This document shows positions 1-64,000 of a DNA stretch of 64,000 nt, piece by piece; position 1 is the first letter of the stretch; the number at the start of each line of letters is the position of its first letter. Source of the stretch: Eledone cirrhosa. Taxonomy: Eukaryota. The translations under genes and the position numbers were made by a program. The notes under the pieces were generated by a model. It had not been told where the DNA came from. It was given only the letters and a program-made list of their open reading frames with translations, and ran no database searches. The stretch spans positions 127,472,001-127,536,000 of the forward strand of contig OZ024740.1 in NCBI GenBank assembly GCA_964016885.1, given 5' to 3'.

Positions 1-412
1 TACGGGTCCTTTAGAATACATTTTTTTCGCGGCATACCTGGCCTGACTGTAGCAGTACATCAGTACGGACTTTTCTTCCTCTTTCTTTCTGTCTTTCTTC
101 TTGTAGCTTGACACTAACGCTGACTTTTCTTCTTCTTCCTTTTCTTCTTCTTTCTTTTTGTCTTTTTTCTTGTAGCGTGATATTAACGCTGACTCGTCTT
201 CCTCTTCCTTTCTGTTTTTCTTCTATTTGACCGAGAGGGTAGTGGCACACTATAAGGTTTGGCCCCCTCACCAGATGGCCTCAAATAGACCGAATAGCCA
301 GCACTTGAGGGCGACCGACTAAAGTGGAGGCTGCTATATGGTCGGTCGTCCTCGGATCTATGATTTTCAGCCCCATGGATTTTATCTATTACATTCATTT
401 ATTATATTTCGA

Positions 413-470
413 ATACCTGACGATATCATCGGGTTCATACGGAACCCGGTCATTGAAATGATCATAGTAT
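413..470 (+). ncRNA. Type I hammerhead ribozyme in a pLTR-like remnant (~220-665)
   Basis: atac-CTGACGA-stem II (cgggttc/gaacccg)-GAAA-tgatca-TA-gtat. Stem I atac/gtat; palindromic stem III ATGATCAT; AATAAA follows immediately. Confidence 0.85.
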
Positions 471-662
471 AATAAACCTTTCAAGGATTTACACAAGTCC
501 AGCCTCCTGTTATTTTATTATGATATTTAACTCCGTACTAGCACCACCAACTACAAAAACGAAGACGGTTGAACTGCTTTACGTTGACTAATCTCCATAT
601 TATTACATTAAGATTGAAAATACGGAATTGACCAGCTCCATCCAGTGGTGAACCTTCAAACC

Positions 663-711
<49 letters not shown>

Positions 712-876
712 ACAAAGAATCAGTGTTGCTTCATACACAGATGTAACATGCAATTAGATATGTATATGATGCATTCCCTTATATATTATTATTATAGTTA
801 CTCTGCTGCTCCTCAAATGCATAGTGTGCCCATTTGGCATACCGCCTACGGACGGGTTTTATTTGCAGCTTTAATA

Positions 877-957
<81 letters not shown>

Positions 958-1391
958 ATATTTATACTTATATATAAACTATATATAGTTATAAACAGGA
1001 AAGGGCAGTATTTTTTTATTTTTTACCACCTTTTACCAGTATGTTAAAAATAGCTCAACGTAAATACATAAGATGCTTTACAGAGCAGGAATATAAAGTT
1101 CGAAACAACCAAAACTGTGTTCAATTCACTTCATTGCTAACAATCGTTTCTTCCAAACAGCCTTTTGGAGTCATCGGAACATTGGCAAAGTTTAAACATA
1201 TAATTAACCTCCTATTATACAGATCAATCATAAAGATATATTGATATTATTGTTGCTATCAACAATGTCATATTTAAAGAGAGTGAAGATGTTGTAGTCA
1301 GTAGCAATGGGTATAATAAAGATTATAAAATAATTATAAAAGTAATTTACTCGCAAAGGAGGACATTATTGGTACATAGGCATATATACAG

Positions 1392-1576
1392 TAATAATTG
1401 TTTCTATTTTAGGCACAAGGCCAGCAATTACCCAGTACATTACTGGTACTTTATTTTATCGAACCTGTAAGTATGAAAGTCAAACCTAACCTCGGCAGCA
1501 TTCGAACTACAATCGGAAAAAAGCGTAGTCCTATGCCATAAAGGATGTTGTCCGACGCTCTACCGATATTGCCAAT
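1392..1576 (-). mobile_element. tRNA-derived SINE, family 1
   Basis: Reverse-strand match to the copies at 26257 and 43742, sharing the core tttcatcctt..gtcgataaaataaagtaccag and the tail ggccttgtgcctaaa.tagaaacaattatta. Confidence 0.75.
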
Positions 1577-2489
1577 GATCATATTATTTATAATGATGAT
1601 GAAATTAGGTATGAAGATAACAGTGAATGCTTTGTGGGTAGGGATAATAATAGTAATATTATAACTGAATAGCTGATATCCTCGGGTGCATAGCGCGTAT
1701 ATATCTAGTTTTTTTCTTCTTTCTAACGTGAACTCTATTTTAAACAAATGCTTCAAATTTGGAAATCATCATCTCAAACAGAAAATTAGTTGTTTTTTTT
1801 TCGAAAACAGGCTTGGTTTTAAACTTTTGCAATACGATAAAGGCTTTGGTGCTGCAAAGGAAATTTTCAAAATGTTTTTCTCCAAATCCGACAGGATCAA
1901 TTTTCGTGTTATTTAGCCTCAGGCAATCCCGAATCACAGTGATCTTTGATCAATGGTATTTCTGTTGTAACCATACCGTCTATCTTTTAAATTGTATTTA
2001 TGACTACATGATAGTTATTGTTTGTGATATTGCTATAGCTGCCGCTTGTTCGCTCTTCATTTACAGACGATTGAACAACTGGGACTAACACGTTTCCATG
2101 AGGATGTTTGGAACATTTTATTCAATGGATCCTGTTATATATTTAGAGAACAGGGTTTGATTTGTGGAAGATTTGGCTAATATTGTTAAGAAAACCTCTT
2201 GCAAAAATGGCTCATTGCCTACTCATGTGGCAACAAGAGAAATATATTGTGTTTCCAATGAAGAAAGGGATCTCGAAACATAACCATAACGAGAGGATAA
2301 GTGCATGGAATTTATAATTATTTACATATAATTAAGCAAACTCCAATATGATATTTAAAAACAAAACTATTTTAGGAAATCGTAGGGACACAATATTCAC
2401 ATACGGCAGTTCTGGAGCATTTTTTAACTTAGTGCGGAGCCATCTCTTATCCAGGTCTGAATACAATTTTTTTTTTCTAATGAAGGATA

Positions 2490-3400
2490 AAGAGTGATAC
2501 CGCCTCCAACCCAGCTGAACAGGTCAATTCTGTCCATAAAAATAATGAACAGGAGAGGAGACATTATGCACATTTGTTGGAGTCCGTGTCTCACATTGAA
2601 TGGTTTCCATTTAGCACCATTTATCCGAACACAAATACTAGAGCACACTTATTAAGAATCAGGGCAACAAAAAGCTGGCCTCCAATCACTTACATCTGCA
2701 GAACATTTCATAGCAGGTCCCGAGGAACGTGATCATATGGCTAAGTCTACAAGAAAAGAATATAAATCTTGGCAAAACTCACACGATTTCTGGAAGATAT
2801 TCCGCAGTATGAATGTTTGTCAGCTATGCTGCATTTACGGCAAAAGCCGCGCTGTTAATGAGCTGCCTTCAACTCGACAATCTTCATATATTTCTTTGAC
2901 AGAAATATACTTTAATGGGGAGGTTTAATAATTGTTTCTACTTTTGGCACAAGGCCAGCAATTATTCCAGTGTATTACTGGTACTTTATTTTATTGACCC
3001 TGTAAGGATGAAAGGTAAAGTTAATCTCGGTGGGCTTTGAACTCATATCATAAAGGGACGTAACACTTTGCTGCAAAGCATGGCGTCCGACCCTCTTCTG
3101 ATACTGCCAAATCAGATCTCTCAGTAATTGGAACAATCTCACTTTGCTTAGGTGCCTAATTAGACATCTAGTTCATCCGGCAACAGCCAGAGAATACCTT
3201 CTCTATTTACAAATTTTAAAATCTTAGGCCAATTTTCTCCCAGCGGCCTTGATATATTTGAGCTCTTTCACTCCTCTTGTGAAATTTGCCTCTGAGAGAT
3301 TAGTCACCGTTCCCAGATGCACCTCGTGTATATCAAAGATGTTGTTATGATCGGCTTTAGGAGATCAGAAAATATTTCTCCACCTCGCAAGGATGGTTCT
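2490..3400 (-). mobile_element. Degenerate RTE-like LINE reverse transcriptase fragment, interrupted by a SINE
   Basis: ORF 2424..2648 reads CVRINGAKWKPFNVRHGLQQMCIMSPLLFIIFMDRI, matching the RT motif GLRQGCxLSPLLF. Similar to the fragments at 4450, 9345 and 32840. Confidence 0.7.
2927..3112 (-). mobile_element. tRNA-derived SINE, family 1
   Basis: Same core and tail as the other family 1 copies. Confidence 0.75.
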
Positions 3401-4019
3401 CTATGAAGAGGGGAGAACACTAGACACAATCATGATAGCATATATATAGGAGTTCTTCTTGTTACAAAGTCGGTAATGGCCTGCCAGATCACTTTATTTG
3501 CTGATTTGAAGTTGGATTCCAGCTTAAACCTATAGTTCTCGAGTCTTAGCTTACAACGCCTTTACTGACACTGTTGTGATTGTTTTGTGCCACAATTACT
3601 GCAACTGTAAGTCCAAAGTATAATTTCGAAGTCAAGTTTGTAGGCATTCTTCTTCTTAAATAAAGTTCTACTCTTGTAAAGCACCTAAAAACTACGGATG
3701 GAGCGGTAAATACAAATTAATAAAATGATCAAAATGTACATACCTCCACTATAACCATATATATATACCAGAAGATAAGATGTACGCTATATATATACAT
3801 ATATTGTCATAACATATACAACACATACATATGTATATCTATTTTACGTTTCGCTATAAAAAAAATCGATGAATCATAATACACGCAAGAGCTTCTCAAG
3901 AGCTTCTCAACGGGTGTACCTGCATTTTATGAGCTGTCCTGGGCTAACCCGTATCACCTGCCCGTTCCTTGGAACCATATGCTTTCGGAGGTTAGTTATA
4001 TTCTCTCCCTCTCTCCCAC

Positions 4020-4127
<108 letters not shown>

Positions 4128-4178
4128 CCCCCCTCTCTCTCTCTCTTTCTTTCATCTCATCATTATCAATATCATCGT

Positions 4179-5460
4179 CTTCTTCTTCTTCTTCTTCTTC
4201 TTCTTCTTCTTCTTCTTCTTCTTCTTCTTCTTCTTCTTCTTCTTCTTCTTCTTCTTCTTCTTCTTCTTCTTCTTCCTTGCCCATTTATTCGTGAGAGCAG
4301 AATCCTCAAAATTTCCTTCCAATGTGTCCTGTCAGAAGTAACCGTCTCCAGCTGATCCGGCTAGATCTCCAAGCGAGCTCAGCCAAGATCACGGGGCCTA
4401 CTCTCCGGTCTCCTGCTGTTTGGTTTTGCCAATTCGAGACAACATAAAGCCAAAGTCCGGAGACCTGACTGGTCAATGGCGACCTACAGGATAAATTGGG
4501 AAACATTGGTGGATAAGAATATCAGGACCAGGTATACATGTACTACTATATCCAAACTGAGAACATTGAGGCAGACTGAAAATTCTTCAGCGCAGCAGTT
4601 TCTGCTTCAGCTGTTAAAAGCTGCGAGCGAAAGAGGCTTGATGTGGTGCCGGATGGCATGAAGGCCACTCGGTTAAATCAAGAAGTAAAAGATGATACCC
4701 GAGCAAGGAAGGAGACTGACAAAGCTTGGCTTAGAAATACGTCATCCTTCTTCAATTTGCGGTACAAACAGACAGGAAGAATCTCAGCAGAGACAGTAAA
4801 GGTGTCGAAAGTTTAGACATGGTAGGCCTTTGGGTTTCAGCTGGAATTCGATTTCACATCAGCAAATAAAGATTTCTGAGAAACCATCAGCCGAATTCGT
4901 AATATAAAGTCCTTCCACCTCTACTATCAAGAACGCATATGGGCTTATCCTTTCTTCAGAAAGGCGGAGAGAACATATTGCTGGTTTCCTAAACCGGATC
5001 AGAACAGGATTTTCTGATATTCACGAGGTGCATCTGGGAGTGTCGATTAATATCTCAGAGGCTGTGTTCACAAGAGCATTTAAAGAGCTCAAATGTGGTA
5101 AGGACGCTGGTGAAGATGAAATCCGAGGTGTTAAAAGCCTTATCTACTGACTCGTGTGTGCTGGGTGACCTGGCTATCTGGAAATGCATCTAAGAAATTG
5201 GATATGATAATCCCAATTCTCAAAACGAGAGTCAGAAAGATTATTCCAATTACTGATGGATCTCATTGTTAAGCCTCCCTAGTAAAGTCTATGCTAAGTT
5301 TCTGTCAAAGAGATGCAAGGAGATTGTCGAGTCCAAGCTAGCTGACGAACTCTTCGGCTTTTGCTACGGACGCAGCTTAGCCAACCAAATATTCACACTG
5401 CGGCAGGACTTCGAGAAATTGTGGAAGTATTGGAAAGTGGTCTATTCTTGTTTTGGTTTA
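4179..5460. mobile_element. RTE-like LINE: 3' end with (AAG)n tail on minus (4179-~4450) joined to an internal RT segment on plus (~4450-5460)
   Basis: 4280-4450 is the reverse complement of the LINE 3' end at ~10460-10620. ORF 5266..5478 reads LSLPSKVYAKFL...FGFCYGRSLANQIFTLRQ (RT motifs 1-2). Confidence 0.7.
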
Positions 5461-6303
5461 ATACCCTTTTATATTTAATTGAAATATATCGAGATGAAAA
5501 CAAATTACAATTAGGCACCTTTGGTTAGTAAATAGCACATACAGGATTTATATTGTCAACGTCACGGAAGTAATCCAACAGCCCGCCCGGATGTAATCTG
5601 CCAGCATCCGTGCAGAGAAATCCTACTAATTTTTTATCAGTCTTAATTCTCGGATTTACTTTTAATAACCAGTTGCAGCTGAAAATTGCTTTTGGCCATG
5701 ATATCTCGAGTAAGAGATTTCAACATGTGCTTGTGTATATGCGTTTAAATATTTGGATATATACCGCATGAACATGTTTATGCGCTCTTTTTCATATATT
5801 TCTTTCTGTTATATTGTTTTTGTTAAATAAGATTTGATACCAGAAACTTAGAATTTAAGGTGAACACAACTTGTAAATACGTCACACCCGCATCTGGACC
5901 ATTTTCGATTCCAAATCATTGTTGTAATGTAATGGGAGACTATTCTAACCTTGATTTTCTAGCTGTTAATTTTCTTGCTGTTTACTTTCTCCCCAGCCAG
6001 TTAAGAAGAGCTTGGTTCAGTGGGGTTTTACTCATAGCTATAAGGCTCTGCCTTTGAGATTCATATATCTATGCCTATGTTTTCATTTTAAAAGAAAAGA
6101 GTGAATTTGGATGGCTATATTCAAACGTTGGACCTCATGTACTAATGATATAATTGTTGGATCAACATGTGTTATAGTCATATGATGTTAAATTTATGAT
6201 ATCCATGAAAGTATATCATAAATTAAGTATTAAATAAGAACATGTTTTTCCCCAACGCCATCTCTCATTATTTGTATAGACACAGCGATACTGACCCCCC
6301 CCC

Positions 6304-6359
<56 letters not shown>

Positions 6360-7039
6360 CTTATGTTCACCGAATTCACAGACTAGATTCCTTCTTCCTC
6401 CCGTTAGACCTGTACGGAATTCCTTCCTTGCTCACATTCCAACCAGGTTTGATGGTCTTTATTCTCTCTCGTTCACGATTTCACCGAACTTATATTCATG
6501 GAAATTTGGGACTTGACTCTTTCTTCCTCACTTTTCGTTGCTTCACCATCTTTGTTTGTTTACACTCTCGTGTCCCCTTTATTTACGTCTCCCAACGACT
6601 TTTTTTAGCCGTTGCTCGCACCAACCGGACGTATATGGTCTTTAAAGCGATGAAATACCAATGATGGTTGGAAGATCACTGATGAAGGACTAACTTTATT
6701 CATATATATATATATATTGGTATCACAAGGGCATTGCAATACTGAATATAGAGAACAGACACATACCACACACACACCAACGACTGCATCATGAGTTACG
6801 GGTCCAAAACATAAAACAAGGATTTGAATATTAAATTTGTTTATGTTTCAGACTATATTGTTTCTGCTGAGCTATTTTCTCCAGTGGTGCACATTTTCTA
6901 ATGAATTGAAAAGAAGAGCCTTCGCTGTAAACATCCTATTAGTAAGCAACCACAATTTGAGCAAACATGTATTGGTGTCGCTGGTGCTTTGCTGTTGTTG
7001 TTTGTCATCTGTGCAAAATAACCCCGATTGGGAATAAGA

Positions 7040-7460
7040 TGTATGTTTCAAATATTTTTAGCCCGGTTTAATAAATGATCTGACAGTTGGGAGTAGACGT
7101 TTGTGTTTATTCTATTTATCGACAAATATTTCTTTTTAAATAGCCATTATTACTTCAGTGTACAAATCATTTCGAAATTTGCTGCCGTTCGATGGCATTT
7201 AACTCGAAAAGCTCCAACCGTGTTTTTTAGCTGACGTATAATCGTTGTCATAGGAGAATTGCCTACAATTAAATAGCTACTTCAATGTTGGAAGCCAGTG
7301 AAAACCGTAGAAAACACGGCCGGGTGAATAGCCGGCGTGAGTAGCTTTTTAATGTGACATTCACTTATCGTACTCTTTTATAACGAAATTTTCAGGAAGC
7401 TGAGCAGTGACACATCAGCATTTTCTGATGATTTGTCCTGATGCATTCTCGGAGCCACAA
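7040..7460 (-). mobile_element. Highly decayed mariner transposase C-terminal remnant
   Basis: Minus strand translates HAGYSPGRVFYGFHWLPTLK*LFNCRQFS, resembling the YSPDLAPSDFHLFxxLK motif. Confidence 0.4.
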
Positions 7461-8824
7461 AACAAATCATCATAATATATCTCCCTGACTGTTCCACTAA
7501 TTAGTTGATACTGTATATAGATTTATATTCTGTTTGACAAGATTTTGTTGTCTCTAAGGTTTGGGATATTGGATATATCTCTTGCTGGTGTTCCCTCAAT
7601 TTCAAACAACTTCAGAGAAAGTCGATTCTCTGATTCAACCACGATTTCCTCACTAAGAAGTATATATATTAGATATTACAGGAGTGCCGTATCTGTTTGG
7701 GAGGAATTTGAAATATTCTTAAACACTTCATATATCAGTTTATTGTGATATCTATTTTGTTTTAAATCGATAAGAATTTCATAGAACCTTTTAATGTGCA
7801 GTGGTGAATAATAAAATATAGCATTTAGAGGTTCTTCATTGTATAATATTATAGTCCGATCTGCACAGACTGACACACATTTAGAATTATATATTAGATA
7901 CATACATATAATGAAAAGCTAACGATATTGCATATGCAATTAATTATAAATAACAGAAACATTTATTTATGTTACTTTATTTATCTTTTACAGCACAAAT
8001 GCAGGAAGCAGAATCAATTCTATCAGCCAACCCCTGCAAACCACGAGAAAGGACATTAAACAAAAAAAGAAAGAAGCCATATATATATATTTTCTAAAAT
8101 AAAATGAGATTTAAAAAAACAAAAACAAGAAGAAATGCTAAAGAATTAAAATACAAAAGAATGAAGAAACGTTCGCTCTAAGAAAATATAATAGCTGACT
8201 GGTTTGATAACAAAGAGAAGGTTAGTCAAGCATTTGACTTCAATGAAGTGTGAAACCTAGAATTTAATTATCTCAAGATACACTGCCGAATGGTTTTAGT
8301 GAAGATTTAAGAAGATTTCAGAAGCAAATAGACATAAACCAGCATGTTTAATCAACTATTAAACTAATTAACAATGGCGAAATAGGCTATTAAAGAAACA
8401 GTTCTGGAAATAAGTTATATCAAATGAAAAGAGCAAAACAGATTCATTAACAAAAATTAATTAATCAATAAAACATTAGGGAATGAAAAGTAAAAACAAA
8501 AATGAAATGAAACCAAGTGTAAGGAATTCAGTGAAGAAATCAGTGTATTAGTAAGTGAAAATAAATAAATATACTTTAAAGTTTTATCGAGAATGCCCAG
8601 AAGACTTGTGTATTGGTTTATCTATTTTGGGCTTAATAAAGTGACTAATCTCTATCACAGATTTCATATTCTTTGTACTCTTTTTACTTTCACAAGGAAT
8701 AGGTCAAAGGAGACAAAATAACATGAGTGACGGTAAATACATAGACACAAAACATATGTAATACAGTGATGATAGTTTAAAAGAACACATTTTCATCGCA
8801 AATCTTATTCACGCATGTTCATCC

Positions 8825-8973
<149 letters not shown>

Positions 8974-9344
8974 TGTGCGTGTGTGTATGCATGTATGTAT
9001 GTATAATGCGTGTACATGTATATATATATATATGTGTGTGTGTGTGTATGTATGTATAAGTGTATATATGTAAATATATATACAGTATATATACAAATAT
9101 ATATGTGCCTGTGTATGAGAGAGAAAGTGAAACAACTAAAGCGCGTGTTTAGTAACCACATTTTATGTGTCAGCGTAAAGTATATTGAGTTTACATAATC
9201 AATAATAGATTACTTGAGATCTTGCATAAAATGTATCTCAACCTTTCAGCTGCCACATTTTAATACACTAAGTTATACACCAACTATATGGATAAAGGTT
9301 TAAATTTCAATGGGCAATTATATTTTACGATATATCTCTGTTGT

Positions 9345-10765
9345 TAAACAAGATCTATTGAAACTGTTGCATCGAAGATTAAATGAATAAATAAAAAAGC
9401 CTCCTCGGTGAAAACTATGCTACATGTCTGGCAGAGAGAAGTAGGGAGATTGTACAGTCGACGATAGCTGATGAAGAGCGTTGTCTTCGCTGCAGGGGCA
9501 GCATAGTTGACCAAATACTCACACTGCGGCAGGTCTTTGAGTAATCGTTGGTGTATTGCCAAGAGGTGTATTTCAGCTTTGTAGACCTCGAAAATCATAA
9601 ATCAGCGTTGCATGAGACCTGTTGTGGAAGTATCCACGGGCAGCTTCTTATTATTTTGATGTTTCTATGACACGTCCAATTACTTATATTAGGTAAATGG
9701 TACCAAATCGAAATCATTCAATGTGAGAGTTGGAACCCGCCACATTATGCGTACAGCCACGTATCTTATTAATGATTTTCATGAACCGGATTAGCATACG
9801 CAGCCTGGCTGGAAGTAGTACCCTGACTGGCAGGTGTAAAACCAGTCAACTGGAATTTGTAGACGAGTGTTATTACTTAACTGGACAAAATGTGATTTCT
9901 GAGGTGCACTTAATAGGTTTGATGCAGAATGCAAAATCGCTGGAAGGAAAATCAGTGCTATGAAGACAGAGACATTCATCCTCTCAAGGAAACATGCACG
10001 GTGCACACAGCATAGAGTTCCACTGAAGGAGATGGAGAGGTTAAAAAATCTCGGGGCCGTCATCGCGAGTGATGGAAGGGAGGAGGCTGAGTTACTTGAA
10101 AGTATTGCAGATGTTCTGCGCAGTAAAGTGTCAGCTTTAGAATTTGGTAATCAAAAGACGGGATGTAAGTGCCCTACTCGTTATCTTTAATTCGGTATTT
10201 GTGCCAACCATTAGCTATATTCATGAATCTTGGGCAATGACCGAAGGAATACGATCGCGAATGAAAGCGGCGCCGAAATGGTGTTCCCCCGAGAGGTCTT
10301 TGTTGTAACGTTTTTCAATAGAGTGCGTAGCTCGGAGATAAGAGATTCACTCAAGGTTTAGACACTACTTCTCCAAATTAAGAGATCACAGCCCCAACAC
10401 TATGGTCGTGTGGCTGGAACGTCTCAGGAAAGAATTGCTGGTCAGATTTTACGGTCAAAACACAGTCAAGAGACCCAGAGAAAATGAATGGATAAAAGCC
10501 ATGAGACTGGCTCATCTACATGGCGATCGAGTCGGATCAGTTGGAAACGCTTGCTTCTGACATGACACGCTGGAATTAGAGTTTGAGGACTCTGTCCCCA
10601 TGACCGTCTCAGGAATAAGAGGACAAAGAAGAAGAAGAAGAAGAAGAAGAAGAAGAAGAAGAAGAAGAAGAAGAAGAAGAAAAAGAAGAAGAAGAAGAAG
10701 ATGATGATGATGATGATGACGGGGACGATCATGATGATGATGATGATGATGATAATGATGATTAT
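9345..10765 (+). mobile_element. 5'-truncated RTE-like LINE with (AAG)n/(GAT)n 3' tail
   Basis: Plus-strand RT remnant ...VDQILTLRQVFE; ORF 9960..10190 LKEMERLKNLGAVIASDG (resembles FKYLG); trinucleotide tail 10627-10765. Confidence 0.75.
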
Positions 10766-10966
10766 GAAGGGGACTCGACGATTAGTCAGGGGAGTAAAAA
10801 GAAAAGAAAAAAAGAAAATTAACATAGGGAAACACTCCCTACTATGCAAATCCCCCCCCCCCCACATACACACACAGACGCCGTTTCGACGGCTATTTCT
10901 GGAGATAAGAAATTGATCCACCTTGTTCCATACCACACTTCCTTCGTTATATATATATATCTATAT

Positions 10967-11382
10967 GGTATTTCTAAAGAAACATGGTATGTTTACAGTT
11001 CTTTAGAAATACGAAATTTCTATACCTATTTGTATACAGCTATGCCTGTAGCTAAATCCTAATTCTATTCTATGATAGGTTGAGCTGCATTATGCAGCTT
11101 CATATGCAAATGAGATTAATCACCTCATTTAGACAGACGATAAAACTATATATCGTCGACAGTTTTCAACTCCATCAATCGCGGGTGTAGGAGGGATCAA
11201 AATGCATCGACGATTGTCCTCCTTGCCTCTGCTGGAAACCACCAGAGGGCGTTAGCCCCGGTGTTTGTTGCATAGCTACGGCTTCCTAAATGTTTGCCTG
11301 TAAACATACTGTGTTTCTTTAGAAATACAAAATATCTGTATATATTTTTATACAGCTATGATTGATGCTAAATCCTAATTCT
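10967..11382. repeat. ~315-bp highly structured unit with terminal direct repeats and a short 5' inversion (PLE pLTR or retrozyme-like)
   Basis: Direct repeat ttctttagaaatac...gctaaatcctaattct at ~10999-11066 and ~11315-11382; 10967-10998 is an inverted copy of ~11298-11329; several internal hairpins. Confidence 0.6.
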
Positions 11383-11392
11383 CTCTCTCTCC

Positions 11393-11484
<92 letters not shown>

Positions 11485-11646
11485 CATTCGAAACATTCGA
11501 GATCCTTCAGCCGTCGGTGTCCCGAATTTTAAATGCTATCCACTCTACTACACAAAGAATCGAGTACTCTCGTGTGTAATGGTCAAACAAATTTTACCTC
11601 TTCCTTTCTGATATATATATATATATATATATCAGAAAGGAAGAGG

Positions 11647-11708
<62 letters not shown>

Positions 11709-12208
11709 GAGTGTGTGTGTGAATGCGTATGTCTCCCAGTGTGTATAAATGCTTACATAAATGAATTCGTATTTATTGCCAATTCACAAATTGATTGTTT
11801 AAGGAATGCCCTTATTATTATACAACTTTTTCCAGCTAATATACTTCATAATTGCTGGACTCTAACTAAGATATTTTCCTTTGTTTATCTTTTCTGTATT
11901 TTTCCGTTCCCCACTCTAGCACCACACATCTCATCGTTTATTGTATATACTGTCTAGCAGAATAACAATTCTCATCGATTATCGCACATACTAAAAATTG
12001 ATCTCATATCATAATTCCGTCAGCGTAAAAAAAAATGGTCTCATAACAGGAGATTTACTAACCTTTGTGGTAACATGAGATGGAAACAATTTCTATTTCG
12101 ACACTGAACTGATATCATATATTATAGAAAAATATTCGCGTCTGTCTATGCATGCGTGTATGTATGTATTTATGTAAGGATATATGTATCTATGTATGTA
12201 TGCAAGTT

Positions 12209-12245
<37 letters not shown>

Positions 12246-12468
12246 TAACACACTTACACAAGCACACACACACGCATATATCTCTGTATATGGTGGATGT
12301 AAGTGTATGTAGGTATGTATGTATGTATGTATGTATGTATGTATGTATGGTTGTGTATGTATATATATATATATGTGTGTATGTGTGTGTGTGTGTGTGT
12401 GTATGTGTGTATATATAATATATATATATATATGTATATATATGTATATATATATATGTATATATATG

Positions 12469-12557
<89 letters not shown>

Positions 12558-13802
12558 ACGTTGATTTACAAAAGTTAGTATTTGAAGAGAAGAGTTTAGA
12601 TCGAGTGTTAGTCCTGAAAGTGGTGGTGTTGGTGGTGGTGTTCTTTGGGAATTTTATACACTTTGTGTAGAAATGATACTGGTGTGTGTTAGAAGTAGTA
12701 AAACACTACAACGTTGTTGTGTACTGAGGTTGACCAGGATATTCAAAGAAACAACGGTAACTTGAAACTAAATATTGACGTAGTTTGAACATTTAGAAGC
12801 AGTTTGCTAGATTCTACTGAAAGAAGAAATGCATCTTATAGTAATAAATTACTTTTATGCTTTTTTCATTTCTTTTATTTACTTTTTTAAACTACTCAAG
12901 GCAACGCTGTTATCTAACTCAAGGGAGAGTTTAATGTATTGTGTTCCATTGTGGATAATTTGTTTAATGCTAGAATCGATATTGAACGGTTTCTTTTCAT
13001 AAGGCATATAGCCAACTTTAGAAGGAAAATATGTTTATTCTAAGACATTGTTCACACCGAAATTCTGTGGTGGGCCTGTGATGTTAGAAATCGGTGAAAC
13101 ATGAATGCCTTGGGAGTACTTCTATTATGGCATAATTCCAGAGGAATTTTATTTAACACAAGGTAACGAACATACTCGCTTATATATATTTGGAGGTATA
13201 TCGACTGATACAACGATGGTATTGAATCTTGAGGGCAAAGTTATGAATTATTAACCCCTTGACCAGTCATCAAGCCATGCCGACTACAAGGAAACGGAAC
13301 GGTATAGTGGACTTAATTGTTTGGAAAATAAGCAAACGATCAAATTTTCAGCAAACATTTTATTCTCTTTCTGTAAAGCCTTGAAATTAATTCGCTCTAG
13401 TAGAGGTTATTGCTTTCTCTGAACATCAAATGCATTTTCCCAAATAGAAGAACTAGTGTACATCATTGGATGCAAACGAAGTCGCTGGTTTTATATCAGA
13501 GTGACCTCTCCTAGAGAAATACCTTAATGGAGATTAGGATCTCTCGCTCCACAAAAACAAAATGAATTCTTTATTGGATGGTGTTGACATTCCTGAGTTC
13601 CTCTGTCCTTTGGTGTGTTTCATTTTCATCCTACAGGGAGCCCCAAAATCACCCTCCTCACCAGGTAAGCTTAATAGGGTTACTGGTTTAGTCACAGACG
13701 AGCTGTCCATGCACAGGATTACATGCTACCATGTACTGGATTACATTTTACCTGTAGCGCCGAAGAGCGAATTGATATACATACATACATTCATACATAC
13801 AT

Positions 13803-13915
<113 letters not shown>

Positions 13916-13966
13916 TACTCTGGTGCGTTATGGACCATGGTTCCTTACCACAACTCCTTCCTTATA

Positions 13967-14365
13967 TATTACCCTGATCACCTTGACCGACCAGTCTGTC
14001 GGACGCCATTCGGCGCCGCTGGTCACACCACGTGCTGTTTTAGCCATACGATGACGCCATCCCACTGGCTGAGCGGGCAGGCCGTAAGTCTAAAGTCTCT
14101 CTGAAGCCAGAAGGCTCAATTGGCCGGTACTTATGCCAACTTCATGGCGTGAAGCGACTGAGAGTAAAAGACTGCCCCCTGGACAGGACGCCAGTCCATC
14201 GCAGGGTTAAACCTGCAGCTATTGCTGGTACTCATTTTCAGCTGAGTAAACTGGAGCAACGTGAAATAAAGTGTCCTGCTCAACACATCAACCGGTCCGA
14301 GAATTGAGCTCACAACCTTTCGATTGTAAGCCTACTGCTCTAACCACTAAGCCATGCGCCTTCCC
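13967..14365 (-). mobile_element. tRNA-derived SINE, family 2 (CORE/V-like central domain)
   Basis: Minus strand: tggcttagtggttagagc (A box), gagctcaattc (B-box-like), then aaccctgcgatggactggcgtcctgtccagggg. Confidence 0.7.
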
Positions 14366-14370
14366 TCGTT

Positions 14371-14684
14371 ATCTATATATATAAAACTGAGGATTTCTGT
14401 GTGTGAGTCCGAATCCCTAAAACTCAAGAACCACTGTACCAACTGTTTTCAAACTTTAGATATGTAATACTGTTTCAGGGAGGGATCTGAGCAAAAAAAA
14501 TTTCAAATTGTCTATGCCCTAGGGACCGCATTAGGCGATTTAGCGATCTCTCTCTATAATTCATAGTCTTTCTCTTTTTAGATAGATACATACATACATA
14601 TAACGTCGCGCCCTTATAATATATGTCTCTATATGTGGCTTTCTGATTACGTCACTTTCCTGAGGATGTCTGTGTGTGTGTGTG

Positions 14685-14715
<31 letters not shown>

Positions 14716-14720
14716 ATATA

Positions 14721-14766
<46 letters not shown>

Positions 14767-15150
14767 TTTGAATCCCTAAAACTCGAGAAGTACCCAACCT
14801 ATTTTTTTCAAACTTTACATGAAATATTTAACTTTTTTATCCCCTAGGTGAAAAACTGCGTTTTTAAAGATTTTTAGGAGTTTTGTGAGGCGTTACGTCA
14901 GACCGATTTCATTGAAATTGAAACTATGTATTAGTCAGTCTCTTCTTCATACCGTAAGCAAAGAAAACCCAACTTATGGCCTAAGGCCCGCATTAGGTGA
15001 AAAACTTCATTTTTTCAGCTTCTTAGGGCTTTTATGAGGCCTTACGTCTAGCCGATTTTCCAGAAATTTCAAGGCATATTATGCACATGAAAAAATTCAT
15101 TTTCTTGGTCCCCTAGGTGAAAACCTGCATTTTTCATGCTTCATCGAGGT
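14371..15150 (+). mobile_element. Non-autonomous Helitron-like 5' portion
   Basis: Begins a|tctatatatataaaa; internal (TG)n and repeated ccctaggtgaaaa units; no 3' CTRR/hairpin end found. Confidence 0.45.
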
Positions 15151-15239
15151 AAATCTTAAAGATTATCCAGCCATCAGAGTATTCGGTTTATTTTCTTTAC
15201 ATATTGTCCAAGAATGCAGTTTTTCCACGATTAGGTCTG

Positions 15240-18255
<3,016 letters not shown>

Positions 18256-18273
18256 TCAATTAGTGATGTACAA

Positions 18274-19017
18274 CTCCACACACAACCCCCTCAACAATGA
18301 GGCCTTTGACACCATCCTCCAGAACATCCCTGTATTGAAAAAGGACCATAGAATGAACCCAATTCTACGAACACACGATATCATAAAGAGCAAAAGACAA
18401 TTCAAGTCAATGAAAAACATCTTAACACATGCCAAAGTACTGCCAACCACAACAACGAAACCCACAGTAAAAAAAATGCGATAGACCCAACTGTGGCATT
18501 TGCATCAACCTAATAGAGGGTTCGGAATTCTATTTCAAATATGGACAACGTTTTATAGTAAAACACAATTTCACATGTGCATCGGAAAATCTAATATATG
18601 TATTAACTTGTTCAGGTTGTCGAGAACAATACATAGGCCAGACCAAAAACAGCCTCCGCCAACGCATGACTGTCCATAGATCCCAAATTAAAATACGGAA
18701 ATACAGGAAAATACCACTGAGTGAACACATTGATACCTGTGCCGCCCAAAATCATCCCAACTTCAGCATCTTTCCCCTCTACCAATTTAAAGATAATGCC
18801 ACCCACACCCAGCGCATCAGCAAGGAATCTTACTTCATTAACAAATACGGACCCCGTCTAAACACTTCTCCCTAAGACAAACCCACAACATACACACGTC
18901 AACATACATACCTACATCAGCACACATCTCTACCCACATATAAACACAATGACACACGTAAACACACATGCTCTATGGTGCAATACAAAGAAATATATGT
19001 GCAGATATATGTATGTA

Positions 19018-19056
<39 letters not shown>

Positions 19057-19405
19057 AATATACTTATGTGTATATATATATAGTGAATATCATTTCACAC
19101 CTTTTATTGTTAAGATTTTTGATGTTCTATTAAGAGAACCGATTTTACTGAAAAAATCGAATAATGTACACCATTTTACCAGGGGGAAAAAATACTGGTC
19201 CACCCACACACACACACACACACACACATATATACACAAACACATACACACGCGTACATCAACATACAAAGAGATTTATATACACACACACACACACACG
19301 CGCACTTCTCGGTATAAGACAAAAGCTGAAAAATATCTTTTGACATGCTAAAATACTTTCAGACACATTGTTACTGACCATCCCTGCCACCACAAATTAC
19401 TCTGC

Positions 19406-19462
<57 letters not shown>

Positions 19463-19554
19463 GCGCACTTATCTTTTGACATGCTAAAATACCCCCCATT
19501 GCATTCAGACACATTCTTACTGACCATCCCTGCCACCACGAATCACTCTGCTAT

Positions 19555-19615
<61 letters not shown>

Positions 19616-19707
19616 CACACTTATCTTAATAGCCATTTGACACACATCGCTGCTGGCCATTGTCGCAGCATCGAACACCTTACTACCTACTACTACTACT
19701 ACACACA

Positions 19708-19767
<60 letters not shown>

Positions 19768-20242
19768 CATATTTGTTGTGAAAGAGTCATTTCTCAATCT
19801 TGGCTCAAAACCAATTTTTTATTCACATGACCTCTACCGACCAATCAAAATTGTTTTGACCAAGAATTTTTGCTGGAGCCACTTTTGTAACATAAAATCA
19901 GTCCTGGCGCAATATCAACTTTTTACATTCACATGACCTCTACCGACCAATCAAAATTGTTTTTGACCACAAGAATTTTTGCAACACAAAAATAACGCTG
20001 GAGCCACTTTTTTAACATAAAAACAGGTAGAATTCCCAAAACTAATCAGATCAGAGCAAACAGCACGGACACTCTATCTCAAAATTATTTTTGAAAAGCA
20101 TTTAGAAATGCGCAACCGGTAAAAACTTAAAAACTTAAAACCACAACTGAATACTAACCCATACAATCACTAATACTCTTTTATTCCCAATTAAACCATT
20201 TTTCAACTGTGAACAATTTGTCAGCATTTTCTATTCCGTTTA

Positions 20243-20248
<6 letters not shown>
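18274..20248 (+). mobile_element. Neptune-like PLE 3' half, right arm of the inverted pair (frameshift near 18475)
   Basis: Near-identical reverse complement of 16245-18199; ORF pieces 18263..18484 and 18666..18875. Confidence 0.85.
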
Positions 20249-20299
<51 letters not shown>

Positions 20300-20988
20300 A
20301 ACAATTTAAATAACCAACAATTTAACCTAAAATGGGATATAATAGTGTTTGCCCCTGCATAGTCCCAAGGACAGGAATTTGAAAATTGTGTAATATGGAA
20401 TTATTTTGTATTATGAAATACAAAAATATGTTATTAAATAAGAGAATAGAGCGATCGTTATACTGTAACCATCGCTGGAAATCTACATTTTCATATTACA
20501 AACGCTACCAGGATTGAACGCATGTCTCCATCTCCGTTTGATTGTCAAAATACATATTAACATTCTCTATTAGTCTTAATTCTATTAACTCTTCTATTTT
20601 TTACCATTTAATATAAACTGCTATAGATAAAATGAGATTTCTTAATTCAATTCCCTAATGCAGGCTACCAGCATTGTTGTTATACAGTAGCAGTAAAATC
20701 TCCCTCTTCCTTAATTGACACTTTATATCTGTATTAATACTACTACACCAAACGACCAGCCCTGTCCATTGTTCAATTGGTCAAATATAGATTAAAATAG
20801 GCACTCCCAAAAATTCTTATTTAGATAAAATAAGCCATATACTCATTGTATTCTCATTAAAAACCTTCTATATACTTGTTTACCAGTAAATTGAATTGCC
20901 ATCTGTCATATACTATCCCCTCTCTTCTTCCTTTCTTACAACTAATATAAATACTTCAATTTTTCTGCTTTTTTTCCTATTTATCCAA

Positions 20989-21107
20989 TATCTCTGAAGA
21001 AGTGACAACTGATTATACATTTGCTATCGAATACTTGCTAACATTATATGATTACGCAAGCAGCGATACATAGGTATTCCGTCTGCTACAGAAACATATG
21101 TCCATAG
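20989..21107 (+). ncRNA. Hammerhead ribozyme with 90-nt expanded stem II (5' pLTR)
   Basis: CTGAAGA(20994)-a-gtgaca...tgctac-a-GAAA(21091)-catatg-TC. Palindromic stem III ACATATGT; stem I is degenerate. Confidence 0.65.
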
Positions 21108-21313
21108 CTAATAAATTCCTTTATAAAAGCACTTTCATTTTATATTCATCTTTTCTACATTTTCTCCGGAATATAATTTATACTCGTTGAGCAAACCTAC
21201 ACGTACGCTGTTCATCTCTAACGTGACGATATATTATCACTACATTATTGATAACTTGAAATTTTAATAATCTCCTATACAGTTGAGCAACTAATTCAGC
21301 ATACGTCTCTAAA

Positions 21314-23621
21314 ATGGAAAGGCACGAATTGGATATGTCGTTAAAAAACACCTATTCAGGCAAAAAAGGAATATATTCTAGGTATGATACGAAGGATCAA
21401 TGATTTTATTCGACGAATCATATGGAAAACATTCTATTTTGACAAAAGCTGTATAAACCAAACATCGGATCTTAACAAGGATAAATTTGGATTTAAATCT
21501 TACAAAAACCCACCCTCAAACCCACTTTTGGATGCATTTGAACAAGACCTAATGGATATGATCATGGAGATCAAATTTACAAAATAGAAAAACAATAAAC
21601 TACAGAATGACATCACGGCACTGCTCAATAATCTAAAAAACGCCAATGGAATTATTGTTAGAGCAGACAAAACATCAAACGTATATACCATGGATGTGGA
21701 CACTTATAATAACTTCATCCGTAAGGAATTGTATAAAAAATACAAGAAAACTACTGAAGCTACACTTAAAAACATCAACAACTCGGCATGTGAAATTGTT
21801 AAAAAACTTTGTATTGACGATAGAACGCAACCCTTAACACCAGCTACACCATCCTTCAACCTGAAGGACCACAAGGTAAACTTCGATACTGACCCTAAAA
21901 TTAGACTTATATGCCCCTCTAAATCTGATACAGGCAAAATTAGCAAATATATACTAGACAGAATTATCCCCCAAGTTAAGGCTAAAGTAGATATTAAACT
22001 ATGGGGTAACACCCATGAAGCAATAAGATGGTTTAATAGCATTACTGATAAGAAGAAATTAAAATTTATTCAGTTCGATATTGATGAATATTATTCCTCA
22101 ATCTCACCTGATACTCTGCGTGAAGCTCTTTCGTTCGCTAAGGCTAATTCCGACCTTACGGATGATGAAATTAGTATTATTATGGAAGCGAGGAAAACTA
22201 TTGTTAAATTTGATGATAGCTACTGGGTTCGCAAAGATAGACCTTCTAATTTTAATATAACTATGGGTTCCAATGATTCGGCGGAAGTAACTGATCTTGT
22301 GGGAATTTATATCACCCACAGACTACAAGGAACATTCAAGGATCTCCATGGTGGACTCTACCGTGACGATGCGCTCCTATTAGTTAAGCATATGAATAAC
22401 CACAATTTAGAAAGGATGCGTAAAAATAGTAGAAAGCTTTTTAAGAAACTAGGATCAAATATTACGTTTGAATATAACCTCAAAGAGGTTAATTTCCTTG
22501 ATGTTACTTTGAATCTCAATACAGAAACGATTAAACCGTTCCATGAACTAAATGAGAACCTTAAATATGTAAATACGGGTTCTAACCATCCACCCTCTAT
22601 AATTAAATCGATCCCTAGAAATATTTCCCTTAGAATCTCCCGCGTGTCGTCCAACCAGCAAACCTTCAAAGAACATGCCGAATATTATGATGATGCACTT
22701 AGGAAGGCTGGACACCTAGATAATATAGAATATATAGTCGACGATCACCAAAACACCCAAAATGAATCTCATAGAGGTAGAAATAGCATAGAATCACCAC
22801 CATACATACACTACCGCAATATACACACTAATTGTCGCACACCACCAAACAGAAGGAGATGTAAAGAGTATATATGGTATAACCCGGTCTATAACAACTC
22901 TATTAAAACCAATCTACCCTCACAATTCTTTCGATTAGTTAAAAAACACTTTCCAACATAACATAAATATAATAAAATCTTAAACCCTAACACTATTCGA
23001 CTTACATATTCAACCGCCCCTAATATTGAACAACATATAAAAAAGCTTAACGCAAAACGGTTGTATAAACGCCTTCCAACACGTAAAACATCGGCTATAA
23101 CATCAGAAAACAACAAACAACATCCAGTCCTGCCTAAGCAACCTCATCAACCCATCCATGCTAATACAACAACGCAAAATTATAACTGTAACTGTGTCCA
23201 ACCAGGAATGTGTCCGTTGAACAATCAGTGTCTTGAACGCAACATCATATACAAATGTACTATCGAATCGGGTAACCTGAATTGGTACTATGTGGGGTCT
23301 ACAGCTACCTCATTCAAATGTCGCCTTTATAGACATCGTTACTCGATAAAACATGAAAACCAGCATTATGTAACAACACTTGCAGACAAGGCTTGGCAGC
23401 TGCACGAAAATAATAACCAACAATTTAACCTAAAATGGGATATAATAGTGTTTGCTCCTGCATATTTCCAAGGACAGGAATTTTGTAAATTGTGTAAAAT
23501 GGAATTATTTTGTATTATGAAATCCAAAAATATTTTATTAAATAACAGAATAGAGCGATCGTTATACTGTAACCATCGCTTGAAATCTACATTTTCATAT
23601 TACAAACGCTACCAGGATTGA
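21314..23621 (+). pseudogene. PLE RT-GIY-YIG polyprotein (~770 codons) with one early frameshift and two premature stops
   Basis: MERHELDMSLKN(I)P...; KDHK..F...PKIRLICP; FIQFDIDEYY; ITMGSNDSAE; GLYRDDAL; VNFLDVTL; IWYNP; CNC..CPL..CL; YYVGST; CKLC; CNH. Track ORFs 21384, 21690 and 23061 share one frame; stops at 21585 and 22959. Confidence 0.92.
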
Positions 23622-24091
23622 ACGCCTGTCTCCATATCCTTTTGATTGTCAAAATACACATTAACATTCTCTATTAGTCTTAATTCTATCAACTCTTCTA
23701 TTCTTTACCATTTAATATAAACTGCTATAGATAAAATGAGATTTCTTAATTCAATTCCTTAATGCAGGCTACCAGTATTGTTGTTATACAGTAGCAGTAA
23801 AATCTCCCTCTTCCTTAATTGACACTTTATATCTGTATTAATACTACTACACCAAACGACCAGCCCTGTCCATTGTTCAATTGGTCAAATATAGATTAAA
23901 ATAGGCACTCCCAAAAATTCTTATTTAGATAAAATAAGCCATATACTCATTGTATTCTCATTAAAAACCTTCTATATACTTGTTTACCAGTAAATTGAAT
24001 TGCCATCTGTCATATACTATACCCTCTCTTCTTCCTTTCTTACAACTAATATAAATACTTCAATTTTTCTGATTTTTTCCAATTTATCCAA

Positions 24092-24186
24092 TATCTCTGA
24101 AGAAGTGACAACTGATTATACATTATATGATTACGCAAGCAGCGATACATAGGTATTCCGTCTGTTACAGAAACATATGTCAATAC
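24092..24186 (+). ncRNA. Hammerhead ribozyme with expanded stem II (3' pLTR; 24-nt internal deletion)
   Basis: CTGAAGA(24097)-a-gtgaca...tgttac-a-GAAA(24170)-catatg-TC. Confidence 0.65.
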
Positions 24187-24231
24187 CTAATAAATTTCTT
24201 TATAAAAGCACTTTCATTTTATATTCATCTT

Positions 24232-24660
<429 letters not shown>

Positions 24661-24842
24661 TTTATATATATATATATGTGTGTGTGTGTGTGCATGTATG
24701 TATGTATGTATGTATAATAATTCGCTCTTCGGCGTTACACACATATATATAGATACGTTTGTGTGTGTGTGTGTGTGCGCTTGAGTGTATGTGTGTGTCC
24801 CAATAGTTTACAAAATCATAACTCTTGGCCGTCAATTAAATA

Positions 24843-24959
<117 letters not shown>

Positions 24960-26256
24960 AAAGGGAGAAAGAGACAGACATACAGAGAGACATTGAGATG
25001 GCTAAGTATATCTATATATATATTGTTTTCTTTTCATTCATAGATAATTAGCTCGATAGACAGATAGCTATAGAGGTATGATTATGTTTACCTAATTAAT
25101 TCATATATGAATTGTATTGTCTAAGCGACAGTTGCTATTTCGATACCTGGTGGAATCAAACGTATTCAAGAGCGAGATTTGAACTCAGAACACCAACGAA
25201 TTAACCCATATATTATCAAAAAATACATGCTGCGCATTCTCGCCTCGTCTCAATCTTCTTCTTTGTCCTACATATCTCTCCTGTTATTACCTTCTAGACT
25301 CAATTGTTGAAATTGATAATTAAATAGAAAATGCTACTAATTCAAACGAAACAATTTCAGCGAATTGATTTTAATTTATGTTCTTTTATTTAATTTCGGT
25401 ATTTCAACTGTTATTTGCTTTTATTTTTGTATTTATATTATTTCATTGTTTATATTATGACTTTGATAGAATTTTGATTTTTGTAATTAATAAGAAACTA
25501 TATTTCTGATAATGCTGGTTATATTCTATCTGTTTCCGTTCTTTATCATATTTTTGTTTTTAATTAGCAACAATATGCACAGCCAAGCAATTAAAAACCT
25601 TCTTCCATTATTAAATAGAAACAAATAAAATATTGCATTGCTTACAAAGGACACTTAATTATCAGTGAACAGACTTCAATGCAAGATATTGGATTACATA
25701 CTAGACGTTAATTTTGATTCAAAACTTATTTAAACGTTATATTTTGAATATATAACATCTCAATATTCTCGGAGTGTATTGTTGATTTATTTAATAAGTT
25801 TGTTGTTAATTAAAAACAAACGATGAATACATAGTTATATTGAGATATGGATAAATCGATAGATAAGAGTACCACTTGCCTAAATATAAATCGTTTATAA
25901 TATATTATAAATATATTCATATTTAATGCGTGTTTGTTTGTGATAGTGTTTACTTGAATTACTCTGGGTCCTCAGTTCAGATGTTATATGGGAATTTATT
26001 CTCATCACCATATATACATATATATGGTGATGAGAATAAATTCCCATATATGAGTATATATATATATAAATTCCATATATGTGTGTATATATATACGTGT
26101 GTTTGTGTGTATGCATATATATCCTGGTAGTGTAACGCGAAGTTACTGCAGATTCACCCATATACAGATCGAACCTTGAGCTGATCAATAGCGAAAGGCG
26201 CGTCACCAAACAATAAACGTAATGAAAGCTTAACCATTCGTCCTTGTATTATTATA

Positions 26257-26442
26257 TGGATTGGCAGTATCGGTAGAGGGTCGGACGCCATGCTTTGACG
26301 CGTAGAGTTACGCCCCTTTCCATTCCGAGTTAAAATCCCGCCGAGGTTAACTTTGCCTTTCATCCTTACGTGGTCGATAAAATAAAGTACCAGTAATGCA
26401 CTGGGTAATTGCTGGCCTTGTGCCAAAAGTAGAAACAATTAT
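26257..26442 (+). mobile_element. tRNA-derived SINE, family 1
   Basis: tggcagtatcggtagag (A box), gagttaaaatcc (B-box-like), conserved core and tail. Confidence 0.8.
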
Positions 26443-26761
26443 TATATATATATCTAATTCAAACCATTCGTTCTAAGTGATTCACTCCGACGTGCCTTTA
26501 TCTATCCTGTAAAGGAATATTTATTCCAGTAATGTTAATCTTCGTTCACTGCTATATAATTCTGACTACCTTCCAGCAACATCATTATAAAGCATATTTC
26601 TTCTCTGAAGACTATGTAAATATCACCCATAGCAATATATATGCATACGTGCACACATATACAGTATGTCTAGAACTGTTATATTGATATTGAGTAGTTG
26701 AAGCACGGTGTAAGAAGTAAATGTTGTATTCTCCATTCATTTTGCTTATATGTATATATAT

Positions 26762-26857
<96 letters not shown>

Positions 26858-26858
<1 letters not shown>

Positions 26859-29200
26859 TATACCCGCAACCCCCACCCGAAGGACCATAAGGTAAATTTT
26901 GACTCTAACCCTAAGATTAGACTTATATGCCCTTCTAAATCAGACATAGGAAAAATTAGCAAACATATACTTGAAAGAGTAATAACTCAATTGAAAAAGA
27001 AAATAGAAATTAGCAAACATATACTTGACAGAGTAATAACTCAATTGAAAAAGAAAATAGAAATTAAATTATTGGGCAACACTAGCGAAGCAATTCGCTG
27101 GTTTAATATCGTTAAGAACAAGAATAAATCTAAGTTTATACAATTTGACATAGACGAATACTACTCTTCAATCTCACCCGGCACTTTACGCAAGGCCCTA
27201 TCATTTGCTAAAGTCAATTCCGACCTAACGGAGGACTAAATCAATATTATTCTAGAGGCTAGAAAAACTATTATCAAGTTTGATAACTGCTACTGGGAAC
27301 GTAAGGACAGACCCACAAACTTCGACATTACCATGGGTTCCAACGACTCAGCGGAGGTCACCGATCTTGTGGGAATTTACATAGCCCATATACTACATGG
27401 TATACTTAGTAATCTACAGGGGGGAATATATAGAGATGACGGGCTCTTATTAGTTAATAACTTAAATAACCAATTGAAAGGCTACGGAAAACATTAGAAA
27501 ATCTTTTAGTGAACTGGGTCTAAAAATAACGTACGAATACAATCTTAAAGTAGTAACTTTTCTAGACGTAACTCTTCCTCAAGATAAATGACATCCTTAC
27601 CTATATCAATTTTAACTCAAACCACACACTTTCCATGATCAAATCGGTTCCCCGTAGTATTTCTCTTAGAATCTCTCGCCTATCGTCTGACTCTGAGATT
27701 TTCAGTGAACATGCTGAATACTATAATAATGCATTAAGGAATGCCGACCACCGGGATACAATAGAATACATTGCTAAGAATCTCCATAACACACACAGCT
27801 CTACACGAAATCAAAGAATACGTAACCGGGGTACTGAAATACAAGCGCACACACGCAGTACCACCAGACATACTAATAATAGAAAAATCATCACCAAATA
27901 AATCACGTTGTAGAAAGTATATCTGGTATAATCCCATTTTTAATGCTTCGATTAGTAGAAAACTATTATTTCATTCTTTAAGTTAATCAACAATCATTTC
28001 CCTAGATCCCATAAATACAGTAAAATTCTGAACTGTAAAACTATTAAACTATCATACTCCACGGCACCAAACCTTGAAGCATCTACCACTACCTCCTTTA
28101 AATCTCGCTGGTATCGTCATCGATTCTCAATTAAACATCCTAATCACCGTTTTGTGACCACGTTCGCCAACAAGACCTGGCAACTCCGTGAACGCAACCA
28201 ACAGTTCACCTTGAAATGGAATATACTTTCCAGCGCTAGTGCATATCGAAGTGGATTGAAGTACTGTAGGTTATGTAACCTTGAACTATTTTACATCTTA
28301 AAATCCCAAAATAAATTACTAAATGATAGAATCGAACGATACTGCAACCACAAACTGAAGGCTAAATTCTCTCACTATAAAATAACTTAACATTCGAACC
28401 CGTAACTATGATATTGCTTTCTAGCTAACCACTTTCTCTTCCCCCACACTACAAGACAATACCATGCTTATCACTATAAATGGAAACTTAGTGCAATTTG
28501 TAGCCTACTACTATGAACTCAATGTACACCCTAACCCAGAGCTGTCGTCTGTCTCCTCTCTATCTGTCCCTCTCTATCCATTCCCCCCTTTCTCTCTCTC
28601 GCCCTAGGTCCACCTCCCTCCCTCTCCACATCCATGAACCTGCCATCTGTGGCAATAAATAATTCAAACCTTGACTATCAACGCATCGCTTAAGGTGGTC
28701 GCTTTAAGTGTAACCATTATAAAAAAAACCCTACCACAACATTTTGATTAAGATATCTACAAACCACTCTCTCCCATTTCTCCAACCCCTGCATATCTCT
28801 CCCCCTCTCTCCCTCTCCCCTTCTTTTCTCTCTTCCTTTTCTACTCTATCTTCCCCAATAACCTCACTTAAGGGTATTTACATTGTACATTTTAACCATT
28901 CTGCTCTGATGATACAGTGGTCACAGCATTTGATAATTGAGTTTTGCAAATAGTTATAAATTTACACATCGCATAACTAGGCTGTATAACCAACGTGGAA
29001 ACATTTGTAAGCACACAGAATACATTACCCTTTTATGATGTCTACCTGTTATTATTCATTCTTTATCTACACTCCGGAATACAGAAAAATCAGGAACTGA
29101 GTTTATTCAACTATTATTCCATAACTCGCTGAGTAACCTCTCACCGTACGTCAACTCTATCCAGTGTAGTAATTAACCATTACTGCATCCAGGATAATCC
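26858..29200 (+). mobile_element. 5'-truncated, internally deleted Naiad-type PLE
   Basis: [55 protein letters not shown]; stops, frameshifts and a deletion near 28080; starts inside (TA)n. Confidence 0.9.
28902..29013 (+). ncRNA. Hammerhead ribozyme with 85-nt branched stem II
   Basis: tgct-CTGATGA-[tac..tggt..acagc...gctgt..acca..gtg]-GAAA-catttg-TA-agca; stem I tgct/agca. Confidence 0.8.
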
Positions 29201-29243
29201 TATATATATATATATATATTTATTTATTAAAATAACAGATTAA

Positions 29244-29294
29244 AGTTTAAGCAAAGAATCGCTGCTTTCACCCATAACGGGATCTTCTGAAACT
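29244..29294 (-). ncRNA. Variant hammerhead (CAGAAGA core)
   Basis: agttt-CAGAAGA-t-ccc gttat ggg-t-GAAA-gca..tgc-TT-aaact. Confidence 0.65.
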
Positions 29295-30358
29295 AACAAA
29301 GTCAATCTGTAAACGCAGAAGTGAATATTTCAAAAAACGTTGCAACCGGAGGAAGACAGGAAGACGATATTTGGTTCGTGGAAACGTTCCCTATGCAAAT
29401 AAGTAAAGGAATAAACAAAACCTATACTTAGCTCCCACATCAAGACGTAAAATATCCACGTATAGATCGTACTATCCGTTAGGGTATAACGTAGGGCTAT
29501 AATACAGGAAAGTGTTGTGCAATTTATGTTTACAAGCCGAAATTGCCTCAGATTTTTTGTTTAAGATGTGGTCTGTGGCGTAGAGTATTTCCAGGGCCTC
29601 AGCGGCGCAGAGGTCACATGGTCTTTTATTTCCGTTATACGATCTAGCCCTAGCTAGGATCTCCCAGTGTAACTTATATTGGGTGTGGTTGTCTTTTAGA
29701 CTTTAGATATAAGCTGAAAGTGACGTCATATTCCTTCTTAGAGGGTAACGAAAAGAATGGGTATGCATGTAAAGACGCTGCTTGAAACTATTGGCGGTTA
29801 ACCCTGTGTAGGCCCTACGGGACGTGGGTGTTACAACCTTACATTTGTAGACAATGTTACTAGAGAGGCATTTCCCGGATAGGGGGCAATCAGCGCGATT
29901 CCTACAATTACAGTTAGTACTAACTACTGGGTTGCACGTGTTCCTACGGCTAGGTAGTTTAGCTAAATTTGAAGCTGTGATGTTATGTGCAAGGTTAGGA
30001 GTCGTAGAATCAGAAATGTTAATATTTACTATATTTATGTGTAGGGGGAAAACGCTTCGTAATAAGGGAAAGAAAGATCTTAGCTAAAGGTGTGGCCATC
30101 TCCATATTATATGGTGGATTATACCAACAAATGCGACGGGATCTATTTCTTCTAGGTCTATTTCCGTACTCTGTATAATCTACCTTATCGACAAATCCAC
30201 TTCGAGCAAGAGCTTCATTGTAATAAGTGGAATGGTCGTTGAAAATACGCTCGTTAGTGGAAAGACTGGAATGCCTCAACGAAACGTTTCTTACCAGGTT
30301 CTTGGTTATGCAACGTTTTTTGAAATATTAACTTCTGCGTTTACAGATTGACTTTGGT

Positions 30359-30409
30359 AGTTTCAGAAGATCCCGTTATGGGTGAAAGCAGCGATTCTTT
30401 GCTTAAACT
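30359..30409 (+). ncRNA. Variant hammerhead (CAGAAGA core)
   Basis: Same motif as 29244-29294 in the opposite orientation. Confidence 0.65.
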
Positions 30410-30703
30410 TTAATCTGTTATTTTAATAAATATTTGCTCTACGGTTCTTATATATTTGATATATATTTATCCTTATCGCGCCTCTTTGGATTTAAGTCTT
30501 CAAATTTATTATTATTACTATCTATCTATATATATATATATATGAATACAATTAGTCCTTCATCAGTGATCTTCCAACCTTGATTGGTATTGCAACGGAA
30601 AGATAGGAAGAGACAAGTACATAATATCTGTAAGCTTAAGCTTGGTGAAATCATGGAAGAGAGATACACACCATCCGACATGGGTGAGATGGGAGCAAGA
30701 AAA

Positions 30704-30809
<106 letters not shown>

Positions 30810-31559
30810 ATATATATGGTGTCTCCCAAAATGTTTACACACAGCATGTGCATACCTATTTTCTGAAGATTTTTTTGTAGCTTTGCTTTTACAAATGTTT
30901 ACGTGATTTTATACTCAAGGAATTGAATGTACTATTGATCACTTTGATCTTTAGGGAAGCTAGATCAATATATAGAATATCAATCACGTTGCTTATTATT
31001 TCGATATTTAAAATTCAATTAGTGACGGGAAATGTTACTCTTCCAAACTCAGAAATTAACACGCAGTTATCAATTACTCCTGTACGAGAATTACTGTTGG
31101 CTTAGAAAATTAATTATTTGTAAAATTAATTAATAAATACTAGCTAATGTTAGTATTCACGAAGGAAACAAACAGTCAGCATGACCATGCGTTTTCGAGA
31201 AATGTTTATTAATCACCTCCATATTCCAAAGATGATGGTGTAAGAATAAACCAAGTGTCAGAATCGCAGATGTGCAGATACGTTCATTGTTTTTTCATCC
31301 AGGGAATAATCAGACTTGCAGTCATGTAGAGTAGTAATACATCACAAGCAGAATAGTTTATTGACTGTGTTACAATGAAAGACAGTGTAGGTAACATGAA
31401 TGGATGTAAAAGGTACAGAAACAACGAAAACTCCTGTAGAATTACTTATCATAGCTTAACAAGTACACCTTTATTTGTTATTCTTTAGATCATAAGAGAA
31501 TAGATCGATTATTAAAGATATTCCTGTCTGGATCATTCCATTTATTTTATGCTGGTATA

Positions 31560-31760
31560 TCTATGCGATGAACTGGTCTCCATCTGGTGGCGGGGTTGCT
31601 CCAGCATCACCTGACGACGAACGTAACGAAAAGACTTGATGGCAGCCAACATCACTTGGCACGGACGCGAAAAATCCGCCGCTGATCGTGAACGTTGGCG
31701 AGTACTTACTATTCGATGCGCTGGACAGCGTGGAAGAACCTAAGAATAAGACTAAGATAT
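31560..31760 (+). mobile_element. LINE (RTE-like) 3' terminal remnant
   Basis: Reads ...LMAANITWHGREKSAADRERWRVL...; short (taaga)n-like tail. Confidence 0.5.
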
Positions 31761-32839
31761 CTATGACATGCTAATCCAACGTAGGCGTCCAAACTATTTT
31801 AAAGGCAGTGGGGTGGGTTTTAAAAAGGATCGGCTGCTAACGCTAGCAGGTTCAATGTACCTGGACGGATTCTTTCTTTGCTTCATTTTATATTTAATAG
31901 TATTAAAACCTAAAATATTGGATAATGTAGTCATAGATAACTATAAATTCACGGAACAGAAGAAAATATATATCTCTGAAATGTTTACAAATCATATCAA
32001 GAAAGGATTGTGAGTTTGACTAAATTTTTGTAAGCGGAGGAAATGAAATAAAATTATTTCAAGCGAATACTAAAACAATATTTGGGGGTCAGATTTGCAG
32101 ATATTTCATCTTCTGTCGTCAACATAATTACAAGCATACTTTATGTCAACGTTGCAATGTTATCATATATAAGTTTTAGAAGCGACATTTTCCAATGGTA
32201 ATTAAATTGAGTAACACTGCGCGTTTATTCTAAACACTCGGGTATTATTTGAAATGTAGAGATGAGACATGACAACAATTCCATTATTGGAAAAGATTAT
32301 GTTCGGAAGAACATGGTACTGTCATTATGAAATATGTCTGAAAAATAATTGATTACTTTCATAAAAACAGTTCATTACAATAAATGTTTCATCTCTATCA
32401 AATAACAAATGTATGTTTGCACCTGCTCCAGCGTGATTAGACACAGGCCTTGTAATCTAAAGCATCACACACATGCACATAATGTGCGTTTATATCCATA
32501 TATTACATGTAGATACATACGTATATATATATATATATATACGCACACACATAAATGCTTACATAAATGTGTAGATATGTACAAACGCGTGTATATGTTC
32601 ACATGCATGTATTCATATGCAGTACATGGGCCTGTTTGTACAAAATGTACGTATGCGTGTATATAAAAGTGCATGTGCGTGCGTATGTGCATATATATAT
32701 GTATATATATATATATGTAATATTGTAAACATATAATAGCATGTCATTTGTATATAATCCTCATTTCTTTGCATTCATTTTTCCCCTCTAGATTCGAAAT
32801 TCAACGTTATTATGGCCAAATTTTCTTTCCATATATTAA

Positions 32840-33740
32840 TGAGATTTGAAAAGAAGTAGCTCCCCTGCTATCAGGAATGCGTATGGAGGTCTGCTCTCTC
32901 CAGAGAGGTGCATCCTACCGAGGTGGAGAGAATATATTGCATCTCTCACAAACCCACCCATAATAACATAATCTGAGGTATACGATTTGCATCTGGGAGC
33001 GGGAACTAATATTTCGCGGTCCAATGTCACAAGAGCAATGAAAAATATCAAACGTGGCAAAGGCCCTTGGGAGGAGGAAATCCGATCGAGATTTTAAAGT
33101 CTTCAATTAAGAATCTATTCTCTGGCTCATGTTTGTTGCTTGGATCACTGTAAAGGCATCTAAGAAATGGCAAACGGGAGTGATAATCCCAATTTTCTAG
33201 TAGGAAAACATTATAGATTGACCTGATTATAGAGGTTTCTCCGATTTAAGTCTCCCAAGTAGATGCTGAGTGATTGGCAAATCAATTTCGAGTCCAAGCA
33301 AATTAAGGAACACTACTTTTTGCCTCGGATGCAGAGCAGCCGACCAAATATTCAAACAGCAGATTGTCTTTGAGAAATCGTGGAAGAACTACCAAGATGT
33401 GTATTATTGCTTTGCAGACGTCGAAGGCGCATTTTTCCGAGTTCTAGAAATGACGTGGAATTTCTGCAGATGTATGTGATAGAGTGTCTGATTATTGTTG
33501 CGTTGATGTCTCTACAAATGCTCTAGTATTTGTGTTAGGATAAATCGAAAACATTAAAAGTAGGAGTTACACACCAAGAGTGCATAGCTTCGATTCTTTT
33601 ATGTGCTATTTACATGAACAGGATTGTTATGCTCTTCCGTGCTGGAAGTTGTAACATCCGAATTACAATTGATGAATAGCATATACCGTGATTATACCGA
33701 TGGACCTACTGTGACTTTCGCTTCTGAGCGTGACCTAATT
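32840..33740 (+). mobile_element. Degenerate RTE-like LINE RT fragment
   Basis: GCRAADQIFKQQIVFEKSW...YYCFADVEGAF (RT motifs 2-3). Confidence 0.7.
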
Positions 33741-33988
33741 TTTTACAATAATATGCTTTGCTTTCATACATTCTTTTCCCGTGCCATTTCACCAACTCAA
33801 CACACCACACACACACGCAAACACACACACACACACACACACATACATATATATAAATATATGAAACAACACTGTTGTCTCTGATAGAGACGAAGCAAGA
33901 GTGTATTTGAATACATAAAACATGATAAAAGTCATCGCTTGAACAGCATTTAGCGGTTTCAACGGTTGTTCTAGCGATGAGTTCTCTG

Positions 33989-34075
<87 letters not shown>

Positions 34076-34196
34076 GGAGGTGAGTTTTATTGTAGCACAA
34101 TAAAGCAATGCAAATATCGTATAAGTAGCACTCTACAGTTTGTAGGACTGGAGTATAAATAATATAAGATCAAAAGATGCTTAAAAGAGTTCCAAA

Positions 34197-34251
34197 TATT
34201 TTATTATCCGCATTTCATGGGATGATATCTGTGTTCTCATCAGATAAAATA
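34197..34251 (-). ncRNA. Type I hammerhead motif with decayed stem II
   Basis: tattttat-CTGATGA-20 nt-GAAA-tgcgga-TA-ataaaata; 8-bp stem I. Confidence 0.55.
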
Positions 34252-36508
34252 GGGAGACATGATAGGAAGCATAAAAAACACTTGTGAGCAGTGAAGTTTT
34301 AAATCAACATATGTTGATTTAAAACTTCACTTCTACAAAGAACATACTCATACCAAGCAGGAAAACTCCTGATACAGAAAACAGACGCGTTCATTAAAAG
34401 GTTGCGTGGGCGTGCCTTTTATTTCGATAAGCAGCGAAAAGCAGACAACAAACAGGATAAATTTGGGTTTAAAACCTATAATAACCCTGCGTGTAACCCA
34501 GCATTGCTACCCTTCGTAAATGATGTCTCGGAACTCATACGGAATATCAAATTTCGGAATAGGAACAATTCCTTCCAGCAGGACCTGAAGAATAATATTC
34601 GTTCTATTAAAGATTCTAATGCCGTGCACGTCCATTCCGACAAAACTGGCAACCTATATCAAGTGGAGTGCAGTACTTACCATCAACTACTACATAATAC
34701 TGTAACTAAGGATTACCGTAAAACTAATCGGTGCGTTATTAATGATATCAGCGATGCTGGCTTTAAAATCACCTCTTATCTCAACATCCTGGACCGGACC
34801 GAACCTCTGGACCCTATTTCTCCCCACTTTACCCTGAAGGATCACAAATCCAATTTTCCGAACAACCCCTCTATTCGGCTTATTAACCCTACGAAGTGCG
34901 ATTTAGGTAGACTTAGTAAAAGGATTCTTGATAGAATTATACCTGAAATTAGAAGTTCGGCCCCTCTTGCACTGTGGAACAATTGTTTCGCGGTGATTGA
35001 TTGGTTCAACGGCATATGCAACAAGGAACATTGCCGTTTTATCCAATTCGACATCAATAATTACTACTCCTCCATCACTTTACCACTTCTCCTTAGAACT
35101 ATCAATTTCGCTAAAACACTCACAGTGGTTAAGGATTTCGAAGATGATGTCATCCTCAATGCCCGTAAGTCGGTGATTATTTTCGACGACTCTATTTGGA
35201 TAAAAAAATCAAATAGTACCTCATTCGACGTGCGTATAGGCGCCAGCGATTCTGCGGAGATAACTGATCTTATCGGCCTTTTCCTTATTTTCTCTATCAA
35301 GGACAAATTCCCCAATGTGGGCGGTGGTTTGTACCGTGATGATGGTCTTTTGACCATGACTAAATGCGGCCCAGTTGCTTGCGACAGGTTCAGAAAATAA
35401 CTCACAGCCTTCTTTAAAGGCTTCAACCGCTCTATACAGGTTGAGGCCAACCTCTCGGTCGTTAATTACCTCGACGTTACCCTCAATTTATCGAATGGCT
35501 TGTATTATCCGTATAGAAAGCCAAATGATACGCTTAATTACATAGGTAAGCATTCTAACGTGCTGCCAGCATAACCAAGAACCTGGTAAGAGACGTTTCT
35601 TTGAGGCTTTCCCGTCTATCTACTAACGAGCATATTTTCAATGACAAATTCCACATATTACAATGAAGCTCTTGCTCGGAGTGGATTTGTCGATAAGGTA
35701 GCATACACAGAGTACGGGAATATACCTAGAAGAAATAGATTCCGACGCATTATATGGTATAACCCACTATATAATATGGAGGTGGCCACACCATTAGCTA
35801 AGATCTTTCTATCCCTTATTACGAAGCATTTTCCCCCTACACATAAATATAGTAACATTTTTAATAGAAATACTATTAAAATGTCTTACTCTACGACTAC
35901 TAATCTTGCACATAACATCACAGCTTCAAATTTAGCTAAACTACCTAGCCGTAGGAACACGTGCAACGCTGTAGTTAGTAATAACTCTAATTGTAGGAAT
36001 CGGAGTGATTGCTCCCCATCCGGGAAATGCCTCTCTAGTAACATTGTCTACAAATGTAAGGTTGAAACACCCACGTCCCGTAGGGCTTACATAGAGATAC
36101 CCGCCAATAGATTCAAGCAGCGTCTTTACATGCATACCCATTGTTTTCGTTAGCATCTAAGAAGGAATATGACGTCACTTTCAGCTTATATCTGGGGTCT
36201 AAAAGACAACCACACCAAAATATAAGTTAAACTGGGAGATCCTAGCTAGGGCTAGATCGTATAACGGAAATAAAAGACAATGTGACCTCTGCGCCGCTGA
36301 GGCCCTGGAACTGCACTACGCCACAGACCACATCTTAAACAAAAAATCTGAGGCAATTTCGGCTTGTAAACATAAATTGCACAACGCTTTCCTGTATTAC
36401 AGCCCCACATTATACCCTAACGGATAGTACGATCTATACGTGGATATTTTACGTCTTGATATGGGAGCTAAGTATCGGTTTTGTTTATTCCTTTACTTAT
36501 TTGCATAG

Positions 36509-37251
36509 GTAAGTATATATTACCTGTATGTTTTGTGAAGGTACGTATACTTTCTCGTACGTATATTTTATTGTATATGCTATGGCGTATATTTTATATA
36601 TTCTGGTACATATGCTTTTGGTTATGTGTATACGTGAGCTTTGCGTCTGTGTGAGAATGCGGGTTCGTAGTATGTAGGGTGTGTATATGTGTACTTCGTG
36701 TATTGGTTGACGTCGTCTCCGAACATATGTGTATTTACCTCAAGGTATGTGTGTGCGCTTCTTATATACGTATTTATTTATTTATATACGTTTATTTAAT
36801 TATTTGTATACACGCACACACACACACACATATGTATATGTGCGTGTATTTGTATATCTATGGTGAATGTCTTCGCGTATGCTTGTGTATGTACGTATAT
36901 GGAAGCGTGTATGTATTTATTTATTTCAATTACCTCTGTATTTTATTTACTTTATTCTTAACTCTGAAGCCGAGAATAATTCGGTTTCCTAGTTAGAATT
37001 TTAGTCTACGACTTCAGTTATACCATTTACGTGGTTTTGTCTTTGCGTGCAATTGTTCTCCACGGTCCACATATGACGTATTATCTTCGTTTTTTCCGTT
37101 CATTGCCAGAGAACGTCTATATGAACCACCTAAGAGAATATAGTCTACGACTTCTTTTATACCATAAACGTGGTTTTGTCTTTGCGTGTAATTGTTTTTC
37201 ACCGCTTCAAATAATGACGTATTATATTCGTTTTTTCCCGTTCTTTGCCAG
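36509..37251 (+). other. 743-nt spliceosomal GT-AG intron in the PLE 3' UTR/pLTR
   Basis: catag|GTAAGT ... ttttttcccgttctttgcCAG|ggaacg. The paralog at ~29385-29395 (minus) reads catagggaacg, the exact spliced junction. Confidence 0.9.
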
Positions 37252-37348
37252 GGAACGTTTCCACGAACCAAAGTATCGTCTTCCTGTCTTCCTCCAGTTG
37301 CAACGTTTTTTGAAATATTCACTTCTGCGTTCACAGATTGACTTTGTT

Positions 37349-37399
37349 AGTTTCAGAAGATCCTGTTATGGGTGAAAGCAGCGATTCTTTGCTTAAACT
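37349..37399 (+). ncRNA. Variant hammerhead (CAGAAGA core)
   Basis: Third copy of the motif, ~100 nt downstream of the intron acceptor. Confidence 0.65.
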
Positions 37400-37512
37400 T
37401 TAATCTGTTATTGTCATTTTAATAAATATTTGCTCTACGGTTCCTATATATTTGATATAAATTTATCCTTATCGAGCCCTCTTTGGATTTTAGTCTTCGA
37501 ATTTATTATTAT

Positions 37513-37572
<60 letters not shown>

Positions 37573-37732
37573 TAGAATTGGTGCTCTGAAATACCGATAT
37601 ATATATGTATGTATATATAGTGTATTTTGCAATACACTGTATGCTTAATTAAAAGCACTTTGAAGACATTACGCTATTGTTTTAAAGTAGTGACTATGTC
37701 ACTTAATTCTTTTTTCAGCAGGCAAAGGGAGA

Positions 37733-37780
37733 TAAGCTGACATATCTCAGTTTCGTACTGTTGGTACTCCTCAGAGCTTA
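37733..37780 (-). ncRNA. Type I hammerhead ribozyme, family B
   Basis: taagct-CTGAGGA-gtac caaca gtac-GAAA-ctgagatatg-TC-agctta; 6-bp stem I, canonical core, GUC triplet. Confidence 0.9.
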
Positions 37781-38053
37781 GCACTCCCTTTTCCTGCTGA
37801 AAATTATGAATGTTGGATTCTTATAGAATTCCAAGGAATGATCAGGAACTGATTATACTGAGCGGTTGCCGGTCCAGCAAAAACTGAAAATTACAATTTT
37901 GGTGCTATGAATTAACGTTATATATATGAATGTATATATAATGTATTTTGCAATACACTCTAGGCTTAATTAAAAGCATTTTGAAGACCTTACGCTATTG
38001 TTTTAAAGTAGTAACTATGTCACTTACTTCTTTTTTCAGCAAACAAAGGGAGA

Positions 38054-38101
38054 TAAGCTGACAGATCTCTATTTCGTACTGTTGGTACTCCTCAGAGCTT
38101 A
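38054..38101 (-). ncRNA. Type I hammerhead ribozyme, family B
   Basis: taagct-CTGAGGA-gtac caaca gtac-GAAA-tagagatctg-TC-agctta. Confidence 0.9.
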
Positions 38102-39880
38102 GCACTCACTTTGCCTGCTGAAAAGTATGAATGTTAGATTCTTATAGAATTCCAGTAATAATCAGGAACTGATTATACAGAGCGGTTGCCGGTCCAGCAA
38201 AAATTGAAAATTAGAATTGGTTCTCTGAAATAGATTATCTCCCTTTGCTCTGTCAGCTTATCTCCCTTTGTTTGCTGAAAAAAGAAGTAAGTGAAATAGT
38301 CACTACTTTAAAACAATAGCATAAGGTCTTCAAAATGCTTTTAATTAAGCATACAGTGTATTGCAAAATACATTATTTATACATTCATATATATAACGCT
38401 AATTCATAGCACCAATTGTAATTTTCAGTATTTAAAGTTTATATACTTTTAATATAATTACTTTCAATTACCTATAATAATGTAGTGATTTAATACAGTA
38501 TATAAACTTTAAATACTAGATACGGCAGTGAATTATATATGCAATTGTAATTAAATGTAAGGAGTAATAACATTAGATATATATAGGATTAATTTATTAA
38601 TATAAGGGATCTGTCTAACTTATATGTAAGGTGCTGCAATGAATTATATATGAATTATATATGCAGGTATAATTGATGGATAGATTAATGACATTGTAAA
38701 TGATGGATGTATTTGTCTGCCCTAGAGATGTATTTGGTTTTATCATGCAAACAGCCATACGCTACTCCATAACTCACCAGGGGTTATGTGGACAACATTC
38801 TAATAGGTCCTCGGATATGTTTTGAGAGTAGACTGCATTTACAGTGAACTCTGATATAAAGATATGGCATTTTGTATGGAAGGTTCAATTGGAGCACTAT
38901 ATAATAAGGAGTAATCAACTTCCTATAGATACCTTTAATACATTATGATAGAGTAGACTGTATTTAAAATTTAAAATTTAAAATTTAAAATTAGATATAA
39001 ATATATAACCTTTTATATAAGGAACTCAATTGAGGCACCATATAATGTATGTTAGAACAATGAATTTAGATATGAGAATCAGCTAGTTACCTCCCCTTAT
39101 GCATTAACTCCCCTTAATTACACACCTACTTCCGGGTAATAAACCACTGTAAATTCTCGCAGCAGAAAGAACCTATTCTATAAATATGGATTAAATAACA
39201 CTGAGCCTCAATACGCTACAATAATTTAATGCACCAAACATTCAATACGGAATCATGGTAACTTATGTGATGGATGTGAACACTTTTCTTACTTTTCCTG
39301 GATGTGAAAATGGTGGTGGATATGAAAACTATAACTTTCTTTTTCTTCTTCTTTTTCTTTTTCTGCACACATACTTTTTTGATCTATACAAAAAATACCC
39401 TACCACTACAACCACCATAATACTCTTGCTTACACGCTTAAAGTGCTTGCATTACATGTAACACTTTGCCACACAATAATCGTATCTAAATTAGACACAC
39501 TTGCATGCTCCATGTGTAACTAACCCATACACTACATACTAGATCTGACTATCAAACTATCCTCTTGCATTATCTGTATTATCTGCCGAATGTATTTTAA
39601 TTTTGATTTTGATTTTGATTTTGATTTTGAATTTGAATTGCTGTACAAAGATAGTATAGTATAATATGTCACTCCACTGTACATCAATATATATATATGT
39701 ATCTGTATGTCTCTTGCGTTGGAAAGGAAGTCAATTATATGTACAAACATTGAAAAATGGTCCGAAGATTCCAAGCCTAGGTTTGGATGAAACAATTGTA
39801 AGTGAATGAATGCTTTGAACATAGCTTTGATTCTTGTGAAATCTCTATATATATACACACATATATATATATATATATAT

Positions 39881-40014
39881 GGAAAAGAATGAAACGAAAT
39901 TTCACTTCTCACTCTTAGTACGGCTGGTACTTACATGTAAGTATGTATGTATACGTACATACATATATACAGACGTACAATAGTATGTATATATATACAT
40001 ACATGCACACACAA

Positions 40015-40092
<78 letters not shown>

Positions 40093-40447
40093 GTATGGGT
40101 TAACCGAATATTTATTATGATGGTCGGTTTGTTTGTAAACAAACAGCCCGAATTACACATTACAGTGTTCAGGCAACCATCGTCACCTTTTTGTTCAACA
40201 ATGCCACAGGAACGATGTGCTAGTTTCAAGCGTATTACCTATCGTCAGCATCTTATACCTTTCTGTCAGATGGTTGAACGTCTGAAAGTATATACTTTCC
40301 TTATGCATATTAACGGTTGAGCAGCCTAATTTGCATATCGAGTGAGTTAGTTAGCCGGCCGCACTGATAACGATAAATGGAAAAGAATGAAACGAAATTT
40401 AATTTCTCACTCTTAATACGGTTGTTACTTAAATGTAAGTAAGTAAT
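39881..40447 (-). mobile_element. Non-coding HHR repeat, family A (498-nt unit with terminal redundancy); HHR at 40214-40252
   Basis: ggaaaagaatgaaacgaaattt repeated at 39881 and 40379; minus-strand gatg-CTGACGA-..-GAAA-ctag-CA-catc. Confidence 0.8.
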
Positions 40448-40451
40448 ATGA

Positions 40452-41035
<584 letters not shown>

Positions 41036-41365
41036 TGTGTATGGAGAGATATGCATGTGTGTATATATAGATTTTACGTTAATATTGAGTACATGTGTGA
41101 TTGTGCGCCTGTGTGAGCAAAAGATCACACGTTTATATGTGTGTGCTCGTATTTCCATGTAGACGCACATACACCTATGTGAGAACGTATACGTTTACGT
41201 ATTATTACGTATAAGCGTGTGTTTGAGTGTGTGTCTGTTTATGTTCTGGATATTTATTTATATATTTTTTCCCCTCAATGTTATGCCCGCTACTTGAGTT
41301 GAGCCTCATTTGTATATTTCCTAAATTTTGTTTTCAAAAACAATATTTATTAAATATTCCATGTT

Positions 41366-41429
41366 ATTCATTCTAACGACTGAAGACAGATATAAATACC
41401 TGTCTTCAAGAAACCACTGGTAAATGAAT
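41366..41429 (+). ncRNA. Type I hammerhead motif (G5A core mutation)
   Basis: attcatt-CTAACGA-c-tgaagacag/ctgtcttca-a-GAAA-ccactgg-TA-aatgaat; 7-bp stem I, 9-bp stem II. Confidence 0.7.
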
Positions 41430-41741
41430 TAATTATTTTATATTGTTTATTACATAACTAAAAAGCTATGTAGCCTACATAGAACACTCTCTTTTCCTTT
41501 ACCTTTCTTACGAATATACTTCATATATATATATATAACGAAGGAAATGTGGTAAGGAACCAGATGGACCTTAACGCACCAAAGTACTCAATACTTAGTG
41601 TAGTAGAGTGAGTAATAGGAATGAGTAGGATCCCGACGGTTGAGCTCAAGCCGTTTCAACGGCTAATTCTTAAACGGCTTGAGCTCAGGCGTCGGGGTCC
41701 TACTCATTCCTATATATATATATATATATATGCACACACAC

Positions 41742-41872
<131 letters not shown>

Positions 41873-42167
41873 AACCAAAATTAAAAACCATTTTCGCTAA
41901 TACTTTGACATGTCAAAGAAAGGATAAAACATTCTAATTAACTATCATCTTAGAGAAGTAATAAAACAAATCAAATTTAAACCAAAATCTCAATTTGGTG
42001 ATCCGGGTATAAACTAGACCGCGTAAAATCTGTTAGTTTTACTCATATAGTTCCCCGACTAAGAAACACTATTGTTTTGAGAATCTAGATGAGCAAAACT
42101 GACTTATTTTCGTCGGTCTAGCTTATATTCCCCCATCTAAAGTGAGATTTTGGCTCACATTTCCTAC

Positions 42168-42212
<45 letters not shown>

Positions 42213-42868
42213 TGTGTATGTGTGTGTGTGTATGTATGTGTGTACAGGTGTATGTATACATTAATATGCGTACATATATAAAATTAGAGTTATATGTATA
42301 CATATATATCTTTGTATACTTATGAATGTATGTTTGCTTGCGGGTGCACCTGTGTTTATGTATATGTATATACATTGAGGAAATCAGTTTGAATTAATAT
42401 AAGAAGTGGAGAATGAAAAATATTAATTTCTGTTCAGCTTTCTCTACCTTTTGCAAAAGAATGACTAGGTTTTGATCTTTTTCTCCATAAATTAAATCAT
42501 ACAGTTTATTACCAACTGTAGGAAACGTAGACGGAGAGTCTCTATTTTAATGAAAAGAGTAAGAATATATCATGGTATGAAATCTTTTTTCTCTACTATG
42601 AGTAAAATAACCACCACTGCTCCGGCATTGAGTTAATATTCAAAGTCTTAAATTCGATATTCCATTTACATCTGAATGAAGCCAGAGTTCTAGTGTCATA
42701 TGAGAGAAAAGACTAAAATGAAAAATATAAATAACGAATAGTTTGAACAGGATTTATTCGGCAAATGAAATTTTTGTTGCAATATGACAGAAATAACAAT
42801 GTGCGAGCGCATGCATATATAGATATACGGTCTTATGCATATGCATACACACACACACACACATATAC

Positions 42869-42949
<81 letters not shown>

Positions 42950-42980
42950 TGTATGTATATGTATATTATATACAAATATG

Positions 42981-43037
<57 letters not shown>

Positions 43038-43067
43038 GTATGTATATGTATATTATATACAAATATG

Positions 43068-43111
<44 letters not shown>

Positions 43112-43151
43112 TGCGTACACACTCATATATGTGTGTAAATATATGTATATT

Positions 43152-43182
<31 letters not shown>

Positions 43183-43741
43183 GTGTGTGTGCGTGTGTCT
43201 GTGTGTGTGTATGTGTGTGCGTGTGTGTGTGCGTATGCATAGATTGCCTAGGATACTTGATGGATATATATTTTAGTAAAGACTGAATTAAATGGAATAT
43301 TTACCTATATATTGGTAACAGTGTTATACCTCCGACTACTCAAGTATACTACAGTTACAGAATCACCAACACCTTTTTTCATCAGAGTATCATTCGTGCC
43401 ATTAGACATGGCAATATGTGTTATTTTTTACAGCGTTATTTTCTAAAACTGAAGTATGAATCATGAAGTATGAAGTATGAATCTCGGCAGTGTCTAGTAC
43501 AACACAGGACGTAAAACCTATGTTGTTCATTAAATAATTAAGGAATAGATCGCAAGAGAAAAGTAAGAGTAATTGGTAAAGAATTAGAAGCAACAGACAG
43601 AAAAAAGAAAAAAAATGCGATGTACAAAAGGTACTATGATTAGATTATTCCAACTCCTAATACGTAGCGCACAATTGATAGTAGTACTAAGATATAAAAT
43701 ATGTTAAGTGATTGAATATATTATATTATATTATCACTGCG

Positions 43742-43930
43742 ATGGATTGGCAGTATCGGTAGAAGGTAGGTCGCCATGCTTTGACGCATAGAGTTACGGC
43801 CCTTGCCATTCTGAGTTCAAATTCCGCCGAGTTTAACTCTGCCTTTCATCCTTATGGGGTCGATAAAAGAAAGTACCAGTAATACACTGGTGATTTGCTG
43901 GCCTTATGCCAAAAGTAGAAACAATTATTA
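43742..43930 (+). mobile_element. tRNA-derived SINE, family 1
   Basis: A box tggcagtatcggtag, B box gagttcaaattcc, conserved core and tail. Confidence 0.8.
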
Positions 43931-44525
43931 TATATATATTTAATTCAAATCGTTCGTTCTAAGTGATGCACTCCGACGTGTCTTTATCTCTCCTGTAAAG
44001 GAATATTTATGAGTGCCACTCCTAATTAACTGCAGTATCTTCGATACAACCTGGTCTGTTATTGTTGTTGCTGTAAACAAATCCGTCTGCCACAGCAACC
44101 GAATTCTAAGTTTAACGCCTACTGCTAAAGTGCATGTGAATGATCCGGTTCCTGAGAAAGCGGTCGATCATTCTCAGAAATTGATGCTAGGATTTTACGA
44201 TGACTGGATGATATGGTAGTTGAAACATATCTGACCCTGTACACTCTTTGGGTTGATGCTGTGGGACTGTTTATTCTAAGGTATATGTCACCGGTGCATT
44301 CAGAAAGCAACACCAATTATCATTCCCAGCATGAGTTACATATATTTTTTCGTCATATTTTTCTGTTCAAATATTAGCTGTCTGATAAATGTTATAAATG
44401 TTGCATAACTGTTATCATCAAAATATGCGTAACAGCGATTGTGTAATGAATAAATGAAGTAAATTCTAACCACTTAACTTGTACTTCATTATAATATGTA
44501 TATATATATGGAGAGAGAGAGGGGC

Positions 44526-44591
<66 letters not shown>

Positions 44592-46200
44592 TTAGCCAGT
44601 GAGAGGGACAGGTTTTCAGATGTATGTATTCACTAATCTCTGTATTTGTTATAAACATAATATGGTTCCCTTTTTAAATATTAATATATGCCATCTAATA
44701 CAGTAAAATTAAAAATCTTCCAAATGGGAAGAATATGCAACATATAAGATTCGTATCATTCACAATGCACATAAAATAAAATTATTTGCAATGGTTAAAA
44801 ACAATAATATTTAGATATTTAACTTTTTTATATCAATATATATAGAAGGAAGCTTTTGTAACATATCTCGATTAAATACCAATATAATACAAAAATAAAT
44901 CTTATATGATGATATAAGGCTTAAACAGCTTATATAACGTGAAATAATATAATGGCTTCTATTTTATGAAACATCTATATATTTGTATACTAACGCTGAT
45001 ATATCAATCAATATCTGTATTTCATTTTATTTTCATCCGTCGAGCTCTTGGGTATGAAACAGCTTGTGATGTATGAATATGTATATTAGGGAATTTACAT
45101 TGGTGAAAATATTATATACACAATCCGTCAGTTTGCATTACGTAGAACATATGCAAGGATGTTGAATTCAGACTGCGATAATTATCTGTTATTCTGCTTG
45201 TGATATTGCTATATCATGTTGACATGATGTTGTTGATATTTTTTATAGGAACTGACATCGCGGATCTGTGATCAAATGTATTTTAGACATGATGCCCTCA
45301 AACTTCACCTGGATATTAAATATCTAACACAACATTATCCAATAAATGTTTCCCTTTTTATGACGCTAGAGTATACTCGGATAAAACAAAAACCTGGTTA
45401 TTCATTACACCACGAAGAGCGAACAAAGTAGGGCTGTTGCATTGGCTAGAGTACGCGCATTTGTTTGCATGTGGATATATTTACGGCTGCGTGTAAGTGT
45501 ATGTGGTACATAGAGAATAATGGTGGTTACGAAATCCCAAATTTATCTCAATATTTATTCTTCAGGTCGTATGCCTATGTAGGAGAACATTAGGACATAT
45601 AATGTATTTACATATTTTCTAGCCATATTATTCAAGGTATGTTTGGTGTGATAGAGTTATCACATCAATAGCTTGCATTATTTAATTTCTTTATTCTATT
45701 TCCTGCAATTAAATGTCGCATCTGCTGACGTTGTCATTAATTCCAATGAAATCGATAAACACCAGCTTTATATTTTATGCACTAAAGTCGATTATACATC
45801 CCTACTATATGGTCTTGTTAAACTTGCTCTGTTTGTTTTGGGAAACTAGTCAAATGGGGAATTTTAAATAACCTTGTTCATAAATTATCTCCGTCTTACC
45901 TGTCTTCTATGAGTCAAAGTATTAACCACTTACAACATTCCTAATGAAATGATTGAGTCTATAGTATAATGTGCAATGACATTAAAATATCTGCTCAGTA
46001 CAATATTGGAAAGAGGTATGTGGACTCTTATATTTGTGTGTATATATGTACTGAGTATATCCATAAATCGTTAACGTAATGGAAAGTATATTTTTGTTTA
46101 GATATCCAGACATGCACGCACATCGGAGGGTGCATTAAGATTATTGAATAGGATAATTTTAATAGAATACATTCAAGGATACGCACATACACAAGCACAT

Positions 46201-46310
46201 TAATCCCGCCGAGGTTGACTTTGCCTTTCATCCTTACGGGGTCGATAAAATAAAGTACCAGTAATGCACTGGGTAATTGCTGGCCTTGTGCCTAAAGTAG
46301 AAACAATTAT
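46201..46310 (+). mobile_element. 5'-truncated SINE, family 1
   Basis: Core and tail only. Confidence 0.7.
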
Positions 46311-46503
46311 GTAATAAGTAATTAAGTAATATATTTTTTAATAGTATGATTTTTTTGATTACATTAAACAATCAATTTGTTATTCTGTAATATTCTTGTA
46401 TAAGTGAGCACCACCGGAAGTGATAACAAACATATATAAATAAATAAACAAACACACGGACACACACACATATATACGCACCCACACCGACACACACACA
46501 GAC

Positions 46504-46570
<67 letters not shown>

Positions 46571-46572
<2 letters not shown>

Positions 46573-47625
46573 GAGTCCTATCGGTTGCCAGTTGCTAATC
46601 GCTTTACCGTGTCGGTTGTCACAAACAGTCATTGCGCTGAGATACAACCGGTACTGGCATTGATAAATATGATGGGTCCGTCAACCCTTATTATTATTAT
46701 CTCCCAACGAGCGGAATATTGAGAGTAAGTTAAACAATTTTTCACTTTTTATTGTGTTTTTGTTTTGATATGCACTCCTCTTCCTGCTACTAATTTTGTC
46801 TCTCACTCTTTTAAGTTGTGAATTAGACTGGTTATCTACTCACGTGGCTGACACATTTCAGCTCGCTACTATATTGTTATATAATGGATGATAGCATTTA
46901 AAGTTCGTTAAAGGTTCTTGGCACTATCATTGTTACCATCGCTTTCCTCTAGCCATGGGGCTTGGAGACATGAACCGAATGCTACCATTCTATTTTATAT
47001 CAATGTGAACTGCTATTTCTAATAACCATCTTTTCACCCCTTCATAATTTGTGTGTGAGACACGTTGGCTGAGATCTTCTGACAGGAACTAAAAGATTCA
47101 TTCTTTTTAGCTTCACGTTCCCACGTAATATTTGTAAATCAGTGGCTAGTTGAGAGATAGAGTCCTATCGGTTGCCAGTTGTTAATCGCTTTACCGTGTC
47201 GGTTGTCACACCAGTCATGATCGGCATGGGCCGGAGTTTGGATTCTGTCGATCGGTTGGTTATTGATTAGGCGATACCCGCTGATGAAGCCGCATAAGCC
47301 GGTTGTGCATTGTTGCATAATATATGCAGACAGATGTTGCAGTGCACCTTACTGTTGCATTAGTGCGGCAGAAACTCGAGTCCGGGAACCTTATATGCAC
47401 CCGTTTTACGTGTGTTGTGTTGAGGCAAATAACTATGTGTATACTCTGGTAATGTATCTTACATTGCCGATTGAGTGCGCTGAGATACAACCGGTACTGG
47501 CATTGATAAATATGCTGGGTCCGTCAACCCTTATTATTATTATTATCTCCCAACGAACGCAATATTGAGAGTAAGTTAAACAATGTTTAACTTTTTATTA
47601 TGTTTTTGTTTTGATATGCACTCTT
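46571..47625 (+). mobile_element. Non-coding partial-tandem element (repeats start ~46571 and ~47158) carrying an expanded hammerhead
   Basis: tagagtcctatcggttgccag... is duplicated; the second repeat holds an extra 257 nt containing the HHR. Confidence 0.7.
47277..47386 (+). ncRNA. Hammerhead ribozyme with 83-nt branched stem II
   Basis: cccg-CTGATGA-a-gccgca...tgcggc-a-GAAA-ctcgag-TC-cggg; palindromic stem III ACTCGAGT; inner helices gtgcattg/cagtgcac and tgcata/tatgca. Confidence 0.88.
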
Positions 47626-47982
47626 ATTATTATTATTATTATATTACGAGGTCGATAAAATAAAGTACCAGTAATGCACTTGGTATTTGCTCTCCTTGTG
47701 CCTAAAGTTGAGACAATTATTATATATATATATTTATATATAGGAACGAGTAGGAGCCCGACGGTTGAGCTCAAGCCGTTTCGACGGCTAATGGTCCATC
47801 TGGTTCCTTACCACATTTCCTTCGTTATATATATATATATATATATACATATATATACATTCCACCACTTACATTATCTTTATTTTTGTAACATTTAATG
47901 ACACAGTTTGTGTTGCTGACGCCTTCCAGAAACAGTATTGTTACACTTTCCACTACATGAATCAAGAAAATACGGTTAACGC

Positions 47983-48156
<174 letters not shown>

Positions 48157-48163
48157 TGTGTGA

Positions 48164-48198
<35 letters not shown>

Positions 48199-48784
48199 AA
48201 GGTAAATAAGGTTTTGTTTATCTACACTCTCGACCATATATTGCAAACGTCAAAACATTCATCTATAACAGTGGTCAAAGAATAATTGTTCCACATCACA
48301 GCACTCATATTGATAATGTGAAAGTATTTACCTCCACACCCTCTCCTTTTAACTACTCTCTCTACTATCACACTAACTTACTGTAATTATTCTATGTTTA
48401 TTGTCATAAGTGTTGCATATGATTGAACAATATCTATTGTATTCAGCATATGTAGACAATTGTAATAGACACAGAAACATATGTTAAAGCAAATATATTC
48501 CAAATCTCCTTTCTCGCCGATCATTATATTTTTCTTGGTGCAGTACTTGTTTATATTATATTATATTATATATATATATATATATTTATTAAAATAACAG
48601 ATTAAACTTTAAGAAAAGAATCGCTGCTTTCACTCTTAACGGTTATTTGATATATATTTATCCTTATCAAGCCCTCTTTGGATTTTAGTCTTCAAATTTA
48701 TTATTATTACTATATATATATATATTTCGTTTCTGAATTTGTTTAGCAAGATTCTTTATCTGAAAACGTGTGTTGAAACCGATA

Positions 48785-50115
48785 TTATTATACTTTGGGA
48801 GGGTCATATTGCCAATAAGAAACACACGCACCAGTTGCTTTCACTTCAATTTATTATAATAAATTTATAAATTTAGGAATTTATAAATTTCCGGTTGGTT
48901 GGTTGGTTCCACAACCAGATGGTTGTTTATATATTGTCAGAGTTCTTTCGTCACACATTCTGTGACCTCTTCAGTGACTGGGAATACTTTTCTTTGTTTT
49001 TGTGCCTCTCCTTTGTTCTGTCCTACGCCATCTTGTTTCTGTGTGTGTGTTGTGTACTCAGTCTGCGCATGCGCCACATCCGGGTGTCTGTGTGTGTTTA
49101 TATTCGTTTATTTATTTGTTTGTTTACAGGTTACAGGTTGGTTGTTTGTTGTATGTGCGTGTGTGTTTTCATTTTGTCCTTAATTTTAAGTTGTGATGTT
49201 GCTGTTCCACTCATGTTTTCTATTTAATTTTGGTTGTAATTCTTTTATGTTTATTGCCTCTGTGATTTGTCTAAACATTGCATCTTTTCTGTGTGTAGAT
49301 TCTATTTTTATTTCTATGTTCTCTAATTTACCCTTATCTTCTATTTTAGCATGTTGGTAGAGTACAGATGATTCTTTACTATCTTGAAGGTCTCGCCAGT
49401 GTTCATGTATCCGTTCCCCTACACTACGAGCTGTCTCACCTATGTACACTATATTTTTGTCTCTACATTGTCCTTCAGTACATCTTATGCTATATACTAC
49501 ATTTCTAGTTTTACAGTTAATATGGGGGCTTAATTTACAGGTTATACATTTCTTGTCTATACAGGGGGTCTTTGAAAAGAGTATGTCTTGCTAATAAGTT
49601 TTTTTACGGAGCTACCTGGTCTTTCTACTATCTTAATATTGAGTTTATGTTTATCTAGGGCCCTTCTAAAATTGTAAGCTAATTCACCTCTAGGGGTTGT
49701 ATCGATGAACATTACACTCTGATATTTATTGCTATCTTACCATGAGTTTATTCTATTAGCCTTATTCCTAGTTCTTTCTATTCTATTCCAAAATTTGCTC
49801 CTATACAAGAGGCAGGTCCCATTTGTGTCATTATTTCCCATTTTTTCCCATTTGGTTCTGGCTCCTCTATACACTCTGATTTTATCTCTCTGATTGGAAC
49901 CAGAGAACTGCATACGGTGGATGAAGTGTTGTATGTGTCTCTCTAGTTCTGCGGGGTTGCACATGCGGGACACGTTTCTCATCACCCGTACCAAATCCGC
50001 AATCAGTATGTTGATTTTGGTATGGTCCGAAACAGCTGAGTTTCGGTGGATCAGATATTTGGAAGTCATGGTTTTGGCATAATGGGAATGGAGGATTTGT
50101 TTTTTGTTATTAATA
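48785..50115 (-). mobile_element. Nematis-like PLE 3' half (RT thumb + GIY-YIG), left arm of an inverted pair; HHR at 48936-48978
   Basis: ORFs 49737..50069 and 49186..49449 (YIGETARSVGERIHEHW...RQITEAINI...LNRKHEW); gtca-CTGAAGA-g gtcaca/tgtgac-GAAA-gaac-TC-tgac. Confidence 0.85.
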
Positions 50116-50126
50116 ACATACCAAAA

Positions 50127-51360
50127 TAAAAATACTGATTGCGGATTTGGTACGGGTGATGAGAAACGTGTCCCGCATGTGCAACCCCGAAGAACTAGAG
50201 AGACACATACAACACTTCATCCACCGTATGCAGTTCTCTGGTTCCAATCAGAGAGATAAAATCAGAGTGTATAGAGGAGCCAGAACCAAATGGGAAAAAA
50301 TGGTAAATAATGACACAAATGGCCCCTGCCTCTTGTATAGGAGCAAATTTTGGAATAGAATAGAAAGAACTAGGAATAAGGCTAATAGAATAAACTGATG
50401 GTATGATAGCAATAAATACCAGAGTGTAATGTTCATCGATACAACCCCTAGAGGTGAATTAGCTTACAAATTTAGAAGGGCCCTAGATAAACATAAACTC
50501 AATATTAAGATATTAGAAATACCAGGTAGCTCCGTAAAAACACTTATTAGCAAGACATACCCTTTTCAAAGACCCCCTGTATAGATAAGAAATGTATAAC
50601 CTGTAAATTAAGCCCCCATATTAACTGTAAAACTAGAAATGTAGTATATAGCATAAGATGTACTGAAGGACAATGTAGAGACAAAAATATAGTGTACATA
50701 GGTGAGACAGCTCGTAGTATAGGGGAACGGATAAATTAACACTGGCGAGACCTTCAAGATAGTAAAGAATCATCTGTACTCTACCAACATGCTAAAATAG
50801 AACATAAGGGTAAATTAGAGAACATAGAAATAAAAATAGAATCTACACACAGAAAAGATGCAATGTTTAGACAAATCACAGAGGCAATAAACATAAAAGA
50901 ATTACAACCAAAATATAAATAGAAAACATGAGTGGAACAGCAACATCACAACTTACAATTAAGGACAAAATGAAAACAGACACGCACATACAACAAACAA
51001 CCAAACTGTAACCTGTAAATAAACAAATAAATAAACGAATATAAACACACACAGACACCCGGATGTGCCGCATGTGCAGACTGAGCACACAACACACACA
51101 CAGAAACAAGATGGCGTAGGACAGAACAAAGGAGAGGCACAAAAACAAAGAAAAGAATCCCCCAGCCACTGAAGATGTCACAGAATGTGTAACGAAAGAA
51201 CTTTGACAATATATAAACAACCATCTGGTTGTGGAACCAACCAACCAACCGGAAATTTATAAATTCCTAAATTTATAAATTTATTATAATAAATTGAAGT
51301 GAAAGCAGCTGGAGTGTGTGTTTCTTATTGGCAACATGACCATCCCAAAGTATAACAATA
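50127..51360 (+). mobile_element. Nematis-like PLE 3' half, right arm; decayed HHR at 51165-51207
   Basis: Reverse complement of ~48785-50010; C..KKCITC...NCKTRNVVYSIRC...YIGET. Confidence 0.85.
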
Positions 51361-51366
51361 TATATA

Positions 51367-51491
<125 letters not shown>

Positions 51492-51512
51492 CATATATGT
51501 ATATATATATAT

Positions 51513-52187
51513 GGAAAAGAATGAAACGAAATTTCATTTCTCACTCTTAGTACGGCTGATACTTAAATATATGTATGTATACGTACATACATAAATGTAT
51601 ACAGACATACAGTAGTATGTATATGTATACATACATGCACACATATATTTATATGTACGTTTAGGTTTACCGAACATTTATTATAATGTTCGGTTTGTTT
51701 GTAAACAAACAGCCCGAATGAAGCCATACAGTGTTCGGCAACCGTCGTTGCACTTTTGTTCAACACTGACAAAGGAACGATGTACTAGTTTCAAGCTTAT
51801 TAGCGATCGTCCGCATCGTATACCTTCCTGTCAGATGATTGAACGTTTGAAAGTATATACTTTCCTTAAGCATATTAACGGCTGAGCAGCCTAATTTGCA
51901 TATCGAGTGCGTTAGTCGGCCGGGCGTACCGAAAACGATAAATGGAAAAGAATGAAACGAAATTTCATTTCTCACGCTTAGTACGGCTGATACTTAAATA
52001 TAAGTATGTATACGTACATACATATATGCATACAGACGTACAGTAGTATGTATATATATATACATACATACACGCATATATATATATGTACGTATGGGTT
52101 TACCGAACATTTATTATAATGTTCGGTTTGTTTGTAAACAAACAGCCCGAATTAAGCGGCACTGTTCAGAAACCATCGTTGCACTTT
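51513..52187 (-). mobile_element. Family A HHR repeat, ~1.5 units (431-nt monomer); HHR at 51777-51819
   Basis: Unit start repeated at 51513 and 51944; acgatg-CGGACGA-..-GAAA-ctag-TA-catcgt. Confidence 0.8.
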
Positions 52188-53264
52188 TAAAATAAGGTTA
52201 CGTTCGCAAGGGATTCCAAACAGAATCCACAAGGGAAAGTTCTTGAATCGCCTGCCCGTTCCCTGTGGTCAACAATTCACCTCCTCAAGTCTGCGCAGGC
52301 GCAAACGGAAGCTGACTATCCACTACACCAAACTCACCAAAAACTAGCCATGGCAAACCTTCCCAGCCCTCCAACAAAACGGTCACCCTATCCAGGCTGG
52401 TAATATGACACTGTTAATGTATACTGCGATTTGCTTTGTCAGTGGCAACTGACCGAAATGTAGTGGTGGTGGTAGAGTATGAGTTTCAATAGGCCTTAAT
52501 AGTACCACTAATCTATGTCTGGACAATGGGGTTGACCACCCCCGCTATGAGAATATAACCTTATTTCTAGATATTATGGTTTCACAGTTCAAATAAAGAT
52601 TGAAAATTTGAAATTAAACGTTAAAAATGTGATTGATGTGAATAAAAACATATATATATATAAAGACTAAATAGGGAGATGTTTAAATCAAAGTAAGAAG
52701 TTTAGAAAAGGGGTTCAATATTGGATCCTACAGATATATCATCAATTTATTGAACGATAGTACCGTATAGTAGAACAGAAGATAAATTAAGGTATGAAAC
52801 GTAGTAATTAGTTAAACAATTAGTTAATATGTTCATCTACCACATGAATCGAAACAAACCTTAACCAAAAGAAAACGTACATAGATGTAAAATGAGAGAG
52901 GAAACATATATGAGAAAGTATATATATGAGAAATGTAAACATGTATATCGGAATGGAGATGAAGGTAGAAGTGGTGGAAATGTTTGTCAATTTGACCATG
53001 TAAAGTGTATATACAAATTCGTTGTCAGATGGAATGAGGGGGCCTCCGTCCGGGGCCTCCGTCCGGGGCCTCCGTGCAAAATGCAAAATTGCAGCAGGAA
53101 AATAAGGGGGTTTACGTTGCTTTCAGGTCCGCTTATTTCACTGATCGAAAGCTTGTTTACAATTTTAAGTTCATCCAGTAGTAGGGATATCCATGGTAGA
53201 GGGAAATTTCGGGTGTAGCTGATGGTTGTTGCCGTCACTTATATATATATATATATGTTTCGTA

Positions 53265-53338
53265 TTTCGCAACTGACCAACTCAAGGTTCGATCTGTATC
53301 CATTTAGCCCGACTTCTAATCCACGGCTCTTCAGACCC
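53265..53338 (-). ncRNA. Partial hammerhead with 59-nt stem II; its 3' part is cut by (TA)n
   Basis: gggt-CTGAAGA-gc...gc-GAAA. A homologous 3' half at ~26160-26208 ends gc-GAAA-ggcgcg-TC-acc. Confidence 0.5.
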
Positions 53339-53466
53339 CTTACAATGGTAATGAAAAAATGATTATAATACACTCTGTATAGCTCTACACCTCGACACAG
53401 AAGTGAACCTAAACATCGAGTGCTAACCCGGATGAAACTACAGTAACTCCAAGTTACACTTCCTGG

Positions 53467-53539
<73 letters not shown>

Positions 53540-54204
53540 CGTGCATGATATATGTATGTGCATATATGTTTTCTTTTTGCCCTTGCTCTCGAGGCCAGGG
53601 TCATTCAAATCAAACAATCCCAAACCATTGTCGTGTTAAGTTACAAACTCAATATATGTACGTGTGTATAAGCATTTTGTGTGACTGTGTTCTGCCTGTG
53701 TTTCGTTGCGATCTATTTAACGTATGAAATTGTAACGATTAATCTTGTTAATCTGTTTAACCACAATATCTTAATTCGGAGAAGAGGAAACTGCATGTTG
53801 AAACAAAAATATATCTTTACAATGATGCAAAAGACACTGTTCTCTTTCTCACCAAAAACAACGAACTATTTAACTTTCTTGTTGTTTCCAAACTTATTAG
53901 GTACGATTAGAATTTACATTCCTCATTAAAGTAGATTAAGCATGACCTGATTTACACATCATTGTATCGTTTTATCATGTATTTAATGAATTAATTATAT
54001 CGATTGAAACAAAATTTAGCCATTTTAAATATATTTCCGCATCTGCCATCCCTAATTCCTATGCTTCCCAACAATAGATTCACTCTGGGTTAATATTGAC
54101 AGTACTTGGAACTCCTTTTGATATATTGCTGGATATGTATTTTTCGTAAGGTGCAGACAAGAATTGCTTACAATATTATATACAAACGTGTATATATAAT
54201 GTAT

Positions 54205-54258
<54 letters not shown>

Positions 54259-54301
54259 ATATATATATATATAGTAATATATATATATATGTATATATAT
54301 A

Positions 54302-55747
<1,446 letters not shown>

Positions 55748-55764
55748 TAGTTTTAATATAGATG

Positions 55765-55815
55765 AGATTCTGCAGGACTAGAACTGTTTCATTCTTTAGA
55801 AACCATCAGGAATCT
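55765..55815 (-). ncRNA. Decayed type I hammerhead
   Basis: agattc-CTGATGG-t-ttct aa agaa-t-GAAA-cag..ctg-CA-gaatct; two core substitutions, all three stems present. Confidence 0.55.
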
Positions 55816-56325
55816 GGGTATCAAAAAATAAGTATGGTATTTATAGGTCTCTACAAGTGGTAGGAGAGGGTGGGCAGTGGGATGGGTGTAGGTCATTGGT
55901 TGATAGAAAAGGGAATTCATTAAAAGCTAATTCTACAAAGCTATAGTTTATTTTTATTTATTTTTGTTTTTAGAGTAACAAAGGCAGACAGAATTCTATA
56001 AACAGGTTCAGGATGGCATGCTACTCCTTATTATTAAGTTTCTCTTAAGCTAACAGGTGTCTATAAGATCAGTGGAGGGTCAGTCATGGTAGATAGATTT
56101 AAAGGAAAGGGAGATTCTTTAAAAGCTAAATTCATTAAGGTTCTACTAAGTGACAAAGGTTTAGAGAATTCTGTAGACAAATTCAAAATATTGAGTGCAA
56201 ATCTTACAATTATCTTCAAATTTCTCTTAAACTATTCAACTATATGCCAAAAATCAACAGACACATTCACAAAACACACTCACTCACACACTCGCGCGCA
56301 CCCATAAACACACATACACATACAC

Positions 56326-56356
<31 letters not shown>

Positions 56357-56366
56357 TATATAAATA

Positions 56367-56422
<56 letters not shown>

Positions 56423-56519
56423 CATACATATACATACACACACATACATACACACATATATATATATGCATATATATATATATAAATATATATACATACA
56501 TACATATACATACACACAC

Positions 56520-56558
<39 letters not shown>

Positions 56559-56710
56559 TATACACATATATAAGGAAAAATTGAACGGGAACAAAACAGA
56601 GGGGCAGAACAAACAAAAGTTTATTAATTTCACGCTCTTGAGAGTGGGGTCACACATACACACACATATAATATACATATATATATGTGGGGTCACACAT
56701 ACACACACAC

Positions 56711-56758
<48 letters not shown>

Positions 56759-57299
56759 GTTTCCCCTTGCTGTGGTTTCTCTTTTTCTATCACCTTACTG
56801 CTAATCTCTTTCTCTCTCCCCCTTCTCTCTCCTTGTACCTCTTGCTTTCATTCCCCCATTTTCTGGTCACACTTTCTCGGCTGGCCTCATGCTCACACTT
56901 TCTCACACTGCTGCTTCTCCTCTCTCACTTTCTCCCGTCTGACCTGTGTGAAATCATTTTCTCGCTCACATTTCGCAAGGTTCGGATGCGTCTGCCGTCT
57001 TCTCGTCGTTGATTTGTTCGGACTTAAGTTCACATGTATCATTGACTTGTCTCTCATTTCCTCTCTTTACGTTGCATTACTATTTTGTTTGTTTACTGTC
57101 CCTCTTCCTTCACCCAGTTCGCTCTGTCCTAATAACTTATTTTAGTTATTGCCCGCACTGATTTTGTGGTATCTGGTCTTTAACGCGAAGAAATACCGAT
57201 GATAGTCAGAAGATCACTGATGATTGAGAGTCCCGTTTCTCGTTTTATTTTTCATTCATATGTATCACACTCGCAACAACGCAGCACGCCATTTTTTTC

Positions 57300-57344
<45 letters not shown>

Positions 57345-58086
57345 TATTTATGTTTGTGTGTGTGTGGGTGTACACATATAGATATTAAGCGAACATCCCA
57401 ATAGGGGCAGGATTTAAGCTAGACCGAGTAAAATAAATCGGTTTTACTCACACAGTTCCACAGCCATATTTTCTGAAATCTATAAACAACATTAATTATA
57501 ACACATATTGGAAAAATTACGAATCCGTCGTTAGGGGAGATTATATGGAATAAGTGGAGAAGGTGAATACACATCATATTTACTACGTCGTTGTCGAACA
57601 GCATGGTGTCCAACGTGTTCTGTCACTGAAACCCTATATGAATATACCTCTCTAAATGTATTAGGACAAACGACAGGCATACACTGACGCTGGAAATAGC
57701 AGCCAATACATCTAATAATAGTGGTTCAGTAAATATTAATCCATAAATGTAACTGTCTCAAATAATTAGACATCTCATTTAAAGGATTATATATATTAAT
57801 AAATGAACTACTACTCAGAGTCATACTTGGTTATTCTAATATCTTGGAATAATCATTGATGTTTCTTAAATTCCAGAAACAATGGTTGCAGATCTGTAAC
57901 AGTAACACGAACTTCTTTTCGTCGGTCAAGCTTATATCCAATTAACAGGTGTTTTGCCTTTTGGTTACTATTTTTAATTACTTCTCTAAGTAGATAATAT
58001 ATCAATATATATTATCCTTTCATTGAGATGTTTAAGTATTAGAGAGAGTTAACTCTAAAGATATATACATACATAGGTATATATAT

Positions 58087-58123
<37 letters not shown>

Positions 58124-58406
58124 AAAAAGATGAAATCGAAAATGCAGATGTGAGAAAAACCACAGACCCTCCATCTCAACTCTACTTTTGAAAAGCAGAA
58201 GAACTGCGAAACCGGTAAAGGAACCAAATAAATATATATATGTTTTTTTTAAAATAAGACTCCAGTTGCATTTTCTATTACATCTTTTTTTCTTTATACT
58301 TTCATTCGTGTCGGACACCTCGGTTATTTTTCATTTTGTAAAGAAACCTCACTTTCTAATAATATATATATACATATATATAAGTATGCATGTATGTGTG
58401 TATGTA

Positions 58407-58550
<144 letters not shown>

Positions 58551-59324
58551 TGTGTGTGAGTGTATCACTAAATCTTTCTCACTCAATTTTCTCTCTCATT
58601 TTATATGTATTTTTAAGAGAAAGTAATTGTAATATCGTTAAAATAATTCAGGATGTGGCAGTTTGATAGTTTATAGTTAAAATATATTTATATAATTCAT
58701 AGTTAAACCAACCATATTAAAACGTTCTACCAAGATCTATTAAATATCAGGATACAATGTAGGCGGAGTAAGATAGTATAATTGAGATATACATGAAAGT
58801 AAATCGACTTATTTTTGTCATTAACGAGAATTCCACAGTTAATTGGTATGGAACGGAGAAATAATGTTGAAGTGTGTTTTAGAAATATGTCGAATTTGTT
58901 ATGTAAGTTTAAATGTAGGGGGTTCATAACAAATAAAACAAAAATATATACGAATTTAGAATGATGCTAAATTTTAAAAATATTAAGATATTTTGAACGA
59001 ATAGACATAAGATAAAAGTTAATGTTGGGTGGTTATTTCGTGATTTTATAAGTGATATAGTGCTACATAAATTTAGAATAACATTAGACCTAGAAGCTCC
59101 CGCATTTTGAGACGCATATTTGCTCCATGACCACGATCAGTTGCCTTTATTAATACATCATTGTAAATTTTGACAGCTTTCAGGTCTCTGTCAATTGTCT
59201 GCCGCCACTTCATCTTGAGAGGCCCACTGATATAGCATTCTATCAATTTACACAGCAGTCGGCTAAAAGTGAGACCCTCACGGGAAAAAAAGACTCGAAT
59301 AACACTTTGAGCCAAGAGCTGTAC

Positions 59325-59378
<54 letters not shown>

Positions 59379-59518
59379 ATATATATATATACCCTATCTA
59401 TCTATATATTTATCTATCAATCTATCCATATATTGTTATCTATCTATAAATATTTATTTATTTATCTATGTAGTTTTCACCTTCTCTCTCTCTTTCCCTC
59501 TACAGCCATATATCTCTG

Positions 59519-61157
<1,639 letters not shown>

Positions 61158-61159
61158 GT

Positions 61160-63075
61160 TATAAAATTTATATATTTTATAGATCCATCTGTTATATAGT
61201 TGTGAATGTTAAAATATGAGTTTGTTTACTATAACGTCTTAATATTTAAAGTTTTTCTTAAGAATATATCTAGAGCATAAACCGTAAAATAACCTTTTTA
61301 CATGAGTTCATTCATAGAATGCATTCAAAATTATACATTTCGATATTTATAGACCCACATATACATAGATATACATACATGGATACGCACATATACACAC
61401 ACACATATACATATATACACATACATATACAAATATACATATATATATATAAATACAAAATATATACTATAAAATAAAATAAATATGTGAGTTATAATTT
61501 TAAACAGGATTATAATTTTAAAAGGAATTACAATTTTTAAAAAGGAATTACAATTTTTTAAAAATATAATTATATAATTTTAAAAGGAATTATATTTTTA
61601 AGCAATGTAATTTTTAAGCAATATAATTCCAAAAATATGTAGCTTTTAAAAAATATATATAAGAATATATAGAAAAAACACAGTATGAAATATGTATTAT
61701 AACTTTTTATATATCCATCAGAGGAATTAACCCCAAAAAGCCTCTTTTTAAAACTTTCAGTATGTTTATCTTAATTTTTTATATATCCATTTTTTTTTAA
61801 AACTTTAAGTATGTTTATCTAGAAGAATTTTCAAGTAAAAAATGTTCCTCATTTAAGAGAGTTTTTGGCAGTCGTACGAAGGAATCTAGTGATTTATCGA
61901 TAGGTTTAATAAGATGAGCTATATATTACATTTTAAATTTATATTTAAACGTTGAAATCAATCTATGTTTGCAGCAACTGAAAAGATTGTTCCTTAGATT
62001 CACAGAATTTTTGCTCTTTAATATAAAGAATATTTCCTCTATACAAAGAGCACAATTTTCGGAAGAAGAATTGAATGGAGGAGCTTTGGGGGTAATATTC
62101 CAAAGTAAATAATCGTTAATGTTCTTTAATTTTAGGTCCCATAATAAGCTAGATGGAGAAGAATTTTTATTTATATTCGTAAAAGAGCATTTATGGTTAT
62201 TAAAACGAGATTTGAAGTCTGTGGAAGTAGAACCTATATAATTAAATGAATTTAAATTAGTTTTTACATTACTATTATATACTATATTTTTAGCTAAACA
62301 ATTGTTATTTAGCGGAGAGTTATATTTGTTTCTACAGTTACATTTATCAAAATTCAAGTTACTAGGAGCCGTGTTATTAAATTGGATATTGCTGGTGTTG
62401 TTAATGGTATTCTGGTTAGGTTTTAAGTTTCTATTATTAATTCTATTACTATTCTGCGCTAAATTACTGGTGGTTGAATAAGTTAATTTTATAGTATGTC
62501 TATTAAATATTGAGTAATATCTATGTGTTCTAGGGAAGCATTTGTCAAGAGCTTTAAAGAATAGTTTAGCTATAGGAGTTTTAATATTTAATGAGAAAGG
62601 AAGAGAGAACCATAATATATTCCTAGTTCTATTTCTTTTTTTGTTTATCGAATTATTGTAAGGTTTTCTATTATAGTTGTTAACATTGTTAAAATTATGG
62701 TTAGTTGTTATATTATTATTATTATCAATGTATTTAATTTTATTACTATATCCAGGTCTACCTAACGCTTCGTTGTAATATTGCGCTTTATCAAAAATAT
62801 TCTTATTAGCTGAAATTCTAGAAATGCGTTGCTGTACAGAATTTACTATAATATGTTTAATTGATCTGGGGTGATTGGAGTTAAAATTAACGTAGTTTAA
62901 GTTCTCGTTTAATTTGTGTAATGGATAATGAAGACATGTGTTAAGGTTTAAGGTTACAACTAGAAAGTTAACTATTTCATAATTATTCTCTATTTCTACT
63001 TTAAGATTAATGTAATTAAAAAATTGTATAATTTCTTTACTTTTCCTATTTAATTCACAGTTATTAATTCCAACA
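61160..63075 (-). mobile_element. AT-rich Naiad-type PLE 3' half plus UTR
   Basis: ORF 61926..62357 CNCRNK..PLNNNCLAKNIVY...YIGSTSTDFKSRFNNH...CALC...CKHR; upstream NFLVVTL and CFPRTHRY remnants. Confidence 0.88.
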
Positions 63076-63565
63076 AACTATTAATGGATTTGGAAAATGA
63101 AATCATCTTAATCATTCAAAACATTATATTTAAAAAAAAGACTTCATAGGCCATGATTACTTAAGAAATCTCAAAAGTAATATTGAAAACTTGGAGAAAA
63201 CGGAAAAAATTCTAGTAAAGTCGGACAAAAACAATAATATTTATGGAATGCAGAAGGATATTTATAACGATCTTATATTAAATGAATTAAGGAAAAAATA
63301 CAAAATAACAACTAATGGCGACCTTGAAAAGTTGAATACAGAGGCTTCTTACATAATGCAGGATTTAGGCATTGAAAATAGGAGACAACCCTTCATGCCA
63401 AGGAAACCAAAAATTAATATGAAGGACCACAAAAAGAAATTTGAAATTGACTTACCAGTAAGATTAATTGCACCATCTAAACCCGACCTTGGCATACTTA
63501 GCAATAACATTTTAGACAGAATAATACCACAATTTAAGGAATTATCTTATTTAAATTTTCCTGAA
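63075..63565 (+). mobile_element. Naiad-type PLE N-terminal RT fragment
   Basis: ORF 63191..63577 KSDKNNNIY...KDHKKKF..PVRLIAPSKPDLG. Confidence 0.8.
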
Positions 63566-63590
63566 CCTAGACGATGACACACTAATATCC

Positions 63591-63935
63591 ATGGGAAAGA
63601 CATCGGGTGACGCGTTCAGTGGAACGAGCCTCGAACTTGTAGTTCAAATGAGGCCCGAAAGGATCGCGCAGATCCCTGAACGCGTCATACTGGATGATCA
63701 AACTTTTATCAACATTACCGTTGAGGGTAGGCGGCCCTTGTGTTACCTCTGTGGAGCCAGAGGTCACTTGAGGGCTGTCTGTCCTCAACTTAATAAGAAA
63801 ACCACAATCCTGCCTACACCACCAACAACTGCAAAACCAACACAATCACCACAACCACCACTACAAAAACAACAACCACAGCTCAAACCAAAACAAAATA
63901 ATGTCCCCCCCCCCGCCACACCACACACACACTAA
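63591..63935 (+). mobile_element. Gag-like ORF1 fragment with CCHC zinc knuckle (non-LTR retrotransposon, L1/Tx1-like)
   Basis: INITVEGRRPLCYLCGARGHLRAVCP followed by a Pro/Gln/Thr-rich linker. Confidence 0.65.
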
Positions 63936-64000
63936 AAAAATCAATTTCCAAAACACCCGCACCGCAAACACAACCCGAAAATCTACCCCTCCCCTCCAAA

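What the first reader, a model, noticed from the sequence alone, without database searches (positions are those of the whole stretch)
28902..29013. Second, sequence-unrelated expanded-stem-II hammerhead in a Naiad 3' UTR
Seen: an 85-nt stem II folding as tggt/acca plus acagc/gctgt, opening into two hairpins (tttg/caaa and tagttat/ataacta), with a canonical core and tgct/agca stem I. The insert size is close to those at 47277 (83 nt) and 20994 (90 nt) with no obvious sequence similarity. Inference: a recurrent architectural class rather than a chance insertion.
Basis: partly seen in the sequence, partly recalled or inferred. Interest (0 to 1): 0.72.

Follow-up and report, generated by a model that had tools for sequence, protein, structure and literature searches.

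The report
Hammerhead ribozyme with conserved long arm
This is a damaged copy of a hammerhead motif, predicted to be a self-cutting RNA, at the tail of a Hydra-type (not Naiad) Penelope-like jumping gene; its second arm is an 85-base rod with two small conserved internal motifs, found over 13,000 times in this genome, which likely serves as a docking site for the element's own protein.

Summary
The hammerhead is real: type I core, 85-nt helix II, minimal helix III, GUA site. (1) The host element is Hydra-clade (RT then C-terminal GIY-YIG; RWK, DKT, CxCX5C, CxxC/CxH), not Naiad. (2) The two-hairpin fold is an artefact of three private mutations in this copy; the family folds as an unbranched rod. 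(3) The 20994 insert is not unrelated: it belongs to a sister family with the same rod. The 47281 insert is unrelated and branched. The recurrent-class inference holds: 29 of 30 copies picked without the insert carry it, and the rod's 3' strand sits next to a hammerhead core 13,674 times (control 2). All rod carriers whose endonuclease I could place fall in one Hydra subclade. Across families the helices covary (47-49% identity) while two repeated ANU/YAG modules stay 79-90% identical. Published Hydra hammerheads span 12-26 nt here; Rfam misses this form. Most likely role (inferred): protein docking site for a protein-assisted ribozyme. Cleavage and expression are untested. This scan has reported long-armed Penelope hammerheads before on other DNA of this and other genomes.

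The parts
26857..29200 (+). 5'-truncated, decayed Hydra-clade Penelope-like element ('family B'), between (TA)n tracts
   Evidence: family motifs read in copies L011 and L017
26871..28003 (+). Reverse transcriptase fragments, broken by stops and frameshifts
   Evidence: tblastn
28079..28390 (+). C-terminal GIY-YIG endonuclease remnant with Hydra-type CxxC and CxH; linker deleted in this copy
   Evidence: intact linker CxCX5C in L017
28902..28905 (+). Hammerhead helix I, 5' strand
   Evidence: sequence
28906..28912 (+). Hammerhead core CUGAUGA
   Evidence: sequence
28913..28997 (+). 85-nt helix II, an unbranched interrupted rod in the family; private changes at 28964, 28970 and 28993 in this copy
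28926..28930 (+). Lower conserved module, 5' strand (conserved A28928); partner 28978-28982 (UAG plus two paired bases)
28939..28942 (+). Upper conserved module, 5' strand GAGU; partner 28969-28972 (YAGC in the family, its A changed at 28970 here)
28945..28966 (+). Apical 7-bp hairpin of the family, broken here by the change at 28964
28998..29009 (+). GAA core, minimal near-palindromic helix III, GUA triplet; predicted cut after 29009
   Evidence: sequence; pattern as in PMC8557442 File S2
29010..29200 (+). Helix I 3' strand and the copied stretch beyond the cut site (equals the 5' UTR of the next unit); ends near the longer of two family end points
20980..21116 (+). Homologous rod hammerhead (90 nt) of sister Hydra family A, in the upstream pseudo-LTR of a full-length decayed copy
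24083..24195 (+). Downstream hammerhead of the same family A copy, with a 24-nt deletion in the rod
48410..48457 (+). Rod domain of a further relative ('family H') whose 5' core has decayed

Best explanation
This is a decayed copy of the type I hammerhead in the 3' UTR/pseudo-LTR of a Hydra-clade Penelope-like retroelement, whose helix II carries a subclade-wide rod domain that likely acts as the docking site for the element's own RT-endonuclease protein, which would help a weak, dimer-dependent ribozyme fold and cut. Shown: element type, family-fixed insert, rod fold by covariation, two repeated conserved modules at near-fixed spacing, confinement to one Hydra subclade, and insertion ends about 60 and 200 nt beyond the cut site. 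From published work on relatives: minimal Penelope hammerheads are weak and dimer-dependent, and the anole one cuts only with the element's protein. Inferred: that this motif cuts, that the rod binds a protein, and that the protein is the element's own. This particular copy is predicted to be inactive (single motif, three helix II lesions, broken ORF).
For: Hydra motifs (against 5, 95). 29 of 30 copies carry the insert. Covariation in 19 sequences of three other rod families: 85.6% cells paired, 11 of 23 pairs with two-sided change, 0 of 500 shuffles as high, slid controls 32-44%; unguided RNAalifold gives 9 pairs, 7 with two-sided change, 13 G-U against 4 A-C cells, favouring the plus-strand RNA. 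Between those families the lower and upper modules are 90% and 79% identical against 39-49% for neighbouring helices, linker and apex. 13,674 rod 3' strands beside a core, control 2. One endonuclease clade (SH-aLRT 100, 30 rows) holds every placed rod carrier, and a family placed there by protein alone proved to carry the rod in 2 of its 3 copies. Module-to-core distance varies (13-21 nt on the 5' side) and no Watson-Crick contact with the flanks was found, which fits a stand-alone binding module. Protein-assisted cleavage in a relative: PMC11167929; weak dimer-dependent cleavage: PMC4209133.
Against: No binding or cleavage data. Family B is an outlier of the class: an insert-only model trained on three other families scores intact B copies at only 10.6-12.6 bits (E 2.5-7.4), misses the window copy and family C, and finds 3 of 6 H loci. 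Many Hydra families in the same genome thrive with short helices (4,641 cores with 8-30 nt spans), and the ~60-nt distance from cut site to insertion end also holds for non-rod hammerheads (L235, L236, L238), so the rod is not needed to place reverse transcription. In the anole element the protein-binding region maps downstream, in the ORF, and cleavage is dispensable in vitro. Anchor counts are partly circular; covariation cells are not independent events; the tree is the quick search only.
Confidence: 0.5

Rival explanations
1. The modules make RNA-RNA tertiary contacts (with helix I, or between the two ribozymes of a dimer) that raise cleavage without any protein.
For: Helix I-helix II contacts are the general activator of natural hammerheads (PMC4209133; PMC3088659); non-canonical contacts would leave conserved unpaired bases and escape my pairing test.
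Against: The modules lie 13-21 nt from the core with variable spacing while helix I is 4-9 bp; no complementarity to either flank (own flank better in 8 and 13 of 26); apical loops are not conserved (48%).
Confidence: 0.2
2. The rod is a tolerated passenger: an old insertion kept paired only so that it does not misfold the core.
For: Helix II length varies freely in this genome (14, 34-60, 90-97 nt) and lengthened independently in other lineages (family D, non-coding families T and R).
Against: Unpaired or non-canonically paired positions are kept at 79-90% between families while adjacent helices fall to 47-49% with compensation; the same module is present twice and persists across the deepest split of the subclade.
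Confidence: 0.13
3. The rod is a specific signal unrelated to cleavage (host protein site for RNA stability, export or translation, or a promoter element overlapping it).
For: The pseudo-LTR is also the 5' region of the next unit (ORF start about 250 nt after the cut site); cleavage was dispensable for insertion in the anole element.
Against: Compensatory changes and G-U polarity point to RNA rather than DNA; the rod lies upstream of the cut site, so a cleaved mRNA would carry it only at its 3' end, opened.
Confidence: 0.15
4. One reading: a two-hairpin (three-way junction) insert shared with 47281 in a Naiad 3' UTR.
For: In this one copy the two-hairpin form is 2.9 kcal/mol better than the rod; the 47281 family does fold as a three-way junction.
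Against: Element is Hydra-clade; rod preferred in 18 of 18 distinct family inserts; no similarity between this insert and 47281 (z 0.3-0.5); the rod model has no hit in 3 family R loci.
Confidence: 0.02

Closest known systems
Hydra-clade Penelope-like elements and their hammerheads (Craig et al. 2021, PMC8557442; sections 6 and 11, passages, supplement parts 1, 2, 7 and a supplement search seen)
   Same: Domain order and diagnostic motifs, (TA)n targets, pseudo-LTR, type I hammerhead near the 3' end with a mismatch at the base of helix II and a 3-4 bp helix III.
   Different: The 26 Hydra rows of File S2 have 3-10 nt loops and 12-26 nt between the core strands; here 75-90 nt with conserved internal modules.
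Minimal type I hammerheads of metazoan PLEs (Cervera and de la Pena 2014, PMC4209133; first quarter and passages seen, supplement not seen)
   Same: Short helix I, unpaired base at the foot of helix II, palindromic minimal helix III implying dimer activity; one rod family shows their U3-A8 core variant.
   Different: Their 'large' helix II is 6-8 bp; no inserted domain is described in what I read.
Poseidon element of the green anole (Frangieh et al. 2024, PMC11167929; first half seen)
   Same: Two internal reverse-transcription start points downstream of the hammerhead that define insertion ends; here ends cluster at about +60 and +200.
   Different: Different clade, short helix II; protein-assisted cleavage shown there, untested here.
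Non-canonical hammerheads of spike-moss PLE-X1 (PMC8557442 File S2)
   Same: PLE hammerheads with an enlarged loop II.
   Different: Loops of about 28-34 nt, no described fold, unrelated elements.
Non-LTR retrozymes (PMC7229834 passages; bioRxiv 10.64898/2026.07.22.740005 first fifth)
   Same: Non-coding hammerhead repeats tied to PLEs; families R (47281) and T here fit this pattern.
   Different: The finding itself lies in a coding (autonomous-type) element.

Membership tests
Type I hammerhead ribozyme | CUGANGA, GAAA and NUH core around three helices, helix I open | tested here: met
   U.G (or A.G in about half the copies) instead of G-C at the base of helix II, as usual in Hydra elements
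Type I hammerhead ribozyme | Match to an Rfam hammerhead model | tested here: not met
   no hammerhead hit at E <= 10 for this copy or an intact copy; expected for an 85-nt helix II
Type I hammerhead ribozyme | Helix I-helix II tertiary contact | tested here: inconclusive
   no Watson-Crick pseudoknot in 26 rod sequences; non-canonical contacts not testable
Type I hammerhead ribozyme | Self-cleavage | not testable with these tools
   needs an assay
Naiad PLE | N-terminal GIY-YIG before the RT | tested here: not met
   RT precedes a C-terminal endonuclease; family ORF starts directly with the RWK region
Naiad PLE | DKA motif | tested here: not met
   DKT in families A and B
Hydra PLE | C-terminal GIY-YIG, RWK and DKT motifs | tested here: met
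   L011 and L017 against PMC8557442 section 11 and File S4/Fig. S7 text, compared by eye
Hydra PLE | CxCX5C linker; CxxC and CxH around the catalytic E and N; no CCHH | tested here: met
   L017; CxxC and CxH also in the window copy
Hydra PLE | Short element, (TA)n insertion, pseudo-LTR tandems | tested here: met
Hydra PLE | Placement with published Hydra RTs in a tree | not tested
   published sequences were read but not used in a computation; the tree holds only this genome's endonucleases
Hydra PLE | Canonical short-helix-II hammerhead | tested here: not met
   85 nt against 12-26 nt; this is the variant feature

The most novel reading that the evidence does not exclude
A natural hammerhead with a dedicated, evolutionarily conserved aptamer-like domain built into helix II: twin ANU/YAG modules that bind the element's (possibly dimeric) RT-endonuclease and gate self-cleavage or template choice, defining a whole Hydra subclade of over 13,000 copies invisible to current descriptors.
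Probability: 0.3. Interest if true: 0.75.

Novelty: new variant of a known kind. Interest (0 to 1): 0.5.

Why it matters
What Penelope hammerheads do, and why they barely cut alone, is open; the one biochemical study found protein-assisted cleavage without a defined RNA site near the ribozyme. A conserved, separable domain grafted on helix II gives a precise mutational handle on that question. It also shows that hammerhead censuses with short loop II limits undercount badly: in this genome cores with 70-100 nt spans (7,792) outnumber those with 8-30 nt spans (4,641) for the same helix III pattern.

Tried and rejected
Rfam on the window and on two single copies: no hammerhead or other meaningful family (46 low-scoring rows were not shown). 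Pfam does not recognise the Hydra ORF pieces. Metagenomes: no relative of a Hydra protein; one pattern hit in a 64% GC contig without PLE similarity, treated as chance. Protein search: 1,079 relatives, best 43% identity, no DNA context, so the rod could not be followed to other species. Watson-Crick pseudoknot between rod and flanks: rejected. K-turn, loop E, SECIS and SRP-like readings of the modules were considered from recall and dropped because strand order does not fit; not tested by a tool. Rod as ruler for the reverse-transcription start: weakened by non-rod elements ending at the same distance. The register of the lower module (bulged A with U.G, or a 3x3 A.G/N.A/U.U loop) could not be decided; most families fit the first, family A the second. 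The careful tree did not finish. Three rows for apical and reader helices were mis-indexed; one search has the corrected values.

Full report
Observation. The window holds, on the plus strand, TGCT (28902-28905), CTGATGA, an 85-nt span, GAA, an 8-nt near-palindromic helix III, A29009 and AGCA: a type I hammerhead with a GUA site. Rfam does not see it. It is not chance: a strict descriptor with free helix II length found 49 motifs in 1.2 Mb of genome stretches (120 pieces of 10 kb, 10 of them next to the window) and 0-1 in each of 5 shuffles; spans were 14 nt (26 motifs, 11 from one tandem array), 34-60 nt (20) and 90-97 nt (3). Genome-wide, one helix III pattern gives 7,792 cores with 70-100 nt spans (reversed control 67) and 4,641 with 8-30 nt spans (control 50). 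The genome is 3.0 Gb; I did not determine the species.

Host element. The motif lies about 520 nt after the end of a broken ORF that runs RT first, endonuclease last. Better copies of the family show RWK, DKT, a CxCX5C linker and CxxC/CxH around the catalytic E and N. These are the Hydra diagnostics of Craig et al. 2021 (section 11; sequences compared by eye); Naiads have an N-terminal endonuclease and DKA (section 6). So 'Naiad' is wrong, and the tension with the report that Naiads lack canonical hammerheads disappears. Hydra elements are known to carry hammerheads, but the 26 Hydra rows of File S2 span only 12-26 nt between the core strands.

The insert is fixed in the family. A pattern made of the 5' flank and 5' core alone has 1,414 matches (control 0); of the first 30 along chromosome C1, 29 carry an 84-86 nt insert and one is cut short. 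Several of the 30 are partners in one inverted or tandem insertion, so they are fewer than 30 events. The window copy differs from all 25 full-length 85-nt inserts at 28964, 28970 and 28993. These changes break the apical hairpin, the upper module and a basal pair.

A wider class. Pattern hits gave at least seven families (A, B, C, E, F, G, H) whose inserts share one layout: basal helix, linker, lower module, 6-8 bp helix, upper module, apical hairpin. Both modules read 5'-ANU-3' opposite 5'-YAG-3'. In 19 sequences of E, F and G, which align without gaps over the 49-nt domain, the named structure has 85.6% paired cells and 11 of 23 pairs with two-sided change, above all 500 shuffles and far above slid controls (cells are not independent events and I chose the structure from these sequences). 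Unguided RNAalifold recovers 9 of the pairs, with 13 G-U against 4 A-C cells. Between families the modules keep 90% and 79% identity, the helices, linker and apex 39-49%, the 5' flank 27%, the 3' flank 62%, the catalytic core 98%. The 3' strand of the rod next to a hammerhead 3' core occurs 13,674 times (control 2).

Does the finding belong to it? A model of the whole motif trained on E/F/G ranks 20980, 24083 and 28892 first in the window, aligning the family A insert throughout but the window's damaged B insert only at the core. An insert-only model gives weak scores, but 14 of its 18 hits in 95 kb fall in the helix II spans of held-out families: 8 of 8 B loci (9 hits), 3 of 3 A loci, 3 of 6 H loci give 15 hits by my count of the table, and none of 2 C, 3 R or 3 T loci; it misses the window copy. 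Direct alignment links B to A and A to C weakly (z 2.8 each) and B to 47281 not at all. The independent line is the protein tree: in a quick maximum-likelihood tree of 68 endonuclease pieces (of 86; surplus A and B copies dropped), every placed rod carrier (A, B, C, E, F, G) lies in one clade of 30 rows with SH-aLRT 100; H could not be placed; families with short or differently long helices lie outside. A family placed inside by protein alone carries the rod in 2 of 3 copies, with a U3-A8 core of the kind described by Cervera and de la Pena. I put membership of B in the rod class at about 0.9.

The other two inserts. 20994 is the upstream pseudo-LTR hammerhead of sister family A (RT about 65-70% identical); its downstream twin at 24097 has a 24-nt deletion. 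47281 belongs to a non-coding repeat of about 900 nt with a common 3' end and folds as a three-way junction (z -4.1 for an intact copy), as does family T. Long helix II has thus arisen more than once here; similar length does not mean one class.

How it likely works. Family B insertions end at about +60 (19 of 30) or +193 to +202 (8 of 30) past the cut site, followed by (TA)n; the ORF starts near +250. Other families also cluster at +51 to +66 and near +200. This matches internal initiation of reverse transcription on uncut or multimeric RNA as shown for the anole element, whose hammerhead cuts only when the element's protein is present (PMC11167929). Minimal PLE hammerheads are weak and dimer-dependent (PMC4209133). 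The rod's modules sit at a variable distance from the core but a near-fixed distance from each other and show no pairing with the flanks, which suits a self-contained binding site better than a helix I contact. I therefore favour docking of the element's protein (0.5), ahead of RNA-RNA contact (0.2), another signal (0.15) and passenger (0.13). Against it: short-helix relatives do well without the rod, the end spacing is not rod-specific, and in the anole element binding maps elsewhere. No step past the fold has been tested.

Literature. Six full-text searches turned up no description of a PLE hammerhead with a 75-100 nt structured helix II. I read: PMC8557442 (sections 6, 11, passages, supplement parts 1, 2, 7, one supplement search), PMC4209133 (first of four parts, passages), PMC11167929 (first two of four parts), PMC3088659 and PMC7229834 (passages), bioRxiv 10.64898/2026.07.22.740005 (first of five parts). 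The supplements of PMC4209133 and of the preprint, Arkhipova et al. 2017 and Repbase entries were not seen and could hold such motifs. Earlier notes of this scan describe long-armed Penelope hammerheads on other DNA of this and other genomes, one with a conserved arm and the same protein-binding guess; these are unchecked and not independent support.

Verdict. A new variant of a known kind; the part of specialist interest is the twin-module domain conserved across a Hydra subclade. Interest 0.5.

Noticed in passing
window 47281 (element about 46630-47536): Non-coding repeat family R, about 900-nt unit, 2,431 search candidates, common 3' end; 83-nt helix II folds as a three-way junction. Likely a non-autonomous PLE derivative or retrozyme.
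   Followed up: partly
L191, L203-L205, L220, L071:8720, L034:1960: Family T: tandem non-coding repeats (about 700-1,000 nt) with a 93-97 nt branched helix II whose junction strand is complementary to the 5' flank (own flank much better in 5 of 5 T sequences): a predicted pseudoknot.
   Followed up: partly
L125 and L142, about 600 nt after the endonuclease: Rod family with a U3-A8 core in place of C3-G8 in both copies seen.
   Followed up: partly
L099:5795, L173:6164, L188:162, L091, window 1123-1191 (-) and 39748-39811: Hammerheads with a CCGANGA core (U4 to C) in several rod and non-rod families.
   Followed up: no
L091, L211, L237: Hydra family D has a separate 94-97 nt helix II and lies outside the rod clade: an independent lengthening.
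   Followed up: partly
L119, L143, L131, L090, L107: Tandem repeats of about 525 nt with 49-52 nt helix II and an 8-10 nt palindromic helix III.
   Followed up: no
window 54610 (-), 40248 (-), 38095 (-), 37774 (-); L138: Ordinary short-helix type I hammerheads; L138 has an 11-unit, 310-nt tandem array typical of non-LTR retrozymes.
   Followed up: no
window 17599-18872 and 48974-51169: Two other Penelope-like elements with inverted 5'-truncated partners; the first has a Pfam GIY-YIG hit and a Neptune-like cysteine linker, the second carries hammerhead-like cores in both arms.
   Followed up: no
window 29200-30350 (-), 34318-36406 (+), 60081-63541: Further decayed Hydra elements of other families, one inserted in the (TA)n right after the finding.
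   Followed up: partly

Follow-up and report, generated by a model that had tools for sequence, protein, structure and literature searches.

Likely reverse transcription of both unspliced and spliced sense RNA in a Hydra-clade Penelope-like element of Eledone cirrhosa

Introduction

A Hydra-clade Penelope-like element (PLE) of Eledone cirrhosa carries in its terminal repeat a 743-nt segment that is likely a spliceosomal intron, and the sense RNA of the element appears to have been reverse-transcribed mostly before, and sometimes after, its splicing. The genome holds some 350 arms joined exactly at splice signals, in four forms, which indicate that spliced sense RNA is likely usable as a template; use of the ordinary sense RNA as template would help to explain how the intron normally survives. 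The reason why PLEs retain introns through an RNA cycle is stated to be unknown in the relevant part of PMC8557442; the occurrence of pseudo-LTR introns, and their retention, are themselves already documented. An antisense template was proposed in the relevant part of PMC3846280 to account for both intron retention and head-to-head arms, with an unspliced sense template left open as an alternative. The present findings bear on this question, and the family yields counted predictions that RNA-seq and a marked-element assay could address. The stretch of DNA analysed (the window) comprises 64,000 nt, and positions below refer to it.

Two copies of the element in the window

Copy A (34331-37516, + strand) is a decayed, intron-bearing element of lineage H1, which lacks the first 22 nt of the ORF and is followed directly by (TA)n. 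Its ORF remnant (34331-36427, + strand), interrupted by stops and frameshifts, contains an RT (DKT, YRDD), a CxCX5C linker and, at its C-terminus, GIY-YIG, and ends in the stop codon TAG at 36425-36427. The GT-AG intron (36509-37251, + strand) extends from donor 1 (GTAAGT) to the main acceptor, with CATAG/GTAAGT at 36508/36509 and a pyrimidine tract followed by CCAG/GGAACG at 37251/37252. The main arm of copy B (29216-30311, - strand), which is 5'-truncated and of lineage H5/H6 in the ORF, reads CATAG/GGAACG at its junction (29391/29390), an exact donor 1 join. By self-BLAST, copy B aligns to copy A on the two sides of the junction with 91% and 94% identity, and at base level the 743-nt segment of copy A is exactly absent from copy B, as the earlier note had described; its placement of the intron between the stop codon and the hammerhead also holds for the hammerhead-like motif found at 37334-37407. 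The short inverted head-to-head arm of copy B (30309-30543, + strand) contains only the downstream exon and is uninformative on splicing. A tiny head-to-head insertion (48562-48725) consists of the 3' end of the same family.

The intron contains all of the U2-type signals, namely a GT donor, a branch-like motif, a pyrimidine tract and a YAG acceptor. The sequence TAATGAC, which we take to be branch-point-like from the usual consensus, lies with the pyrimidine tract and CAG acceptor at 37212-37251 (+ strand). A second donor (donor 2, GTACGT, 36541-36546, + strand) is found in other copies joined to the main acceptor with removal of 711 nt, and an alternative acceptor lies 4 nt upstream of the main one (the -4 acceptor, exon start 37248), where some lineages have TTAG but copy A has TTTG. 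The intron region also contains an internal tandem duplication (37002-37270, + strand; units 37002-37128 and 37141-37270, 85% identical), the upstream unit of which carries an acceptor-like AG at 37108-37109. In the 3' UTR (36428-36508), the frame stays open for 26 codons past the stop, with a second TAG exactly at donor 1; the same stretch is also readable as a pyrimidine tract followed by CATAG/GT, resembling an acceptor fused to a donor.

Copies A and B belong to different sub-lineages, and a common source for the two was rejected, as they represent different lineages with short shared patches. In copy A, the alleles ahead of the donor (36441-36492) form a B-type patch, and copy B carries A-type alleles past the junction, in the stretch matching 37252-37322. 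The two copies share 5 of A's 42 rare alleles, the median for other loci being 0. These patches may stem from gene conversion between the inverted neighbours or from assembly polishing.

Assignment to the Hydra clade

The earlier note had assigned the family to Naiad, wrongly in view of its C-terminal GIY-YIG, DKT and CxCX5C motifs. Naiad elements carry GIY-YIG N-terminal to the RT, have DKG changed to DKA and have a main body of 3.4-4.4 kb. Here, the ORF starts with MQKQHLN and leads straight into the RT, with GIY-YIG at the C-terminus, the motif is DKT, and the unit measures 2,508 nt when spliced and 3,221-3,309 nt with the intron. By its motifs and by-eye comparison, the element is assigned to the Hydra clade. 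It has a single ORF with GIY-YIG after the RT (IVYKC..AYIGLT, by eye), SDKTG, RLRWR (R replacing the K of RWK), the linker CNCRNRADC, and CxxC and CxH around conserved E and N residues (CDLC..E..N..CKH), with no CCHH; insertion is into (TA)n. The N-terminal RT region is similar, by eye, to the Hydra-1_Obim supplement sequence. Pfam (five proteins) and PDB searches gave no significant match, and the domain calls thus rest on motifs. The Hydra-1_Obim-type C-terminal EN+ PLEs, as described in the corresponding part of PMC8557442, have the same RT with C-terminal GIY-YIG, DKT, CxCX5C, CxxC and CxH; the element here has RWR for RWK, and (TA)n targets and a length of about 2.5 kb without the intron are also alike. 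Neither a 743-nt terminal-repeat intron nor spliced copies appear for the Hydra clade in the text and supplement rows of that paper. In tandem copies the ORF begins about 300 nt past the acceptor. The 3' ends of copies fall at 37405-37435 or 37480-37500, and these two common zones (37412-37500, + strand) are likely where reverse transcription starts.

The canonical hammerhead expected near the 3' end of Hydra elements is not present. In its place is a type I hammerhead-like motif (37334-37407, + strand) with a non-canonical core (CAGAAGA ... GAAA), compared with the ctgaagag listed for Hydra-1_Obim in the supplement rows of PMC8557442. Three helices (I-III) can be drawn, with a U-U pair closing helix II, and 229 of the 232 copies have A at core position 4. 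An Rfam scan of 28500-49500 returned no hammerhead among 146 matches at E<=5, which were mostly simple-repeat matches to miRNA models. It had also been suggested in the earlier note that splicing could affect folding of this ribozyme. The motif lies 82 nt from the acceptor, and median helix probabilities were <=0.18 both in 69 unspliced and in 81 spliced contexts; the suggestion, unsupported by these low values in both contexts, was therefore dropped.

Joined copies across the genome

Because AGG is repeated at both ends of the intron, copies A and B alone cannot separate splicing from microhomology deletion, and counts were therefore taken genome-wide, in the window's own 3.0-Gb assembly (G000). 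The exact 21-25-nt patterns used count arms rather than insertions and miss mutated copies. By these patterns, 6,132 intron-side acceptors compare with 355 joined arms. Joins of donor 1 to the main acceptor number 81 with G and 168 with C as the first exon base (reversed-pattern controls gave 0 for both), while donor 2 is joined to the main acceptor in 85 exact arms, donor 1 to the -4 acceptor in 21, and donor 2 to the -4 acceptor in one (L294), such that all four combinations of two donors and two acceptors are present in the genome. Donor 1 is retained in 2,683 arms, donor 2 joins included. The joined share is about 5.5% counted at the acceptor and about 12% counted at the donor. Donor 2 and the -4 acceptor were first seen among the first 100 of 1,102 matches anchored in exon 2, a set that left out the majority unspliced letter by design and whose proportions are not those of the family; loci for inspection were picked by sequence pattern and not at random.

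Short-read contigs (X1/X3) contain the same 743- and 711-nt GT..AG joints, which, as these contigs may derive from the assembly's own sample, is evidence against assembly error only. Four contig sets of unrecorded kind contain DNA-type joints only. In run X5, from a second organism, contigs cover both exons and the intron, mostly at 90-99% identity, with no splice-site joint among the matches listed. Also among the matches listed, at least six identical exon-2 matches lie about 60 kb apart (one gap of 105 kb) at G000:C1:143349981-143691461, which suggests a large tandem segmental repeat.

Splicing or deletion at short repeats

Deletion at the DNA level through microhomology, or template jumping by the reverse transcriptase at AG/AGG repeats, could imitate splicing, and AGG is indeed common to donor 1, donor 2 and the acceptor in G-type lineages. 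However, the commonest join (168 arms) shares only AG between its ends, without AGG microhomology, and the duplicated upstream acceptor, which offers the same AG and is carried by 4,539 arms, is used in 0 exact joins genome-wide; its use as an acceptor was accordingly rejected. Random deletions near the intron ends could be read as GT..AG in only 45 of 14,400 cases. Low-depth joints do exist elsewhere in the short-read contigs, but those between the 85% identical internal repeats have a depth of 11-44, compared with 143-729 for joints at the splice sites, and other internal deletions in the inspected arms are each unique. The earlier note had named variable deletion end points as evidence against splicing; variation was found only between splice-signal positions.

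All 10 of the inspected intron-bearing arms with a new TTAG 4 nt upstream have the marker 37322G, as compared with 0 of 92 intron-bearing arms with a new AG for the other marker allele, and the marker is enriched in -4 joins (9/20, versus 16/125 donor 1 joins, p 0.0016). The remaining 11 of 20 -4 joins are without it, and in view of the 0/92 these require a non-AG acceptor or unsampled sources. That some -4 joins come from lineages in which no new AG was seen is a further point in favour of deletion or template jumping, which we nevertheless consider highly improbable as an account of the joins. The pattern as a whole reads as exact removal at splice signals with alternative site use, as in a U2 spliceosomal intron.

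Origins of the joined copies

Joined copies have many independent origins. Exon-only trees reject a single clade of joined copies (158 rows, p 3.6e-5; 190 rows, AU p 2e-8), with weak resolution in the trees themselves (6 of 187 branches starred). Six haplotype lineages were distinguished (343 arms, 78 of them unassigned), each of which contains both forms, and lineage H2 alone contains all four joins (30, 32, 4 and 1 arms). Among the 343 arms, joined copies have no alleles that the other copies of their lineage lack, and joined copies at different places share rare alleles at 0.18 per kb, versus 0.20 and 0.22 for other pairs.

An alternative is that splicing gave rise to only a few intronless copies (one or several for each form in a lineage), which were then amplified as secondary sources, most joined copies being made from intronless DNA. 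Consistent with this, the joined share depends on the lineage, being 1/100 among the first 100 of 1,550 matches for one lineage and 21/97 among the first 100 of 1,583 matches for another, a difference that might reflect intronless sources indistinguishable in sequence from the majority of their lineage; full tandems without either intron (L335, L336) also exist, and the same form would be predicted in both arms of an insertion. The lack of alleles private to spliced copies, the lack of excess rare-allele sharing among them, the several forms inside haplotype H2 and the existence of mixed tandems (L322 and L330) all stand against it, and it would still need spliced sense RNA as the initial template. 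We regard amplification from secondary sources as decidedly unlikely, and independent origins as the better reading.

Neither a comparison of two copies nor label counts on unrooted trees give the direction of change, and the intronless form might be ancestral, with the 743-nt segment inserted later. However, the segment is partly retained in donor 2 joins (its first 32 nt) and in -4 joins (its last 4 nt), so that both derive from the long form, and every lineage carries this segment, at about 95% identity to its majority. The partial joins practically rule out intron gain, and loss of the segment is the direction adopted here.

Lineage H6 (e.g. L151-L166) is the least diverged, with a median of 0.8% from its own majority, and has very few joined copies. 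In this lineage donor 2 is changed to GTATGT, and the branch-to-acceptor spacing is 2 nt shorter.

One template for both arms of an insertion

The inspected loci contain 85 head-to-head pairs, with the same joined form on both arms in 34, 10 and 5 pairs and both arms unspliced in 32. Three had a truncated partner and were set aside, and one apparent mismatch (L385) was rejected as a discordant pair since it looks like two neighbouring insertions. Four other candidates for discordance were also rejected, L078 and L115 being short joined arms and L213 and L279 being donor 2 joins. Thus the same form is present on both arms in 81 of 81 clean pairs. With independent templates, a joined arm would be paired with an unspliced one in about nine of ten cases, and the agreement of the arms therefore points to one template giving rise to both. 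Arms at one place share rare alleles at 3.7-6.5 per kb, which could also come from later gene conversion. Of eight direct tandems, four have both units unspliced (L169, L172, L180, L256), two have both spliced (L335, L336), and two combine a spliced upstream unit with an unspliced downstream one (L322, and L330 with a rearranged body); the order unspliced upstream and spliced downstream was not found among the eight.

Likely transcription start and position-dependent splicing

The 5' ends of copies pile up 16 nt before donor 1, at TTACTT (36493-36498, + strand), where transcription likely starts. Arms starting at 36491-36497 comprise 14 of 136 donor-1-joined arms and 0 of 114 unspliced arms, the unspliced sample being biased against such starts. 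In matched genome-wide patterns at 36493, the counts are 10 of 249 donor 1 joins versus 9 of 2,683 donor-retaining matches (p 8e-7). Inspection confirmed a true start at TTACTT for each of the 10 joined arms; the nine donor-retaining matches comprise 4 clear starts, all unspliced, and 5 internal deletions or jumps. Thus 10 of 14 arms starting at TTACTT are spliced, compared with 8.5% overall for donor 1, and the 4 clear unspliced starts, with about 1.9 expected, are too few for a pile-up of their own. Four of the 10 joined arms (L422, L424, L430, L431) have an extra TAC or TTAC just before the start, as if the reverse transcriptase had slipped at the RNA end. From the pile-up base to the ATG of the ORF, one spliced leader contains 0 upstream ATGs and three unspliced leaders contain 19-23. 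Most joined arms extend far upstream into the ORF, which implies that the downstream intron is sometimes spliced too. The contrast in start sites points to splicing that depends on position.

A proposed replication cycle

These observations can be assembled into a cycle in which transcription would start 16 nt before donor 1, and the intron would act as a 5'-leader intron, removal of which clears 19-23 upstream ATGs and gives a translatable RNA. The RNA would run through the ORF into the downstream repeat, where the same intron lies 81 nt past the stop and would usually be retained, possibly through slow splicing near the RNA end, or possibly through decay, which as a general rule befalls RNAs whose junction lies over about 50 nt past the stop. 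Reverse transcription would begin internally, downstream of the hammerhead-like motif; initiation in the leader would give short, predominantly spliced copies and initiation in the 3' repeat long, predominantly unspliced ones, with a single template giving both inverted arms. Spliced copies would mostly be dead ends, such that the family is carried on by intron-bearing sources. This Hydra-clade family may solve the problem of PLE intron retention, with all copies made from sense RNA, the intron mostly removed in the 5' leader and mostly kept past the stop, one RNA serving both arms, and spliced copies as dead ends; we consider this full account to be evenly poised between right and wrong. If true, the intron persists without any antisense template.

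In the competing proposal, two templates are used, with joined copies made from spliced sense RNA and intron-bearing copies from antisense RNA, as hypothesised in the relevant part of PMC3846280. This would explain retention in the intron-bearing majority without slow splicing. However, spliced and unspliced arms have the same two 3'-end classes (99/88 versus 72/62) and the same head-to-head build, mixed tandems place both states in one insertion, and, as a weak point, 4 unspliced arms start at the spliced pile-up base. The existence of spliced head-to-head pairs also means that this build can arise from sense RNA. For the spliced copies at least, the evidence speaks against explaining PLE intron retention by an antisense template, and we view the use of two templates as unlikely. 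The earlier note's proposal of both spliced and unspliced RNAs as templates is, by contrast, strongly supported by the splice-signal end points, the 168 joins without AGG microhomology and the many origins.

Comparison with known systems

In Penelope of Drosophila virilis, according to the relevant parts of PMC2377424 and PMC4209133, a pseudo-LTR intron likewise lies soon after the transcription start, upstream of the hammerhead and ATG, at a start-to-intron distance of 46 bp, as compared with 16 and 48 nt here. Its intron is 75 bp rather than 743 nt long, and its acceptor abuts hammerhead helix I (PMC4209133), whereas the distance here is 82 nt. The leader intron is spliced to give a translatable RNA (PMC2377424); spliced and unspliced RNAs both exist, and no genomic spliced copies in several forms are described in those parts of the two papers. 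Chlamys-3_cRei also has an intron in its pseudo-LTR/5'UTR that is alternatively spliced (398 and 751 bp), but belongs to an N-terminal EN clade, and in the part of PMC8557442 that covers it the forms are seen as RNA and are not reported as retrotransposed copies. For the Poseidon element PAc of Anolis, the relevant part of PMC11167929 describes internal RT starts near the leader/ORF junction, two 3' ends defining a tail, and extension of both strands, which fit the leader-only copies and paired arms here; that system was studied in vitro without intron analysis, and the 3' ends of the present copies precede the ATG.

A literature search found no paper describing PLE copies in a genome that are repeatedly and alternatively spliced, nor do such copies appear in the relevant part of a 2026 retrozyme preprint, and they may be new, pseudo-LTR introns themselves being known; the wording in PMC2377424 that 'the majority' of PLEs have introns makes an earlier mention of intronless copies possible.

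The closest general parallel lies outside PLEs. Processed retrocopies lose introns exactly at splice sites and can freeze alternative forms in DNA. Here, by contrast, the element would copy its own RNA, about 90% of copies retain the intron, and the copies have (TA)n ends and inverted arms.

Other related elements in the window

A second Hydra-like element (20309-24239) has an 850-bp direct pseudo-LTR (20309-21160 and 23412-24239, 94% identical); by eye it has no obvious GTAAGT donor on the + strand, and it carries a CTGAAGA motif without a clear GAAA. More decayed Hydra-like RT/GIY-YIG fragments are present at 26875-28390 and 60081-63577, and other GIY-YIG fragments are arranged in inverted pairs at 17599-18875 and 48782-51361.

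What the first reader, a model, noticed from the sequence alone, without database searches (positions are those of the whole stretch)
37570..38430. Family B: 321-nt tandem HHR dimer, with an inverted copy starting next to the cleavage site
Seen: two canonical HHRs (CTGAGGA, GUC triplet, 6-bp stem I) exactly 321 nt apart on the minus strand. The inverted third copy begins at ~38236-38255 with ttatctccctttg and tctgtc|agcttatctccc, within a few nt of the predicted scissile bond. Inference: that cDNA ended near the 5' end of a self-cleaved RNA, a possible genomic footprint of in vivo cleavage.
Basis: partly seen in the sequence, partly recalled or inferred. Interest (0 to 1): 0.75.

Follow-up and report, generated by a model that had tools for sequence, protein, structure and literature searches.

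The report
Penelope-pasted retrozyme; faint ribozyme-cut footprint
This is one of thousands of copies of a small protein-free repeat with a hammerhead ribozyme motif, likely pasted in by Penelope-type retrotransposon enzymes; its mirror-image arm runs 6 bases past the predicted cut, so it is likely not a record of self-cleavage, although about 1 in 100 insertions elsewhere may be.

Summary
In detail: two type I hammerheads lie 321 nt apart on the minus strand (C17 at 38060 and 37739), and a head-to-head copy starts beside the cut. The 37739 motif has a damaged stem III. The unit is a dispersed family (2,468 exact hits of one 38-mer) with Penelope-type footprints: (TA)n targets, head-to-head 5'-truncated arms, and one short plus one tailed 3' end in 86 of 96 pairs. 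Compensatory changes (C3-G8/U3-A8, stems II and III) point to selection on the ribozyme.

The footprint inference fails for this copy. The inverted arm contains 6 nt upstream of the scissile bond, and 16 of 254 arms end within ±6 nt anyway. Family-wide, 220 of 254 arms read through the cut, with no spike (6 observed, 5.5 expected at +1..+4).

A weak footprint may exist elsewhere. Ends are about twice as dense just 3' of the cut as just 5' (P=0.006), and 8 of 12 near-cut junctions have both arms at +1..+4 (control 0 of 12). Microhomology and hairpin stalling remain rivals.

Verdict: new non-LTR retrozyme / non-autonomous Penelope-like family. The scan noted this architecture, probably this family, and a similar 2% footprint before in this genome.

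The parts
37572..38233 (-). Main arm, about 2.07 units: 5' end at unit +145 (38233), 3' end at the 'tail' site +167 (37572)
38054..38101 (-). Type I HHR A: stem I UAAGCU/AGCUUA, CUGAGGA at 38095, stem II GUAC/GUAC, stem III UAGA/UCUG, C17 = 38060; sits in a longer extended stem I
37733..37780 (-). Type I HHR B: CUGAGGA at 37774, C17 = 37739; stem III reduced to 2 bp by mutation
37739..38059 (-). Predicted cut-to-cut monomer, 321 nt, 34% GC; circular fold z = -4.5; family units hold no stop-free frame over 71 aa
37572..37596 (-). About 25-nt tail between the family's two fixed 3' end sites (+142 and +168)
37516..37571 (.). (TA)n/(TG)n microsatellite at the main arm's 3' end, the family's usual target
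38234..38248 (+). Junction insert: 13-nt copy of unit +4..+16 (38235-38247) plus one base each side
38249..38430 (+). Inverted arm, unit -6 to about +176 (cut between 38254 and 38255); shares private tail variants with the adjacent unit, not the terminal one (7 vs 15 mismatches)
38428..38517 (.). Atypical outer end of the inverted arm: an inverted copy (about 38428-38446) of flank 38498-38517 joins it to an unrelated repeat that is truncated at about 38445

Best explanation
The locus is one insertion of a protein-free, hammerhead-bearing 318-321-nt repeat family that is likely reverse-transcribed in trans by a Penelope-like RT/GIY-YIG enzyme, mostly from RNA that was likely uncut or re-closed at the ribozyme site. 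Shown: thousands of dispersed copies; (TA)n flanks; two fixed 3' ends about 26 nt apart; head-to-head arms that nearly always pair one short with one tailed end; broad, mutually independent 5' ends; 87% read-through of the cut; covarying ribozyme pairs. Inferred: the enzyme opens a (TA)n site, both DNA ends prime cDNA internally at +142 and +168, both cDNAs stop at variable points, and host end-joining fuses them by microhomology or short templated inserts. Also inferred: the template is a multimeric transcript or a circle, and a small class (about 1%) came from RNA cut at the ribozyme. In this copy the inverted arm crosses the bond by 6 nt, carries a templated insert and has an atypical outer end, so its nearness to the cut is likely a product of end-joining.
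For: Copy number: 2,575 candidates; 2,468 exact 38-mer hits. Sample of 283 arms from 173 loci: 3' ends in two clusters, 148 short and 135 tail; 214 of 283 followed by (TA)3+; 223 of 283 in head-to-head pairs; 86 of 96 pairs mixed short/tail, P 2e-16; 5' ends of paired arms uncorrelated (7 vs 6.9 permuted); both arms of the same subfamily in 50 of 50. 220 of 254 arms pass the cut; hazard at +1..+4 is 1.09 times the mean. Positions 3/8: U-A 115, C-G 76, U-G 5, C-A 0 of 204; stem II GUAC/GUAC, AUAC/GUAU, GCAU/AUGC, GCAC/GUGC; stem III CAGAGCUCUG and CAAGGCCUUG palindromes. Partial tandem, inverted 5'-truncated copy, tail at one end and microsatellite bias are described PLE traits (PMC8557442 passages). 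Two internal RT start sites define the tail, and unprocessed RNA was the dominant substrate in vitro (PMC11167929 passages). A young C-terminal GIY-YIG PLE with 784-aa open frames exists in this genome.
Against: No autonomous partner sharing this unit was found: unpaired 5' flanks gave no common breakpoint (64 flanks), and the young PLE matches only weakly in TA-rich sequence. Ribozyme activity and expression are untested. Circle versus linear multimer is unresolved: units within an arm differ by 4.6-5.0%, arms of a pair by 4.3%, separate insertions by 6.1%, and this window's units were already different. Read-through does not exclude cleavage, since an RT jump across a nick or religation gives the same sequence. 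The samples are exact-match anchored and position-ordered, so they lean to young copies on two chromosomes.
Confidence: 0.82

Rival explanations
1. One reading: the inverted arm's cDNA ran to the 5'-OH end of a self-cleaved RNA, then jumped across the nick onto the 5' product still held by stem I, copied 6 nt, slipped back to +16 and stopped at +4.
For: The final cDNA end (+4) and the arm start (-6) both lie near the bond. Seven sampled arms end at -1..-5 and one at -6..-11. In one search, read by eye, 11-12 of about 31 ends lie at +1/-1/-2 (P about 0.02).
Against: Needs two extra jumps. 16 of 254 arms end within ±6 nt. Junction inserts are common. The arm's outer end is atypical and templated from the flank. 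One search shows a second cluster of similar size at -9..-11.
Confidence: 0.12
2. There is no cleavage footprint anywhere in the family. The excess just 3' of the cut comes from RT stalling in the long extended stem I, and the double stops at +1 come from annealing on the AGCT palindrome at +1..+4.
For: The mode of ends is +13..+17, inside the stem, not +1. 5 of the 8 double stops overlap on AGCT. Other single microhomology junctions recur 3-4 times in a control window and about 6 times at +13/-15. Near-symmetric junction totals are alike at cut and control (26 vs 23). If local end density is doubled, the expected number of double stops rises to 4-5 (P 0.04-0.13).
Against: 3 of 8 double stops do not use the overlap. 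The 10-nt stem III palindrome beside it gives only 3 junctions and CCGG gives 0 of 12. At mean end density about 1 double stop is expected against 8 seen (P about 1e-5).
Confidence: 0.45
3. The window's inverted arm is a fold-back or repair copy of the neighbouring unit's DNA, not a second primed cDNA.
For: It shares private tail variants with the adjacent unit (7 vs 15 mismatches). Both of its ends carry templated inserts, its 3' end is at about +176 and it is not in (TA)n. The pair is tail/tail-like, unlike 86 of 96 pairs.
Against: A second priming on the penultimate unit of a mixed multimeric RNA gives the same sharing; family tail ends reach +177.
Confidence: 0.35

Closest known systems
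Metazoan non-LTR retrozymes (Cervera & de la Pena 2020, PMC7229834, passages read; Li, Clavereau & Pollet 2026, bioRxiv 10.64898/2026.07.22.740005, parts 1-3 of 5 read, abstract to discussion)
   Same: About 320-nt low-GC tandem unit, one type I HHR per unit, no ORF, thousands of copies; PLEs proposed as the mobilising enzymes.
   Different: Here copies are mostly 1-1.5-unit head-to-head pairs with fixed short/tail ends in (TA)n, which the passages read do not describe. No RNA, circle or cleavage data exist here, and no parent PLE was found.
EN+ Penelope-like elements, Neptune/Naiad-type insertions (Craig et al. 2021, PMC8557442, passages read)
   Same: Partial tandem, inverted 5'-truncated copy, tail at one end, (TA)n target.
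   Different: No RT or GIY-YIG ORF; tail about 26 nt rather than 30-40; Naiads lack canonical HHRs.
Anolis Poseidon PAc in vitro (Frangieh et al. 2024, PMC11167929, passages read)
   Same: Two internal RT start sites that define the tail, downstream of the HHR; both strands extended; unprocessed RNA the main substrate.
   Different: PAc is autonomous, and its authors saw no RNA-seq reads starting at the HHR cut; the minority of double stops at +1 here has no counterpart in those passages.
PLE HHRs with U3-A8 core and palindromic helix III (Cervera & de la Pena 2014, PMC4209133, passages read)
   Same: C3-G8 to U3-A8 covariation; palindromic stem III suited to dimeric folding; HHR pairs on opposite strands 100-700 bp apart.
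   Different: This family has a 4-5-bp stem III and 4-bp stem II, so it is canonical rather than minimal.

Membership tests
Type I hammerhead ribozyme | Core CUGANGA/GAAA/NUH with stems I-III | tested here: met
   HHR 37739 has only 2 bp in stem III
Type I hammerhead ribozyme | Covariation that keeps the 3:8 pair and the helices | tested here: met
   191 of 204 are U-A or C-G, none C-A; counts are copies of a few subfamilies, not independent events
Type I hammerhead ribozyme | Self-cleavage after C17 | not testable with these tools
   Needs transcription; only 1 of 9 predicted Xenopus dimers cleaved in the 2026 preprint
Non-LTR retrozyme | 150-450-nt low-GC tandem unit with a type I HHR in two consecutive units | tested here: met
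   321 nt, 34% GC, two HHRs
Non-LTR retrozyme | No protein-coding capacity | tested here: met
   Longest stop-free frame on tandem subfamily units 48-71 aa
Non-LTR retrozyme | Expressed as linear and circular monomer RNA | not testable with these tools
   No RNA run was available to lay
Non-LTR retrozyme | Target-site duplication | not tested
   Flanks are mostly (TA)n, where duplications cannot be read; no search for them was made
EN+ Penelope-like element (autonomous) | ORF with RT and GIY-YIG | tested here: not met
   No long frame in the unit; the element is non-autonomous
Penelope-type insertion (non-autonomous) | Inverted 5'-truncated copy joined to a partial tandem | tested here: met
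   223 of 283 arms in head-to-head pairs
Penelope-type insertion (non-autonomous) | Two internal 3' end sites; tail on one end | tested here: met
   +142 and +168; 86 of 96 pairs mixed; tail about 26 nt
Penelope-type insertion (non-autonomous) | Microsatellite target | tested here: met
   214 of 283 arms followed by (TA)3+; at short ends the element's own TA run merges with the target; tail ends alone 118 of 135
Penelope-type insertion (non-autonomous) | Terminal sequence shared with an autonomous PLE | tested here: inconclusive
   One young PLE family checked: only weak TA-rich matches; other PLE families were not checked

The most novel reading that the evidence does not exclude
A minority class of insertions (about 0.3-2%) was made from RNA already cut by its hammerhead in the germ line: both cDNAs ran off at the scissile bond and joined on the exposed AGCT, giving about 310-nt palindromic minimal insertions. 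The genome then records in vivo cleavage of a PLE-mobilised retrozyme and shows that one Penelope complex primes both target strands at two fixed sites, on cut as well as uncut or circular RNA.
Probability: 0.5. Interest if true: 0.6.

Novelty: new member of a known kind. Interest (0 to 1): 0.42.

Why it matters
The role of hammerheads in Penelope elements is open: in vitro they are not needed for insertion (PMC11167929), and PLE mobilisation of animal retrozymes is proposed, not shown (PMC7229834; 2026 preprint). This family gives quantitative genomic constraints: a strict short/tail pairing of the two arms, mostly read-through templates under clear ribozyme covariation, and at most a small class stopping at the cut. 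These are directly testable in the existing in vitro PLE system. The locus itself is an ordinary member of the family.

Tried and rejected
Rfam scan: no hammerhead among the 150 of 196 rows shown. RNA search: no RNA holder listed; nothing is drawn from that, and no reads were laid. Autonomous partner: none from shared 5' flanks or from the young 784-aa PLE, in whose three fetched regions a relaxed HHR scan also found nothing. General symmetry of junctions: rejected, 7 vs 6.9 permuted. My first count of 11 of 15 double stops (by eye) fell to 8 of 12 after fetching: C4:377531315 is a single arm with a short fold-back, C6:27594097 a read-through with deletions, C21:19500494 not family. The control junctions were read from the printed matches, not fetched. 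One search was swamped by an unrelated satellite (235 hits, 100 listed) and was not used. The BLAST-ranked set L001-L030 was left out of the end statistics because it is selected for full monomers. Rolling translation of the circle: no long frame. Monomer-circle templating could not be separated from linear multimers. Four paper searches listed no paper tabulating PLE 5' ends against the HHR cut; only open-licence texts are searched, and no supplements were read.

Full report
Observation. The two hammerheads are as described: CUGAGGA at 38095 and 37774 on the minus strand, GUC with C17 at 38060 and 37739, 6-bp stem I, 321 nt apart; controls give 0.01-0.06 hits per window. The upstream motif can take the active fold at 0.6 kcal/mol above its minimum; the downstream one has a 2-bp stem III and needs 5.0. 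The inverted copy is 96% complementary to the neighbouring unit. With +1 as the first base after the cut, the junction on the plus strand is: main-arm start (+145, 38233), one base, a 13-nt copy of +4..+16, one base, -6..-1, then +1 at 38255. The arm therefore crosses the scissile bond.

The family. The window lies in a 3.0-Gb genome whose host I did not determine. One 38-mer of the unit has 2,468 exact hits; a rough scaling from a 19% exact-match rate gives up to about 13,000 unit copies. I took three position-ordered samples: all 100 listed places; 95 of the 100 listed (three insertions already held, four places in all, stayed in the excluded BLAST set, and two apparent segmental duplicates were skipped; the count is approximate); and 57 of the 100 listed. 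These gave 283 arms from 173 loci with a canonical 3' end, length 40 or more and not cut by the locus edge; in the first sample 18 of 134 arms had other 3' ends. The 3' ends fall at +142 (148 arms) or about +168 (135). 214 of 283 run into (TA)n, 223 of 283 are in head-to-head pairs, and 86 of 96 pairs join one short to one tailed arm (P 2e-16). The 5' ends of partners are independent overall, and junctions show short overlaps or inserts.

Ribozyme selection. Among 204 HHR copies, positions 3 and 8 are U-A in 115, C-G in 76, U-G in 5 and C-A in none. Stem II and the palindromic stem III change by paired substitutions. These are subfamily differences, so they stand for a few events, but each keeps the fold. 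The U3-A8 core and palindromic helix III are reported for PLE hammerheads (PMC4209133, passages).

Test of the footprint, single arms. Of 254 arms that reach +30, 220 extend more than 4 nt past the first cut. Ends at +1..+4 are 6 against 5.5 expected; at +1..+20, 36 against 28 (P 0.09); the mode is +13..+17. In the window's own subfamily 1 of 119 arms ends at +1..+4. 16 of 254 arms end within ±6 nt, so roughly one two-armed insertion in eight would look like this one.

Test of the footprint, paired arms. A genome-wide pattern for junctions with both arms near the cut gave 46 places. After fetching, 12 are family head-to-head junctions: 8 have both arms at +1..+4 (5 overlapping exactly on AGCT, 3 blunt or with inserts), 3 overlap on the 10-nt stem III palindrome, and 1 is ambiguous. 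Three more double stops with point changes came from other calls (L063, L253, L270). All have distinct flanks and come from two subfamilies, neither the window's. A pattern of like design at a CCGG palindrome gave 0 of 12 (Fisher P 0.0013). About 1 is expected at mean density and 4-5 at doubled density. Against this, single microhomology junctions recur 3-4 times in a control window and about 6 times at +13/-15. A filtered single-arm pattern, read by eye from 63 rows, gave about 31 ends between +5 and -11: 11-12 at +1/-1/-2 (P about 0.02), 4 at -3..-8 and 9-10 at -9..-11. I put a real minority footprint at about even odds.

This copy. Its inverted arm shares private tail variants with the adjacent unit (7 mismatches, against 15 to the terminal unit), so the template held unlike units or the arm was copied from the first arm's DNA. 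Its outer end is not in (TA)n: an inverted piece of flank joins it to another repeat broken at about 38445. Templated inserts at both ends point to repair synthesis, not to a clean run-off.

Mechanism. The inferred route is Penelope-type target-primed reverse transcription from both strands of a (TA)n site, primed internally at +142 and +168 just 3' of two small predicted hairpins, on multimeric or circular RNA, with end-joining of the two cDNAs. The layout matches that described for PLEs (PMC8557442, passages), and the two start sites and use of unprocessed RNA match the Anolis element in vitro (PMC11167929, passages). A young PLE with 784-aa frames ending in GIY-YIG is abundant here but shares no clear terminus with this family, so the mobilising element is unknown.

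Novelty. The unit meets the sequence definition of a non-LTR retrozyme (PMC7229834, passages; 2026 preprint, parts 1-3 of 5) and shows PLE insertion marks: a new member of a known kind. Earlier notes of this scan describe the same layout in this genome, probably the same 318-nt U3-A8 family, and a footprint of about 2% in a hammerhead repeat; I saw them after my own tests, and they are not independent support. Interest 0.42.

Noticed in passing
window 17599-18255 (-): 3' part of a young, very abundant C-terminal GIY-YIG Penelope-like element (CxxC linker, Neptune/Nematis-like by description); 18,382 candidates, many with 784-aa open frames at 97-98% identity.
   Followed up: partly
window 21588-23621 (+), 34318-36153 (+), 61926-63077 (-), 26721-27239 (+): Frames that look like further Penelope-like RT/endonuclease remnants (YRDD motif, cysteine-rich C-terminal part; reading from recall). 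Pfam gave no hit above cut-off for the five frames scanned; 26721-27239 was not scanned.
   Followed up: partly
window about 37370-37515: Another short repeat abutting the same (TA)n; similar sequence flanks other loci (L008, L021, L029, L304).
   Followed up: no
window 37002-37258: 139-nt tandem of 1.8 copies, part of a repeat shared with loci L003 and L021.
   Followed up: no
window 38445 onward (+): A dispersed repeat (744 candidates, 90-95% identity) broken at this point by the insertion.
   Followed up: partly
window about 48974 (-): A weak HHR-like descriptor hit (4-bp stem I, 6-bp stem II, 4-nt stem III region) from the relaxed scan.
   Followed up: no
L087, L101: Long tandem arrays of the same family (7 or more units), with units differing from each other; possible source loci for multimeric RNA.
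   Followed up: no
L330-L357: A further subfamily with stem I GCC/GGC, U3-A8 core and in some copies a 9-nt stem III region; its +1..+4 is not palindromic, which makes it the natural control for the footprint test.
   Followed up: partly
L027, L334, L337, L344: Internal deletions or template jumps with one breakpoint at the predicted cut; L334 lacks part of the GUC triplet region.
   Followed up: partly
G000 C2:248-251 Mb, C3:163-169 Mb, C4:140 and 205 Mb: Clustered satellite sharing a 16-nt word with the family's +5..+20 region but otherwise unrelated in the one locus inspected (L360).
   Followed up: no
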